Under the pieces are notes generated by a model, which saw only the letters and a program-made list of their open reading frames with translations, was not told the DNA's origin and ran no database searches. Positions 1 to 64,000 of a DNA stretch of 64,000 nucleotides are shown piece by piece. Origin of the DNA: Podarcis liolepis (lineage: Eukaryota); the NCBI GenBank assembly GCA_965112155.1, contig OZ218107.1. The stretch is one strand, 5' to 3'. Position numbers and translations under genes: made by a program. Positions within the stretch are counted from its first letter, which is position 1, and every line of letters starts with the position of its first letter.

Positions 1-1594
1 GTTTAAAATGTGAATGCCTAAATATGTATTGGTGAAAAGATTTAACATGGAGCTTTTCCATGGGGCTATATTAAAGCAAAGGAGAGCACTCTGAGCTCTT
101 GCTGAGATAATGATTAATTTACTGATTGTTGTTCTCTGGTAACATATGAGTGTTGTAACCTTAGATGATGAAGGTATTGGGTTGCAAGTATCCATTTTGA
201 AGGGAGTTGCCATTGAGTCTTTGTCTCCCAAACTTCATGGACTGAAGATGTAAATGAAGCTCTCCTAAAGGGAGGGTAAGACAATAAAGGCTGGAATGTA
301 AGCTGTGGAGAGAGAGCTTTGCTTATAGGTCTGTTTGGAATATTTCATATTTTCTAAGATGCTGAGCCTGTGCTGGACAGCACAAGACATAGTATGGATA
401 TTTTTGATGCACATTAGCTGTTTTAATTCTGTGAGAAAGTTAGTTCAGCCAGTAAAAGTTTGAATAATATTTTTATGGGTCTGGACAATTCTTCAGTTCC
501 AAAAGTAGTCAGTTTCCTTGCATGGTGCAATATTAATAACAGTAAATACATATGGGAACTTCAAAATAACTTGAACCTGTCCAAGTACAGTGAACTCACC
601 TAGCAAGGAGAAATATGCTAATGCCGAGAGAAGCTGAAAGCTTCTGTGTGCATTCTAAAAAAAAAATGTTTCTTTTTTCTGGCTCCACAAGTCTATGGAC
701 AAAAATGGATCAAAGGACTGCCTTACACAAAATACATTGCCCTGTGAATCTTACATTGAAGGCTGGTGTCTCTAGTACATTTAAAAATATATGCAGTCAG
801 TGGCAAAATGCTAGTCCCAGCTAATTCTTTTGTGATATCTGTAAAGGCAGTGTTGAGGGGGTCAGATATGATTTTCTAGATGTCTGACTTTATATGGAGA
901 TGACTATCATCATACATCCCCATTTGTATTTCTTTATCTGCCCCGTCCAGTTATGATGTGATGGCTGGATGAATAAGATGTCATTGATTTCTTGCTAATC
1001 TCACTTGCTCCTCAAAATTGTATCACTTCCATTTTGACATTTCTTCAGAGTATGCTCCCATCCCATTCTGTGCTTCTTCAATTCACTACTACATATTACT
1101 ATCCTTTTTGTAGCTTTGCTATTACTTTCCTGTCGTGTGATGATCATTTTTCCAAGAGAATTGGTTTTATGCAGTTTTTAATTTCCACATGTGGATCTGT
1201 ATTAGCATGTTTGACTGTTTTAATTTTCAGACATTCTTAGCCAATATCAGCCACAAGCAGCATGTTCAGTGGTCAGGATTTATGGGAGTTCAGTAGCATC
1301 ACACTGGGTATCCACGATTTTGGCTAATATAGAAAAGTGGTCAACATTTTATACAATTGCAGTGGATAAAATGGCTGCCACAGCAGGATTAGGGATTTGG
1401 CAAGGTGTCTTAGAAGCCTTGCTGAGTACATTGTGATTTGCTCAAGCCAGACACCAACTGTGTTTGTTCTAGTCAGTGCTTCAACACATGCCCAAAAGAG
1501 TAGGTATACATCGTTTTGCTTAGTCACATCTGAATGTTTTCATGTTTTATGTCTGTGGTGCATATAGACTTTCCAAGGCTTGACTCAAAGTAAG

Positions 1595-1770
1595 TAAAGG
1601 TAAAGGGACCCCTGACCATTAGGTCCAGTCATGGATGGCTCTGGGGTTGCAGCACTCATCTGGCTTTACTGGTCATGTGGCCAGCATGACTAAGCTGCTT
1701 CTGGTGAACCAGAGCAGCGTATGGAAATGCTGTTTACCTTCCCACCGGAGCGATACCTATTTATCTACTT
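1595..1770 (-). mobile_element. Sauria SINE, 3' fragment
   Basis: Reverse (ACCTTT)n tail taaaggtaaaggg plus gtcatgtggccagcatgactaag core. Confidence 0.88.
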
Positions 1771-3477
1771 TTCAAATGAATCAATGGCTTGTTTAGAGCA
1801 TTTTATAAAGCCAAAAGAAAAGGTCATACTTTTCCGGAGTAGCACAGTCCAAATTAGAAATATCTGTCAGAGGTACCAAAGTTTTCTCCTGTCAGCGAAG
1901 TTTGGGACATGTGTTGGAAGTAGGGATGCAAAACATCTATGTTCATTTTTTTTCTCATATTATGTTCCTGATCAGTTCCCCCCAGTAAAGTATTATCAAT
2001 TTCCTATCTCTCTCTGACCTCTATCTGCATTATTCAAATGACTCTGCTAACAAGTTGATTTTAACTTGAAAAAGGGGAATGGTTTTTGTCCCAGGACCTG
2101 ATTCCTTAGGGTCAAATACCTGGAAGGCATCTTTTTCCAAACAGGGATAAAGATGCTGTGATGATGCCATAAGCTGGCGGAGTGTGTTTTTGGCTCCAGA
2201 TAGAGCAGGCAGTGCTGTCATTGCTACATCAGTTTCCAGAGAAAGGACGTTGTTATGTTTCTGCATAACAGGATGCCAGCCTGCGTGACATGGGCTATTT
2301 CTGAACAGATTTTGATGCGACCCCTTTTCAGATTATTGAGCATGTGGCATTTCTAAAAATGTTCAGCTAGGTTGTAAAAATGAAAATAACAGCAGTCAAG
2401 GGTGTGGCCATTTTGGCATTTCCTAGAGGAACATCAAACCCAAATAAACATAGCTCAAATAAATTAAGCACATAAAAAAGCATACTAATTCTGCTTGTGG
2501 TGTTTGTCTGTCAAAAATTCTACACTGCCAATATTAAGGAAAAACACTGTCTATTTATTTATTTGTCACCTGATAGCTTCTAGGCAACTTACATTCAGGG
2601 TAAAAAAGTTAAAAACATAATGTCCATCAATAAACAAGGAAAAAAAAACAACCTCAGAATATCAAATGATAATTAAAAAGTACCATGATGGGAGAAAACA
2701 CACATATTTGTGTTTTTAATGAACTACTTGCTAAGCATTCAAGACTCTTCAGAACAAAGTGGGGTGGGGGAGGAAAGCTGGAACCCAGATAGGATGGCAA
2801 GAAGGCAACCAAACCAAGTGACAGATCGCAATCCCAGTGAATCAAACAATATGTAAATGGAGATAATCAAGAAGGATAACAGGAATGTGTGATCAAAGCG
2901 AAACACTCCCACCTATGCTCTTATACGAGTACATTAGCGCCATGCAACTGCAATAAAAGAGCCCCACAAATGTAACTTAGAATCAAAGAATATGACACCA
3001 AAGGAAAGCATGCATAATGAAGTCAGAAATCAGCTTGAAGTGCAATGACTAAGGCACCAATAATTACAAATTTCCAAAATCCAAGGACTTATTAAAATAT
3101 ATTGAGATAAACAATAAACAATATTTTATTAAGCACATTTAATAAGACACATTTGGGTTTGTAGCAAGCACAGGACAAGTATAATTTAGTTAGCTCTGAA
3201 ATAACATGGAGGGTTACATTTAGCATGAACCATATATGTATGTTACAAACAATAAACCACTAAAACCATCTGAGCTCTTCTGATTACCAAACAATGACAA
3301 AAAGGGCTACCTTTCTAATAATATACTCGCCCTCTCCCTTCATATGCAATTATAGCACCCATCCATTTACAAAGTACAGTAAATGCTTGAGAAGTAGAAG
3401 CATAGAAACTTTCCTAACTCCACCTTTATATTTACAATAAAACACATCCTAACAAAGAAATTCTTTGCATCCTCAGT

Positions 3478-4023
3478 CACAAAATTAAAAGACTCCTGCT
3501 TATTGGGACAAAGGTGATGACAAAGCTAGACAGCACCTTAAAAAGCAGAGACATCAACTTGCTGACAAAGGTCCGTATAGTTAAAGCTATAGTTTTCCCA
3601 ATAGTGATGTATGGAACTAAGAGCTGGACCATAAAGAAAGATGATTACCGAAGAATTGATGCTTTTGAATTATGGTGCTGGAGGAGACTCTTGAGAGTCC
3701 CATGGACTGCAAGAAGATCAAGCCTATCCATTCTGAAGGAAATCAGCCCTGAGTGCTCACTGGAAGGACAGATCCTGAAGCTGAGGCTCCAATACTTTGG
3801 CCACCTCATGAGAAGAGAAGACTCCCTGGAAAAGACCCTGATGCTGGGAAAGATTGAGGGCACAAGGAGAAGGGGATGACAGAGGACGAGTGGTTGGATA
3901 GTGTTCTCAAAGTGACTAACACGAGTTTAACCAAACTGTAGTGGAAGACAGGAGTGCCTGACGTGGTCTGGTCCATGTGGTCATGAAGAGTTGGACATGA
4001 CTAAACAACTAAACAACAACAAC
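3478..4023 (+). mobile_element. BovB (RTE) LINE 3' fragment
   Basis: ORF 3514-3879 has RIDAFELWCWRRLLRVPWTARRS...LEKTLMLGKIEG; (CAA)n tail. Confidence 0.95.
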
Positions 4024-4559
4024 ACAGGAATATGGAGGGTGGAAAATGTCAGTAGTATATATTTAAGATAGGATGTAGTTAATAGGATGTGGAAATGCAA
4101 TGGCTGAACTGGAAAGTCCCAGTGGGGAAAAAAATAGATCTCTGGTACTCTTGCTGTGATTCCTTTAAGGAGGCTTTCAAGGGAGGCCTTGGAAGAAATG
4201 TGCTGTGGGAAGGCTTACTAATGTATAGCACACCAATGTAATTTATTAACTAACAGAGGATGTTTACAGTAAATCAATTAGTGAATGGGAAACTGACACG
4301 TTTGCTTAAAACCACAGTGAGAGTGAGAAATGGATGTAATTTGGCACATGACCCATCTCTCCTTAGAAGCAGTAATGACAAAGGCATTAGAGTCAATGAA
4401 TGCTGAAGTTAATAGAAGTCAGTGGTTTGTAATTTAAGCCATGCAGATGATATAGGATTAATGGTCAAGCCTAGTCTACAGCTGCAAGACCTTCACAAGT
4501 AAGGGCAAACTATAAATTTGGACTTGGAATAAATATATATAGCTGACTAACCAGACTCT

Positions 4560-4914
4560 GGGACGCGGGTGGCACTGTGGGTTAAACCACGGAGCCTAGG
4601 GCTTGCCGATCAGAAGGTCGGCGGTTCAAATCCCTATGACGGGGTGAGCTCCCGTTGCTCAGTCCCTGTTCCTGCCAACCTAGCAGTTCAAAAGCACATC
4701 AAAGTGCAAGTAGATAAATAGGTACCGCTCTGGCAGGAAGGTAAACGGCATTTCCGTGCACTGCTCTGGTTCGCCAGAAGTGACTTAGTCATGCTGGCCA
4801 CATGACCCGGTAGCTGTACGCCGGCTCCCTTGGCCAATAAAGCGAGATGAGCGCTGCAACCCCAGAGTCGGTCACGACTGGACCTAATGGTCAGGGGCCC
4901 CTTTACCTTTACCT
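4560..4914 (+). mobile_element. Full-length Sauria SINE
   Basis: gggacgcgggtggcactgtgg head, (ACCTTT)n tail, TSD TAACCAGACTCT (4548-4559, 4915-4926). Confidence 0.95.
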
Positions 4915-4954
4915 TAACCAGACTCTGCCTATGGATACTCCTCAGTAGCTGGCA

Positions 4955-5112
4955 GAATAGCTCAATGGTAGATAGAGCATTGCATGCAGAAGACCATCTC
5001 CTCAGATAGGGCTGGGAATGCCTCCTGTGGAAAACCCTGGAGACCTGCTGTCGATCAGTGTAGACAAAACTAGCTGGCTTGACCAGTGGTCTGACTTAGT
5101 ACAGTATAAGTA
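4955..5112 (+). mobile_element. tRNA-derived SINE (Squam3-like), degraded
   Basis: tagctcaatggtaga...tgcatgcagaag head; cagtgtagac...gaccagtggtctgac body. Confidence 0.75.
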
Positions 5113-6048
5113 TTCCAGCTAGAAGATGTTAGGATATTTCCGTTTCACCTTAAAAAGGGGACAGGCTGTTGTGAGTCACAGCCTACATATTTCCTGCTCA
5201 CAGGAAGTTTATGTTTTTGTATATAGCTTTTGCCTCTCTCTGCACCTGGACATCGAAGCAGGCAGCCATGTTTTCTTTGTTCTGCCCAATGCTGAATAAA
5301 GTTGTAAATAATGCTCTCCTGAGTGCATCTTTCGCTGTGCGAACTCTGCTGAAAGAGCATGCACCAGCCTTGGAATGTGGCATGTTATTTCTGAGGCTCG
5401 TGTCGCTAATTGACTGATACTGTATCTACGGGAGATCGATGGATCATCCGGAGACGGCATGGGGGCATGATGGCTTTTGTCTCCCTGGCAGTATCCCAAC
5501 AGAAAACACCATATTGCATACCCTTCAACATTCCTCAGATGAAAATAAGGACATTCTATTCTACATCACTATCCTGGTCAAGGAACCACACAAAACTGCA
5601 GTATTTTAAGCTTAGAAAATTTTGATTTTATGTATTGCATATAGGGAAGCCTAGGGGGAAAAGAAAACCCCAAATCAATAAATACAACAAACTCACTCTC
5701 TCTGTGTGTGTCTGGAGACTATGTGGCGCCTATATGATTTTCAGTAGCAAATAAATATCGCAAAATCACAAAGACAAGGACTACCTATCCAGGCATTTGG
5801 ATAGATAACTATTTTTTGCACCACACTTCCATCCGTTCCTTTGCTTTTACCGGCCAAAAAATGATGCGAGCTACTTTTATTTGTTTATTGTTGTTGTTGT
5901 TATGTAGAAATGTAATAAATGGAAAACTAGGGAACAGAGCTATGTGAATTGCAAACTGAAGATTTAAGAGTGAGCAGGATTATTCTTAATCATTGCCAGT
6001 AGAGTTCTTGGTGTTGCTGGACCCTGAAAGACCAAGATTTGTAAAAAT

Positions 6049-6069
6049 TATCTATCATCTATCTATCTA

Positions 6070-6106
<37 letters not shown>
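6049..6106. repeat. (TATC)n microsatellite
   Basis: Seen directly. Confidence 0.95.
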
Positions 6107-9100
6107 GGTGTATGAACTGGGTTGTCTCACTCAGTGCTTCTCCTGCAATGCAATATTTAAACTAGAAAAGACCAGACAAAGCAGGAGGAGGTGGTGGAAT
6201 AGAGAGCAAACAAACAGCAATGTGAAATTCTGCACATATTGGCTTTCAGCTGAGACAGACTTGTAAATCTCCTTCTGAGATACCTGGAATCGTTGCCACA
6301 TGAACTGGAGTCTGGGATGCAGCTGTGGCAATGTGTAGGCTCTGTACCAGATGGGGACTTGGCTAAGGGCTTTGTATCTCGCCACCACTTGGCAGGTACA
6401 GTTGCATCTCTGAGGTCACCATGCCCAAACTATTGATTCTGGAGAAGTGTTGGAACAGTCTCATGGACATCAGAGGAGCTTTGAAACAATTCCAAATTGT
6501 TATGCTTTCCGAAGTATAAAGTCTTTAAAAAAAATAAAAAGTGCTAAGAGTGAAATAAAGGCACATTTTCTGCACTGCTGAATGTCACATTTCTATGTAG
6601 ATTTTATATGGGGTCTCTTGGACAATTGCCATAGAAGGTCAGAAGATGGAAATAGACTATCATCTTACCTGCACACAACACGTGGCAATATTCTCCTGAC
6701 CACTAGGATGAAAGACAGCACCCTGAGATAGTTGGCTGTTGATTGGCTTATACAATTGGCTTACCGAGGAGTTGTCCCCACATATGGTAAATTTAAATTA
6801 CCACTTAGCAAATGGTAGTCTGCATCCTGCCAGGAAGTCAATAAAGGATGGCTTACTCCCAGTGATTCTTGATATAAATGAGGTATCTGATATTTGAACC
6901 TTTAAAATACTGCATTAAAAGAAATTTCCTGGTTTCTTGAGTTCTCTGGAGTAAAGTTTTTTTTAATGGCCTTGATAATATTTCCACATATCATTGTATC
7001 ATAGTTATTTATTTGAACATGGCCTTCACTCACACAGTATGATTTATGATGCAAAAAAATGTAGTTTAAAGTGGTTCTCCACTGCATGGATTTCAGTGGT
7101 TCTGCCATCACCCCTGGCCACTGACTGATGAGAATTGGGGTCCAACATCTGCAAAACCTCGGGTTCCTCACCTTGCTTTGCACACAGTGCACTCCATTGA
7201 AGTTAATGGGGTTACACAGTGTATAGAATTGTGTTGTTAATTCGCTGAATACTCAGTCCAGTGCCTCAGGCAAAATTCAGCTGTTACTTTAATTCATTTT
7301 TTATCATTTAAAATAATAATAATTCTTGAAACTAGATGTGGTATAGTTTTACAGTTTAATCGTTTTATTACTTACAAAAGGGATTTTAAAAGCAATTCAA
7401 TCCAAAATGGAATACATTTGACTGAAAAGAAAAACAGAGCCAGATGAATAACTGAAACCCTCTATAAAGGAAATTAGGGGCTGTTACTGATAACTGGATG
7501 AGATTTATAAGCTGGGAGGAAACTATCAGGAGGGGGAGAAAGATAAATAATCCTCAGGTGGAACCATTAAGCAAAGATCAATTGTGACAATTGCAGAACA
7601 GCTTCCCAAAGCCCCGGCGCTATATTGCCTTTCTCCATATTAATTAAAGATAGTCAACAATTACAGCATTCAGTTGTTTGAAAAGAATCTTTATACTTCC
7701 ATTCCTGCAAATACGGCTGCTCTGAATTATATTACATTGGGGGTTTTCTTTCTTTCTTGTCCCCCCCCCTTCAACATCAGTTACATTGGGAACTTTCTTT
7801 GCACAAAATCAGGCGTCTCCCTCTGATTCTGAATTATCTTCTCTACCTCCCCAGGGATACCTGCCATGAACATTGTTCACAAGGGGCTATCTCCAGAGAT
7901 GCTCTTTTGGTTCAGGCAGCGGCAGAGATGAGAAAGGGATGGGAAACTTTCCACCCTTGAACTTCCACTCATTTAAGGTAAGATCCAAACCAATGTGATT
8001 TGCCTCCTATATTCCCAACCTGTCCTCTTCTCTCTGAAACTGAGAGCCATTCACTTATCTTCAGATCTAAAGCAAAGTTCTTAGATTAGAGCACTCGCAT
8101 GTAAAACGGATTTCATTTCTTTGGTATCAGTGGGAATAACCCATTTAAAATGCCTTCCCACACGCTGACTCTCAGGAACACATCTATTGCTGCTATAAGG
8201 TGCATTGCCACAGAAGAGCATTGACATTAGATGCTGAGGAGGTTCTGTTTGCAGCAATTAATCTGTTGCTTCATTTACGTCTTGGAAGTCATTCAACAAG
8301 CAATGAGCATGCATGTGAAAACTGGCTCTGAGGGGTCACTGGTTTCAAAGCCTTCAACAGTTTCTGAACATACCATGCCTGCATAGAGAAACGCTGGCCT
8401 GATCTTCATATGCCAAAGAGTCTATAAGTCTAGAAATGGGTGCCTATGACTTGCAGTTTTACTACACATATGTGCGACCCTTTTCATACCTTTGGGCTTA
8501 TGCCAAAAGGTCAAAAGATAGAGCTAGCAGGACATGCTATGTTGGAGAGGATGCCAGCAGTGTATCCCCTCCACAAGAGGGTTCGGTTGCCTGCAGGATC
8601 AAAGGGGAGAGGTGGTCATTGAGATGATGTCTGGCTCCAATTCCCAGCAGCCCTAGCTAGCATTGCCAATGGTCAAGGATGATGGGAGTTAACAGTCCAA
8701 CAGCTTCTGGAGGGGAACAGATTATCCACCCATGGTGCATAGAGTTGCTATAATATTCTAATTAGAAGTGGAAATTTTGTATTTTGTGGTCTTGACACAG
8801 CAACCAATAGACCCTACCATTTGCTAACAGATCAAGTCTTAGGTTCAAGGTAGAAGAAATTCAGTCTTAGACTATTGTTGCTGCAAAGACTATAGCTAGA
8901 GAAGCCAGAGTGTACATCTTTAAAAGCCTCAATAACAGATTTCCAAGTCTTGAAATGCAAAAATGCAACCCTTTTCCTTTCCTGTCTGCCTGTCGTTTTT
9001 GGGGGTTTTTTTTGAACAATCAAGTTAAACCTCTTATGAGCTGAAATCCCTTTCATAAAGCATTAGATGTTTGCTCTGAAGTTTGGATTAATGTGATTGT

Positions 9101-9852
9101 TACCATATTGTTTTTTTAAAAAATCATTTGCATTCTTATTTTTATCCCCAAATGCTTCCTTGCACATTTCAGCATCTCACGTGGATGATATATTTACTAT
9201 GTTTGGCAGATGTTATAATGTTTGTTGTGGTCTGATGCAGATTAGCAGGTTTCATTTTACTGTCATGTTCCTTTTCTACGTTGGAATACAACAGTTTTTA
9301 TTTTCCATTACAAGAAAAAGTCAATCATACCAGGAAGAAGTTTCCCCACATCATGCATAAATTTCCATATAGCACTTAGAAATGAATTTTAATGCATATG
9401 TTATTTCCATTTCATGTTCCATTTAAGAGCATGGAAACTATAATCACAGAGTTGTCTTGATTAATTTTTACTGAAATACGTATAAATTGTCATAAATACC
9501 AATTTGTACTTTGTTGTGCATTCTAATGCATTCCCCCCAGCTCCATTTGCATCAGTAAATATTTCCTGCCTTTAAAAGCCTGTCTTCTGTATAAAGAAAT
9601 TTCACTCATCCAAGTGCTTTCATGTATTGCCTTCTGCTCTGCTCATGGAAGAAAACAACGGGAGACACTTGCATTCATTATAATAGAGGGCAGTGACTAG
9701 ACAGCACTGGCTGATAGTTGGATGTTACAGCCTTTCTATGTCCTGCATGTATCCCTCTTAAAATTAAACTTTCTGAAGGCTGAATAAGTGCTAACCAGGG
9801 ATGGCTGGTGCTCACTGGGACTGGTGGGGTGGAAGCCTGGGAGACCAGCCTA

Positions 9853-9962
9853 GCCCACCTCACATGGTTGTTGTGAGGATTAAATGAGGAGGGCAAGAAC
9901 CATGTATGCCAGCTTGACCTCCTTGGAGGAAAAAGGGGAGATCTAAAGGCAGTAAATAAATC
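9853..9962 (+). mobile_element. MIR/CORE-SINE-like fragment
   Basis: cctcacatggttgttgtgaggattaaatgag matches the recalled MIR core. Confidence 0.7.
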
Positions 9963-10104
9963 AAGCAATGGGGAAATAGTACCTGCCATAGAACATAGTC
10001 AGGCACCTGTTCACCTGAATGCTGGCTCTCTGTATGATCACCTTGGCTCAAAAGTTTCCATTTTGCCCAGAAAGAATCTAAAATAGGGGATGCAGAGGTG
10101 GTGC

Positions 10105-10474
10105 AGAGGAAGCTGCTGAATTGCAACTCATTACCAAACTTAAAACCATGGAGAGACCTGGTCTGAACAAAGACATTGGATTCTTATCTCATTATACATG
10201 ACTAAGCCATTTCTCACCTTCTCACCCCTTGCCTTTTCCTGTAAGACCTATTACAGTCGTTAAGAGTCGTCAACAGGCTCATCTCAGCTATCTGCCAATC
10301 TCCCATTCCCACCACGCTTCTGAGTAATACCCCTCCCCCCCTCTCACTATATAGAAGGATCTGGCAACTTCTATTTCAGTGTATCTGAAGAAGTGTGCAT
10401 GCACACGAAAGCTCATACCAAGAACTAACTTAGTTGGTCTTTAAGGTGCTACTGGAAGGAATTTTTTTCATTTT
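10105..10474 (+). mobile_element. Penelope-like retroelement 3' fragment
   Basis: 10115-10201 encodes AELQLITKLKTMERPGLNKDIGFLSHYT* (GIY-YIG C-terminal L.T..P.GLN pattern); hammerhead motif downstream; flanking 10-bp direct repeat GAGGTGGTGC (10095-10104, 10475-10484). Confidence 0.85.
10381..10418 (+). ncRNA. Minimal type I hammerhead ribozyme motif in the Penelope-like element
   Basis: GTAT-CTGAAGA-A-GTGTGCATGCACAC-GAAA-GC-TC-ATAC: core boxes, palindromic stem II, palindromic AGCT stem III, 4-bp stem I. Confidence 0.7.
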
Positions 10475-11213
10475 GAGGTGGTGCCTGTTAGATGTTGTGT
10501 GCTACAACTCCCAACATCCCTGACCATTGGTCATGCTGCCAGGGCTGATGGGAGTTCAAGCAAATAAGAACAGGATTCTTTTGCAGTTCCTATGGACTCC
10601 TGGTGTTTGAAATGGAAAATGGATCCCTCCGTGCTTGTGTGGGAAGCCTTGAATTCACAAATGCATGGTCTCCTCCATCTCCCAAGTCACTATATAGGAG
10701 TTGGGTTGAACGTATGTGCTGGAAGCAAGTTTGTGCATGTGCTTACAACTGGGGACCAAGCGCAGAAAGGCTTCTGTTCACGCTGTAGCAGAATATAGTA
10801 GGGATTTCACTTCAGACCTTTGTGCTCCACACACAAGTGTCGTAAGAGGAGGTGGACATGGGGAGCAGGGCTGGTGTACATGCCCAACCCACCTCCCCAC
10901 TTTAAGTCAAAATGTGTTCATTCAGATGCCTGCCTAGGGCTCAAAATGATGCTATATTCCTATTAATCGGCTATTCAGACCCCTGCGGTCTTGAGTGCCC
11001 TCTTGAATACTGCAATATACACAATTAGAATCAAACATGTGCCTCCACCTTTGTCAACAAGGACAATCACCTTTCTTTTGTTCACCTTTAAAGCATCCTT
11101 CCCCAAACCACTCTCCATAGCTGGTGCGTGGTTTCAATGCCCGTTTAGCATGCGTGATTTAGCTCAGTTGTATACAATGACACGTTTGAATGCTAAGATC
11201 TGATCACAATAAT

Positions 11214-11214
<1 letters not shown>

Positions 11215-11271
<57 letters not shown>
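11215..11271. repeat. (CT)n(CA)n compound microsatellite
   Basis: Seen directly. Confidence 0.95.
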
Positions 11272-12949
11272 AAAATTCATTGAAGGACATACCTTTTTTC
11301 TGGCGCATAATCTTAAAAATGCTCATTACCTAAATGCTGCCCACTCATGCCAGTGTAGCCAGGTATAGACATAGTGTAGATTTTTTGAATTATCATTTAT
11401 TTCTGAGAAGATCCGGACCCTGTGCTGGACAGCACAAGACATTGTAGAGATGTTTTAGATGCATCGTTTGAGGCTTTTGTTACGTTTTCAAGAGTCCTGC
11501 AAGTAAAGTTTGAATAATCTTTTGATGTGTCTGGACAATGTTTTATTTCCAAAAGGAGGTAGTTCTTCTGTGTCCAGTTGCTTCAAACTGCAGGATATTA
11601 ATATCTGCAATAGATACTGTGTGATGAACTTCTGCAGCTGTATTGTGATAGTTCACAGGTGGCACTTGCAGTGTATGGTCTTGCCTTAAATGGAAGGGTG
11701 AACAGGATAGCCATTTTGTGTGTTCCAGTGCGATAATTCTCTGACTGAATAGTTCCAAGTTACATTTCACAAATTAGCAGTAATTCCAGATTATTCTTAT
11801 TTTTTACTAAGGCTGAAAAAAGGAAATGGAAGCCAATTATACCTCATTGACGGGTGTTCCTGTATGGTTGTTGTGCTTACACTAAATGTTTAAATGTACA
11901 TCTGAAAATGTATCCTACAATGTGGAGCAAAATCCACATCAGGTCTAAGGAGATATTCTAATTCCAAGGGGTGAAGGGGAGAAACACATTACCAATTTAG
12001 TTGCTACTATTCTGAGCCCTGGAGGCTTAATGTATTCCACCGTAATGGTGCATTTTCACTATATTAGTTAAGATTGGCAGCACTTTCATCATGTTCTCCT
12101 TATTATCCGAAGGTGGCAGATTTTGTGTATCATAACATTGCCATAAAAATATGCTTTTGGCTCCAAACTGAATAAGGATTGCCCTTAGAGCATAATAATT
12201 TTACAAAATTACAGGTGAAGGTAGTCCACTGGTTTGAAGTAATTTCCATGCAAAGATATGAATGGCTTTGGTGCATTTTGGGATCATTTCCTCCAAATAT
12301 ATATATGGGAACATAGGCAACAGACAAAGAAGGAGTAGTTTATGTCTAAGTTTATACATAGCAAAGGAAAGGGGTTGTAAGTAGGGTGGCAATGATGATG
12401 AGCTTGAAATTAACAAAAAATAAATAAAAACCCAGCAGAGCTGAGATGTTCAATATGAAAGTGACTTAATGACATACTTCAATCAGATTTGTTTGCATGG
12501 ATCCCTGTGGCTGATAGATTTTAAAGTATGTCATGGGTTTGCATTCCCCCTGTTTTCGCAGCTTGGGCCACAAATGTAATGCTGTTTTAACCTGAGGGGG
12601 AAACAAGACCCTTCTGATTAGATTAACGGTGTCCAGCATTAACTGGAGATATGTCAGCATTTGGAAAAGATACAGGAAACTCAGAGGGTATGCAGAGGTT
12701 AGGAAATAAGCCCTGGATAGGTCCATGAAAACTGCACTCAACACACTGAAAGGAAGTATAGCCTTATTTAGGCATCCTAATTCTTCTCGTGATGAAAGGG
12801 CACTATTGAGATAGCTTTCTTTCTTTTTCTAAGAAACATTTTGGCAATCTGTATCCTGCTTAATTGCAGTAGTCTCTAATCAGTTGCTAGTCAAAGCAAC
12901 GAAGATAAAAATCAGTTAAAACTGCGAAATCAGTTAAAATGCCTACTGA

Positions 12950-13111
12950 TATAAGACATCTGAAGGCAGTCCTGTTTCGGGAAGCTTTTAATGTTTGATG
13001 TATTATAGTATTTTAATATTCTTTTGGAAGCCGCCCAGAGTGGCTGGGGAAGCCCAGCCAGATGGGCGGGGTATAAATAATAAATTATTATTATTGTTGT
13101 TGTTGTTGTTG

Positions 13112-13158
<47 letters not shown>
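12950..13158 (+). mobile_element. L2-type LINE 3' end with (TTG)n/(TTA)n tail
   Basis: Reverse complement of the 3' end of the L2 at 19395-19958; the simple-repeat tail explains the poly-Leu ORF. Confidence 0.8.
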
Positions 13159-13160
<2 letters not shown>

Positions 13161-13413
13161 AGAGTCCTCAGCAGGTGATGGAAATTCAACAGGGAAGAGG
13201 CCTGTCTGACCTCAACTGGATGTGAGTTCCATAAAATAGGGCCCATGCGACTGAATATGCAGCTGCTGGTGTCTACGAACCATGCATTGGAGCCGCAGGA
13301 TACTATTAGCAGTGTCTTCTCTGAGTATCTCACTGATCAGACAGAGATACAATGAGTCAGACAGTCCTTAAGGTATCTTGGACCCAAGTTGTTTAGGGGC
13401 TTCTAAACTACTA

Positions 13414-13666
13414 CAGTGGTACCTCGGGTGGTACCTCAGGTTACAGACGCTTCAGGTTACAGGCGCTTCAGGTTACAGACTCCGCTAACCCAGAAATAGT
13501 ACCTCAGATTAAGAACTTTGCTTCAGGATGAGAACAGAAATCGCGCAGCGGCAGTGGGAGGACCCATTAGCTAAAGTGGTACCTCAGGTTAAGGACATTT
13601 TCAGGTTAAGGACATTTAAGAACAGACCTCCGGAACGAATTAAGTTCTTAACCCGAGGTACCACTG
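13414..13666. mobile_element. Tc1/mariner (Tigger-like) MITE
   Basis: TA|CAGTGGTACCTCGGG...CCCGAGGTACCACTG|TA; internal caggttacag repeats. Confidence 0.93.
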
Positions 13667-13759
13667 TACAAAAAACCTGACCTAGTCACATATGAGCAGC
13701 CAGTGCAAGCTTTTTAGCACTGGAGTAATGTGCTGGCAAAAGCCCACCCCCCTAAACAG

Positions 13760-14105
13760 TCTGTTCTGTTGCTGGCATCCATTTGTATGAACAGAGAATG
13801 GAGGAGTGCGTCTTCGGGGGTCAAGTCAAACCATTGGGAGGTTACAGCGCCTGCTGAGTCTGATACAGGAGAGACATGTTTTATGGCAGGTAGGGCAGAT
13901 GAAGGTGTCCAGGTGCACCATGGCATTTCTTCTGTCTGCGTTCCTCCCAGCAGTCATTCCTCCTTTGGTCACTGCTGTGGATGCACAACCTGACTGCCTC
14001 CAGGCACTGTGATTGTCTGCAAGGGATTTCCATATGGTGGGGTTAACGTTGGCAGCCTTCTTGTCACGTTTGCAGACATCTTTGTAACACAGAATTTGCC
14101 AACAG
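13760..14105 (-). mobile_element. RTE-clade LINE 3' fragment, not BovB
   Basis: Minus strand reads ILCYKDVCKRDKKAANVNPTIWE, the RTE C-terminal LRYKDxxKRD motif. Confidence 0.7.
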
Positions 14106-17100
14106 AAGGGGGTGGACTTTGGTAATCTTTCATACTATGCAGCCCTGTGTGAGTGCAAAATTTGGCACCCCCTAATCGATCTGCTCAATTATGGATCTTC
14201 TTAATTTGGCACCCCCTGTGCAAACTGCCCACATCATCTTAAATCCATGCTGGTTTTGGGAAGAAAGCAATAATGTGGAATAGAATGCTGAAATGCATCT
14301 AAGATACAAAACAAAATCTCTGTTGGATGAGACTAATGGTCCATTGGTCCAGCATTCCATGTCCCACTGTGGTCAACCAGAAGGTCCTCTGGGAACCAAT
14401 AGTTCTCTCTTGTAGTCGCTTCTCAGCCTCTGTTATTCATTTCCGTAGTGTCTTTGAACTGGGAAGTTGCATATACTGTAGCTAATGTGATTGGCAGCCA
14501 TTGATTGTCTCATTCTCTATTAATTTGTCTAACCTCCAAAATAAGTATCAACTGATGGCCATTATACATCTTGTAGAAGTGAGTTCCATAAATTAATGGC
14601 ATGGTGAGTGAAGATGCACATCTTTTTGACTGCTTTGAAACCCTTGCAATCAAAGACATGGCCTAACAAGAGAAAGAAATGTCAGTTTAGAATAATTCCC
14701 TTCAAAGTGGAGCTTATTGCCTAACCCCAACCATGGGTCTTCCTTAATTCTCTGTGTTTAGTACAATGTTGCTTTATTCCCATGAAAACCCTACTGAGTT
14801 TTGCAGAATTTACCTCCCCATAAGCATGCCTCAGATTACAGACTTATTCAATATGCCTATGATTCCCCCTACAGTGGGACTAATAGAGTCTATTAAAAGA
14901 CTGCTGAAAAGGAAGTTAGCACACAATCCATTGGGTATTTTACTTATGTTCCACTGAAATTAATGATGAAATTAGTGGGGATATTGTAAAAGTATATTAA
15001 AATTAGGATGGATATGAAGCAAGAGAGAGATTTGTTCAGTATTTGTGTTTCCGTTTTACCCCTTTGCAATATGGTCTGTAAACTTTATTGTATGTACCAG
15101 GCCCTATGACAAACCTTGTACCTTTTTATCAGAAATGGATACCAGTGTTTTGAGCAGTACAAAACACGGGCATAGAGAGTTTCCCAGGTTCTGCTTTCTA
15201 AACTTTCTTTCATGACTCATTTGTACCTCAAATATCTGTCTGTTTCTCAAGAACAAAACATTATTATTTGAAGGCTGCAAGCCTGACAGGGTTCAAACTG
15301 CAGCTTCTTGAACTGGATACCAACACAGTGCTTGTCTCCTGGTGGGCTTAAGTTTTTATTTTGAGTTGCGCCTCTCTAGCATTTCAATTACAGCCCACAG
15401 CACCATGACTATGTGAATTCTTGTGCTAAATTTAATCAAGTGCTCCTCCAAGGTGGAAAAGAACATATCTTTGGAATTAATGGAAGGAGACAAATGAAAT
15501 CAGTCCCCAGGATCTTACTTCTGTCCATTCACAGCCAAAGGATGTCCCAGTGCAAAGACCTTCAGCAGCAAGTGAAGCCTGAAGCCTGATAATGTAAAAA
15601 CTTAAAATCGCAAGGTATGAAATCTATGAAAAATGGTACACTTCATCTGGGCTGTAGAATCAACAAGAATCTAATAAAGTTAATCAGATCATCACCATTC
15701 AAGTGCACATCAATTTGAATTGTTTCTCCATTATGAAGTGCTTGTCTGTAAATTATTGCAGAGAAAGCCATTTTCAAATTAATGTTGGAGCCATTAGAAA
15801 ATACAAAGGGCATTTTCATTAATTAGAGACAGCTTTCTCTCCTCTCTTTTCATCATTACCTTTGCTACCCAGAATCAGTTTAGTGCTCAGATTTATTGAC
15901 ATATGTGATTCAGTGGCAGTATTTGTTTAGAGTTCATCCTATACCTGGTGGGATAAACTCATTAAGTGTAAATGAATAGTTATGTAGTCATCATCTGAAA
16001 TGAGTCGGCACAGTCTTCTGAAGTCATTATGAAGCACCTGAACACAGCTGGAGCAAAAGTCCCTGTGAAGGTTATAGCTTCACTCCAAGTTTAACCAACA
16101 TTTATGCCCATTATTGTCACAGAATATAATCTTGGTGAAAGAAAATAGGATCTTCATTTTATTTGAGGTTGGAGTTCTTCCATTCTGTGGACATGAAGCT
16201 GTGGACATGAAGCTTCCAGTAGCAAGAAATTAGTGGGTGTGGACAGTGCTAGAAACTCAGATATATAAGCTAGACGTCAAATGGCTCCTTAAACCAAAGT
16301 TACAGTTGCCAAAGCGGAATGCAAAGGTTTGGGGCCAGATGGTCCTAAAGTCACATTTTTCAATACAACTTTCTGGTTCCTGAAATCCGTTCTGATTGTG
16401 CAGAGAAAATATCATGGATAGAATTATACAGGATGTGCTGTTAGTGTGTGAAAACAGTCAAGATCCAAGGATCCCCAGGCATGCACCTCCAGATGGTGGA
16501 GACATCAGGCGCCATCTTGGTGCCTGGGCATCTTCAGTTGGTCACAAGTGGCCAATAGTGGCAAATTTTGAACAGGTGTGGATGCTTCTCAACAAACCGC
16601 ACATTGTCAAACAGAATTGGCATTGTCAAAGAATGCAGAAAAATGTGTTTAGTCCAGAAAGCTAAGGACAGGAGATGCATATATAGCTTCCCTTTCTAGA
16701 TAGGTATGGGGAAGCTGAGGCTCTCCGTTTGTTTTTGAACTTGTAGTCTCATCATCCCTGGCCCTTGGCCATTCTGGTTTGGGCTGATGGACATCCAACA
16801 GCATCTTGAGGGCCACAAGTTCCATTGTTGTTGCAGATATATGGTGGGTGGACCCATGTGTGACCAATCTTGCCCTATTCAAGGAGAGAACATGTGGGGG
16901 AAATTGAGGGGGGTGGGTCCTAAGTGTTGTTGGTGCCAGCTCCACCACCAATAGCCCTTCCTGACTGACTGCACCACAACCTCCTGTGTTGAGTGGGTAT
17001 TTTCACGCATTCGGCTGAAGCACTTAGACTCATTCCAATCAGTGGTGCCCTGTGTGATGCCCAAATTCAGTGCTCTTCTGCCTCTCATGCTCTAGTCACA

Positions 17101-17714
17101 CTGCTGGAAGGATACTGTAAGCCAGGAACGTCCCAACAGGTAGATCACTGAACATTTGTGGTAGATTACTGGCTCCCCCCAAAGAAGCTCAACAAGTAGA
17201 TTGCAGTCTTTTGGGAGATGGCCACCCCTGCTGTAAGCACAATGAAAAATACATGCTCTCCGCCTTTTTCTCAAAAATATAAATAAAAATCATGCTTCAT
17301 ATGTGAGATGTCACTGCGAACTTTAAGAGGAATGACATCAAATTCCATATTTGCATTTGAGAGTTTTATTCTATGATCCTAAATAAAATATGGGGGGGGG
17401 GGAAATGCTGCACAACAGAGACAAGAGCAGGATAATCTAGTGTCAGGCTACTCAAGCAAGCTTTGGGAGAGATGATGCCAAAAGGCCCTGACTCTAATAG
17501 AATTAACAGTTTTTATCAGTGTTCTCATAACCTGTTCCACATAATTCAGTTTTCCACAGACTATTATAAGCAATGAAGCCTTGGATCAGGTCATAGATGA
17601 TGCCACCATCTGTTGTTTCAGAAACCAATGTCATCACCATTACTCTCTTGTTAATGACACACAGTCTTGTGGTAGTCAAGAAGGCCTTCTCTTCTGTTCC
17701 TCAACCATTACACC

Positions 17715-17884
17715 NNNNNNNNNNNNNNNNNNNNNNNNNNNNNNNNNNNNNNNNNNNNNNNNNNNNNNNNNNNNNNNNNNNNNNNNNNNNNNNNNNNNNN
17801 NNNNNNNNNNNNNNNNNNNNNNNNNNNNNNNNNNNNNNNNNNNNNNNNNNNNNNNNNNNNNNNNNNNNNNNNNNNNNNNNNNNN
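17715..17884. other. Assembly gap (170 N)
   Basis: N run. Confidence 1.
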
Positions 17885-18237
17885 AGAGATGTTTAATGCA
17901 ACTTACAAATGTGGCAAAGGTATATGACCTCAGCTACCATAGCATCAATTTCCAATCTGTGATGGTGGTATGAAGTGCAAAACTTTGTAGTCATTATCAG
18001 CTGTTCGTGGCAAATTGTTTCACTTCAAACAGGATGGAGACCAAAATGTCCTCCATCTTTGTTTGTTAGTTGAATACCACTCAAATATGTAAACAATGTT
18101 TTCCTCAGAAAATTAATAGGCATGGCTAAGTTAGGACCATTAATTTCAGTGGAATAAAAGTTAATTGAATACCACACACAAGTTCAATCTCAAACCATCA
18201 ATAGTGATTTTGTCCTATACTAGTGGCTAACAAAGTC

Positions 18238-18291
<54 letters not shown>
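18238..18291. repeat. (TTTA)n microsatellite
   Basis: Seen directly. Confidence 0.95.
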
Positions 18292-18293
<2 letters not shown>

Positions 18294-19394
18294 AAAACCC
18301 ATAATATTAAAATGTTACTTTTTAAAATGTTTGCTCTGGTGCGGAAGCAATGGTGGTGTGGGTCAGGGCAGGCCCCTGCAGAGGTAGGGGGCTGCTGGCT
18401 TCATGGACATAGGTTGCCATGCCAAGAACGAGAGTCCCACCCCAGACCTCAGACAAGGTCTGCCCAGGCCTGGTTCAGAGAGCAAAATCTGGAGCCACCT
18501 CAGGATAAGTACTGCAGCAAAGCCACAACTGTATGTATGATTGTGGAAGTTCCAATTTCATTCTTTTTGTTTCTGGAAACATGATACACAGTATACCATC
18601 AAGTGCTCAAAACTGCCACCTCTTGATTGCATAATCTTGTCATTTTGCACAGCCTTTTTTTTTTATAAACACTTAATAATAATAATAATCACAATATCCT
18701 TTAGCACTGAAAAACCACAGAGGTTAATAGTCTTCCAGAATCTCTATTAAAGGTGACATAGTGAGCAGTGCAAATATGGTATAATGCCTGTCTTTGCATT
18801 TATTTGCAAATATGTACAGATATGCTCCATGCAAATTAATCCTCCGCTGCATTATAGGGAAGGAATCATGTTGTGTGGTCAAAAGGGTGGGGTAGAGGTA
18901 ATCTGATTTAAGCACAGCATGTAAAAATTAATTGAAAGTCAGAACTCCATAGTGTTTATTATAAAGTAATTTCACACCAGCTCAGGATTAATAGGTGATT
19001 ACTATGTTAATTGAACGGCAGCATGCTTTAGTAAAATACAATGAATTGTTTTTTTTTAAGCCCTCTATTTTATCTGGGGGATTTGGTTGTGGTTCTGTAA
19101 AAAAATAATTATTTTCTTCTTTTCCTTGAAGAAAACTGTTTGAAATTATTTTGGTGATAACCAGGTATTCTGCAAAGCTATGTAACATGGCTCACGTGCA
19201 AGCCAGCCTGCCAATTTCCTCTTCAGGGAACAATGCTTTGAACATGGCCTTGTCCCTGAAAGAAAAAACCCTTCCGTAAACCTCCGATTGGTTTATTTGG
19301 GCATGCTGACTGCTGTAGAGATGAAAATGGAGGTCATCCAAGAAAAAATTGTTAGTTTTCCTCACCTTGTTGCTCTCCTTGATGGTATGATATT

Positions 19395-19958
19395 GATGAT
19401 GATGGTGATGATGATGATGATTAAATTATACCCCACCCATCTGGCTGGGTTTCCCCAGCCACTCTGGGTGGCCTCCAACAGAATATTAAAAACACAATAA
19501 AACACCAAACATTAAAAACTTCCCTTAACAGGGCTGCCTTCAGATGTCTTCTAAAAGTCAGATAGTTGTTTATTTCCTTGACATCTGATGGGAGGGTGTT
19601 CCACAGGATGGGTGCTACTAACCAGAAGGCCCTCTGCCTGGTTCCCTGTAACTTGGCTTCTCGCAGGGAGGAAATTGCCAGAAACCCTTGGCACTGAACC
19701 TCAGTGTCCAGGCAGAATGATGGGGGTGGAGATGCTTCTTCAGGTATACTGGGCCGAGGCTGTTTAGGACTTTAAAGGTCAGCACCAACACTTTGAATTT
19801 TGCTTGGAAACATACTGGGAGCCAATGTAGGTCTTTTAGGACCGGTATAATATGGTCTCGGTGGCCGCTCCCAGTCACCAGTCTAGCTGCTGCATTCTGG
19901 ATTAATTGTACTTTCTGGGTCACCTTCAAAGGTAGCCCTACGTAGAGTACATTGCAGA
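19395..19958 (-). mobile_element. L2 LINE 3' fragment
   Basis: ORF 19618-20052 contains CNVLYVGLPLK...QLIQNAAARLVTG...HIIPVLKDLHWLPV, the L2 ORF2 C-terminus; (ATC)n tail. Confidence 0.92.
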
Positions 19959-20336
19959 AGTGCTGTGATGCCAAATGGTTCAAACACATCTGCCCTCGCT
20001 GAAGCTCAGAGAGTTGGAGCTGGACGACCTTGGGGGATGATGGGGGAGCCAAAAAGGGGACCCCAAGAATTGTCTGAACTGGTAAGCTAGGAGTAAGGAG
20101 TTGGATCGAGAAGAGGGCTCCAGTCAGGTGACAGAGAAGTGTTCTGCTCTTGTGATATAGGATGCCTCTAGCCAGACACCTCCTAGAGTCGAACTGCTAC
20201 CGCTAGCTCCTCCTGTCAGTGAGGAGCCCTCCCCTTCTGGAGAGGTGACCAGGAGTCAGTGCTGATTCCACCTCTGTCACCTAGGAAATGGAGGTGCCAA
20301 TGCAAAGAAATACCATTGGCTCAACTCACTTGAAGG

Positions 20337-20990
20337 CAGGGCTTTTTTCGGCAGGAGTTCACTGGAGCTCAGCTCCGGCACTTCTGGGCTGCATCAATAG
20401 GAGTATAGCATCTAGATCAAGGGAAGTAATAGTGCCACTGTATTCTGCTCTGGTCAGACCTCACCTGGAGTACTGTGTCCAGTTCTGGGCACCACAATTC
20501 AAGAAGGACACTGACAAACTGGAACGTGTCCAGAGGAGGGCAACCAAAATGGTCAAAGGCCTGGAAACGATGCCTTATGAGGAACAGCTAAGGGAGCTGG
20601 GCATGTTTAGCCTGGAGAAGAGGAGGTTAAGGGGTGATATGATAGCCATGTTCAAATATATAAAAGGATGTCATATAGAGCAGGGAGAAAGGTTGTTTTC
20701 TGCTGCTCCAGAGAAGCGGACACGGAGCAATGGATCCAAACTACAAGAAAGAAGATTCCACCTAAACATTAGGAAGAACTTCCTGACAGTAAGAGCTGTT
20801 CGACAGTGGAATTTGCTGCCAAGGAGTGTGTTGGAGTCTCCTTCTTTGGAGGTCTTTAAGCAGAGGCTTGACAACCATATGTCAGGAGTGCTCTGATGGT
20901 GTTTCCTGCTTGGCAGGGGGTTGGACTCAATGGCCCTTGTGGTCTCTTCCAACTCTATGATTCTATGATTTCTCTGGAAAAATAGCACTG
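20337..20990. mobile_element. hAT-type MITE split by a CR1 insertion
   Basis: Ends CAGGGCTTTTTT / AAAAATAGCACTG with 8-bp TSD CTTGAAGG (20329-20336, 20991-20998); an uninterrupted relative sits at 39422-39546. Confidence 0.85.
20381..20970 (+). mobile_element. CR1 LINE 3' fragment
   Basis: [35 protein letters not shown]...; (ATTCTATG)n terminus. Confidence 0.96.
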
Positions 20991-21158
20991 CTTGAAGGAG
21001 TGCCCATTTGCTTGCCCACTCCCAAGTCTCTACCATTTGCTGTGTTAAGAGCTGTGTTTCAATGGGGAAGAGGCCTGTGTCCCTGTCAGATCAATGTCTT
21101 AGCTTGCACTTAGCCATACATTTCACTTGCTGTGCCTTGTAACCCTCACCTTGCTTAC

Positions 21159-21190
<32 letters not shown>

Positions 21191-21202
21191 GTGTGTGTGT
21201 GT
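21159..21202. repeat. (GT)n microsatellite
   Basis: Seen directly. Confidence 0.95.
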
Positions 21203-21314
21203 TTGGCAGAAATAGGGCTGCAAGTTTAAGTTCTTTGTCCGGCAGTGAGGACCAAGAAAATAACATCCTTCCACGTTGGTTGTAACTTTGTTACACTGAC
21301 TACAAGTTGCTATG

Positions 21315-21540
21315 CAGTGGTACCTCAGGTTACAGACGCTTCAGGTTACAGACTCCGCTAACCCAGAAATAGTACCTCGGGTTAAGAACTTTGCTTCAGG
21401 ATGAGAACAGAAATCACGCATCAGCGGCGTGGCGGCAGCAGGAGGTCCCATTAGCTAAAGTGGTGCTTCAGGTTAAGAACAGTTTCAGGTTAAAAACGGA
21501 CCTCCAGAACATATTACGTACTTAACCCGAAGTACCACTG
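21315..21540. mobile_element. Tigger-like MITE, same family as 13414-13666
   Basis: CAGTGGTACCTC...GTACCACTG|TA; collinear with the other copies. Confidence 0.92.
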
Positions 21541-22861
21541 TATAGGAAATGTGTCATAAGCAGTTGAGGTTTCCACTTGAAAAGGATGTAGCAAGAGTTC
21601 CCACAGATCTAAACAGGCCAATCGAAACTGCATGTTTGATGCCACATGGAGTGAAATAGGATAGTTGCTGCCTCATTTCTGATTCTGCCTAATGTTGAGA
21701 AGTGTTACGTAGGGAGCAGTTCGCTCCACAAGTTTTTCCCAGCTGACAAAAGTGCAAGTGTAGAATGAGGACATGCGTATGATCTTTTTTATTAGCTAAA
21801 TAAAAATGGCCTCTGCTAATGGCCCGTTATAATGTAAACCAAGTGTGTATGTTAAAAACAAAGTAATGCAACTACAACCTAATGAAGCAGACTGCCTTAC
21901 TGGAGGGAAACAGAATAGCGAGGCACAGCTGGGATCTGAAAATGAGAAACTGCAAAGTTATTTGTGGAAAGAAAAAATGGAATCTCTTCTGCAGCCTGAT
22001 GGAAGAGTTGATAGGGAGTGCGACCTTTTGGCTCACCTTTCCTCTGGAAAATGTTGCAGCCCAGACTGGGCTATTTGAAATACCACTATTGAAATATGTT
22101 AATTCCATCCCTGCACTGCCACAAATGCTGAGCACGATCCCGCCAACTTTTTCTGTGAGAGACGCGGTTCTTTCAGACATACATACTTCTTTCTAAGTAC
22201 TTTAGAGGGCAACAAGGAAAGAAAATAAGAGGCAAGGGAAGTAAAGAAAGCTAACCTAGATTTTATAATTATGGGTAAATTACAGGATGGAATGGAATCA
22301 CATAAGAATGAAGTATTTATTTTTGAAATATTCCAGTTACAAAGTAAAGGGCTAGGGCGGATCAAAACGTTGTATAAAAACCCCCTGGTGCTGATGTGCC
22401 ATTTTGCACGGACAAGTTCCTTATCAGAGTGAAAGATCAATGTAACAATTTGAATGTGTAGCAGTGGAGTAGAGGCAAGTGACCACTTCTGTGTTTTGAG
22501 CTACATGCTACAGGCTGGCTTTCCATGTGGACGAGCAGCCACTGTGCACAGCCATTTACATCACCCTTTATGCCACTGTTTGCTCATGTGCATTGGGCCT
22601 AAACACAGTTGGATTGAGAGAGGGCAAATGCTGAATTATTCACATAGAGACAATGAGGTGTGAGCTGATGCCATCATGAAGAGTGCATCATTGACTGCTT
22701 GACTTGCCCTTGGTCGTCTTAAGTTATATAAGTTGTGGTTGAAGTAACTTCATGGTATAGGGTAGGAACTCAAGTGATAGTGCAAGGAAAAAGTTTACCT
22801 ATAACACATTTCAGTTAGGAGTTGTAGTTATTTATTTTGTTTAAAAACATTCCTAGACAAT

Positions 22862-23213
22862 GGGACACCGGTGGCGCAGTGGTCTAAACCACTGAGCCTC
22901 TTGGGCTTGCTAACCTAAGGTCGGCAGTTTGAATCCGTGTGATGGGTGAGCTCCTGTTTCTTGTCGAAGCTTCTGCTAACCTAGCAGTTCGAAAGCACAC
23001 CAGTGCAAGTAGATAAACAGGTTCCGCTGCGGCGGGAAGGTAAATGGCATTTCCGTGAGCTCTGGTTTCTGTCATGGTATTCTGTTGCACCAGAAGCTGT
23101 TTAGTCATGCTGGCCACATGACCTGGAAAGCTCGACCTGAAAGCAGAGATGAGTGCTACACCCCATGGTCGATTTTGACTGGACTTAAACATCCAGGGGT
23201 CCCTTAGCTTTTA
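22862..23213 (+). mobile_element. Sauria SINE
   Basis: gggacaccggtggcgcagtgg head, typical body, flanking CCTAGACA repeat. Confidence 0.9.
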
Positions 23214-26200
23214 CCTAGACAGTATCCTAAAGTTGGCTTAAAACAGCATGTTAATACAATGACAATAAAACATATTGGTATAATAGAAAATAACCTGAAG
23301 TATTTTTAAAACCTGGCATCAATGGTTGGGGTTCACAGTACTTACTCAGACTGCTAATCTGACATCACTGGCATTGATTTTATTGAATTCACTGAGGACA
23401 TACGTCATCAACAAGAGAATGGGAGAAGATAAATATAGCACAATTGACCCTTGGCTTGCTAAACCACCCTGGGAACTTGCTGAAAAGCTGGGCATAACGC
23501 AAATAAATAAACAAAGTGGTATGCATTGTGCTTTTAAACACACCACCATATAATCTTATATAAATATCAGTCTCCTCTTCAAGAGATTAACTTGAAGAGG
23601 AGATCGCTTCAGGCAGGAGATCCCATGGAAACATGCAGTACGTCTGTATAACAGAAATCTGGCTGAATGAAGGGGAAGGTATAAATGTCCTCAGGATTTT
23701 CAGTGCAATACTTGAAGGGTAAGAGGGAGAAACAGCTGTGGTTTATTAGGATAGCATCCCCCTAATTAAGTGTCCTGTCCAAGAGTATTGTGTTGAGTGG
23801 GAATCTGAGACAGAATTAGACTTCTGTAGCATACCACCTACTGCCTATCTCCTGGTCCAAGATGGCAGAGCTGGGTTTGGAGGTGATGTTGAGGAAACTG
23901 GAGGTTTAGGATTTGGGGATGCCTCGTCTGGAGTGACTTGGTATTTCATGGCCACCAGGCCACCCATGGGATTTTCTCAAATTATATTGGGCCCAATGCA
24001 TGTGGCAGAACTGGTCTTCTGTACAGTATGCCTGCATCTTACGCTGGAGTTCGGTTCCAACAGCAGTGTGTCTACATCAAAGTCATGTATGGTCAAATGT
24101 TGTGTTACCCACTGCTTTCCAGCCTGCCTTCCACAAAGCAGTGAGATAGGGCATCCATACCAGTCCCAGAGCTGGTGTGACAAGGATGCCCTGCCCAGGA
24201 AGCAAAGCTGAGGGAGCATAAAAGCTCTTTTTTTGTGCCTGGCGCTGCATGTGCTCTCCTGCTTCAGGGGTGTGGAACCTCAAGCCTTCCAGACCTCTCT
24301 GCCTGACCTTCAGAACACTCACTAGGCCACACACCTTTCCCCCAGGTGTTTCCCAAATGTTGTCAACTGGCGGGAAGGTGTCCTTTAACTCTGATAATGC
24401 CTCTTGCTTGTCTGGATAAAGTATACAGAGCTTGTGTGTGTGTGTGTATACACACAAGCTAGACTACTATAGAAAAGTAAAATTTGCCTTCATTGCTTCT
24501 CCCTCTTGCCCCCAACACACCATTGATATATTGATTTCGGAAGATTATGCAAAAGGGAAAGCAACCCTCAGGTTGGAAATCTTTCCCCACTCACGCAATT
24601 TCTTTGGATGTTTTCGAAGAAAATGTCAAAATGAAGGTTGAACAGGCAGAGCTCAAGAGAGTGGGCTTGAAAACCTTTGATTCTGTTGGCTCAAATGCAG
24701 AAGTGTGCATATCTTTTGATGTCGTCGTCTTCAGGTGACGAACACACATTGGTGAATGGGAACCTAGGAATCCCAGAGAAATGAGCAATGTTTCCTTAGC
24801 TTCAAGACACTCTGATAGGAGGAAACGAAACAAAAAGCAGCCCATGGAGAGGAGAGGTTTGGTATGCAAGGGAATTTCACGTATAGGATGTGGTGCCTTG
24901 GTGTTCACCAAAGGCTATCAGCCAGGCATTTATTAGAGATGTTTCCCCAGCTCTTTTCGTCTAGCACTGGGAAGATAGGAATGCTATCAGTTTGACATTT
25001 CTGTCAGAACTGGTATTTGAACCACTGGATGATTCTGACAAATGCCATTGCTGTCATCTGCTATTCAGTTTTAATTATGTCTGACTGACGCTTTCAATGG
25101 TAGCAGGAAGAAAACTTAATTAGCTGCTGTGAAGGCTGATCTACAGGGCTGGAGGACTTCAAGCAGCTTTGGAGGAGACACCTTAGAGTATCACCATTTC
25201 ACAATCTGATTAGACGTAGAAGAAGGATTAATTGTCCTACGCATGGAGGTTTCTTTTTATATTATTATTCTCTGGAAAGACTTTAATAGGAATATACGTC
25301 AACAGGAAACACAGATTCTGCAGCTTAACGTGTCAGAGCAGCTGCAAATTTGAGTTGCAAAGTACCTCAGTTCGCAAGGAACTGCTGCGCTAGCATGTTA
25401 GACGAGTCCAAAACTAATGTTAAGGGTGCAAAGGAAAAATATTATATGCTCAAGGGAACATCCGGCAAATGAACATCTGTTACCTTAAAGAGAAACATGC
25501 ACACCTTCAGCAGCAAATCTGCAAGCACCACACAATTTGAAACCCCTGAAAAGCAGGTATTTTCCTAACCTGTCACACACTGTATGAATAACCAGTTTGA
25601 AAAGGCTGTACTAAGGATTTCTACCACCTATCACTGTCTGCCATCAAGTTGTTAATATGCCTACAAGTCTGTATTAGTAAGGGGCAGTGAAAATATGCTT
25701 ATAGGATGCAATTGAAAATTAATTGTGTTTCTACTGCTTGCTGCAGATTCCCTGTGACCATGGCCTAGGAGTCACACACAGCGGACGGGCTGGCAAACCT
25801 GAATGCTAATGCAAGTTCATATTGTTTTATATATTTTTTAATGGAGACACTATAGGAAATAGATGTCAGGAAGGGTTCTAGGCGAGACTTCTCTCTAGAG
25901 CTGGCCCAAGACATGTTGTCCCAGTCCCCCTACATACCATTCAATGCATGGAAACTACATTGAAACTTACTTGAACGCTGGGGACAGGGCAACCATGTCC
26001 CATTGCTCTTGAGCTTGGCAGTGCAGAGTAGGCTTCACTGAGGAGCTCATGTCCTCTCTGCCTGCTTAAATGCTGCAGTGCAGCAGAGGTGGTGCTAGCA
26101 TGCGTCATGAGAGGCAAGCAATACACGCACATGTGTGATGCTTTCTGGACTGCGTGGCCTGGGCTGGCTGTTGCTCTGCTTCCCCCAACAGGAAAGAGAG

Positions 26201-26259
26201 GTTAGAGGCAAGAAAACCAACTAGCTGAGCTGGGACAGTAATGCAGACTGTCTCAGGAA

Positions 26260-27361
26260 CTCACACGACACTATCAAAGCTATAGTTACGTAAATCCAAC
26301 TAACAGTAACACCCACAACGTAACTGGCTGTGTTTAACTATATGACTTCTTTATACATCGTATAAACATACCTCTCTTCACATTATCAAATTAAGTACAG
26401 TCATACCTCAGGTTGAACGCGCTTCGGGTTGAGCGCGTTCGAGTTGCGCTCCGTGGCAACCTGGAAGTAACGGAGTGCATTACTTCTGGGTTTCGCCGCT
26501 TGCGCATGCGCAGCCACTCAAAATGATGTCACGCACATGCGCAGAAGCAGTGAAAAGCGACACGCGCGTGCGCAGACGTGCCATCACTAGTTACGTTTGC
26601 TTCTAGATGCGAACGGGGCTCCGGAACGGATCCTGTTCGTATCTAGAGGTACCACTGTAGAAGCAATTAAAGACCAACATTTTGAACAGGAAATACAAAT
26701 AGATCAGTTCTTATATACGCAATGTCCAAACAGAAACTTTTTCGTGTTCCACGTATGTCTTTACAAATATAAGTGTCAGACGCAACAACTTTAAGAAGCA
26801 GCATTTGCAGAAAATGAAATTTTTTCTTTGTAATGTTCCACATATGCCTTTGCAAAGTATAGTTGTTGTATGCAGTTGCTGTATGCAGGTATCAGATGAA
26901 AGATACAAAAGAGCTTAACATATCAGAGACATGGAACACGTGACACAAAATCTGAGTATGCACGGCTGACAAAGCCCAGCAGGGTAAAAGAAGGTAATAT
27001 TCCAGGAATCCTTGCCTTAAGTTCTTTCGTCTGATACCTGCATACAGCAACTGCATACAACAACTATACTTTGCAAAGGCATATGTGGAACATTACAAAG
27101 AAAAAGTTCATTTTCTGCAAGTACAGCTTCTTAAAGTTGTCACGTCTGACACTTGTATTCGTAACGACATACGTGGAACACGAAAAAGCTTCTATTTGGA
27201 CATTACGTGTATAAGAACTGATCTATTTGTATTTCCTGTTCAAAATGTTGGTCTTTAATTGCTTGTACTTAATTTGATAATGTGGAAAGAGGTATGTTTA
27301 TATAATGTATAAAGAATTCATATAGTTAAACATAGCCAGTTATGTTGTGGGTGATATTGTC
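26260..27361. mobile_element. Fold-back insertion with ~340-bp inverted arms and a 13-bp flanking direct repeat (possibly Penelope-like)
   Basis: Arms 26303-26903 (interrupted by a MITE) and 27023-27360, 119-bp spacer; ACTGTCTCAGGAA at 26247-26259 and 27362-27374. The inverted repeat is certain; the family is inferred. Confidence 0.75.
26398..26657. mobile_element. Tigger-like MITE inserted in the left arm of the fold-back element
   Basis: TA|CAGTCATACCTC...GAGGTACCACTG|TA; the right arm shows the empty single-TA site. Confidence 0.9.
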
Positions 27362-28499
27362 ACTGTCTCAGGAAGACAGAGACAGCCTTTGGAGGTGGAC
27401 CAGGAGGAAAATATTCAGGCACAGCCCTCTCTATCTCGTGCTTAAGGCAGCCCCCTCATTTTGTTAGCTGGTAGGGCTGGCTCTGCAACACTCCATTAAT
27501 AATAATAATAATAAATGTAGAGGGATTTGTTGATTTTGTAATGGGCAACAATCACCTCTGTCCACAGGCTGGAATGAATTCCAAGAGATATAAATACTAC
27601 CCTGTCTCACACAGGGTTTCCCAATTGGATAAATGGGACTTTAGCATGAGTGTCCACTTGTCAGGGCTTTAGTTTTGCTTTAAATGTAGCTGTTGTTTTC
27701 CATAAATCAAAGGTATTAAGAAAGATACTTTTCTGGGCAAAATATTTTTGTTAGGAAAGTGCACTGGAAGAATTTGTAATGAGATTGTCAGACAAAATGT
27801 TGCTTGGAAAAGTTTCCTTGCCCTCTTTCCCTCCTCCTCACCTCCAAAAAAAGGCCTCATTTCTGTTTCCTATCCGAGTAGTTGTCAATTACATACTGCA
27901 GTGTTTCCCAACCTTTTTTGGGCAAAGGCACACTTGTTTCATGAAAAAAATCTCGAGGCACACCACCATGCCAGATGGGGAAAGGTCACTTTTTACTTAT
28001 GTAAAAAAAATAAAAAAAAATAGTAACAGCATAGAAGGTAATGGTAGATGACTGTTAGGGTCTCCCCCCAAATGCAGAATTCTATTAATATCTTCCTTAG
28101 CGAGCCGCGTTAACCCCTGTAATGCTTTCTATAGAGTAAGCATAGGGGACACTGGGGGATGTGGAACCAAGGGGGCAGTGGGCCAAAAGAGTTCGGGATC
28201 TACTGCTTTAAACAGAAATAAGAGCCAGTGGGTTCTTCCTTTTTTAAAGTATCGTTTCAGCGGGGACAGCAGTCCGGATTTCCAAAAAGCGGCGCTTTTT
28301 TGCGTCTGAGCAAAGAAGAGAGAGAGGGGAAAAAAGAGAGAGAGATTGATTTGTGGCTGCGCAAAGGGGGGAGGAGCCCAGGAGTAAAAGTAGGAAGGAC
28401 GAAGGGAGGGGAAAGGAAAGTTAATAGAAGGAAAGGCGGGTGGGAGAGAAAGAGAAAGAAAGAGGGAAGGAAGGGGGGAAGAGAAGTGGAAAGGAGGGA

Positions 28500-29505
28500 G
28501 ACCGAGGCGGGGGAGAAGCGTCTGGAGAGTTGCTCCGAAGTTTGGGGGGCCGCGGGGGTGGGCGCGCGTCCCAGGAGGCGGAGGCCAGCCCGGGCTGGGA
28601 GCCGCGCCGCGGCCCGGGGGCGGTAGGCGGACCGCGGCTCCTAGGATGTGGAAAGGGGACGGCGGCGCAGGGGGAGGAGACCTGCATGGCTAGGGCAGCG
28701 CGCAGGGGGAGGGGAGCGGGCCGGAGGCGGGCGAGGGGGGCCGCGATCCCGCGCGCCGCGAACATGGCCTCCTTCCCCGCGGGCCCTGCCGAGCCCCCCG
28801 GCCGGGGAGGGCGGCGCGCCCCCGCCGCCGGAGGAGAGCAGAGGCAGGAGGAGGAGGAGGACGAAGGCGCTGCCGAGGAGGCGCGCCAACTTCTGCCAAC
28901 TTCGGCGCCCGCCCCGTCGCCGCAGGCTCCTCCCGGCCGAGAGCCAGAGGACGGCGGCGGAGCAGGAGGAGGAGGATCGGGTTTGGCGACGGCTGCTGCG
29001 TCCTCTCCAAGCGCGGGGCTGGCCTCCGCTGCGCCCGATCCTCCGCGCTCGCCGCGCTTCTCGGCGGAGCAGGTCTCGTGCGTGTGCGAGGCGCTGCTGC
29101 AGGCGGGCGACCCCGGCCGGCTGGGCCGCTTCCTGGGCTCGCTGCCGCCCGACGCCGAGGCGCCGTGCCTGGAGGCGCAGGCGGGCGAGAGCCTGGCCAA
29201 GGTGCGCGCGCTGCTGGCCTTCCAGCGCGGCGACTTCGCCGAGCTCTACCGCCTGGTGCAGAGCCGGCGATGGGATGTGGGAGGGAGCTCGCTCGCCGCC
29301 CCGCGTGTGCCTATGTGGGGCACGTTACAGCCCCGTGACGTCAGCGCCACGCAGGCAGCCAGTCAGGCAGACGGCGAGAGCCACGTGCTGGGCGGCCTCT
29401 CCTCGCCGCCGCCGCCCCACCTCTCGCCGCCCGACTCGCCCGCCTCCCTCCCACGGCACACCAGGCAACGTCTCGCGGCACACTAGTGTGCCGCGGAACA
29501 CCGGT
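28500..29505. promoter_or_regulatory. CpG island carried inside the hAT element
   Basis: About 1 kb of very GC- and CpG-rich sequence in an otherwise CpG-depleted region; GC-box-like motifs upstream of the ATG. Confidence 0.8.
28764..29486 (+). pseudogene. SIX5: Truncated SIX5 copy: 168 SIX5-like codons fused in frame to 72 non-SIX5 codons (240 aa ORF), no homeodomain
   Basis: ATG in strong context (aacATGG). EEEE..EEARQLL, RFSAEQVSCVCEALLQAGDPGRLGRFLGSLPP and RALLAFQRGDFAELYRLVQSR match the recalled SIX5 N-terminus and SIX domain. Similarity stops at ~29267; TAG at 29484-29486. Confidence 0.88.
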
Positions 29506-30337
29506 TGGGAAACACTGACATACTGGAAGAAGATTGCCATTCACCATTCCACCCAGCCCTAGCCTGGGTGGAATACCCTAGCCTGGGGCTGAATAGCTGA
29601 GGTTGACTAAATTGCTTCTTGTGGCTTTCTGACTTTAAGCAAATGCCCCTACACAGCTCCACTTCAACATACATATTCAATAGCTTCCGAGAAGAAGGAA
29701 TTGTGAAACTTTGGTGAGATGGGCATTCATTCTTGATGAACATATAAAAGTGAGCCAAAGCTGAACACCTTCCACATCCTCTAGTACTACCCTGTGAAAT
29801 ATGCTGGTTTTTAATTTTTGGAGAACTGTTTTAAGCAGCATGTTTTGTATTTTTTGAAAATATATATGATCCCACCCTCCAGAAAATGTTTAGTTTCAGC
29901 TTTTGGAAGCTCAACAGATAGGTCATTAAATAGCAACTTGCTTTTCACCATTCACTGTGATCATTTTAGGACTATCTCCAACCAACATATGCTTGTCTAT
30001 TATCAAGGTGCAACAGTGTAAAAGAAGACCCTTTGTCTTATCAGTGAGGAAATGGTGTTGCTTTAGAAACCACACTTGAAATTAAATGGCGCAACATGTA
30101 AATATGAAACCTTTATAATAAAATGATACAGACGACATAGAAGTATATAAAAAATAGTTAGCAGGATTAATAATTCACTAACTATTGCATGGTATAAGTC
30201 GCTAACTAATGTGCGTTGCCTGCCATTTAATAGTGGATATATCTGAAGAAATATGGAAATTGGAATAGTTTAATAACTTTCTATATGAAAGATGATGAGA
30301 CTGCCTAAATGATTAAAAGGGAGATATGTTATAATGA

Positions 30338-30469
30338 NNNNNNNNNNNNNNNNNNNNNNNNNNNNNNNNNNNNNNNNNNNNNNNNNNNNNNNNNNNNNNN
30401 NNNNNNNNNNNNNNNNNNNNNNNNNNNNNNNNNNNNNNNNNNNNNNNNNNNNNNNNNNNNNNNNNNNNN
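30338..30469. other. Assembly gap (132 N)
   Basis: N run. Confidence 1.
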
Positions 30470-31659
30470 TAAATTAAACTGTCGAGTTGGAGGAGCTCTC
30501 ATTTTAATTTCCTACACCTGAACCTCAACCAAATCTTCTAAGGGGGCATTTCTTGACTCTGTCTAGGCAGCCAAGTAGTAAACCTGAAAAGAACGTAAGG
30601 GAACTAAAGCCAACTCTCTTTTTCGAATTCTTGATACCAGGGTCTTGTTCGGGAGGCTGAGGGAATTTTTGCCAACATGAATATTTATTTAGCCCAAACT
30701 GCTCACTGCCATAGCATCTATATGACATTAAGAAGATACTTTGCATGCTGTCAAAATATTTATGCATTGCAGATCTTGCCAGAGGGGTTAAATAAGCTAA
30801 AAAATATGGATTTCTTTGAAGTGCAAAAAAAGGAAAAAAGAAGCAGGAGATTTTGAATTCTATGATATTCCCAATGCCTAAGTTCATTTTGTTCTTTCCA
30901 CATACATCAAGGAAGTCCAGCAGTTAAATCCATGGCTCTTTTTCCATTTCTATTATGCAATTTTAAATATTCCATTTTGTTTATATTTTCTTTTCAATCT
31001 ACTGTAGGGATGGGCATTTCTTAAAATTCACCCCACTGATTAAAGTTCTCCCCACCTTTTAAAGTTGTCAGCACAGCCAGCCTTGCTGCTAGCACTGAAC
31101 GTGTCTTTTGAAAAGTATTTGCAAAGCAAGTCTGAGCTTCAGCCTTCACTGCTGGGTGGTTATCTCTGCCTGAATTAAGACAAAAGATCCAGTTGCTGGC
31201 AAGCAGAGGCAGCAAAATGAAAGGACTGCAAAGTCTGCATGGTTAAATAATACTTGCAGGTTCTTAAGTGTTGGCTCTGCCTAGGCCCGATAAAGATTCA
31301 TAGGGATAAGTAGAGTTTGCCCCTGGGTGCCCCTGGAATAAAGACACAAGAAACATGTTGGGGGGTTTTACACGAGCCACAGCTTTATTTAACTACTAGG
31401 CGCTGCAGCCTCTGCTCATGTTGCTCACCAGCCCCATCCTGCTTTGCACTTTCTTACTCCTCAGCCTGCAATGCTGCTGAGATGAAAATGGAAGCCCTGA
31501 TAACACAGCAGCGACTGAGCAGTATGGTTTCTGGGGGGCTGTTGTGGCCTGCCCTGGCGATTCCTCTGCTGCATGTCTGGTCCTGCCACCTATGCCACTT
31601 GCTTGCTTGTCTGCCTGCTGTTCTGTCATCAGGCTGCAGTTGGTGTGGCCACCTATCAC

Positions 31660-32160
31660 AGACCCTCCAAGTGTCCCTATTTCCCAGGGACAGTCCTGGA
31701 TTTACAGAAGCTGTCCTGGTTTCTTGATTTGTTCCCACAGTGCCTGGCTTTTCCTTAAAGGTAAAGGTAAAGGGACCCCTGACCATTAGGTCCAGTTGTG
31801 GCCGACTCTAGGGTTGCGGTGCTCATCTCGCTTTATTGGCAGAGGGAGCCAGCGTACAGTCATGTGGCCAGCATGACTAAGCCGCTTCTGGCAAACCAGA
31901 GCAGCACACGGAAATGCTGTTTACCTTCACGCCGGAGTGGTACCTATTGATCTACTTGCACTTTGACATGCTTTCAAACTGCTAGGTTGGCAGGAGCAGG
32001 GACCGAGCAATGGGAGCTCACGCCGTCGTGGGGATTCAAACCACTGACCTTCTGATCAGCAAGTCCTAGGCTCTGTGGTTTAGACCACTGCGCCACCCGC
32101 GTCCCATGACTTTTCTTTAGGGCATCCCTATTTTGACTGGAAAAATGTTGGAGGGTATGG
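31660..32160. mobile_element. Short TIR element (ACCCTCCAA...TTGGAGGGT) interrupted by a Sauria SINE and followed by an L2-type tail
   Basis: Inverted termini at ~31662 and ~32156; L2 3'-end sequence at ~32200-32290. Confidence 0.55.
31756..32105 (-). mobile_element. Sauria SINE
   Basis: taaaggtaaaggtaaaggg...cgccacccgcgtccc. Confidence 0.94.
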
Positions 32161-34504
32161 AGTTAGGTGACCCCCGAGCCAAGGAGATAAGTAACCTTAC
32201 AACCTTTAGAAGACATATGAAGGCAGCCCTGTATAGGGAAGTTTTTTAAAAAAATGTTTAATGTTTTATTATGTTTTTATGTATGTTGGTGGGTGGTGGT
32301 TTCACAGAGAGTCCCCAAATATAAGTGTCTCTAGCACCCTGTGTTAACATGCCTTAGGCAGCAAAATGTGTTAGGTTGACTTTGCAGGTATTAGTGGAGT
32401 TAGTGCCTCCTATTCTCAGCTGGTGCCCTAGTGCATTCTGAGACTGGCACTGAATATCGCTGATGAGAGCACCAGAAGAGATGTGCTCTCCCTTGTCTGT
32501 TGTCCATGGCAGGTCATCCACCACAAAAGCAATGCAGTTTCTGAAAGCCAGACTAGACTGGATCCTGATAATTTATCACATACATGCTAAGTGATGCTTA
32601 TAGGAAGCCATTCGCAATCTCATGGGCCTATTTTACTAGTCTTCTTTGACTATAAGTTGTTAGATATAATGGGCAAGGTCTGAACATGCAGATGGCAATT
32701 TGCACTGCCCCAGCCACGCTAGTCATATCTGCAGGATGCATAAACGGCTTTAAAACATGTAGTTTAGCTTTAAAATATGGAGATCTAATCCCCATAATAC
32801 TTTTTTCTCACAGCATAAATTTAAGGCTTCAGTCTGAAGTATGGCAAATTTTAAAATTCTGGGTCCAATTATTTTAGCTTTACTGTAAGCAAAGGTTACT
32901 AAATGTGCTATTAATAATAAGAATAGTAAGTAGATACACTTCTTTACCATGCTCTGCAGTCCCAAAGACTCCCAGAACAGCTTTCAGATCAATTAAAAAA
33001 AGTCAGGTTTACAATCTAAAAGACATGACAAAAAGCAAACAAAGTGGGGGGAAAGGGCTGTGTACACACCATACATTTAAAAGCACACGAATCCCTCCAA
33101 AGAATCTTGGGAATTGGTTTGTTGATGGAATTGTAGCTATATGGGGGATAAACTACAGTTCCCAGAATTCTTGTGCTTTCAATGTATAATATGTATGCAG
33201 CCGGGCACAGGAAGAGAAAATGCAAGCAGAGATAAAAATGCACTCAGGCACCAGCTGTTCTTATAATAATGGAACAGGAACAGTTTGCATAGCCTCTCTT
33301 AAGCTGGCCCAAGACATTTTGTGGCGTGAAGCAAAGAACAAGTTTCCTGCTCTCCCCAATTCCATGTACAGAAGCCCACTGAGTTGGCTGTTGAATCTTA
33401 CTTCTACCCTGGCAACAAGGTATAATTATCCAGTGCAGGGCTAGTTTGAGAGGTGCACAACAGGCCAGTGGCTTACATATAGCTCTAAGGGCAAACAGAT
33501 GTGTGTTTGTATGCTGCCCACCATCAGCTGCTGCCTGAAGCACATGTCTCATTTCGCCTGGTGGCAGAGCTGTTCGTATAGCCTGATGGAATGGCTGCAG
33601 CTAGGTGACAGTCGAGGGAGACCCAAAGGCAGCTGGTCTCTCAACAGAGCTAGTCCTACATCTTTAGAAACAGAAACCGGAGAGCAATACTAAGAAGCGG
33701 CCTCCATGGCCTAAGTCTGCAACTTCAGACAGTTATTAATCAGGTACTTTCATTTCATCCAGATGGAGCCTGAAACATGCTGTGTCTGCATGTTTCTTTG
33801 CTCTTTGGCAAGAGTTTGGGGTCTCTGAACAGGGATTTTTAATATATATTTTTTACTAAAAAAAACCCCAACCCCCTTAATTGCTGAAAATATAATATTC
33901 CTCAAATGAGAAATAAAAATCTGTTTTTTGTTAACTACACAAAATGAAGAGCTTTTAACTTGGCAATCACTAGTCTTCATCTAAGAGATATTAATAAGAC
34001 CCCTTCCTAGCATGAGGGGCTCAAAGCAACTGCCTTCTTTTGCTATAGCCCAAATTTTATGTTGCATTTTTTTTTATAAAACAACAATCAACATTAAATA
34101 GATTAGAACTGAAGCAGACCAATAAAACCTACATTGCAGAGAACTACTTAACATATACGTGTTCATGATAGCCAGCTGGAAGGTAAAACCCCAACAAAAA
34201 TACAAAGTGTAAGGAAAATATTGGCATGAAGATTCCTGCATGAAAAATGCCTTTTGTCTGTGCAAGGCAGTTGTTTTCCCCACATAAATGTTGACAAGTA
34301 AAAACACACCAGTAAAAGTATCTCAGATTGCTAGTTCTTAGTAGAAAAAAAGTTTCTGGTGAATTTTCCAGTACAATCCTATACATGTCTATGCATACTT
34401 TAAGTCTCACTGAATGGGCTTACTCCCATGTACATAGGAGAGCAGCAGCTGTGGGAAAAGGAAACTTTCCTGCATGGGATCATTAGGACAGGAATTGAAA
34501 ATAA

Positions 34505-35060
34505 ACTGCTCCTATCATATTGCCATTACACAAAACTATGGTGCAACTGTACTTGAAATACTGTGTGCAGTTCTAATTGAACCACCTAAAAAGGTATATT
34601 GAAAACACAACCAAAATGATCAAGGGGATGGAGTAAATGAGGAAAGTTTACAGCATTTGGGACTTTTTAGTTTAGAGCAGGGTTTCGCAAACTTGGGGTC
34701 TCCAGCTGTTTTTGGACTACAACGCCCATCATCGCTGACCACTGGCCCCCCTAGCTAAGGATGCTGGGAGTTGTAGTCCAACAACAGCTGGAGACCCAAG
34801 TTTGGGAAACCCAGGTTTAGAGAAAAGGCAAGGGAGAGGTGACAGGATAGAGGTTTATAAGATTATGCACGGCATGTAGAAAGTGGATCCAACAAAGCTG
34901 AATGTTGGAAGATTCAGGACAAATAAAAAAGTACTTATTCACGCCACACATATTTAATATGGAACTCGCTCCAACAGGAGGCAGTGAGGGCCATCAACTT
35001 GGATGGCTCTAAAAGAAGATTAGACAAATTGATGGAGGACAAGGCTATCAGGGGCTAGTA
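34505..35060 (+). mobile_element. Degraded CR1 LINE fragment
   Basis: cttgaaatactgtgtgcagttct, tttagtttagag|aaaagg, gattagacaaattgatggagga; frameshifted CR1 ORF2 end. Confidence 0.78.
34678..34814. mobile_element. 137-bp palindromic hAT (Charlie-like) MITE nested in CR1
   Basis: CAGGGTTTCGCAAAC / GTTTGGGAAACCCAG termini, 8-bp TSD GTTTAGAG (34670-34677, 34815-34822), internal ggactacaa/ttgtagtcc arms. Confidence 0.92.
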
Positions 35061-35929
35061 GGCACAATGACTAGGTTCTACTTCCACTCACAGAGCCTCT
35101 GAGTGCCAGTTGTTGGGAGTTGCAAGTAGGCAAGGTGTGGTCGAGGTGCTTGCATCTGGTTGGCCACTGTGAGAACATAATACTGGACTAGATGGGCCAC
35201 TGGCCTGATTCAGCAGGCTTGGCTTACTTTCTTAGTAGGATTCCATCCTACGTCTAGCAGGTGGTTTAACGTGGCGGCAGGTGGCTAAGCAGGTAAGTTG
35301 CACGTTTAATGTGCATTTTTCATTTTCTTTTTCTTTTTTTTTAAAAAAAGCATGGACTTAGATGCCTTTGAGTTAAACTTGAAATCAGAAAGATGGCTTA
35401 GAAGTAAAAGAAGTGCTGCCTCAATATTTTATATTCTTTTTGCTTTGTTTTGTTTTGATCTTAAGACATTAGTAATTCTTTAACAGTAGACCAGAGAACT
35501 GACATGTCTTGTGCAGTTTGTTTCAAGGCAATCTTTTCCCAAGCAACTGGTGTCGACTTTTAATGCTGAACACAGCATTTTTAGCATGAAAACCTGTTAA
35601 AAGAGAAAAAGACATGACACATTTCATGTTTCCATTGATCTCACAGGGAAAAATAAAAGTGCTTTTTTGCAACCGAAAACCAATTTTCTTCCAGGAAGGG
35701 ATAGAAGGGGCAAAAAAAATGTTATTCAACTGGAAAGCATATCACGTTATTTTCCCAAACATATCTCAATTACATATTTATGACTATTTATTATCCACCA
35801 ACATTGCAGAATGAAGTTTTGCCTGGTGTGATAAAAGTTTGCTACAGTTATTGCCTTCATTTTCTGATTGCTTTGGGCTCATTACTTGTACAGGCTGAAT
35901 ATTAAGTCTGCCAATAATGATAGCAGAAT

Positions 35930-36966
35930 TGCATTATTTTATTATGCTTTAGCACTCCTACCTCACTTCTCATTTTTTTCATTAATAAATTAAGGATTTT
36001 CAGGCCTAGACAAACTATATGCACTGTTTCATATACCACACAACAACTGTAGGTTGAGTACCGAGTCCACAATCACCAGAAGCAACAACTGACCCTTTTT
36101 CTGATGCGAAACTAACTACTGGGGCTCCTGCCTTAAAATAATCTGCCCAACCCAGCAATATTATAGAAAATCTGCTGAAAACTAGAAGAGAGTAAATAAG
36201 CATTCATAGGAATGCTCATAAACTAGTTCACATATTTGACATTTTAAGCAGAGTTCTCAAATATCACGTATGCAAGTGGAATTTAAATTAAAATCAAAGG
36301 AGCCCTTGATCATTTTTCTTAAAGATAAGAAATAATTTATTTCTCTTCAGTCTTCACAAATACCACATATCACCTAGCTACACAACCAATGCCATTAACA
36401 TATCACTGAAGAGTTTCTTACCAACACTTTACTTGGACAAAGACAATTGCAATTTAAAAATTACTGTACAATGTGCTGTTGGATAAAATGCAGTTCTTGA
36501 GCTTCATGAGGAGATGTGGCATGTGGTTTAGAAACAGACAGAACATACAATGTTAAAAAATTTAAACTGCCAAAAAGCAAGAGTAAGGTAGAAAGGATTT
36601 TGTTTTGGCATTGTAGTTTTAGTAAAGTATTAAAAAAGAAATCTAGAGGAAAAGACCCGGTTTTTAACTTCCAGTACATAAAATTGGATACGAAAGTAAT
36701 CAGTTCCTCCTTTTTAAGTTTTGCTTTTTCCTTAAAATAGAAATCAATATTATGAATATATTGCAGAGTAAAGAAAGACTGCAAAATTACCAGTTAACGA
36801 AAATACTATTGTATGAAAAACCAAATGTAAATTTACCAAGTAATTTGCTTACAAAAAAGATCAAACTATAAACAGTCACAAAATATATAAAAAATGCCAC
36901 TTTGAACGAGGCAATTGTACTCTACCGAAACTGGTAGTAGACTTTTTTTTTCCAGAATAGACATAT
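35930..36966 (-). other. PDZRN4: Probable PDZRN4 3' UTR, end uncertain
   Basis: AT-rich and free of recognisable repeats after the stop. Candidate poly(A) signals on minus: AGTAAA ~36428-36433, AATAAA 36336-36341 and 35938-35943. Confidence 0.55.
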
Positions 36967-38493
36967 TCATACTGTAGTAACTGATAAAAAAGCATTGTGT
37001 ACTTTTGTGTCGTCCGGAGATTTAGCACCATGTGTCATAAGTTCCTGGATAGTCATCCAGTTGTCCAAGATCTTCTTGTTCCTCTTTTTCATCATCTTTT
37101 TGTGACTGAGTTCAATGATGTTAATTTCCTTTTTGCCCTCACTGCTGCTTTGAGGGCTCTCTTTAAGACACTCTAGTCTGCTACGCATCATGTATTCCCG
37201 CCGCCGCCTCTGCTCCTTGGCTCGCACCAGGTGCTGCTTCCGTTCCTCTTTGCTCCAGTAACGACCCATCTTCATTTCGCTCATTGTATCATCATCCGTC
37301 GTCATCCCGCTGCGCTCCTCTTTAATCTTTAAGGCACGTTCCTTCAGGATTCTGTCTCTTACAGGTCTTTTGGTGATATACCTCGTCCCGTCGCTCCTTA
37401 TTTTCACTTTCCACTCCATCTTGGGCTCCGTACACTTCTGCGAATCTTTGCACATGTTCACTAGGCTGAGCTGGCTCTGGGCGTATTCCACAGCAGATTT
37501 CTGTTGTATCAGCTGCATATAGCTTTGATAATGCTTAGCGTGTGCAGGGATATTCCCATACCTGTATGAGGAGCCATGATATGGGGACAAATAAGGAATC
37601 TGCTCAGGGCTCTGCCTTTCTTGCTCTGTCGATTTGCTACTTTCTGAAACCGTTTCCTTCTCCTCGACAGAACTGTTTTGTTCAGCAGCTTTGGTTTTGT
37701 TTGGCGTTGTCTCCCTGCCACTCTGCCTCGAAGACAACTGGTTAGCCACAATGGTACTCCTGAGGTTTTTCCTATTGGTGATGCTAATCATCCGCTGGAG
37801 AGAACTGTCAGGGGATCGCTCCACGTTCAACGGAGTGCTTCTGCAGCTCTCTGCTGTGTTGTAAGCGCTGGAACTGTCTTTGTCCGATTTCTCTGGGTGC
37901 TCGATGATGTCGTCCAGTTTCCCCCCTGGAAGGTCTATACTGGTGTTATAATTCCTGAACGTACCACCCTGCAGTGCCCAAATGTCTCCGTACTGGTCTT
38001 TCACTTTTTGAAGCCGGTGAGCCTGCATGATGCTCTGACACTCGAGCTCAATGTTCCTCAGTTCCTCATTGAGCAGCTGCAGCTCATGCTCCACCCCGTC
38101 CTTTTTCCTTCGGTTGCACTCTATGGTACTGCTTGAGTAATACAAGTCATACTCGCCGTGCTTTCGGATCTTACACTTGAGTTCCAGCAGCTGGCGAAAC
38201 CTTTCGCAGTCCTCCTCCTGGTCACCAACAAAATCAGACTCAATGTATTCCCCAGACACTACGCTCTTGTTGCACTGGAGCTCGAGGCTTCCCAGAGTGT
38301 CCGGGCTCTGCCTCGGTTCCTGCTGGGTCTCTGGGGTCGGCTTCTTCTGCTCTTCTGGTGCATTTTCTTGCTCTGAGCTCTCGTCGTTGCGCTGGCTTTC
38401 GTCGGTGGGGCCCACTCCACTGTCTTTCTCGTTGTTGTTAGATGATGAGGTAGCAGTATCTGTTGTGCCGTCTTCCTCTTCGTGCTTTTTGGG
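36967..38493 (-). CDS. PDZRN4: PDZRN4 (LNX4) terminal coding exon, 508 aa + stop
   Basis: Acceptor tttatAG|CCC at 38494-38495 (minus) and TGA at 36967-36969; 1527 nt in frame. Motifs [56 protein letters not shown]; the C-terminus [10 protein letters not shown] matches PDZRN4 rather than PDZRN3 (recalled). Confidence 0.96.
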
Positions 38494-38569
38494 CTATAAA
38501 ATCAAAACGGCCCACAATTAATCTTTATCACAGGTATTAAATTAAATATCTTAAATCAAGTTCTCTTCT

Positions 38570-38770
38570 CTGTAGTCACGCCCACCCTGTGGAACACCCT
38601 CCCATCAGATGTCAAACAGGTAAACAATTACACAACTTTCTGAAGACATCTGAAGGCAGCCCTGTATAGTGAATTTTTTTAAAAAATGTTTTATTGTGTT
38701 TTTATAAATGCTAGTGCCCGGGGCAACCCATTCAGATGGGTGGGGTACAAATGAATAAATTTATTATTAC
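38570..38770 (+). mobile_element. L2-type LINE 3' end
   Basis: ccctgtggaacaccctcccatcagatgtcaa... is the reverse complement of ~19430-19610. Confidence 0.85.
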
Positions 38771-39421
38771 ACTGCTGGCAGCACCTGCATACTTGTGGAA
38801 ATGAACATGCTCCTGTGCAAATGGGAGAGAGAGTGAGTTTTGAATTTGGAACAGGAACAACTGCATTCAAACCTTGGCTCAGTTATGGATTTACTGATGT
38901 GACCTCAGACAAATCACATTGTCTTAGCCTTTGTTCTTCTTTCTGTATATCATGTGAATAATAGCGATCTAAGTTAAAGAGTTGCTACGATGACCAAAAA
39001 GCCCCTCAACTGATTGACATGTACATTTCTATCAACATGTCTTGAATGCAGCCCTTCAGACCACTTCTCCAAACCACTCCTAAAACCACACTCCCTCTTC
39101 CCAGGCCAAAGCTCTCACCAGCCCTGCTCCATGGCCTCCTTTAATGCTGCCAACTTGCTACAGGGCCTAGTCCAAAGTGTTGGTGCTAACAAATAAGGCC
39201 TATACAGCTCAGGATTAGGTTACTTAACAGGCTACCTTTTGCTTTATATACCCCAGCATCTGCAATCTGCAACAGAGCTTCTTCTGCAAGTTCCAAACAT
39301 CTCAGCAGCCTGCTGTACAGTAATACAACAGTTAACAAGGCCAGTGGGGTTTGTGGGGGGGGGGGGACGACACCAGCATAGAATAGTGTAGGTGGATAGT
39401 ATTTTCTGTGTTAGTTACTAT

Positions 39422-39546
39422 CAGGGCTTTTTCCCCAACCAGAACTTGCTGGGCACCTCTCAGGTGAGTGCCATTGCCATTCTAAGAGAAAGAGGAAGGT
39501 GTTCATGGTGAGTTCTGGTACCTCTTTTTCTAGAAAAATAGCACTG
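39422..39546. mobile_element. hAT-type MITE
   Basis: CAGGGCTTTTT...AAAAATAGCACTG with degenerate 8-bp TSD GTTACTAT/GTTGCTGT. Confidence 0.75.
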
Positions 39547-39575
39547 GTTGCTGTGTTTTATTATAATAACATATA

Positions 39576-40318
39576 CAGTGGTGCCTCGCAAGACGAAATT
39601 AATTCGTTCCGCAAGTTTTTTCTTCTTGCGAGTTTTTCGTCTTGCGAAGCACGGTTTCCCATAGGAATGCATTGAAAATCAATTAATGCGTTCCTAGGGA
39701 AACCGCCTTCAGACCAGGTCCGGGGACAGTCTGTCCCCCGACCTCTTCTGAAGGCTGGGGGGGGGGGGACAAGGGCTTTTCTTCCCACTGCCAGCCTTCA
39801 GAAGGAAGCCCTTCTTCCCACCTCCCGCCCCACAAGCTCCGGGGACAGGAGGGCTTTGCTGCCGACCGCCAGCATTTTAAAAGCCCCTGCTGTCCCGGGG
39901 TGATTTTAAAATGCTGGCGGGCGGGAGCGAAGCCTCCGCTGTCCCGGGGAGATTTTAAAATGCTGGGGGTTGGCAGCGAACGCTTCGCTCCCGCCCGCCA
40001 GCATTTTAAAATCTCCCCGGGACAGCAGAGAAGTCTCCGCTGTCCCGGGAAGGCAGGCGGGGGGGAGCAAAGACTTTTGCCCCCCGCCGGCCTTCAGAAA
40101 AGGTCCAGGACCTCTTCTGAAGGCCGGCTGTGGGCGAAAGTCTTTGCTCCCGACCGCCAGCAATTTAAAACAGGTCCCCGGAGATTTCCCTATGGGCTTT
40201 CGTCTTGCGAAGCAAGCCCATAGGGAAATTCGTCTTGCGAAGCGCCTCCAAAACAGAAAACCCTTTCGTCTTGCGGGTTTTCCGTCTTGCGAGGCATTCG
40301 TCTTGCGGGGTACCACTG
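39576..40318. mobile_element. Tigger-like non-autonomous element with GC-rich internal repeats
   Basis: TA|CAGTGGTGCCTCGCAAGACGAA...TTCGTCTTGCGGGGTACCACTG|TA; repeated cgtcttgcg motifs. Confidence 0.93.
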
Positions 40319-40519
40319 TATAAACATTTGTTTTCTACTCTGTCAACCACTCTGGGAACATACAGGGCATACATTTTTCACTGAGAAGAAAACTGTGCTA
40401 GCAGATATTTGAACTTGGATGTGCATTCAATGCATGTTCATGGTCTGTATAGTCCTCTCTCCACTTAGCTTTTGCAAGACTGCATATCCAGCTGCCAAAT
40501 ATATATACATTTACATATA

Positions 40520-40712
40520 CAGTGGTACCTCGGGTTAAGAACTTAATTCATTCTGGAGGTCTGTTCTTAACCTGAGGTACCACTTTAGCTAATGGGGCCT
40601 TCCACTGCTGCCACCGTGCAATTTCTGTTCTCATCCTGAAGCAAAGTTCTTAACCCGAGGTACTATTTCTGGGTTAGTGGAGTCTGTAACCTGAAGCATA
40701 TGTAACCCGAGA
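40520..40712. mobile_element. Tigger-like MITE, right end degraded
   Basis: TA|CAGTGGTACCTCGGGTTAAGAAC; same family as 48306-48542. Confidence 0.85.
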
Positions 40713-41157
40713 TACATACATGTGTGTGTCTGTATTGCACTGGCAGAATAAAAGCCAAGAAAGGTTTGTAATAACCTGTACCAGCCAAACAACATCATCA
40801 ACAACCCTTAACAGAAATTGACCCTGGTGGATTACCACCACCTTATCCCTATTGATGAATTTCAAATTATACTAGGAATGCCATCCACAGTGATGGGAAT
40901 ACTATTTGTACCTTGGGTGCTATTATAACAGATATTTGTGTTCACACTGGCTGTGTACTAGTAGAAACTGGCACCATGGTGTGCTCTGCTAAGAAGCACG
41001 TCTATTTCAAATGCTAGCTATAATTGTGGCATGCAGTTGGCAGTAATTCTGTATAGCTGACTCGGGTGTCATAGGCTGAGGGCCCAATAAGGTAGTTTGC
41101 CTGCCAAATTTGTAAAGGATGTATTTGTCACTGGTGGTTGCCAGTCCAGATAATGTG

Positions 41158-41163
<6 letters not shown>

Positions 41164-41199
<36 letters not shown>
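41164..41199. repeat. (CA)n microsatellite
   Basis: Seen directly. Confidence 0.95.
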
Positions 41200-41204
<5 letters not shown>

Positions 41205-43125
41205 CTCTTGCTCTCATCTGCTGCACTCCTAATGATTTTGTAGAAAATTGCTAATAGAGGTTCTCCATTTCGAATATACCAGTAAGGGGATTATATGTGT
41301 CACTGTATTTTCCCACGGAAAACATCTAGTTAAACTCTAGTCTCCCATATAGTTAAAACAAAATGGTCTGCCTTCTTTGGCCATTATGTCAAACATTTTT
41401 GTGGATCCCTTTTAACTCACCCTCCATTAACTGCACCTATTTATTTCACCTCTAATGCTAACCGCATTATGTGTCAGAGCAGTGAAGAGGGGCATGTTTT
41501 CTCCCACTCGGCCCACCACAACTAAATAGTAAAGTCATTTTGTCCCATTTCCCTTACACAATTTTTATCCAAAGTGCGCATAGTCTATTTACAATAAATC
41601 TAAGTGCACACAGCACCAGGCAAATGTGCTTTCTCCTTTAAGAGGTGTAATTACACAATTAAGCATAATGGCTAGTAATAATAAAACACGATGTGGGAAA
41701 ATATAGGGTACCCATAACAGGAAACAAAACTCTATGAGGCTACACTGTTAGTAATTGCTATTTTCCCTCTACCTAGACAGACAATGATGGACAAGGCAGG
41801 GGAATTAGTGACATACACATAAAGCCTCATTATTACCTTCAAGAGCGCAAGCCTACCAGCTAGTCTTTTATGCACAGTTGTTAGAATAAATTGATGCCAA
41901 TAGGTCACAACAGTTAGAATAAAAGCAATTAAAGTGTGTTGGAGTGTAAACTAAACTAAAAATGAAATCAAAAAGTTGACGGAAGGGTCTACCTGGCCAG
42001 TTCTGAGCCACTACGTTGATGCCTTAGTGTGTCTGTCATTAGGATTCTCAATGAGTGCTTGACAGATACCCATGTGTTTGCTGATATTATAGCTGAGCTA
42101 TAATTCTAATGTTCTCTCCCATGTTGTCCAATTTTCAGCAAGCAAGAGTGTTAAAGTTAAAATGAGAATGGTAGAATCTAAAGTTTGCCTTAAGACATGG
42201 CCTTTGGCCTGTTTTCCACTATGAGGAAAACTCTATGTGTATGATAAATGGTTTATATATATCTGTAAGTTCTAGGGCTCAGCCTTGATATTAGCCTGTT
42301 GGAGACTTGTCCCACACTGACCCACAGTTGTCTATCATACATAAGACTCTCTCCCTCCAGATGTCTCGATTCACAGTTGTTGATTCTATACTGTGACTGC
42401 ATTTTGAAGTCAACAATTAATGAGAAGGTCCAGATGAAATCTGCTGTATAGATCCTAGCCCAACCACAGCCATTGCTCAGCTTGAACTTGATACATCAGA
42501 GGCAATTTGTTAAATACCTGTCAATCTTTGGGATTAAAAGTAGGTGTGCTGTACATTGTCTCTCCCAGGGAATGAGCAGTGTGGGTCAGTGCAAACATCA
42601 GCAGCCATACACAGAAAAAAAGATTCCTCTGTAATGCTAATTTCATGCCTGGCATCTATCACAATATAGAGCAGGGGTTGGTAACCTGGGGCCCCAAAGA
42701 CCAAACGTGGGCCTTGTCCTAATTTAATGGTGGTGAGGAGACTGGAAACACAGGAAGGTAGGAGAGGAAAAAGGAAAAAAGGGTCAATTGGAAGGCGGTG
42801 TGTGTGTCATTGGGGTAGCTCCTGCAGGTAAGTGGCCAGCCTTGACCTCTGAAAAGAGTGGGCTGTCCCTTCCCTGGCAGGTTGGTGGGCATGAAGGAAA
42901 GTGACCTGCACAGTTTGGCTCTGCCCTGCCCATCACTGCTATGCAGTCCCCAACAGATTACCTCTGAGGGAATGCTGCCCTCAGAGGGGGAAAAAGGGGT
43001 TATCCCAGCCCTGATTCTATTTCTTGTGCTGGGCAAGATACAGTTTTCCTGAATTTCCTAACAAACATGCTATGACCAGCGGTTGAGGGAGCTGCCTTTT
43101 AAAAAGGCATTGTTAACTTCAACTA

Positions 43126-43704
43126 CCGTATCGCTCTATAGGGCGCACCAGACCATAGGGCGCACCTAGTTTTTTTTTGGGGGGGGGGGAAATAAAGAGG
43201 GGGAAAAAAGATTCCACCCCCCCAGCCCCAAAGAGCAAAGAAGCCAAGACATCCAGGGGGATCCATCCCGCTGGCTGTCTTGGCTTCCTCTTTAGCCAGC
43301 GGGATGGGGCAGGGTAAGCCCAAGCTTCCCCCAACCCCAGCCTCCAGAACGGGTCCGGGAGCAATGGCAAGGTTGCGTGCAACCCCGCCGTCGCTCCTGG
43401 AGCTTGCCGGGCTGGGGGCTTGAGGATAGCTGCCCGAAGCCGGGGTGCGCAGCGCTGCGCTCCCCGGGTTTCGGGCTGCAGGCTGCTATCCGCAAGCCTT
43501 GGGAGCCCGGCGGGAACTCCCGCTGCGCTCCAAAGGCTTGCGGATAACTTCCTGAAGCCTGGAGAGCGAGAGGGGTCGGTGCGCACCGACCCCTCTCGCT
43601 CTCCAGGCTTCAGCAAAAGCCTGCATTCGTTCCATAGGACACACACACATTTCCCCTTCATTTTTGGAGGTGCAAAAGTGCGTCCTATAGAGCGAAAAAT
43701 ATTG
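43126..43704. mobile_element. Tc1/mariner-type non-autonomous element with internal GC-rich palindromes
   Basis: TA|CCGTATCGCTCTATAGGGCGCAC ... GTGCGTCCTATAGAGCGAAAAATATTG|TA imperfect TIRs. Confidence 0.82.
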
Positions 43705-44339
43705 TACATTTTAAAAAACAACAACCCTGTTGCTGAGGGGTGTAAAAAGAGCAACAGAGTAAATATGCATTCCAGAGTTAGGGTCTGCCTCTTAACTGGC
43801 AAGCATTGGTGTGAATGTGACGCAGTAAGATTGAATAACAAGAGCTATGTTTTACAGCATAACCGGTTGATTCCTTTCTTTGTTCAAAATGAACAATTTC
43901 AGCACAGAACATGTCGTATTAATTGTTCTTTATGGGTGCAAATCTCAATGCTTCATGTCACTAATTAACCCACATTATGAAGGTTTGTGGGAGAATGCAG
44001 AACTGAAAGAGAAAAAGTGCCTTTGATTAAGCTAATAGGATTTTGGTGAACTGACTCTAATTCAGCAGTATTTATTACCACTGAGAAGACATGAGCTAGT
44101 CCCACCACTCTATGCAGGATCTTTCAAGAAGATTAAAAGCAGTACACAGTCACTAGCCAATCTTCAGTGTCATTTTATTTACTATTTACCTATTTACCCT
44201 GTTCTACAGCCTCAGGAAGCTCTAAAATGGCTTGCAAAATATTCTTACAATTAAATCTAATTCAAGTCCAGTATCAGGAACAACAGCAACCCTGTGCTTA
44301 TACGGAGCCACGTTTACTTTTTCTTCTGCCCTCACCCTT

Positions 44340-44782
44340 GGTCTTTCCCTGTCCTAGGACCCTTGTACCTATGGGACCGCCTCTCCTGCTTTGCCCCACG
44401 GAGGACCTTAAGGTCCATAAATAGCAACACCCTAGAGGTCCCAGGCCCTAAGGAAGTTAGATTAGCCTCAACCAGAGCCAGGGCCTTTTCAACACTGGTG
44501 GAACACTCTGTCTCATGAGACCAGGGCCCTGCAGGATCTGATTTCTTTCCACAGGGCCTGTAAGACAGAGTTGTTCCGCCTGGCCTTTGGCTTTGAATCA
44601 ATTTGATTCCCTCCCCCTCTTTCTTTTTTCCTTCCTCCTCCTGTGATGAGGCTGCATTTTAATGTTGTATTTTAATCGTGTTTTTAAAGTTGTATTTCAA
44701 TCAATTTGTTTTTATTCTTGGTTGTTAGCTGCCCTGAGCCCGGTCTTGGCTGGGGAGGTGGGGTATAAATACTTTTAAAAAA

Positions 44783-44826
<44 letters not shown>
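44340..44826 (+). mobile_element. L2 LINE 3' fragment with (TTA)n tail
   Basis: LGPLYLWDRLS..APRRTLRS...TRARAFS L2 ORF2 terminus followed by the tail. Confidence 0.82.
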
Positions 44827-44827
<1 letters not shown>

Positions 44828-45405
44828 TCTCTACTAGGCAAGAGCTCTCATTGAAGACACCAAACCTCACTTGGCAAGTCTTCCCATACTGGCACCAGTT
44901 CTCACTGAAGATTTCTGAGGCAAAGGAATGGGACCAAACAACTGAAACTTGCTCACCCCCATGATATCCAGGCCTGTGTGTGTGGAAATCAGTCTTGGTT
45001 CTGAGGGGTTTTTTTTGGATGAGGTGGTGGAATATATCAGGGGAGATGTGTGCTTAATGGCAGGAGAGATGGAATGCGCAAATGCTGAGTAAAACAAAGA
45101 GAAGAAAAATGTTTGTGAATTGGCAGGGCATTGCTTAGGAAGGAGGGGAGTGGGCAAACCAAATTAATCTGTTGGAAAAGTAAAATAATAGGAATGCAAA
45201 AATGTATTAAAATCCTGACCTTCCTCCTCCTCACGTTTCGCCTTATGCTGCAGATAGACCCGCCCCCTCATTTGTCACTATTTGTGGCATGTTAATGGCA
45301 ACGCTCTACCGAAGCCTAGGAACAAAATTTCTAAATTTATCATTTGATTCCTTGTTTATTAAAAACGTGAAGCTAGTAACATTTCAGACTCTGTGTCAAG
45401 CCTAC

Positions 45406-45522
45406 CTGCTCCACTTCATTGCCTGCGTATTGCACTGCTTCATTATGCGGTTCTTCCAACATTTCCAAGTTTAACTCCTCTATGAATTCGTTCCTTTCAT
45501 CATCCAGCCATCCTTCTTCCAG
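45406..45522 (-). CDS. PDZRN4: PDZRN4 internal exon (LEEGWLDDERNEFIEELNLEMLEEPHNEAVQYAGNEVEQ)
   Basis: ctttacAG|CTG acceptor and CAG|GTagg donor; 117 nt, phase 0-0, in frame with both neighbours. Confidence 0.93.
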
Positions 45523-46894
45523 CTGTAAAGAATATATTAGTACATTACTTTTGGTTAGTGGGGAATGCATGCTAAAATAAGGTAAACCCAAATGGCAATG
45601 CCTGACTAGTTCTTTTTTTATCATAATGACTCTCTTTGGAATACTGTGGTCTTGGAGCTCATCTCTCAAAAAGGCGGGGGGGGGGGAAATGATCATTAAA
45701 AAAATTGGACTCTTAGGCCTTTTATCCCTTTTTGAAACATATCACCGATTTTCTCTCATAATGAGGAGGATTGCATGCACAGAACATCATTTCCTTTCAA
45801 AATGTGCAGAAGGCATACTGCATAATACCGAAGCTGTCATGTTCTTTACTTCTAAGGGTACCAGCTTAAAAGAATCCAGAGATACTAATATATGGCCATG
45901 AGACAATTGGCTTCTTTCTCCCTAACAACCTCCACCCCAGTGTTATGCCTCACTGCCTGAACCGCAACAACATCCTCATTGTGTATTTCAATCACATTTG
46001 TCTTATTGATTTCTCAGGTAAACTTCCAGCAGCAGCAGCAGCAGCTACAACCACAACAACTACAACAACAAAAGAGTAATTGATTGACAATGTGACTTTA
46101 AGGCATGTTTTGTTTTCCAGCTGTTCCTTAGGGATGCTTTTTTAAAATAAAATAAAATAAATAAATCAGGAAGTACTACTTTAAAATATGTTGGTAAACT
46201 AACTTGCCTAAAACAGAATGAAGCCAATTCTGGGCAATTTAACCCAGAGCATTTTCTGTGTGCATCTGAGTAAACTTTTCTGTGTAGAAAGCTGAGGGGG
46301 GGGGGGAATAGATATAGTAGGAAAGAGTAATACTAGTGTCAGTATTCTTCGTATCAATTGGATAAGTTGAAAGAGTTTTTGGTAAATAAATCCAGTCATC
46401 CTTGCTGGATTCAGAAGTAGGCACTAAGGAGTTAGATTGTCCCTGTTTCAAGTTCAGGGCATGGATATTAGACAAGAATTGTAATGGATATCAGATTAAT
46501 CATATTTGCTGCTGGTTGCTTCCTATTTGTCAGAAACTACTTTGTTAACAACAGTTTTATTCTACTAGATCGTTAATGTGCCTTAACTTGCTTTTTTATT
46601 TTACTGAAAGAAAACCTAAAGCATGTAGAGACATGGGACACATTTCCTGTTTTTTAAATCGTTAGTTCGGATGAACATAATCAGAATAGGGCAATTTCCA
46701 ATCTCTACGTCTAACCCTCTATACCCATAACTTTCATTGTATTGTCACTGAATGGTGAATGAAAGCTTGGGAAGAATCATAGGAAAATATGTAGCTGACA
46801 TACTCATAATACTCTTGTCTTAGATTAGGCAAGAATATCTTAATGATGATTATATAAAGATTGGTGGGTTTTTTTCTTTGCTAAAATACATGTA

Positions 46895-47557
46895 CAGTGG
46901 TACCCCGCAAAACGAACGCCTCGGAAGACGAAAAACTCACTAGACAAAGGAGTTTTTCATTTTCTTAGCCGCTTCGCAAGATGCATTTCCCTATGGGCTT
47001 GCTTCGCAAAACGAAGCTTGCCCCGCAAGCTCCGGGGATAGCGGGGAAGCGCAGCGCGTCTTCCCCGCTGTCCCCGACCTATTTTGAAGCAAGGGGCGGC
47101 AACGGGGAGAAGTGATCTTCTCCCCCTCCGCCCCTTGCTTCAAAAGAGGGGACAGAGGGGAAGGCGCGCGCGCGCCTTCCCCCCTGTCCCCGGACCCCTT
47201 TTGAACCAAGGGGAGGCAACAGAGAGAAGCGATCTTCTCCCCGCTGCCCCTTCCTTTGCTTTAGAACAGGTCCTGGGACAGAGGGGAAGGCGCGCGCGCC
47301 TTCCCCTCTGTCCCCGGAGATTGCGGGGCAGGCAACGGGGAGAAGCAATCTTCTCCCCGCCGCCCCTTGCTTTAAACAGGTCCGGGGACAGAGGGGAAGG
47401 CGCGCGGCGCTTCCCCTCTGTCCCCGGACGAATCCATAGGAACGCATTGATTGATTTTCAATGCAATGCTATGGGAAACCGTGCTTCGCAAGACGAAAAA
47501 CTCGCAAGAAGAAAAAACTTGCGGAACGAATTAATTTCGTCTTGCGAGGCACCACTG
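46895..47557. mobile_element. Tigger-like non-autonomous element, inverted relative to 39576-40318
   Basis: TA|CAGTGGTACCCCGCAA...TTGCGAGGCACCACTG|TA; internal ~60-bp GC-rich hairpin repeats. Confidence 0.93.
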
Positions 47558-48305
47558 TATGAGAAAATGAAAATTTACAGTACTGCAAAAAAAGAATACT
47601 CTCAATGATGACCCTCCTTCAAAACATCGATCTAGAACATCATTTCTATGTCAAAGATTGTAATTACTAATTATCTACAAATCTGAGCTCACAGGCAAAT
47701 ATAGAAATTCAAAGCAGCAATATTTTATAAAGATTATATATACATGTATATATTTACAGTGCTTATATTCTGAGGTTAGCTTTTTAACAGCACTATCCTA
47801 TGAATGTCTACTCAAATGTAAGCTCCACCGAGTTTTGTGGGACTTACCGTACTCCCAAGTATGTGTGCATAGGATTGCAGCCTAAGTCAGTGTTTGACTT
47901 CAGACAATGCAAGTACTTAGTCACATGCTTAATTTAGGCTGTAGTTCTATACACACTTAAGCTACACTGAGAGTATGGTCCAAGACCACCCAGAGAACTT
48001 CATGGCTGAACTGGGATATAAACATGAGTCTCCCCAGCCGTAGTCCAATACTCTAACCATTACACCACATCAAAAGTGCTTCTAGATCCCACTCCTGGCA
48101 GAATTAGCATAGTTGAAACAGTAACTGTAACAGGATGTGCAATCCCATTGCGGGAATTTAGAGCTACTTTTGTTATTTTGTATCAACCACAACCATGATG
48201 GCCATGCGAATTTTGCTAACAATAAGCATGGGCTGAAATGGGTGATTTGTACTTGACTGTAAATTGTATCCATAGAACACTATGTCTGGATGTGCCATTG
48301 CTGTA

Positions 48306-48542
48306 CAGTGGTACCTCGGGTTAAGAACTTAATTCGTTCTGGAGGTCCGTTGTTAACCTGAAACTGTTCTTAACCTGAGGTACCACTTTAGCTAATGGGG
48401 CCTCCCGCTGCCACCACCGCCGCTCGATTTCTGTTCTCATCCTGAAGCAAAGTTCTTAACCTGAGGTACTATTTCTGGGCTTGCAGAGTCTGTAACCTGA
48501 AGAGTCTGTAACCTGAAGTGTCTGTAACCCGAGGTACCACTG
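48306..48542. mobile_element. Tigger-like MITE
   Basis: TA|CAGTGGTACCTCGGGTTA...TAACCCGAGGTACCACTG|TA. Confidence 0.94.
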
Positions 48543-49847
48543 TACTTTCTCGGTCACTTCTGTGCCTTGATAATTTCTGTGCCTAACCAAGAAGCTTGGA
48601 AACCAATGCCTTCCAGATATGCTTTGCAAATTAGGATAACATCTTTTCTTTTCCCTTGACCGTTTTCTCCGCACAAGAGAGGCAAGAAGAGACTAATGCT
48701 AGGCCCCAGGTAGTCATTGTTTGTTGTACAACTGAATCCCGAAAGACAGATGCATCACTGATATAAAACCCCTTAAGAGCCTATAAGCAGAATGTTTCAG
48801 CAAGCCATTTATAGTTTCAGAAAGTTATCTAAGCCTACAAGAGCCACAGCCAAGCTACATAAACCTGAGGTGAATTGCTTTCCTCTGCCATACTATACAG
48901 CTGCTTTTATCAGCACCATTTAGAATGTATAAGACTATAAAGGAAATATATGCTTCGAACTGTGATCCTCTATAACTACACTAGTCAAAGGAAGGCTTTC
49001 AGGTGACATTGAATTACATTTATTCAATGTAATTTATAGAGATTGTGCAGTTACCAGTGCTGAAAAATATCAGATCAATAACACAAGAAACAAGTGGCAA
49101 TATAACCAACTTTGCCTGAACCAAAGACAGATGGATACAACAGGGGCAACAGAACGGCCTTTTTGCTTTGTAGCAGGATATAAAAGGAAGCACAACTAGG
49201 TGTTTTTCTTCCACTTTTCTCCCTCCTCCTTTTAGGAATCTGCATACTAACTCTGCCTTCCAAAATATGGAAACGTTTTCACAAAGCAGCAGAACCGTTT
49301 TCAGTCAATGAATGATGGTTATTCATATTTGCTACAGACCTTCAAAAATACGATTAGTTCCAAACTGCGTGTGAACATGATATTGTAATCCCATGTACAG
49401 TTTAATACTTGGTTTGGTGTGCAGTGAAACTTCCTTGTACTTATAAATATTCTGGAAATATGACATGTGGAAATCAGAAAAGCAGCCCATATTGGAATTT
49501 CAGACCAACTTAGATCATATGAGAAATCAACATGCATTTCCTGCTACATATGGGCAATTTCAATATTTCTTTGTGTTTGGTTGTGTATTCTACTAGACAA
49601 TCAGCTGTGTTCTTATAGGTATGTATGATTTTAAAGGCTCATTCAGCTAGTACAGTGGTATTCAAGCTCCCTTTAACTTTGCATCTGCAGCTACAAAACA
49701 GTAAAGACCATCTATTCTCATTTTCTCCATTCTGACAGGAACTTCTGCGTTGTCATTTCCCCGCCAGCTGTTCATTATCTGCGGATGGCAGTGAATGTAT
49801 GTGCCCTGCGAACCACCCTCATTCTCAATGCATCTATTTACTCTAAC

Positions 49848-49949
49848 CTGCATCTCTGGTCTTGCTACCAGCAGCACAATTTTCTTGCATTCGTCGCTGG
49901 AGAGCAATGCCACTGCCTCCTCCCGGTTCTGGACATCTTGGCCATTTAT
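49848..49949 (-). CDS. PDZRN4: PDZRN4 internal exon, end of second PDZ domain ([34 protein letters not shown])
   Basis: ttttatAG|ATA acceptor and CAG|GTtag donor; 102 nt, phase 0-0. Confidence 0.94.
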
Positions 49950-50473
49950 CTATAAAACAAATGAAAGTGGCACATTAGTTTCCATTTCCACAGCGCAACA
50001 CACAATATAGAGCAAATATCAGCTCATTTGTGGCAAATGTATGGACAATGAAGCTCACACAATGGGCTCATCTTCAGCCCCCTCAGTGGTAAGTGCCTTC
50101 ACTCAATTATGCGCTTACTGTAAGAGCCATATCGATCGTTGAAGGATGGCGGACATCAGAGGAAGCAGTTATGTTCATAAATGTCCAACCTGCGCCCTGG
50201 CAACATACATCTAGCAACACAATTAACCAGCCCTTGACAGGTGACGTTCATCTTTCTCTGTTCAGAGTAATGGAAGTGTCAGTCTGAGATAATAGTGCTG
50301 GTGCAAGCAAGACTGGTAATACTACAGCTGAAATCAGTCATACTGGAAGCTTAGAGAGAGCCAATTAGAGGTCTACAGCATTATCTCTCACCAGGCAATA
50401 CTTACAGGCCACTGCTGATTGCTGTTTCATTTAATCATTTGATATTTGTGTGTGCGCACCAACACACATGGAC

Positions 50474-50476
<3 letters not shown>

Positions 50477-50517
<41 letters not shown>
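50477..50517. repeat. (CA)n microsatellite
   Basis: Seen directly. Confidence 0.95.
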
Positions 50518-50519
<2 letters not shown>

Positions 50520-51570
50520 GGTGCCAAAATTCATATTAGAGGCTGAAAATCCCATACACCCTTACCAAGGAGAAAACCCCATGGAACACATTGGGACTTC
50601 TGAGCAATCATGTATGCTGTGCACACTTAAAAGTGAATCTACAGTTGTTGCTTTTTAACTTTCTAAGCACAACTTTGTGATAATGCAAAACAGTGGCCAG
50701 TGTTAACTATTTCTTAGTGGGTTTGGCAGCAAATCCAGGGACCAGATGAACAACATACAAAACTGCTCATCTTTGAAATTCAAACCATTCTTCTTATGTG
50801 AGCATTAGCAGAGAAGATTGCAGTATCTTTATGCAGCGCAGCCAACCTTTCCCCATATCTTATCTTTCCATTTGCTTTCTTCACAAGCCTTTTTCAAGGT
50901 GTCTTCCCTCACATGAGTACTATCATGTGATGGGGGCGGGCGGGCATAGTCCCCCTCCACTGCACCACTACTGCTATTCCAATGTGCAGAGGCAACAGTG
51001 ACACACGCATAAAAGAGTAGAGCTAGGGAACATGCCACTTTGCTTCCAGATGTGCAGTGGTGATTATGGAGGGGGAAAGAATGTCTGAACAGAGTTGCAG
51101 TCACGGCGGGGAGAAAAAGAAAAAAAATGCATGAAACATTTACGACATCTGAAACTGAAATTTGCAAATTTAATTTTGGATTAATCGGGAGGTGCCAATG
51201 TAGGGCTCTCCAGTTGTTCTTGGGCTGCAACCCCTATCTTCCCTGACCACTGGACAAATTGACTGGGGCTGACAGAAGTTGGAATCCAACAACATATGGA
51301 AGGCAACATGTCAACTACCCCTGACCTGCATTAACGCATCAAACATAAAGTGGCTGGTTGTAAGAATAATTTTGGCCAAAATATATCTCTCATCTCAAAC
51401 CTCCAGGTGTTTGTATATGAAGTCACCTGTGTACATGAACTCTCAAGTCAGCATTACAATCTTCTGTTCAGTTCAGAGAAACTGAAGAACAAATCAGCAG
51501 CGTATGAAATTAAGAAGCTAATTGCCTTTTAATAACTCATAAATTTCTTGTATGAATGCTTTAAAATATA

Positions 51571-51744
51571 TCGTATTTTTCCATGTATAAGATGCCCCCA
51601 TGTATAAGATGCCCCCTATTTTTCGGGACTCAAAATTAAGAAAACACCTCTCAGCACTACCCATGTATAAGACGAGCCCCAATTTCAAACCTTTTTTTTT
51701 TTTGGTAAAAAAAACAACATAGTCTTATACACGGAAAAATACGG
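51571..51744. mobile_element. Tc1/mariner-type MITE
   Basis: cgtatttttccatgtataaga / tcttatacacggaaaaatacg inverted termini; repeated ccatgtataaga motif. Confidence 0.8.
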
Positions 51745-52961
51745 AAAATATATTTACTGCAACTTCCTTAAATGTGTATAGATTCAAAGGAATTAACGTA
51801 TCTCAAAAGGGACCTCAATATTTTCACTTTATGGTTGCAACCAAAATCTATGAAAAATGTTTTAGAAACAGTTTTAAATTTTGTTTTATATCTATTGCAT
51901 ATTGGCTAGGGGATATTTTAATAAGGTGATTAATAAATGGAATGCATAAATGAGCAAGTGAATAAATAAATAGATAGATAGGGATCTTCCCCCCACCTGC
52001 TGACTAGCTATGGAGGAGAGAGGCTCTTCTGTGCTTTCATTTTTTCTCTCCCACGGATTAGCTATGACTTGCCTGCCATACTTCCTGAATTCCAGTATAA
52101 TCATGAAAATGTTTAAAATCATTTACAGGATTGTAAAATGTGATGCTTGCTGCAGCTTTCAGTTATTTCGGTTCATTTGCCTCTTTTCTCCCTCCCCTGT
52201 TGCCCATGCCTGCATTCAGAAAATACTGCAAAAATGGAATCTTGATGCAGTTGTGCACAAGACTGCATGAGTAAGACTATCTTGGTGTGGCATTTCATCA
52301 ACAAACAGAAATGAACATGGTGCATTTTGGAGGAACGCTGCACAAGAAGCCCCTAGGCAGATAGCACACTCTAACAATGACATTAAGTTTGCTTTCTTAC
52401 AGTGTTTTACTACTGTGAATGTATCAGCAACAAAGATGAGCAAGAGGACACAAATGAACTGGAGGAGGAAGGGCTGGCTCCAGATTCTTTTTTGTGGGGA
52501 TGGAAGGGAAAGGCGTCATGGGCAGTTTGCCACCAGTGGGCCACTGTAAGTGCCAACCATTCTCCACTACAGTTCCTTGGTCCTTCTTCTATTGCATCTG
52601 CCAGCCTTGCCCATCCCTCAAAGCAGTGATGGTGTTGTAATGGGCCGTGAATTGAGCAGCTTCACTCGGCTCCTGGCCAGAGCTAGGAAATTCTGTAAGT
52701 GAGCATGCAGGAGAGTAGCAGGGCAGCAGTTTCAGGCATCATCAAAGGACTCCAATGGAAGTGGGCCCTAGCAAAGGACCCAGTATGCTGGGTACCGACA
52801 CTATGCCTGGGAGGAACTGAAACCCCCACATGCACTGCACTACAAAAAGTTGGAAAACAAAAATGGAACAATGGAAAATCCCAAGTATGTAAGTCCTCCT
52901 TTGACATAAGGCCACATAATTTGGAACTCCGGTATCCAAAGAGAAATTCAGATGGCAGATG

Positions 52962-53141
52962 TAGGAGGCTGCCTTCTACTACAGCAGGCTTTGTGTCAGC
53001 TCAATATTGTCTGCACTGACTGCCAGTGGCTTTCCAGGGGGTCAGGCAGGGTTATCTCCAAGCTGTCCATGAAGATGCCAAAGATGGAACATGGGACGTT
53101 CTGCATGCAAAGCAGATGCTTTACTAGTGAACAGCCATTCC
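52962..53141 (-). mobile_element. Squam3-like tRNA SINE
   Basis: ttctgcatgcaaagcagatgct reverse head plus matching body. Confidence 0.75.
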
Positions 53142-53547
53142 TCGAGGACATTTTGGAAGTGCCCATGACTCCAGTGGGTTGTGTACTACAGCCATAATCC
53201 TGTGAAACAACTACGTAAAAATCCAACAACTATATATTTCATCATGTTGGAATAGCTGCATAAGTGAGTAGTAATGGCAGTTTATTTGGAAAATTAGACA
53301 AACACAAGGAAGCAGTTCAGCATCCTGAGAAGAATTTGGCCTGCAGAATCCTGTCTTTTAAAATAATTCTTTTCACATAAACCTTGTATAATAAAATTGT
53401 CAGATCCCCTTGCTCTGAGTTATCTCATCCATAAGAATGGGTACTGAGCCAGCACATTGTCCAATATGAAAGGAACCTCCTAACCACAACTCATTTTCCG
53501 TTAAACTTAATGATCAGACTCCAACTCGTATATCACATTGCCACACA

Positions 53548-54172
53548 CATAGAAGCATAGAACCAGAGAACTGTAGAGTTGGAAAATATCTCCAAGGGTA
53601 ATCTAGTCCACCCCCTGCAATGCAGGAATCTCAACTAAAGCATCCGTGACAGATGGTCATCCAACCTCTGCTTAAAAACCTCTAAGGAAGGAGAGCCCAC
53701 TACCTTCCCAGGGAATCTGTTCCACTGTCAAACAACCCTTACTGTCAGAAAGTTCTGCTTGATGTTTAGTCAGAATTTCATTTCCTGTAACTTGAATCCA
53801 TTGGTTCAGGTCCTACTCTCCAGAGAAGAAAACAAGCTTGTTCCATCTTCCATGTGACAGCCCTTTAGATATTTGAAGATGACTGTCATATCTCCTCTCA
53901 TTCTCCTCTTTTCCAGGCTAAACATACCCAGTTCTCTCAACTGTTCCTCATAAGGCTTGCTTTCCAGACCCTTTATCATCATGGTTGCCTTCCTCTGCAC
54001 ATGTTCCAGCCTGTCAGTATCATCCTTAAATTGTAGTACTCTAGGTGTGGTCTGACCAAGGCAGAATAGAGTGGTATTGTTACTTCCCTTGATTGGGACA
54101 CTATGCTATCTTAAATCCCAATTCTATCTTCTGCAGCATTAGCTATCCCTCCTAGTCTGGTGTCATCTGCAA
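53548..54172 (-). mobile_element. CR1 LINE 3' fragment
   Basis: [37 protein letters not shown]; catagaa-type tail on the plus strand. Confidence 0.93.
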
Positions 54173-55951
54173 TTTTATATCATGGGTATCACAAATATTG
54201 GACATTATTCTTATGGATTAGTTAACAACATTGCAAAGAGAACCCTGAACCAAAATAAGAAATGATGTTTTATATGACATGTTCCAATTTTATTGAGTAT
54301 ATGCAATCTATTGAACATGGCTTCTGTCTATCAGCTTCTCATGGGGCACTGTGGAGAATTCTTAGAACTGCTAGCATATTGGCAATGCTAAGTAGGGTCC
54401 ACTATGATTTAAATTTGCACATATTTTTGTATACCACTTAGCAAGTTTTTCAAATATTAAGCAGTTCAGAAATGGTTTAAAATATAAATAAGTAATATTT
54501 TCTTGAACCAGAACAACCTGCCTTTGACTGGAGCAGAAATGGGCTACCTAAGCATCAGGTTTTTTTTTGCTTTTATCACAGTGTACACAGAACTAAAAAT
54601 GCCCATAACATCAAATTTTGTTCTTTTTTATCATTTTCAAAAAACAGTTCAGTGTTCAGATCTGTTACATGGCCCATTACTTTTTAGTCCCTCTCTGCAA
54701 ATTCATATCAGTCCAACATCTAGTCAAAGTAAGGTAATGCAATATGAGTATTCCCTCCTTCCCCCATCATATGATGTGTGCACTGCAAAAAAAGAAAATA
54801 AAAAATATATCCTCCACTATACAAAGAAATAAAATAATATATCCTTGCAGAAGCCCTCACACTGAAACACGACTTATTATATGCCTGCAAAGCAAGGACT
54901 GTTTTAGCCAGGCAGCTTGTACTGTAGATCCTATTGTGTTCTAGAGATTTGTTTGATTCTCAGAACTGATAGCAGAGTAAGAAATAAAGCTATGTTTCCC
55001 AGCAAAGATGTTTCCTGAGGAAATGAAAGACCTGATGGGATAGAATCAGATTGATCTTGTAACATCCAGCAGGCTCTCAGGAAGGCTGAATTAATGCCTA
55101 GCAGTTGCAGGGTTGTTTGTACAGAAGCAACTTGCTACTATCAACAAGTATCACCAGACAACAAAAGGAAAACTGCACAAATTGCATAAAAGGGATAATT
55201 GGTTCGCGCACGTGTGAGCTTGCTTCAGTCCCCGTGCTGGGGAAGCAGCGGCCATGGACAGGAATGAAAGTGTTAGGTTACTAGGGAAGGGATGCTTGAT
55301 TTCATATTTTTGACAACAGATGCTGCCACTAACATGTATTACAGGTCCCACCCCTGTCTACTTTCCATCTTCTAATGTTGTTATGCATTGGCTGAGCACA
55401 GCAATGCCATGATGGGCATTTTCTTCAGAATTTCCACTGGACTTGAAAAAGGCTTGCTGGGAAGAAATGTGGTCTTAAGTTTCTGTTCTGTGGAGTATGG
55501 TAGGAGCTCTTCCAGGCTTTTCCTGGGCCTCCATAGTTCCTATTAAAAATGTATTTTTTACTCAGAAAGCCCTGGCAACATGAGTCCACGGTGCCCGGCT
55601 CTTCCTTCCTTCTCCTCCCTCCTCTGAAGCACTTCTCTCCCTTGTATGCTCCCTTCTCTGAGCATCCATTAGCCCCAGAACCAGTGCTGTGGCTTACTCA
55701 GTCAGCCATCATGTGCCAATGTCACCACCAGGAGATGGCAGCTAAAAATGAATAGAATGGCTTCCACTGCCATTCTATTTATATTGTTATACTTTTTTGG
55801 GGGGGGGAGTAACCCCTCCTAAACTCAAGAAATTAATGAATGCCAGAATTTAGCTAATATTAGGGATATGAATAGAAAAAAACATGTTGCAGAAGTGCAC
55901 CAGCCAGGCAAGCAATCCCTGGGGCTGGCTTCTGCAAACTTGCCTGACCAG

Positions 55952-56297
55952 GGTAAAGGTAAAGGGACCCCTGACCATTAGGTCCAGTCGTGGCTGCCTC
56001 TGGGGTTGTGGTGCTCATCTCGCTTTATTGGCTGAGGGAGCCGGCGTACAGCTTCCGGGTCATGTGGCCAGCATGACTAAGCCGCTTCTGGCAAACCAGA
56101 GCAGTGCACGGAAACACTATTTATCTTCCCACCGGAGTGGTACCTATTTATCTACTTGCACTTTGACGTGCTTTCGAACTGCTAGGTTGGCAGGAGCAGG
56201 GACTGAGCAATGGGAGCTCACCCCGTCGCAGGGATTCGAACCGCCAACCTTCTAATCGGCAAGTCCTAGGCTCTGTGGTTTAACCTACAGGCGTCCC
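55952..56297 (-). mobile_element. Sauria SINE
   Basis: Typical body, flanked by the CCTGACCAGGG direct repeat. Confidence 0.93.
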
Positions 56298-56428
56298 TCT
56301 CCTGACCAGGGTAGTTAAGAGGAAAGCCATTAAGAGACAAAGGTGCTGATTGCTGGTCATTATCACATCATAGGAAGGGTCTCAGGTCTGTGAAAAACAG
56401 GGGTTGCCAAGGTGACAGGGAGGGGTAT

Positions 56429-56758
56429 TGTTATGTACTGAATTGAATAGGAACCAAACTGCAGCAGTCTGATTGGTCCTAGAACAATAGGATTCAGAAT
56501 GCAGCAGTCTGATTGGTCCTAGAACAATGCAGCAGTATGATTGGTTGGCAGGAACCACCCAATCATGCTCCAGAGATAAGTGAATCCACAACCTGATTGG
56601 CTTACAGTAGAATTCCGGGATTAGCCAATCATGTGCAGCCCATTGTGTAAATAATGTATATAAAGCAGATACTGTGAGGGGACTTTCATTCATTCCTCCT
56701 CACCACTATGTGCTGAATAAAGAGCATGAAATCACTTTGCGACTCTGAGTATATTTCA
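56429..56758 (+). mobile_element. Solo LTR (330 bp)
   Basis: TG...CA termini, 5-bp TSD GGTAT (56424-56428, 56759-56763), repeated ctgattgg CCAAT boxes, TATATAAA ~56657, AATAAA ~56716. Confidence 0.9.
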
Positions 56759-57058
56759 GGTATGAAGTGACAGGGGGAAGTGTAATTTTACAGAAGGCCT
56801 GGATTTTTGGTGAGAGGTGTGCTGGGAAGAAGGAGGAGGACAAAGTCTAGTCCTCTAGGAGCTCCTGGTGAAGCCAGAACTCCATGTGGGGACTGGAGGT
56901 CAGAACCATATTGGAGGAGAGACTGTACCACGACACCTGGAGCCATGACTGACTGACGAGAGGGGCAATGAGAGACACTATTGGGGTATAATGTTCTGTA
57001 CCCCCTCCATTGCAGACTTCCAGGTGTAAATATGTGTTAATAAACCATATTTCTTAAA

Positions 57059-57180
57059 ATAAAAAAGTTCCTTCCAGTAGCACCTTAAAGACCAACTAAC
57101 TTAGTTGGTCTTTAAGGTGCTACTGGAAGGAACTTTTTTTATTTTGACTATGGCAGACCAACACGGCTACCTATCTGTAA
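57059..57180 (+). mobile_element. Miniature inverted Penelope-like insertion
   Basis: Hairpin 57061-57139 built from the same tail as 10425-10468; 13-bp direct repeat CATATTTCTTAAA (57046-57058, 57181-57193). Confidence 0.85.
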
Positions 57181-57577
57181 CATATTTCTTAAAGGCACTA
57201 TCCTCCCAGGCACCCCAATCTTCCCAACAGAGACACAGTCCTGGGGGAGTGCCTGGAACCCCCTGGAATCTTGCACTGCTCATGAAGATTGGGGTGGTGC
57301 GATACAATATTTATAGACTGCATTAATCAATAACAAAACCTATAAGCAGTTAACATAAACCATTGTAAAATATGCATAAGAAAATAGCAATAAAATAAAT
57401 ATTTGAAAACAAGAAGATAAAACAGAAAAAGATAAAACCAGCTGTCGTAAAACAAATACTAAAATCACATATTTGGGTGTACCTTAACAAGAATTTGCCT
57501 GCCTAATATTCTACAGAAACAACGGACTGTACGTTTTTGAAGAACCGTAGTGAGAAAGCATGCTCATAGTTACTTAC

Positions 57578-57640
57578 TTGCAAAATTCTATCTCCTTCCC
57601 GGATCCGTCCATCTCGGGCAGCGATACTGTTTGGATCAAC
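57578..57640 (-). CDS. PDZRN4: PDZRN4 internal exon, PDZ domain ([21 protein letters not shown])
   Basis: catgtAG|GTT acceptor and CAA|GTaagt donor; 63 nt; typical PDZ motif S.AA.DGRI..GD.ILQ. Too short for the ORF track. Confidence 0.94.
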
Positions 57641-59917
57641 CTACATGAGGTGGAAATGCCATAGTTAGTTCTAAAATAAGTTTGCATTTAACATATGTTT
57701 AAGGCGCGGTGGGGATAGACAAGTAAACCAAATCACTATTAGCGGAACCCTAGATGTGGGGAAATGAGAGGAGTTGGAGCTTGATAATGCTCAGGAGACT
57801 GGGTGTGTTCATACCCTTTATAAAATGTTTTGCATGGCCACTTTACCTATCAAGCTAGACTTCTGAGTCCTTATATCACAAAGAAAAATAAGAAGAAAAG
57901 CCATTACAATATATGATTTACCTTTCTTCAACACCGATACAATATACTAAATGGTTGGTTTAGGTAGTTAAATTTTGCTTTAACCTAAATATATCTTGAA
58001 GGCTCCATTAAAGGTTTATCAGAGTCGCAAAACTGTTCCTTGACTAATGGCCACCTTTTCCTTGATGGCAATCTGAAGCCATTTATTTTTCCTTGCCATG
58101 CTAAGAGTCATTTTTTGCAGCAAAGCCTCTCTAAGCACTCGGCTTGCAAGTTACATCTTATAAAGATGACAATACCTCCCCCTCCCAAACAGGTGTTATT
58201 TTCATATTGTGTGTTGTTGGAGAGAAAATGTTGTGGAAATATTTCATCTGGTATGAAAAGAGAGCAATTGCAGCCACTCAAATGAAGGGAAAGGCAGAAT
58301 GGTTCAAAACAGAGCTAAGGAGAGCACTTTTTAAAATTCAAAGACAGATAAAACCAGCAGAACTCTTTTTAATCTTTGCAAACTAGTAAGAAACCTATAC
58401 TGTAGGCTTCTCAGTTACCTAACTGACCTCAGCTGCTGAAGTATGATGGGATCTTTATGGGCTTCAAAAACAACCAGAAGTTTTTAATACTATCAGTACT
58501 AAAGGCCTAGGGACGGATAGGTCTGTACACCAATTTTAGGAAACAAGCTAAAAATGGGAGTAAATAAAGGTGTAAAAGCACCGTCCAGCAGTTAGGCTGC
58601 ATTTGTAAATATTGTAAATATTTTATATTTTTATTTGTTATAGTTATACATCACTCTTCCTCCGGGGATCTCCAAGCAGCCTGCATACATTCTACAGGTA
58701 GCAATCTTGACCCTTGTCAGGACCAAACCCTCATGGTTTCAACATATGAACTGAATGTGCCTTCGGACCAAATATTTTTGTCAGATATAGATTACAGATC
58801 TAACTTCAAAACAGTACTTTCTACTCCTTGGGAAAGGGGAAGGGGCAGTGCCTGGGAGGGGGGAGATCTGGTCCTTGGGGGGAAAAGTCCTAGATTTCAT
58901 TGAAGCACATTTCTTGGAGCTCTCTGATGTTCTGCAGCTCTGAACTACTTGGCGAGGTGTCCAATCATGGTCCATAGGCTTCTGGGTGGCAGGAGAAATA
59001 CAACTTCTGACTAAAATGAATGTTCCCCCCCAAAAAAAATAAAGAATAAAAAATTCGCCAATTCTTCTAAAGAACTCTAATGAGATAAGAGACAGAGAGT
59101 CCTTGTTAACTAAGGTATGCACTTGAGTAAGTACTTCAGGAAGGATGCTGAAAGGCAGGAAATAAACAGGAAATGCTCCAAGACAGCATGAATGTAGAAG
59201 TTAGAGACACAGAGGAAGCATAAAAAGAATGCATATGGCAAGGCAATTTTATTGCAGTGCAATAAAAAAAAATATTGATTGGAATGGCACCAGTGGACAG
59301 AGTCAACAATTTTGTATAGGGGTAGTTCATGCAAATGGTATGGATCATAAAAACAAGCAAAAGCAAAAGCAAAAGCAAGCAAGCAGAAGTTTGGTGAATC
59401 TCGTAAACTCTGTAAGTATGGCATATGGCAGAATTATTGTTTTAATTTGTGGAATGGAGCCAGTCTCTTCCTAGTAATCACAGCTACTCTGGTTCTGGAG
59501 TGAGATTAAAGGGAATAAATCCCATAAACTTCAAGGAGTAAGAAAAGGATCATCAGGCAAGTCAGAAAGCCGAGGGAATAAACTCTGGAATGAAGGGGCA
59601 AGTGGGAGGCAGGCAGAAAAAGTTGTCAAGGAGCTGCAGGTTCTCTCAAAGAGTCCAGTTAACAGTACTAAGACAATGTTTCACCTAACTTTTAAAGCAA
59701 CATTCTGACTTTTCAGGCAATTCGCTTCATGGTAATGTTGCATTTGACACATTTACGTTAAACAAACTTGCCAGCAATGACAATTATATTACTTGGGCGG
59801 CATAGGTTAGGCAGTTTGCTAACAGTTTACATTGGAAAATTGTCAGAATTCTGCTAGTCAGGCTACAGAAATGCTTATTTCTATTTCCCCTTTACCACCC
59901 CCCTCACAGAACTTTAC

Positions 59918-60016
59918 CTCACTGATATAAATTCCTGTGTCTTCCTCGTCATCCGTGCGGTAGCAGACAGTCAAGCCCAGCTTTTCCTGGCTGCTAACAC
60001 GACAAAGTTCAACTTC
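59918..60016 (-). CDS. PDZRN4: PDZRN4 internal exon, start of second PDZ domain ([33 protein letters not shown])
   Basis: Polypyrimidine tract then gtgcAG|GAA acceptor, GAG|GTaaag donor; 99 nt; KLGL carboxylate-binding loop. Upstream exons lie beyond the window end. Confidence 0.94.
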
Positions 60017-60679
60017 CTGCACAAAAAAATAAAAAATGCAGCACAGCGAGATGGTTATTTTGAGACTAAAGTCTGTTGCGGATACAATACTTTACATTGC
60101 TCTATAAGGGCATACGGAGTCTCCAATCACCTTACCCCAATTACTTGATTCAGGATCGAATACTTCTGGTAGTAGTGAAAGCTATTTTCATTTATTATTG
60201 CCCTGCTCCAATTTTCACAGTAAAAGCATTCTTTCCCCAAATAAACTAAAGTGGGAAGCCATTAAGCAAAATTTGGCATGCCTTCAGGGGTGCCAAAATC
60301 AAGAACGAGAGGCTGACAATATATCACACAGTCATTTTACTTCTGTCAAGCCAACTATTGATTTATGGGTCAGGGGAAAGACAAAGTATTCATCCATCAA
60401 TCAGTCAATCTCATATGATTGTCAGCCTTCCATCAGCCACATAAACCATAAACCAGAATCAGAGTTACCTGCCAAATCACATAAAGAACACAGTCTATTC
60501 TTAGGTCCAATATAAATAATAAATAATAATTGGCAACTTAATTCATTTCATGTGGTAGGTTTGTCCCTGAAGTTACAAGATATTAGAGTTCCTTGGCTAT
60601 TAAATTATTCACAAAAACATTTAACACACTTAATGAACATGAAGTTAGAAGATACCTATAACCGAATGTAAACTAGGAA

Positions 60680-60842
60680 TATAGGCAGTTGCTTTATACT
60701 GAGCCAGACCATTGGTCCACCCTGCACTGACTTGTAACAGTTTTCTAGGGTTTCAGGCAAGGGACATTCCAGAGGGAGATGCCAGAGACTGAACCTTCTG
60801 CATGCAAATCATATGCTGTGCCACTGAATAACCAGCCTTCCC
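60680..60842 (-). mobile_element. Squam3-like tRNA SINE
   Basis: ttatactgagccagaccattggtcca...ccttctgcatgcaaa. Confidence 0.78.
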
Positions 60843-60905
60843 CTGACTGCACCAGTGTTTTGAGCTTAAGGTAGGCAAGTTGACCCCTCATGTCATCCTA
60901 CACCA

Positions 60906-61062
60906 ACTTTGTGCCTCCCTGAGGTTGGCCTACAACGCCCATCACCACCAACCAGCACAACCTGATGGAAGCTGTAGTCTAAATTTTAGACTACAACTTC
61001 CATCAGGTTGTGCTGGTTGGTGGTGATGGGCATTGTAGGCCAAACTCAAGAAGGCACAAAGT
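60906..61062. repeat. 157-bp near-perfect palindrome from MITE sequence
   Basis: 78-bp arms around T60984. Confidence 0.9.
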
Positions 61063-61639
61063 GGATGAAGGTTGCCCTACAGAAAGCCTATGTGTATGAG
61101 ATGCTGTCAGACAATTCATTACAAGACATTCCTTTACACACACACACACACACACAATTTTATTTGATTGCTGCTTTTCCACTGTTTAAACCATGCTCAA
61201 GGCAACCTACGACATGAACGAAATACATAATTACAATATAACAAAAATAGTCATAAACAAGAAATAAAACTTTACAAATACACAATCAAACTGAGCAAGT
61301 TCCACGTATAAGATAACAAGATCTAAAATAAAGATACCAAAAAACCCACAAAAGAAACAACCCTCCCTGAAGCAAAACACACCAGCTCAAGAGACTGTTC
61401 AGCAGCACCGGGTTTTGCAGCTGGAGTCAGTCAGGGCCCTGCCCTCGCAGGCCAGGTGGCCTCCTTAAAGTACTAGCTATATAGCCCACTCTTCCTCCCT
61501 GGAGTTCAGAGGTCAGAATGCTATACATGGAGTTATTCTATTGTATCTTCACATAAACAAAAGAAGGTAGGTTAAGATAAATTGTAGTGGCTTCCCCCCA
61601 CATTACAGCTAGGCAGGGATGCGCCTGATGTTGTTCCTT

Positions 61640-61999
61640 TAAAAAGGGAAAGGATCCCTAACAGTTGGGTCCAGTTGCGAACGACTCTGTGGTTGCAGCG
61701 CTCGTCTCGCTTTACTGGCCGAGGGAGCTGACGTTTGTCCACAGACAGTTTTTCCGGGTCATGTGGCCAGCATGACTAAGCCCCAAAACCAGAGCAGCAC
61801 ACGGAAATGCCGTTTACCTTCCCACTGGAGCGGTACCTATTTATCTACTTGCACTTTGACATGCTTTTGAACTGCTAGGTGGGCAGGAGCTGGGACCAAC
61901 CAATGGGAGCTCACCCCGTCGTGGGGATTCAAACCTGCCGAACTTCCGATCGGCAAGCCCAAGGCTCAGTGGTTTAGACCACAGCACCACCTGCGCCCC
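61640..61999 (-). mobile_element. Sauria SINE
   Basis: Typical body, flanked by the TGTTGTTCCTTTA direct repeat. Confidence 0.92.
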
Positions 62000-64000
62000 G
62001 TTGTTGTTCCTTTACCAGCACACTATTCAAAAACACCACATTGGTCCTTATCTTTTCTAGGGTTGGGTTCAAGAATATGACTTTCTGCATTTATAAACGT
62101 AGTTCCGTGAATATAATGTTCTCAGTATTTTGCCACAGAAATGACCTTTTAGAACAATTAATTAAATGACAATGACTCATACTGTGAAGGATGAGAAACT
62201 AGGTAAAGGTCATCTTTTCCTTCTGAGTTGGAAAAGTGCATTCAGCAGAAGAGGTTATACTCTCAAAGGATAGGAGAAGAGGTTAAATTGCTCATCCTCC
62301 AGGGTGATGGAATAGTGGGCTGGGGACTATAACCTTCCATTACCAGGTTAAAAGTCGTTATTCCCTCCAGCAACTAGGTTAATACTGCAATTTCTTCAGG
62401 TGATAGAAGAGTAGGTTGTAAATGTCACCCACTGTGTTAAAACTTTTCTTTGACTTACTCCCTGGAAGGAAGAAAGAAAAGATTTACTCCTTGAAAGGAA
62501 ATGGTTTAAGTGCAATTGTTTGGGATTCTGCAAAAAGTTTGCTAGAGAGCCACTGTAGGAATCTTTAACCTGTATGTGAATGTATATATGTTAAAAGTCA
62601 TAATTTTCACACAGAGAGCAAATCGCTAGTTATAAAATTATTGCAGAGTTTTCCTTGGTTGGAAAAAACAAACCAACACACACATATCTCTATTTTAAAA
62701 CTGAACTGCTCTCAATTGACTCATTACCTTAATTTTCTGATTGGGACTTGGCTTAGGAACAGGATTCGCCACACTAATTTAGTCCTTTTGCTCTGTGTTT
62801 CAAACAAAGTAAGGATAGACATATGGGGAACTATTTATGTGGCTTGATATAGACTCTGCTTAGATTGAAAATACCCGGAAATATGTAGGTAATAAATAAA
62901 TACCGGAAAACACCCATTAGTGCATTGGAAGGATGTTAACTGAAAACCAATAATGAGCTTTGCTTGTGCTTCTAAGAAATGGAGACAAAAGAACATCTGC
63001 ATTATTTTTGTCTTGCCCTTATCAGAGCTAAATCTTTAGAGTATATTTTGTGGGAAATATCTTTATGGCCTCTGCTTCTCAGATTTGTTCATTTGCTAAC
63101 TTATGAGATGTCAATGGACACGATACACACATTTTTTACACCTATTTTCCCACAGTCACAAAAGCTAGAATCTTGCTTGTAAGAAAAGAACACTAGCATT
63201 GATGCTGAATTCCGCATGCGGTGCAAAAGTTTGTGCTTTCTTTCCTTCACCTTCTTCGCTTGTGCAGATCAAGGAATATACATGCAGCAATGCTGAATCC
63301 TATCTCTTCAGTTCCACCATGGCTGCCCATCTCTCTTCTGTGCATGTGAAATGCATTAAATTCAGCCCCATTGTATTTGCAGTAAACTAAAATATTCATT
63401 TCAGTCAATTAGCAGACACGGGATGTCTCTTGTTTTCATAAATATTCTTCCCTATGGCAAATGGAAGGCCCACACATGTCAATGCCATTATGTATAATAC
63501 ATGGAGTTTGAGACTGCAAGACGCCCAAGAAAGTATTGTCACAACAAACTACCCTATCCTTTCAGCACTACTGTCTCTACTAAAGCACCAAGTCAATTTC
63601 CTTTATGTATTAATAGTTAGGAAACATAAACATAACAGATGGCTACAGCAGAAGATTTGGTGGGGAGGGGGGGGGACCTGTTGGGGAAAGAAACACCTCT
63701 CTCTGCCTTCAAACTAACTAGGTTGCTGGGGCAAGAATTGTAGCACCATTATTACTGTTGCTACTACCACAATTTGCAAGAGTTTGAAGTGGTACAAATG
63801 GATTTCCTACCACAGTTATATGCAGTATTAGCTAATACAAGCAATGGCTATCTAATCAGGTTTCCTGCAAAAGTTACTCATGTCACTCTTCATATAGTAC
63901 TAAATATATGGATTTCATAACAAATTGCAATCTGTATCCACCCCCCCCAACCTGGTGCACTCCAGATGTTCCCAACTACAACAGCCATTATCCCTAACTG

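What the first reader, a model, noticed from the sequence alone, without database searches (positions are those of the whole stretch)
27891..29525. Pack-hAT: a DNA transposon that has captured the 5' end of homeobox gene SIX5
Seen: perfect 15-bp TIRs and a perfect 8-bp TSD (ACATACTG) bound a 1,619-bp element with no transposase. Inside are ~750 bp of purine/GC-rich upstream sequence and 168 codons of a SIX protein N-terminus that break off mid SIX domain, with no poly(A). Known: 8-bp TSDs with CAG...CTG TIRs are hAT hallmarks; EEARQLL and CVCEALLQAG point to SIX5; in mammals SIX5 lies next to DMPK, not PDZRN4; gene capture by TIR elements is well known in plants (Pack-MULE/CACTA) and much less often reported in vertebrates. 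Inference: recent DNA-level transduplication, probably by gap repair, that has transposed at least once or was filled in place. It may belong to a lizard Pack-hAT family that disperses developmental-gene fragments.
Basis: partly seen in the sequence, partly recalled or inferred. Interest (0 to 1): 0.95.

Follow-up and report, generated by a model that had tools for sequence, protein, structure and literature searches.

The report
Lizard hAT transposon carrying SIX5 start
A 1.6-kb cut-and-paste (hAT) transposon with no transposase gene carries the start of the developmental gene SIX5; a second copy sits at another site in a wall lizard, so it moved with its cargo, which is a real but already described kind of element.

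Summary
Perfect 15-bp inverted ends (27899-27913 / 29503-29517) and a perfect 8-bp target duplication ACATACTG bound a 1,619-bp element. It has no transposase.

Inside, an ATG at 28764 opens 168 codons. They match Podarcis SIX5 from Met1 to Arg168 (161 of 164 aligned residues identical to P. muralis SIX5). They then break off at position 70 of 113 of the SIX domain. Full-length SIX5 (921-928 aa) exists in three lacertids, so this is a fragment copy.

A P. muralis protein model (P0001) has the same SIX5 breakpoint, the same GC-rich tail and the same right end. Its flank differs, and it has lost the ATG and carries frameshifts. So the composite element transposed after a single capture.

It is a Pack-hAT. 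That kind is known in animals (Tan et al. 2021: 370 Pack-TIRs, 208 of them hAT), although multicopy cases are rare.

This scan has already noted the same kind of element with other first-exon cargos on other DNA of this genome.

Not tested:
- the DNA of the parental locus;
- the left edge of the cargo;
- the origin of the 183-bp tail;
- empty sites in other samples;
- expression.

Interest is moderate.

The parts
27891..27898 (.). left copy of the 8-bp target-site duplication ACATACTG
   Evidence: family D18 holds it
27899..27913 (+). left terminal inverted repeat CAGTGTTTCCCAACC
   Evidence: I5: 15 nt, 100% complementary
27914..28020 (+). left subterminal transposon backbone. It is AT-rich (GC 0.37, CpG o/e 0.24), holds two GGCACAC motifs (27927, 27957) and ends in an A-run. 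The inner edge is inferred from composition only.
28021..28763 (+). cargo upstream of the ATG. It is purine-rich, then CpG-rich. It is taken to be the SIX5 promoter and 5'UTR because it is contiguous with the coding part. From 28428 onward it is shared with the P. muralis copy P0001. Its parental origin was not tested at DNA level.
28764..29267 (+). SIX5 codons 1-168. This covers the N-terminal region and the first ~70 of 113 positions of the SIX domain. 161 of 164 aligned residues are identical to P. muralis SIX5. The parent continues ...QSRPFGAPHHPF; here it reads ...QSRRWDVGG.
29268..29450 (+). GC-rich tail of unknown origin (GC 0.74, CpG o/e 0.96). It has no similarity to SIX5 protein. It is either a second captured piece or family backbone. 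P0001 has it too.
29451..29502 (+). right subterminal backbone with three GGCACAC motifs (29455, 29477, 29486 on the minus strand), including the 22-bp palindrome 29474-29495
   Evidence: (I19)
29503..29517 (-). right terminal inverted repeat
29518..29525 (.). right copy of the target-site duplication ACATACTG
28764..29486 (+). open 240-codon chimeric frame: 168 SIX5 codons plus 72 codons read from the tail and the right backbone, then a stop. There is no homeodomain and no evidence of expression.

Best explanation
This is a non-autonomous hAT DNA transposon whose interior has been replaced by host DNA, that is, a Pack-hAT.

The cargo runs 1.25 to 1.43 kb. It is about 0.74 kb of sequence upstream of SIX5, then the first 168 codons of SIX5 exon 1, then a 183-bp GC-rich piece of unknown source.

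Shown:
- The ends are transposon ends. They have TIRs, subterminal GGCACAC repeats and an 8-bp TSD.
- The coding cargo is a copy of Podarcis-type SIX5 that stops in the middle of the SIX domain.
- The same composite exists at a second site in a wall lizard.

Inferred:
- The host DNA was copied in once, by template switching during double-strand-break repair or replication of a hAT copy. The models are gap filling and fork stalling with template switching.
- The composite was then cut and pasted in trans by the transposase of an autonomous relative.
- This insertion landed about 7.4 kb beyond the stop codon of a minus-strand PDZRN-like gene.
- The copies are now decaying neutrally. The fragment most likely has no SIX5 function, because it lacks the rest of the SIX domain and the homeodomain.
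For: Ends:
- TIR and TSD are exact and far beyond chance.
- All six GGCACAC motifs in the 64-kb window lie inside the element, and five lie within 65 bp of a TIR. About 6.4 would be expected spread over the whole window.
- A related 137-bp hAT MITE with an 8-bp TSD lies at 34678-34814.

SIX5 cargo:
- SIX1_SD positions 1-70 of 113 are matched.
- The best named relatives are SIX5.
- Full-length lacertid SIX5 proteins exist: P0171, P0173 and P0176.
- The fragment aligns from Met1 to Arg168 with 3 mismatches to P. muralis SIX5.
- No other part of SIX5 is in the window.

Second copy:
- P0001 (UniRef A0A670I980, P. muralis) is colinear with window 28428-29517. That span includes the breakpoint, the tail and the right TIR.
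- Its last 17 residues are absent from the window.
- The codon after the TIR needs G where the window has A.

Decay:
- There are private changes in each copy.
- 7 of 14 residue-changing differences are CpG transitions.
- P0001 has lost the ATG and has three frameshifts.

The kind is described in PMC8277862.
Against: - No DNA of the parental SIX5 locus or of other copies could be read. The 5' edge of the cargo, microhomology at the junctions and the SIX5 origin of 28021-28763 are therefore untested.
- The second copy is known only through a protein model.
- The TSD does not fit the loose hAT target consensus nTnnnnAn.
- No autonomous partner was seen.
- The window copy keeps an intact ATG and a 240-codon open frame, so a function cannot be excluded.
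Confidence: 0.88

Rival explanations
1. The cargo was filled in at this very site. An ordinary hAT copy was already here, and its interior was replaced by SIX5 DNA during break repair without any later transposition. This is the single-copy route that Tan et al. found most common in animals.
For: In-place filling keeps the old TIRs and TSD, so this locus alone cannot tell the two routes apart. PMC8277862 reports that most animal Pack-TIRs are single-copy and arose this way.
Against: P0001 carries the same SIX5 breakpoint, the same tail and the same right end next to a different flank. Two independent fillings would not share both junctions. One of the two loci could still be the birthplace.
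Confidence: 0.08
2. This is an assembly artefact: a GC-rich SIX5 contig piece wrongly joined into this region.
For: GC-rich first exons are hard to assemble. I could not lay reads. The best run holds only 0.73 of the sampled words.
Against: A misjoin does not create exact TIRs, subterminal repeats and an 8-bp duplication exactly at its borders. The same SIX5-to-tail-to-TIR junctions appear in an independent P. muralis annotation.
Confidence: 0.02
3. This is a SIX5 retrocopy, or another non-transposon duplication, that happens to sit inside an older hAT element.
For: The cargo lies within one exon, so the lack of introns says nothing either way.
Against: Retrocopies keep the 3' end and a poly(A) tail. 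This one keeps the 5' end plus several hundred bases upstream of the ATG and has no 3' poly(A). No second TSD or internal TIR lies inside the element.
Confidence: 0.02

Closest known systems
Animal Pack-TIRs of the hAT superfamily (Tan et al. 2021, Nat Commun, PMC8277862), above all the multicopy frog element Pack-hAT-N8_XT carrying the CAPSL 5'UTR
   Same: Both are transposase-less hAT elements with intact ends and TSDs, host gene 5' sequence inside, and copies at different sites with the same chimeric structure.
   Different: The host is a lacertid lizard, and that paper's text never mentions lizards. The cargo is larger: upstream DNA plus 168 codons of a developmental transcription factor. 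Only two loci are documented here, and the parental DNA was not seen.
Plant Pack-MULEs and Pack-TYPE elements (PMC8903248; the rice GC-rich 5'-end bias is from my own knowledge, not tested here)
   Same: TIR elements pick up gene fragments, often GC-rich 5' ends and sometimes several fragments at once, and then spread them.
   Different: The superfamily differs (hAT with an 8-bp TSD, not Mutator with 9-11 bp), and the host is an animal.
Other cargo-carrying hAT elements noted by this scan in the same genome (PPAT, UBE2G1, ZNF704, PRKAR2A, RANBP9, GNAL, TAL1)
   Same: By those notes they are transposase-less hAT elements carrying CpG-island or first-exon fragments.
   Different: I could not read their DNA, so a shared backbone or shared TIR with this element is untested.

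Membership tests
hAT superfamily, non-autonomous element | 8-bp target-site duplication | tested here: met
   ACATACTG on both sides is exact.
hAT superfamily, non-autonomous element | short terminal inverted repeats of about 10-25 bp starting CAG or TAG | tested here: met
   The TIR is 15 bp, perfect, and reads CAGTG.... The family rule itself is from general knowledge.
hAT superfamily, non-autonomous element | subterminal short repeats, the presumed transposase binding sites | tested here: met
   All six GGCACAC motifs of the window lie in the element, and five lie within 65 bp of the ends. Binding itself was not tested.
hAT superfamily, non-autonomous element | target consensus nTnnnnAn | tested here: not met
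   ACATACTG has C at position 2 and T at position 7. This is a loose statistical preference, not a requirement. The nearby MITE's GTTTAGAG does fit it.
hAT superfamily, non-autonomous element | an autonomous relative with the same ends that encodes a hAT transposase | not testable with these tools
   No lizard genome DNA could be searched. None is present in the window.
Pack-TIR as defined in PMC8277862 | internal non-TE sequence of 100-5,000 bp between two ends of one TIR element | tested here: met
   About 1.25-1.43 kb lies between the ends. No family consensus was available to place the edges.
Pack-TIR as defined in PMC8277862 | a unique parental copy elsewhere in the genome at 90% DNA identity or more | tested here: inconclusive
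   The evidence is at protein level only. 161 of 164 residues are identical to P. muralis SIX5, and full-length SIX5 exists in three lacertids. The parental DNA of this genome was not seen.
Pack-TIR as defined in PMC8277862 | not a retrocopy and not a segmental duplication | tested here: inconclusive
   The retained 5' end, the upstream DNA and the absence of a 3' poly(A) argue against a retrocopy. The flanks of the parental locus were not seen.
SIX5 gene (SIX4/5 class homeobox) | a complete SIX domain followed by a homeodomain | tested here: not met
   Only SIX1_SD positions 1-70 of 113 are present. There is no homeodomain in the element or anywhere in the window. It is a fragment of SIX5, not a SIX5 gene.

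The most novel reading that the evidence does not exclude
One still-active lacertid hAT family may pick up CpG-island promoters with their first exons again and again and scatter them, as rice Pack-MULEs do. Under this reading the SIX5 copy acts as a portable promoter. It would fire toward the 3' end of the PDZRN-like gene, or make a 240-residue SIX5 stub. By my recollection of the SIX1-EYA2 structure, that stub keeps the first SIX-domain helix, which contacts EYA. It lacks DNA binding, so it could act as a decoy.
Probability: 0.08. Interest if true: 0.8.

Novelty: new member of a known kind. Interest (0 to 1): 0.45.

Why it matters
Gene-carrying cut-and-paste transposons are a main route of exon shuffling in plants. 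In animals they are mostly single, immobile relics. Tan et al. found only 4 multicopy cases among their animal Pack-TIRs.

A lizard element that captured a promoter plus coding start and then moved adds a clean vertebrate case of the mobile route. Together with the other cargo-carrying hAT elements noted in this genome, it points to wall lizards as a place to study how capture happens and why CpG-rich gene starts are favoured.

On its own, this copy is most likely a decaying passenger with no effect on SIX5 function.

Tried and rejected
So there is no read support, no empty-site test and no depth.
- Run shares: 0.73 and 0.61 in one sample, 0.55 in a second sample of the same organism, and 0.47-0.51 in five other organisms. 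The flanks make up 0.59 of the stretch. This fits absence of the insertion elsewhere but does not show it, so I draw no conclusion.
- The search of earlier findings by sequence gave nothing.
- A protein search on the tail alone found only P0001. It gives no sign, in that frame and length range, that other gene models share the tail.
- The window's 240-, 266- and 348-residue ORFs are not in the protein collection.
- A composite of two hAT copies flanking SIX5 is rejected, because no internal TIR-like site exists with up to 3 mismatches.
- The match at 27612 (3 mismatches) looks like chance.
- No other copy of the element is in the window.
- Neighbour gene: the 482-residue exon at 36967-38415 (minus strand) has no Pfam or PDB hit and only a weak Atlas lead to PDZRN3-like proteins (0.76).

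Full report
**What is there.** The sequence shows CAGTGTTTCCCAACC at 27899-27913 and its exact reverse complement at 29503-29517. Each is abutted on the outside by ACATACTG (27891-27898 and 29518-29525). The element is 1,619 bp.

I counted inverted repeats of only 8 bp or more, flanked by identical 8-mers within 5 kb, in 30 shuffles of the whole window. There was one hit in total. A 15-bp pair with an 8-bp duplication is therefore not chance.

The TIRs continue imperfectly to about 39 bp (77%). All six GGCACAC heptamers in the 64-kb window fall inside the element. Five lie within 65 bp of an end, while about 6.4 are expected across the whole window. These are the subterminal repeats expected at the ends of a hAT-type element.

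A 137-bp MITE with similar ends (CAGGGTTTCGCAAAC) and an 8-bp TSD, GTTTAGAG, lies at 34678-34814. So this window has hosted hAT-type insertions before.

**Interior.**
- GC jumps from 0.37 in the flanks and left backbone to 0.76-0.80 inside.
- CpG observed/expected is 0.95-0.98 from 28301 to 29450. It is 0.13-0.30 in the flanks and 0.24 in 27899-28020.
- An ATG at 28764 opens a 240-codon frame.
- Residues 99-171 match Pfam SIX1_SD positions 1-70 of 113 (E 1.7e-13) and SIX1 in PDB 4EGC.
- No other ORF of the element hits Pfam, and 1.6 kb cannot hold a hAT transposase.

**Which gene.** A search of 1.84 billion representatives with residues 1-171 gave SIX5 proteins as the best named hits: Erythrolamprus, Sarcophilus and Sphenodon. 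A second search found full-length lacertid SIX5: P. raffonei 928 aa, P. muralis 927 aa and Zootoca 921 aa.

The fragment aligns from Met1 to Arg168:
- P. muralis SIX5: 161 identities, 3 mismatches and 6 gap columns;
- P. raffonei SIX5: 6 mismatches;
- Zootoca SIX5: 8 mismatches.

All true SIX5 proteins continue ...LVQSRPFGAPHHPFLQDLY. The window reads ...LVQSRRWDVGGSS. The break therefore lies at 29267/29268, inside the coding run and without a GT donor. No other part of SIX5 occurs in the window. SIX5 is confirmed, and a separate intact SIX5 exists in the genus.

**A second copy.** The only close hit to the chimeric ORF is P0001 (UniRef100_A0A670I980, P. muralis, 380 aa). A frame-aware comparison shows it is colinear with window 28428-29517. 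That span covers upstream DNA, the SIX5 codons, the same breakpoint, the same tail and the right TIR (...GTPVGKH).

After the TIR it reads W-SKEQNILHSTHPLTHQD. That needs G where the window has A, and those 17 residues are found nowhere in the window. So this is a different insertion site, and the composite moved after capture.

The two copies differ by 14 residue-changing substitutions, three frameshifts and one codon indel over about 1,090 nt. I estimate this at roughly 1.5-2% at nucleotide level; that figure is my inference. Seven of the 14 substitutions are CpG transitions.

Polarising against the parental proteins:
- The window copy has one private substitution (Ala147Val, a CpG transition) and one extra Glu.
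- P0001 has three private substitutions and has lost the ATG.
- Both copies share Ser52 and the same glycine run, where the P. muralis and P. raffonei SIX5 proteins differ.

This fits one capture event followed by independent decay. The capture itself is not very recent.

**Mechanism (inferred).** A non-autonomous hAT copy lost its middle and gained SIX5 upstream DNA and exon-1 start through template switching during break repair or replication. A second GC-rich piece (29268-29450) may have been added in the same event. A transposase supplied in trans then moved the composite. This follows the routes described by Tan et al. (PMC8277862). The shared junctions at two sites place this element on their rarer transposition-dependent, multicopy route.

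**Setting.** A 482-codon terminal exon lies on the minus strand at 36967-38415. It has only a weak lead to PDZRN3-like proteins. The element sits about 7.4 kb beyond its stop codon and points toward it.

**Known or new.** Tan et al. list 370 animal Pack-TIRs, 208 of them hAT, with only 4 multicopy cases, in frog and alligator. Their text does not mention lizards. My searches of the held literature found no report for lacertids.

This scan's own notes list about 60 entries for hAT elements with captured gene starts in this same genome. I treat these as unchecked leads. They mean this find is one more instance of a pattern the scan had already seen on other DNA.

**Limits.**
I worked beside those places and sent none of their letters to any search tool.
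- The following were therefore not tested: junction reads, empty sites, copy number, the parental DNA, the left edge of the cargo, the source of the tail, methylation and expression.

Noticed in passing
window 26303-27360: A near-palindrome of about 1 kb lies 540 bp left of the insertion. Its inner arms are 26657-26903 and 27023-27268 (92-98% complementary, 119-nt spacer). Its outer arms, 26303-26399 and 27264-27360, are offset by about 262 nt. It is either an inverted duplication or a foldback-type element.
   Followed up: partly
window 34678-34814: A 137-bp hAT-type MITE has TIRs CAGGGTTTCGCAAAC / GTTTGGGAAACCCAG and an 8-bp TSD, GTTTAGAG. Its ends resemble those of the SIX5-carrying element at 11 of 15 positions.
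   Followed up: partly
window 36967-38415 (minus strand): A 482-codon terminal coding exon ends in -TTV. It has no Pfam or PDB hit, and the Atlas lead is to PDZRN3-like proteins at 0.76.
   Followed up: partly
window 20288-20896 and 19618-20052: The 202- and 144-codon ORFs look to me like the C-terminal part of a CR1-type LINE reverse-transcriptase gene, judged from memory of such sequences. Pfam gave nothing firm.
   Followed up: no
window 39890-40020, 43119-43968, 47084-47608: GC-rich repeated units with internal inverted repeats recur here. An example is ...GATTTTAAAATGCTGG...CCAGCATTTTAAAATC.... Related ORF text (SRSPGF...) appears at three places. This is probably a dispersed repeat family.
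   Followed up: no
window 17715-17884 and 30338-30469; 30238-30320: There are two runs of N; they were left as they are.
   Followed up: no
window 28686-28688: An in-frame ATG lies upstream of the SIX5 ATG. P0001 reads Thr there, so a single T/C difference at a CpG position separates the two copies. Its direction cannot be polarised from these data. In the window copy this ATG extends the open frame to 266 codons.
   Followed up: partly

Follow-up and report, generated by a model that had tools for sequence, protein, structure and literature searches.

Origin and nature of the chimeric SIX5 open reading frame

The window analysed here is a 64,000-nt stretch of Podarcis liolepis DNA (contig OZ218107.1) containing an open reading frame (ORF) in which the start of the homeobox gene SIX5 is fused to transposon-derived sequence. 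The first-pass annotation had suggested that such a product, lacking a homeodomain, might act as a decoy if expressed. Is this ORF a new regulatory gene, or is it something that a mobile element happens to carry? Our analysis indicates that the ORF is most likely passive cargo, residing in one copy of a multicopy hAT Pack-TIR whose middle portion was taken from SIX5.

Translation of nucleotides 28764–29486 yielded a 240-aa frame free of internal stops, as had been proposed. Its ATG, with A at −3 and G at +4, has the strong context ascribed to it and is the SIX5 parent's own start codon. The window copy also contains an in-frame ATG at 28686, created by a private CpG change (ACG to ATG), from which a 266-aa frame is open; the 240-aa frame stands, but it is not the full extent of the open sequence. 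The ORF features are as follows.

28764–29486 (+), 240-codon chimeric ORF: SIX5 residues 1–168 plus 72 right-arm codons
28686–28688 (+), private upstream ATG of the 266-aa frame, a CpG transition
29058–29267 (+), partial SIX domain, residues 99–168, with four predicted helices and Ala147Val at 29203

ORF residues 1–168 correspond to SIX5, with 94% identity to the Podarcis muralis protein in an alignment, and the closest proteins in a protein search were SIX5 from Podarcis and Zootoca. A profile search matched positions 1–70 of the 113 positions of Pfam SIX1_SD, and no homeodomain was detected in the ORF by Pfam search. Both the Pfam results and the alignments thus agree with the chimera first described. 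The ORF covers 18% of the SIX5 coding sequence, and it lacks the complete SIX domain and homeodomain of a functional SIX-family gene. Residues 169–240 are 72 codons from the right arm of the element. The junction between the two parts, previously placed near 29267, lies within 29265–29268 at a 4-nt microhomology (CGGC), and the TAG stop codon (29484–29486) is inside a subterminal palindrome (29477–29492), also as reported. No poly(A) hexamer was found between the stop codon and the element end, which counts against the decoy proposal. The open tail itself is unremarkable: at its composition (73% GC) 72 stop-free codons are expected by chance with P = 0.40, and in the cargo-less carrier one other frame is wholly stop-free across this right arm.

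The ORF resides in a non-autonomous hAT-like element

The host element of the ORF is non-autonomous and 1,619 bp long (27899–29517), and belongs to the 5′-junction class that we call A. It is bounded by 15-bp perfect terminal inverted repeats (TIRs; 100% complementary, two matches versus 0.17 expected) and by identical 8-bp target site duplications (TSDs) of the nnnTAnnn type.

27891–27898 (no strand), left TSD ACATACTG, identical to the 8-mer at 29518–29525
27899–29517 (+), whole Pack-hAT element, 1,619 bp, defined by TIRs, TSD and alignments
27899–27913 (+), left 15-bp TIR, perfect inverted repeat
27899–28045 (+), left arm, carrier nt 1–146, 99% match
28045–29268 (+), captured SIX5 segment (CpG island, upstream region and 5′ coding sequence), 97% match
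29265–29517 (+), right arm, carrier nt 584–836, with the CGGC microhomology (29265–29268) and the stop-bearing palindrome (29477–29492)
29503–29517 (−), right 15-bp TIR, perfect inverted repeat
29518–29525 (no strand), right TSD ACATACTG, identical to the left 8-mer

A cargo-less carrier of about 836 bp was identified, 19 of the 20 fetched examples being complete (828–858 bp), and the carrier-type junction has 580 matches in the genome. The SIX5 block stands in place of carrier nt 147–583, giving the order carrier 1–146, SIX5, carrier 584–836, i.e. host DNA between both arms of a TIR element. We examined 59 loci in which both element ends are present; a TSD with no more than one mismatch was seen at 54, and the central TA was present in all 54. 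An Rfam search of six loci gave no matches. The carrier exhibits a transition from CpG-poor to CpG-rich sequence resembling a promoter edge (L061 nt 147–790). It could thus be a pack element in its own right, with a captured middle (nt 147–583, with a CpG-rich right half). A number of carrier junctions are found as inverted pairs separated by 106 bp or with a 288-bp spacing.

We also searched for an autonomous partner. None of the transposase loci checked within 1.5 kb (30 of 62 with PF05699 and 17 of 17 with PF14291) shares the element ends, and the hAT label therefore rests on the ends and the TSD. The long frames recovered in these searches resemble what we take to be domesticated ZBED-type genes. 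An 8-bp nnnTAnnn TSD combined with TIRs of 5–27 bp defines Buster-family hAT elements in the sections of PMC3517528 consulted, and the lizard element has both. Buster MITEs described there, such as Mar, likewise have this TSD, short TIRs and no coding capacity; compared with that work, the lizard element is placed in Buster by its target site only, no related transposase having been found.

Elsewhere in the window, an inverted repeat with about 200 bp per arm lies upstream of the element (26850–27260). The final coding exon of PDZRN4 is at 36967–38028 (−) and has 99% identity to its Zootoca counterpart; PDZRN4 is the nearest identified gene to the ORF, approximately 7.5 kb away.

The cargo was taken from a single-copy SIX5 locus

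The cargo source (G000:C7:86,961,182-86,962,409) is part of an intact, single-copy SIX5 locus on contig C7. Window positions 28045–29268 match this locus at 97% as one contiguous genomic block of 1.23 kb, consisting of about 720 bp upstream of the SIX5 ATG and 505 bp of coding sequence. The parental copy is thus identifiable and is unlinked to the element, as is the case for a Pack-TIR; no carrier matches were found in the 36 kb fetched around parental SIX5. The parent segment has a CpG observed/expected ratio of 0.96, and residues 99–168 are identical across three aligned lacertid SIX5 proteins.

A SIX1/SIX2-like first exon (L032, G000:C7:86,944,289-86,944,786, minus strand) is located about 6.4 kb downstream of SIX5, with an intact SIX domain that extends into the start of the homeodomain. 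This exon may be a retained paralogue from a cluster of the SIX1–SIX4 type. Five further SIX-like matches were found on C1 and C3.

A truncated gene might also be produced by retrocopying, by segmental duplication or by an assembly error, but nothing other than the truncation speaks for any of these. The block reaches about 720 bp beyond the ATG on the upstream side and has no poly(A) tail; it is TIR-bounded, and its copies are dispersed with a different TSD at each site. Sequence words of the element were also present in six runs (kind unlabelled, none on record as RNA) of more than 1,300 million letters under four organism labels. We consider this group of explanations virtually excluded, as it is refuted by the TSDs and the dispersed copies.

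SIX5-bearing copies probably descend from one capture

The genome contains at least 51 SIX5-bearing copies. An exact 3′ junction is common to 38 of these (0 in the control), and the 13 that lack it, 11 in one subfamily plus two single copies, lost it through later rearrangement. Several pack copies each have a distinct TSD, as expected of a multicopy Pack-TIR. The ATG is missing from five of the 38 junction copies, and the 33 copies having both the start ATG and the 3′ junction were used as the comparison set.

Three 5′-junction classes were distinguished among the 33 copies: A (10 copies), B (6) and C (17). Classes B and C contain more carrier and less SIX5 than class A, and deletion from A alone would therefore not produce them. 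All three retain at least approximately 236 bp upstream of the ATG. The candidate microhomologies at the 5′ junctions are 1, 4 and 2 nt for A, B and C, respectively. All 33 copies share the same differences from the SIX5 parent, which points to a single capture. Classes B and C might then have formed when a pack copy and a cargo-less carrier underwent another template switch; alternatively, they could represent different deletions of a lost longer progenitor. No progenitor with more SIX5 upstream DNA was present among the copies compared; a dedicated search, crowded by an unrelated repeat, scored 40 of 5,552 candidates.

A tree of 32 copies and the parent, from which copy L038 was left out, was star-like, with none of 30 inner branches well supported, and the branch of the window copy (0.0074) was the shortest among the copies, a point against the passive-cargo reading. 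Mean divergence of the copies from their own consensus was 1.6%, and 0.6% outside CpG transitions. P. muralis also has a copy, a gene model that is the sole database homologue; it has no start codon and its tail is frame-shifted, which argues against a decoy. In one copy (L015) the SIX5 upstream part is interrupted by 151 bp of A-rich sequence (element nt 534–685) whose flank is duplicated, like a retro-insertion. In two others (L007 and L016) the left and right target sites do not match, possibly as a result of recombination between copies.

The element family captured host DNA serially

Derived copies hold additional host DNA from four other loci. The edge of a C1 CpG island (G000:C1:134,762,780-134,764,118) contributed 1.4 kb to 11 copies (L076–L081 and L117–L121). 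In this 11-copy subfamily the second cargo is followed by a repeated SIX5 stretch, and five of the 11 copies also contain a SINE-like piece. The C1 cargo is 5% diverged from its source compared to 1.8% for the SIX5 cargo, despite having been captured later. A 0.72-kb segment from C7 at 8.05 Mb (G000:C7:8,047,077-8,047,799) is present in two copies and a 1.09-kb segment from C14 (C14:1,881,137-1,882,228) in one; the loci with these two cargoes are L039, L037 and L047. Lastly, C6 supplied part of a 306-bp insert in a single copy, L038. The source of this insert (L141, G000:C6:50,740,756-50,740,938), from which 102 bp of the insert is absent, adjoins a short exon whose translation, in our judgement, resembles the N-terminus of a KLF1/2/4/17 factor.

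The five sources contain 3.9–10.5 CpG per 100 nt versus a background median of 1.2 in a convenience sample of 132 bins, five of which reach 3.9. As SIX5 was our starting point, four of the sources constitute independent observations. Serial capture by one family has a parallel in Pack-MULEs, in which a single element can carry cargo from several loci.

Copies accumulate mutations without sparing the protein

Among the 33 copies, 13 frames are fully intact, six have an in-frame 96-bp deletion in the tail, and 14 are broken, five by a shift or cut in the tail and nine within the SIX5 part. The ratio dN/dS was estimated with mutation classes fixed, after one slippage site and all substitutions located 4 nt or less from an indel had been removed; the values are pooled over copies, such that constraint on one copy could be hidden in them. 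For the 33 copies dN/dS was 1.06 (0.85–1.31) over the whole ORF, 1.06 in the SIX5 part and 1.12 (0.75–1.69) in the SIX-domain part. It was also close to 1 in the 13 intact copies (1.09, 0.77–1.56), and their SIX-domain part gave 1.89 (0.89–4.04). The coding frame yielded 1.04, and the non-coding frames were no different in kind (1.04 and 0.92). With dN/dS at about 1, purifying selection on the coding sequence was not detected in this set. A residue that is invariant in 39 SIX5 relatives is altered in 14 of the 33 copies, and the window copy itself has Ala147Val at a position occupied by Ala in all 40 other rows of the alignment.

Two results lean against the neutral reading. Nonsense substitutions numbered 2 versus 7.0 expected (P = 0.029; one-sided, uncorrected and one of many tests), and 17 of 35 distinct indels were in frame (P = 0.044 versus one third). 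When triplet-repeat slips were omitted, the in-frame fraction was 8 of 26 (P = 0.68).

CpG transitions made up 234 of 357 substitutions. The C-to-T rate was 3.65% per site at CpG and 0.45% outside CpG, an eight-fold excess. Such hypermutation is the usual mark of germline methylation, and we take the copies to have been methylated in the germline. In the GC-rich part of the window copy, seven of nine private substitutions are CpG transitions.

These data bear directly on the decoy proposal. The sister copies show neutral decay with disabling mutations, which the first-pass annotation had itself named as evidence against a functional protein, and the five further copies without an ATG add to this. 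As the copies mutate without sparing the protein, we favor passive cargo over a new gene. The persistence of the ORF in the window copy is probably explained by the youth of the family and its GC-richness.

The predicted product retains part of the EYA-binding domain

AlphaFold2 modeling of the 240-aa product predicted four confident helices (residues 101–167; pLDDT 72–94), with the rest disordered, the tail having a pLDDT of about 50 and the whole a mean of 63. As SIX5 relatives formed the basis of the model, it does not imply stability of the fragment. Its best structural match was SIX1 in the SIX1–EYA2 structure 4EGC (2.0 Å over 70 columns, E = 0.006).

The product is predicted to contain SIX helices 1–4 and lacks helices 5 and 6. 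In the portions of PMC7063838 consulted, EYA binding by SIX1 is lost with the helix 1 change V17E and weakened by R110W in helix 6. Because helices 1–4 are predicted and helix 1 holds the EYA-critical V17 position, it is not structurally absurd that one or a few intact copies might be translated into a DNA-binding-deficient SIX5 fragment that binds EYA via helix 1 and acts as a decoy. The 13 intact frames and the nonsense deficit would fit with this possibility, but the missing helices, the disordered tail, the Ala147Val change in the window copy and a dN/dS that is not below 1 even in intact copies make it very improbable.

RNA reads over the SIX5 block are sparse

Two bulk RNA-seq runs (about 12% read), one single-cell run (about 6%) and one contig set guessed to be RNA were searched; the individual or species may differ from that of the window. 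Depth was high over the element arms, because hundreds of related elements map there, and below 10 over the SIX5 block. Reads over the block came from both strands upstream and were mostly in the sense-RNA orientation over the coding part. No transcription start site was called at the SIX5 block in the four runs, and the flanks of the window element had zero depth in all four. In the two bulk runs, private alleles of the window copy at 28683, 28687, 28787 and 29030 were absent from all covering reads. At site 29246, where pack copies and the parent differ, the pack allele was present in two of six reads (X23) and in three of three (X24). The pack letter may reflect RNA made at trace levels by some copies, although carried-over DNA, read-through or an allele of the parent would give the same result. 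A contig of set X1 spans the class A junction, but as X1 is only guessed to be RNA it was not counted as expression.

Could the family instead act at the DNA or RNA level, with the ORF being incidental? The captured CpG island might function as a promoter or enhancer at scattered sites, or read-through RNA, sense or antisense, might modulate the parental SIX5 promoter. The both-strand reads over the upstream part, some with the pack allele, and the retention of upstream sequence in all three junction classes are consistent with this idea, and PMC8277862 considers effects of this type for both Pack-TIRs and Pack-MULEs. Set against it are the CpG hypermutation, the low depth without a start site and the fact that 1 nt in 60 has already decayed. 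We regard such a role as unlikely, and passive cargo remains our preferred reading.

DISCUSSION

The following series of events would account for our results. During replication or the repair of a break, a single template switch at microhomologies may have brought SIX5 sequence into the carrier. A Buster-type transposase acting in trans could then have moved the copies in a short burst, and further CpG-rich DNA would have been captured by the same route. The copies were presumably then methylated in the germline and left to neutral decay. The ORF would be a by-product of these events, as the gene's own start codon was captured and the frame runs on into GC-rich transposon DNA.

The lizard element belongs to the multicopy Pack-TIRs, with more copies and captures than the cases described in the consulted sections of PMC8277862. 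In that survey (Tan et al. 2021), four multicopy cases are reported among 370 Pack-TIRs in 100 genomes, those described having 3 to 5 copies, and the median cargo of the survey is 224 bp; the lizard family has at least 51 copies, a coding-bearing cargo of 1.23 kb and inserts from four more loci. Distinct TSDs, an unlinked source, short microhomologies and GC-rich cargo are common to the lizard element and the multicopy animal Pack-TIRs described there. Pack-hAT-N8_XT of Xenopus tropicalis is likewise a non-autonomous hAT with host 5′ sequence inside, in that case from the CAPSL 5′ UTR (PMC8277862). Ssk-FB4 of Drosophila melanogaster resembles the lizard element in being a transposon-borne gene copy with upstream sequence that was amplified by transposition, but nearly the entire gene is present in it, and peptides as well as selection have been documented, in contrast to the 18% of the SIX5 coding sequence evolving neutrally here (PMC8277862). 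Rice Pack-MULEs also hold gene fragments between TIRs and have GC-rich cargo, according to the parts consulted of Zhao et al. 2018 (PMC5861414). The main text of PMC8277862 contains none of the words lizard, anole and SIX5, and literature searches at the title and abstract level revealed no report of a Pack-hAT that carries SIX5 or comes from a lizard.

The family may be viewed as a vertebrate counterpart of Pack-MULEs that takes up CpG-rich regulatory DNA from active genes, one capture after another, and scatters it. One might further speculate that at least one of the 13 intact copies escapes methylation and yields a helix-1 fragment or an RNA that tunes SIX5/EYA in wall lizards; we rate this functional part a long shot. 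If true, a developmental pathway would have gained a very young regulator made by a transposon, the functional decoy; our evidence argues against this. The copies also have a practical consequence for annotation, as they yield SIX5-like gene models and can be expected to confound read mapping at the SIX5 promoter.

Protein function of the ORF is not supported by our evidence, and the main interest of the locus likely lies in the element family. Capture of host DNA by TIR transposons is still debated, and multicopy animal cases are rare in the sections of PMC8277862 consulted. Since a single genome contains the empty carrier, five sources, nested captures and junctions of several classes, both the capture mechanism and the CpG bias are directly testable in this family.
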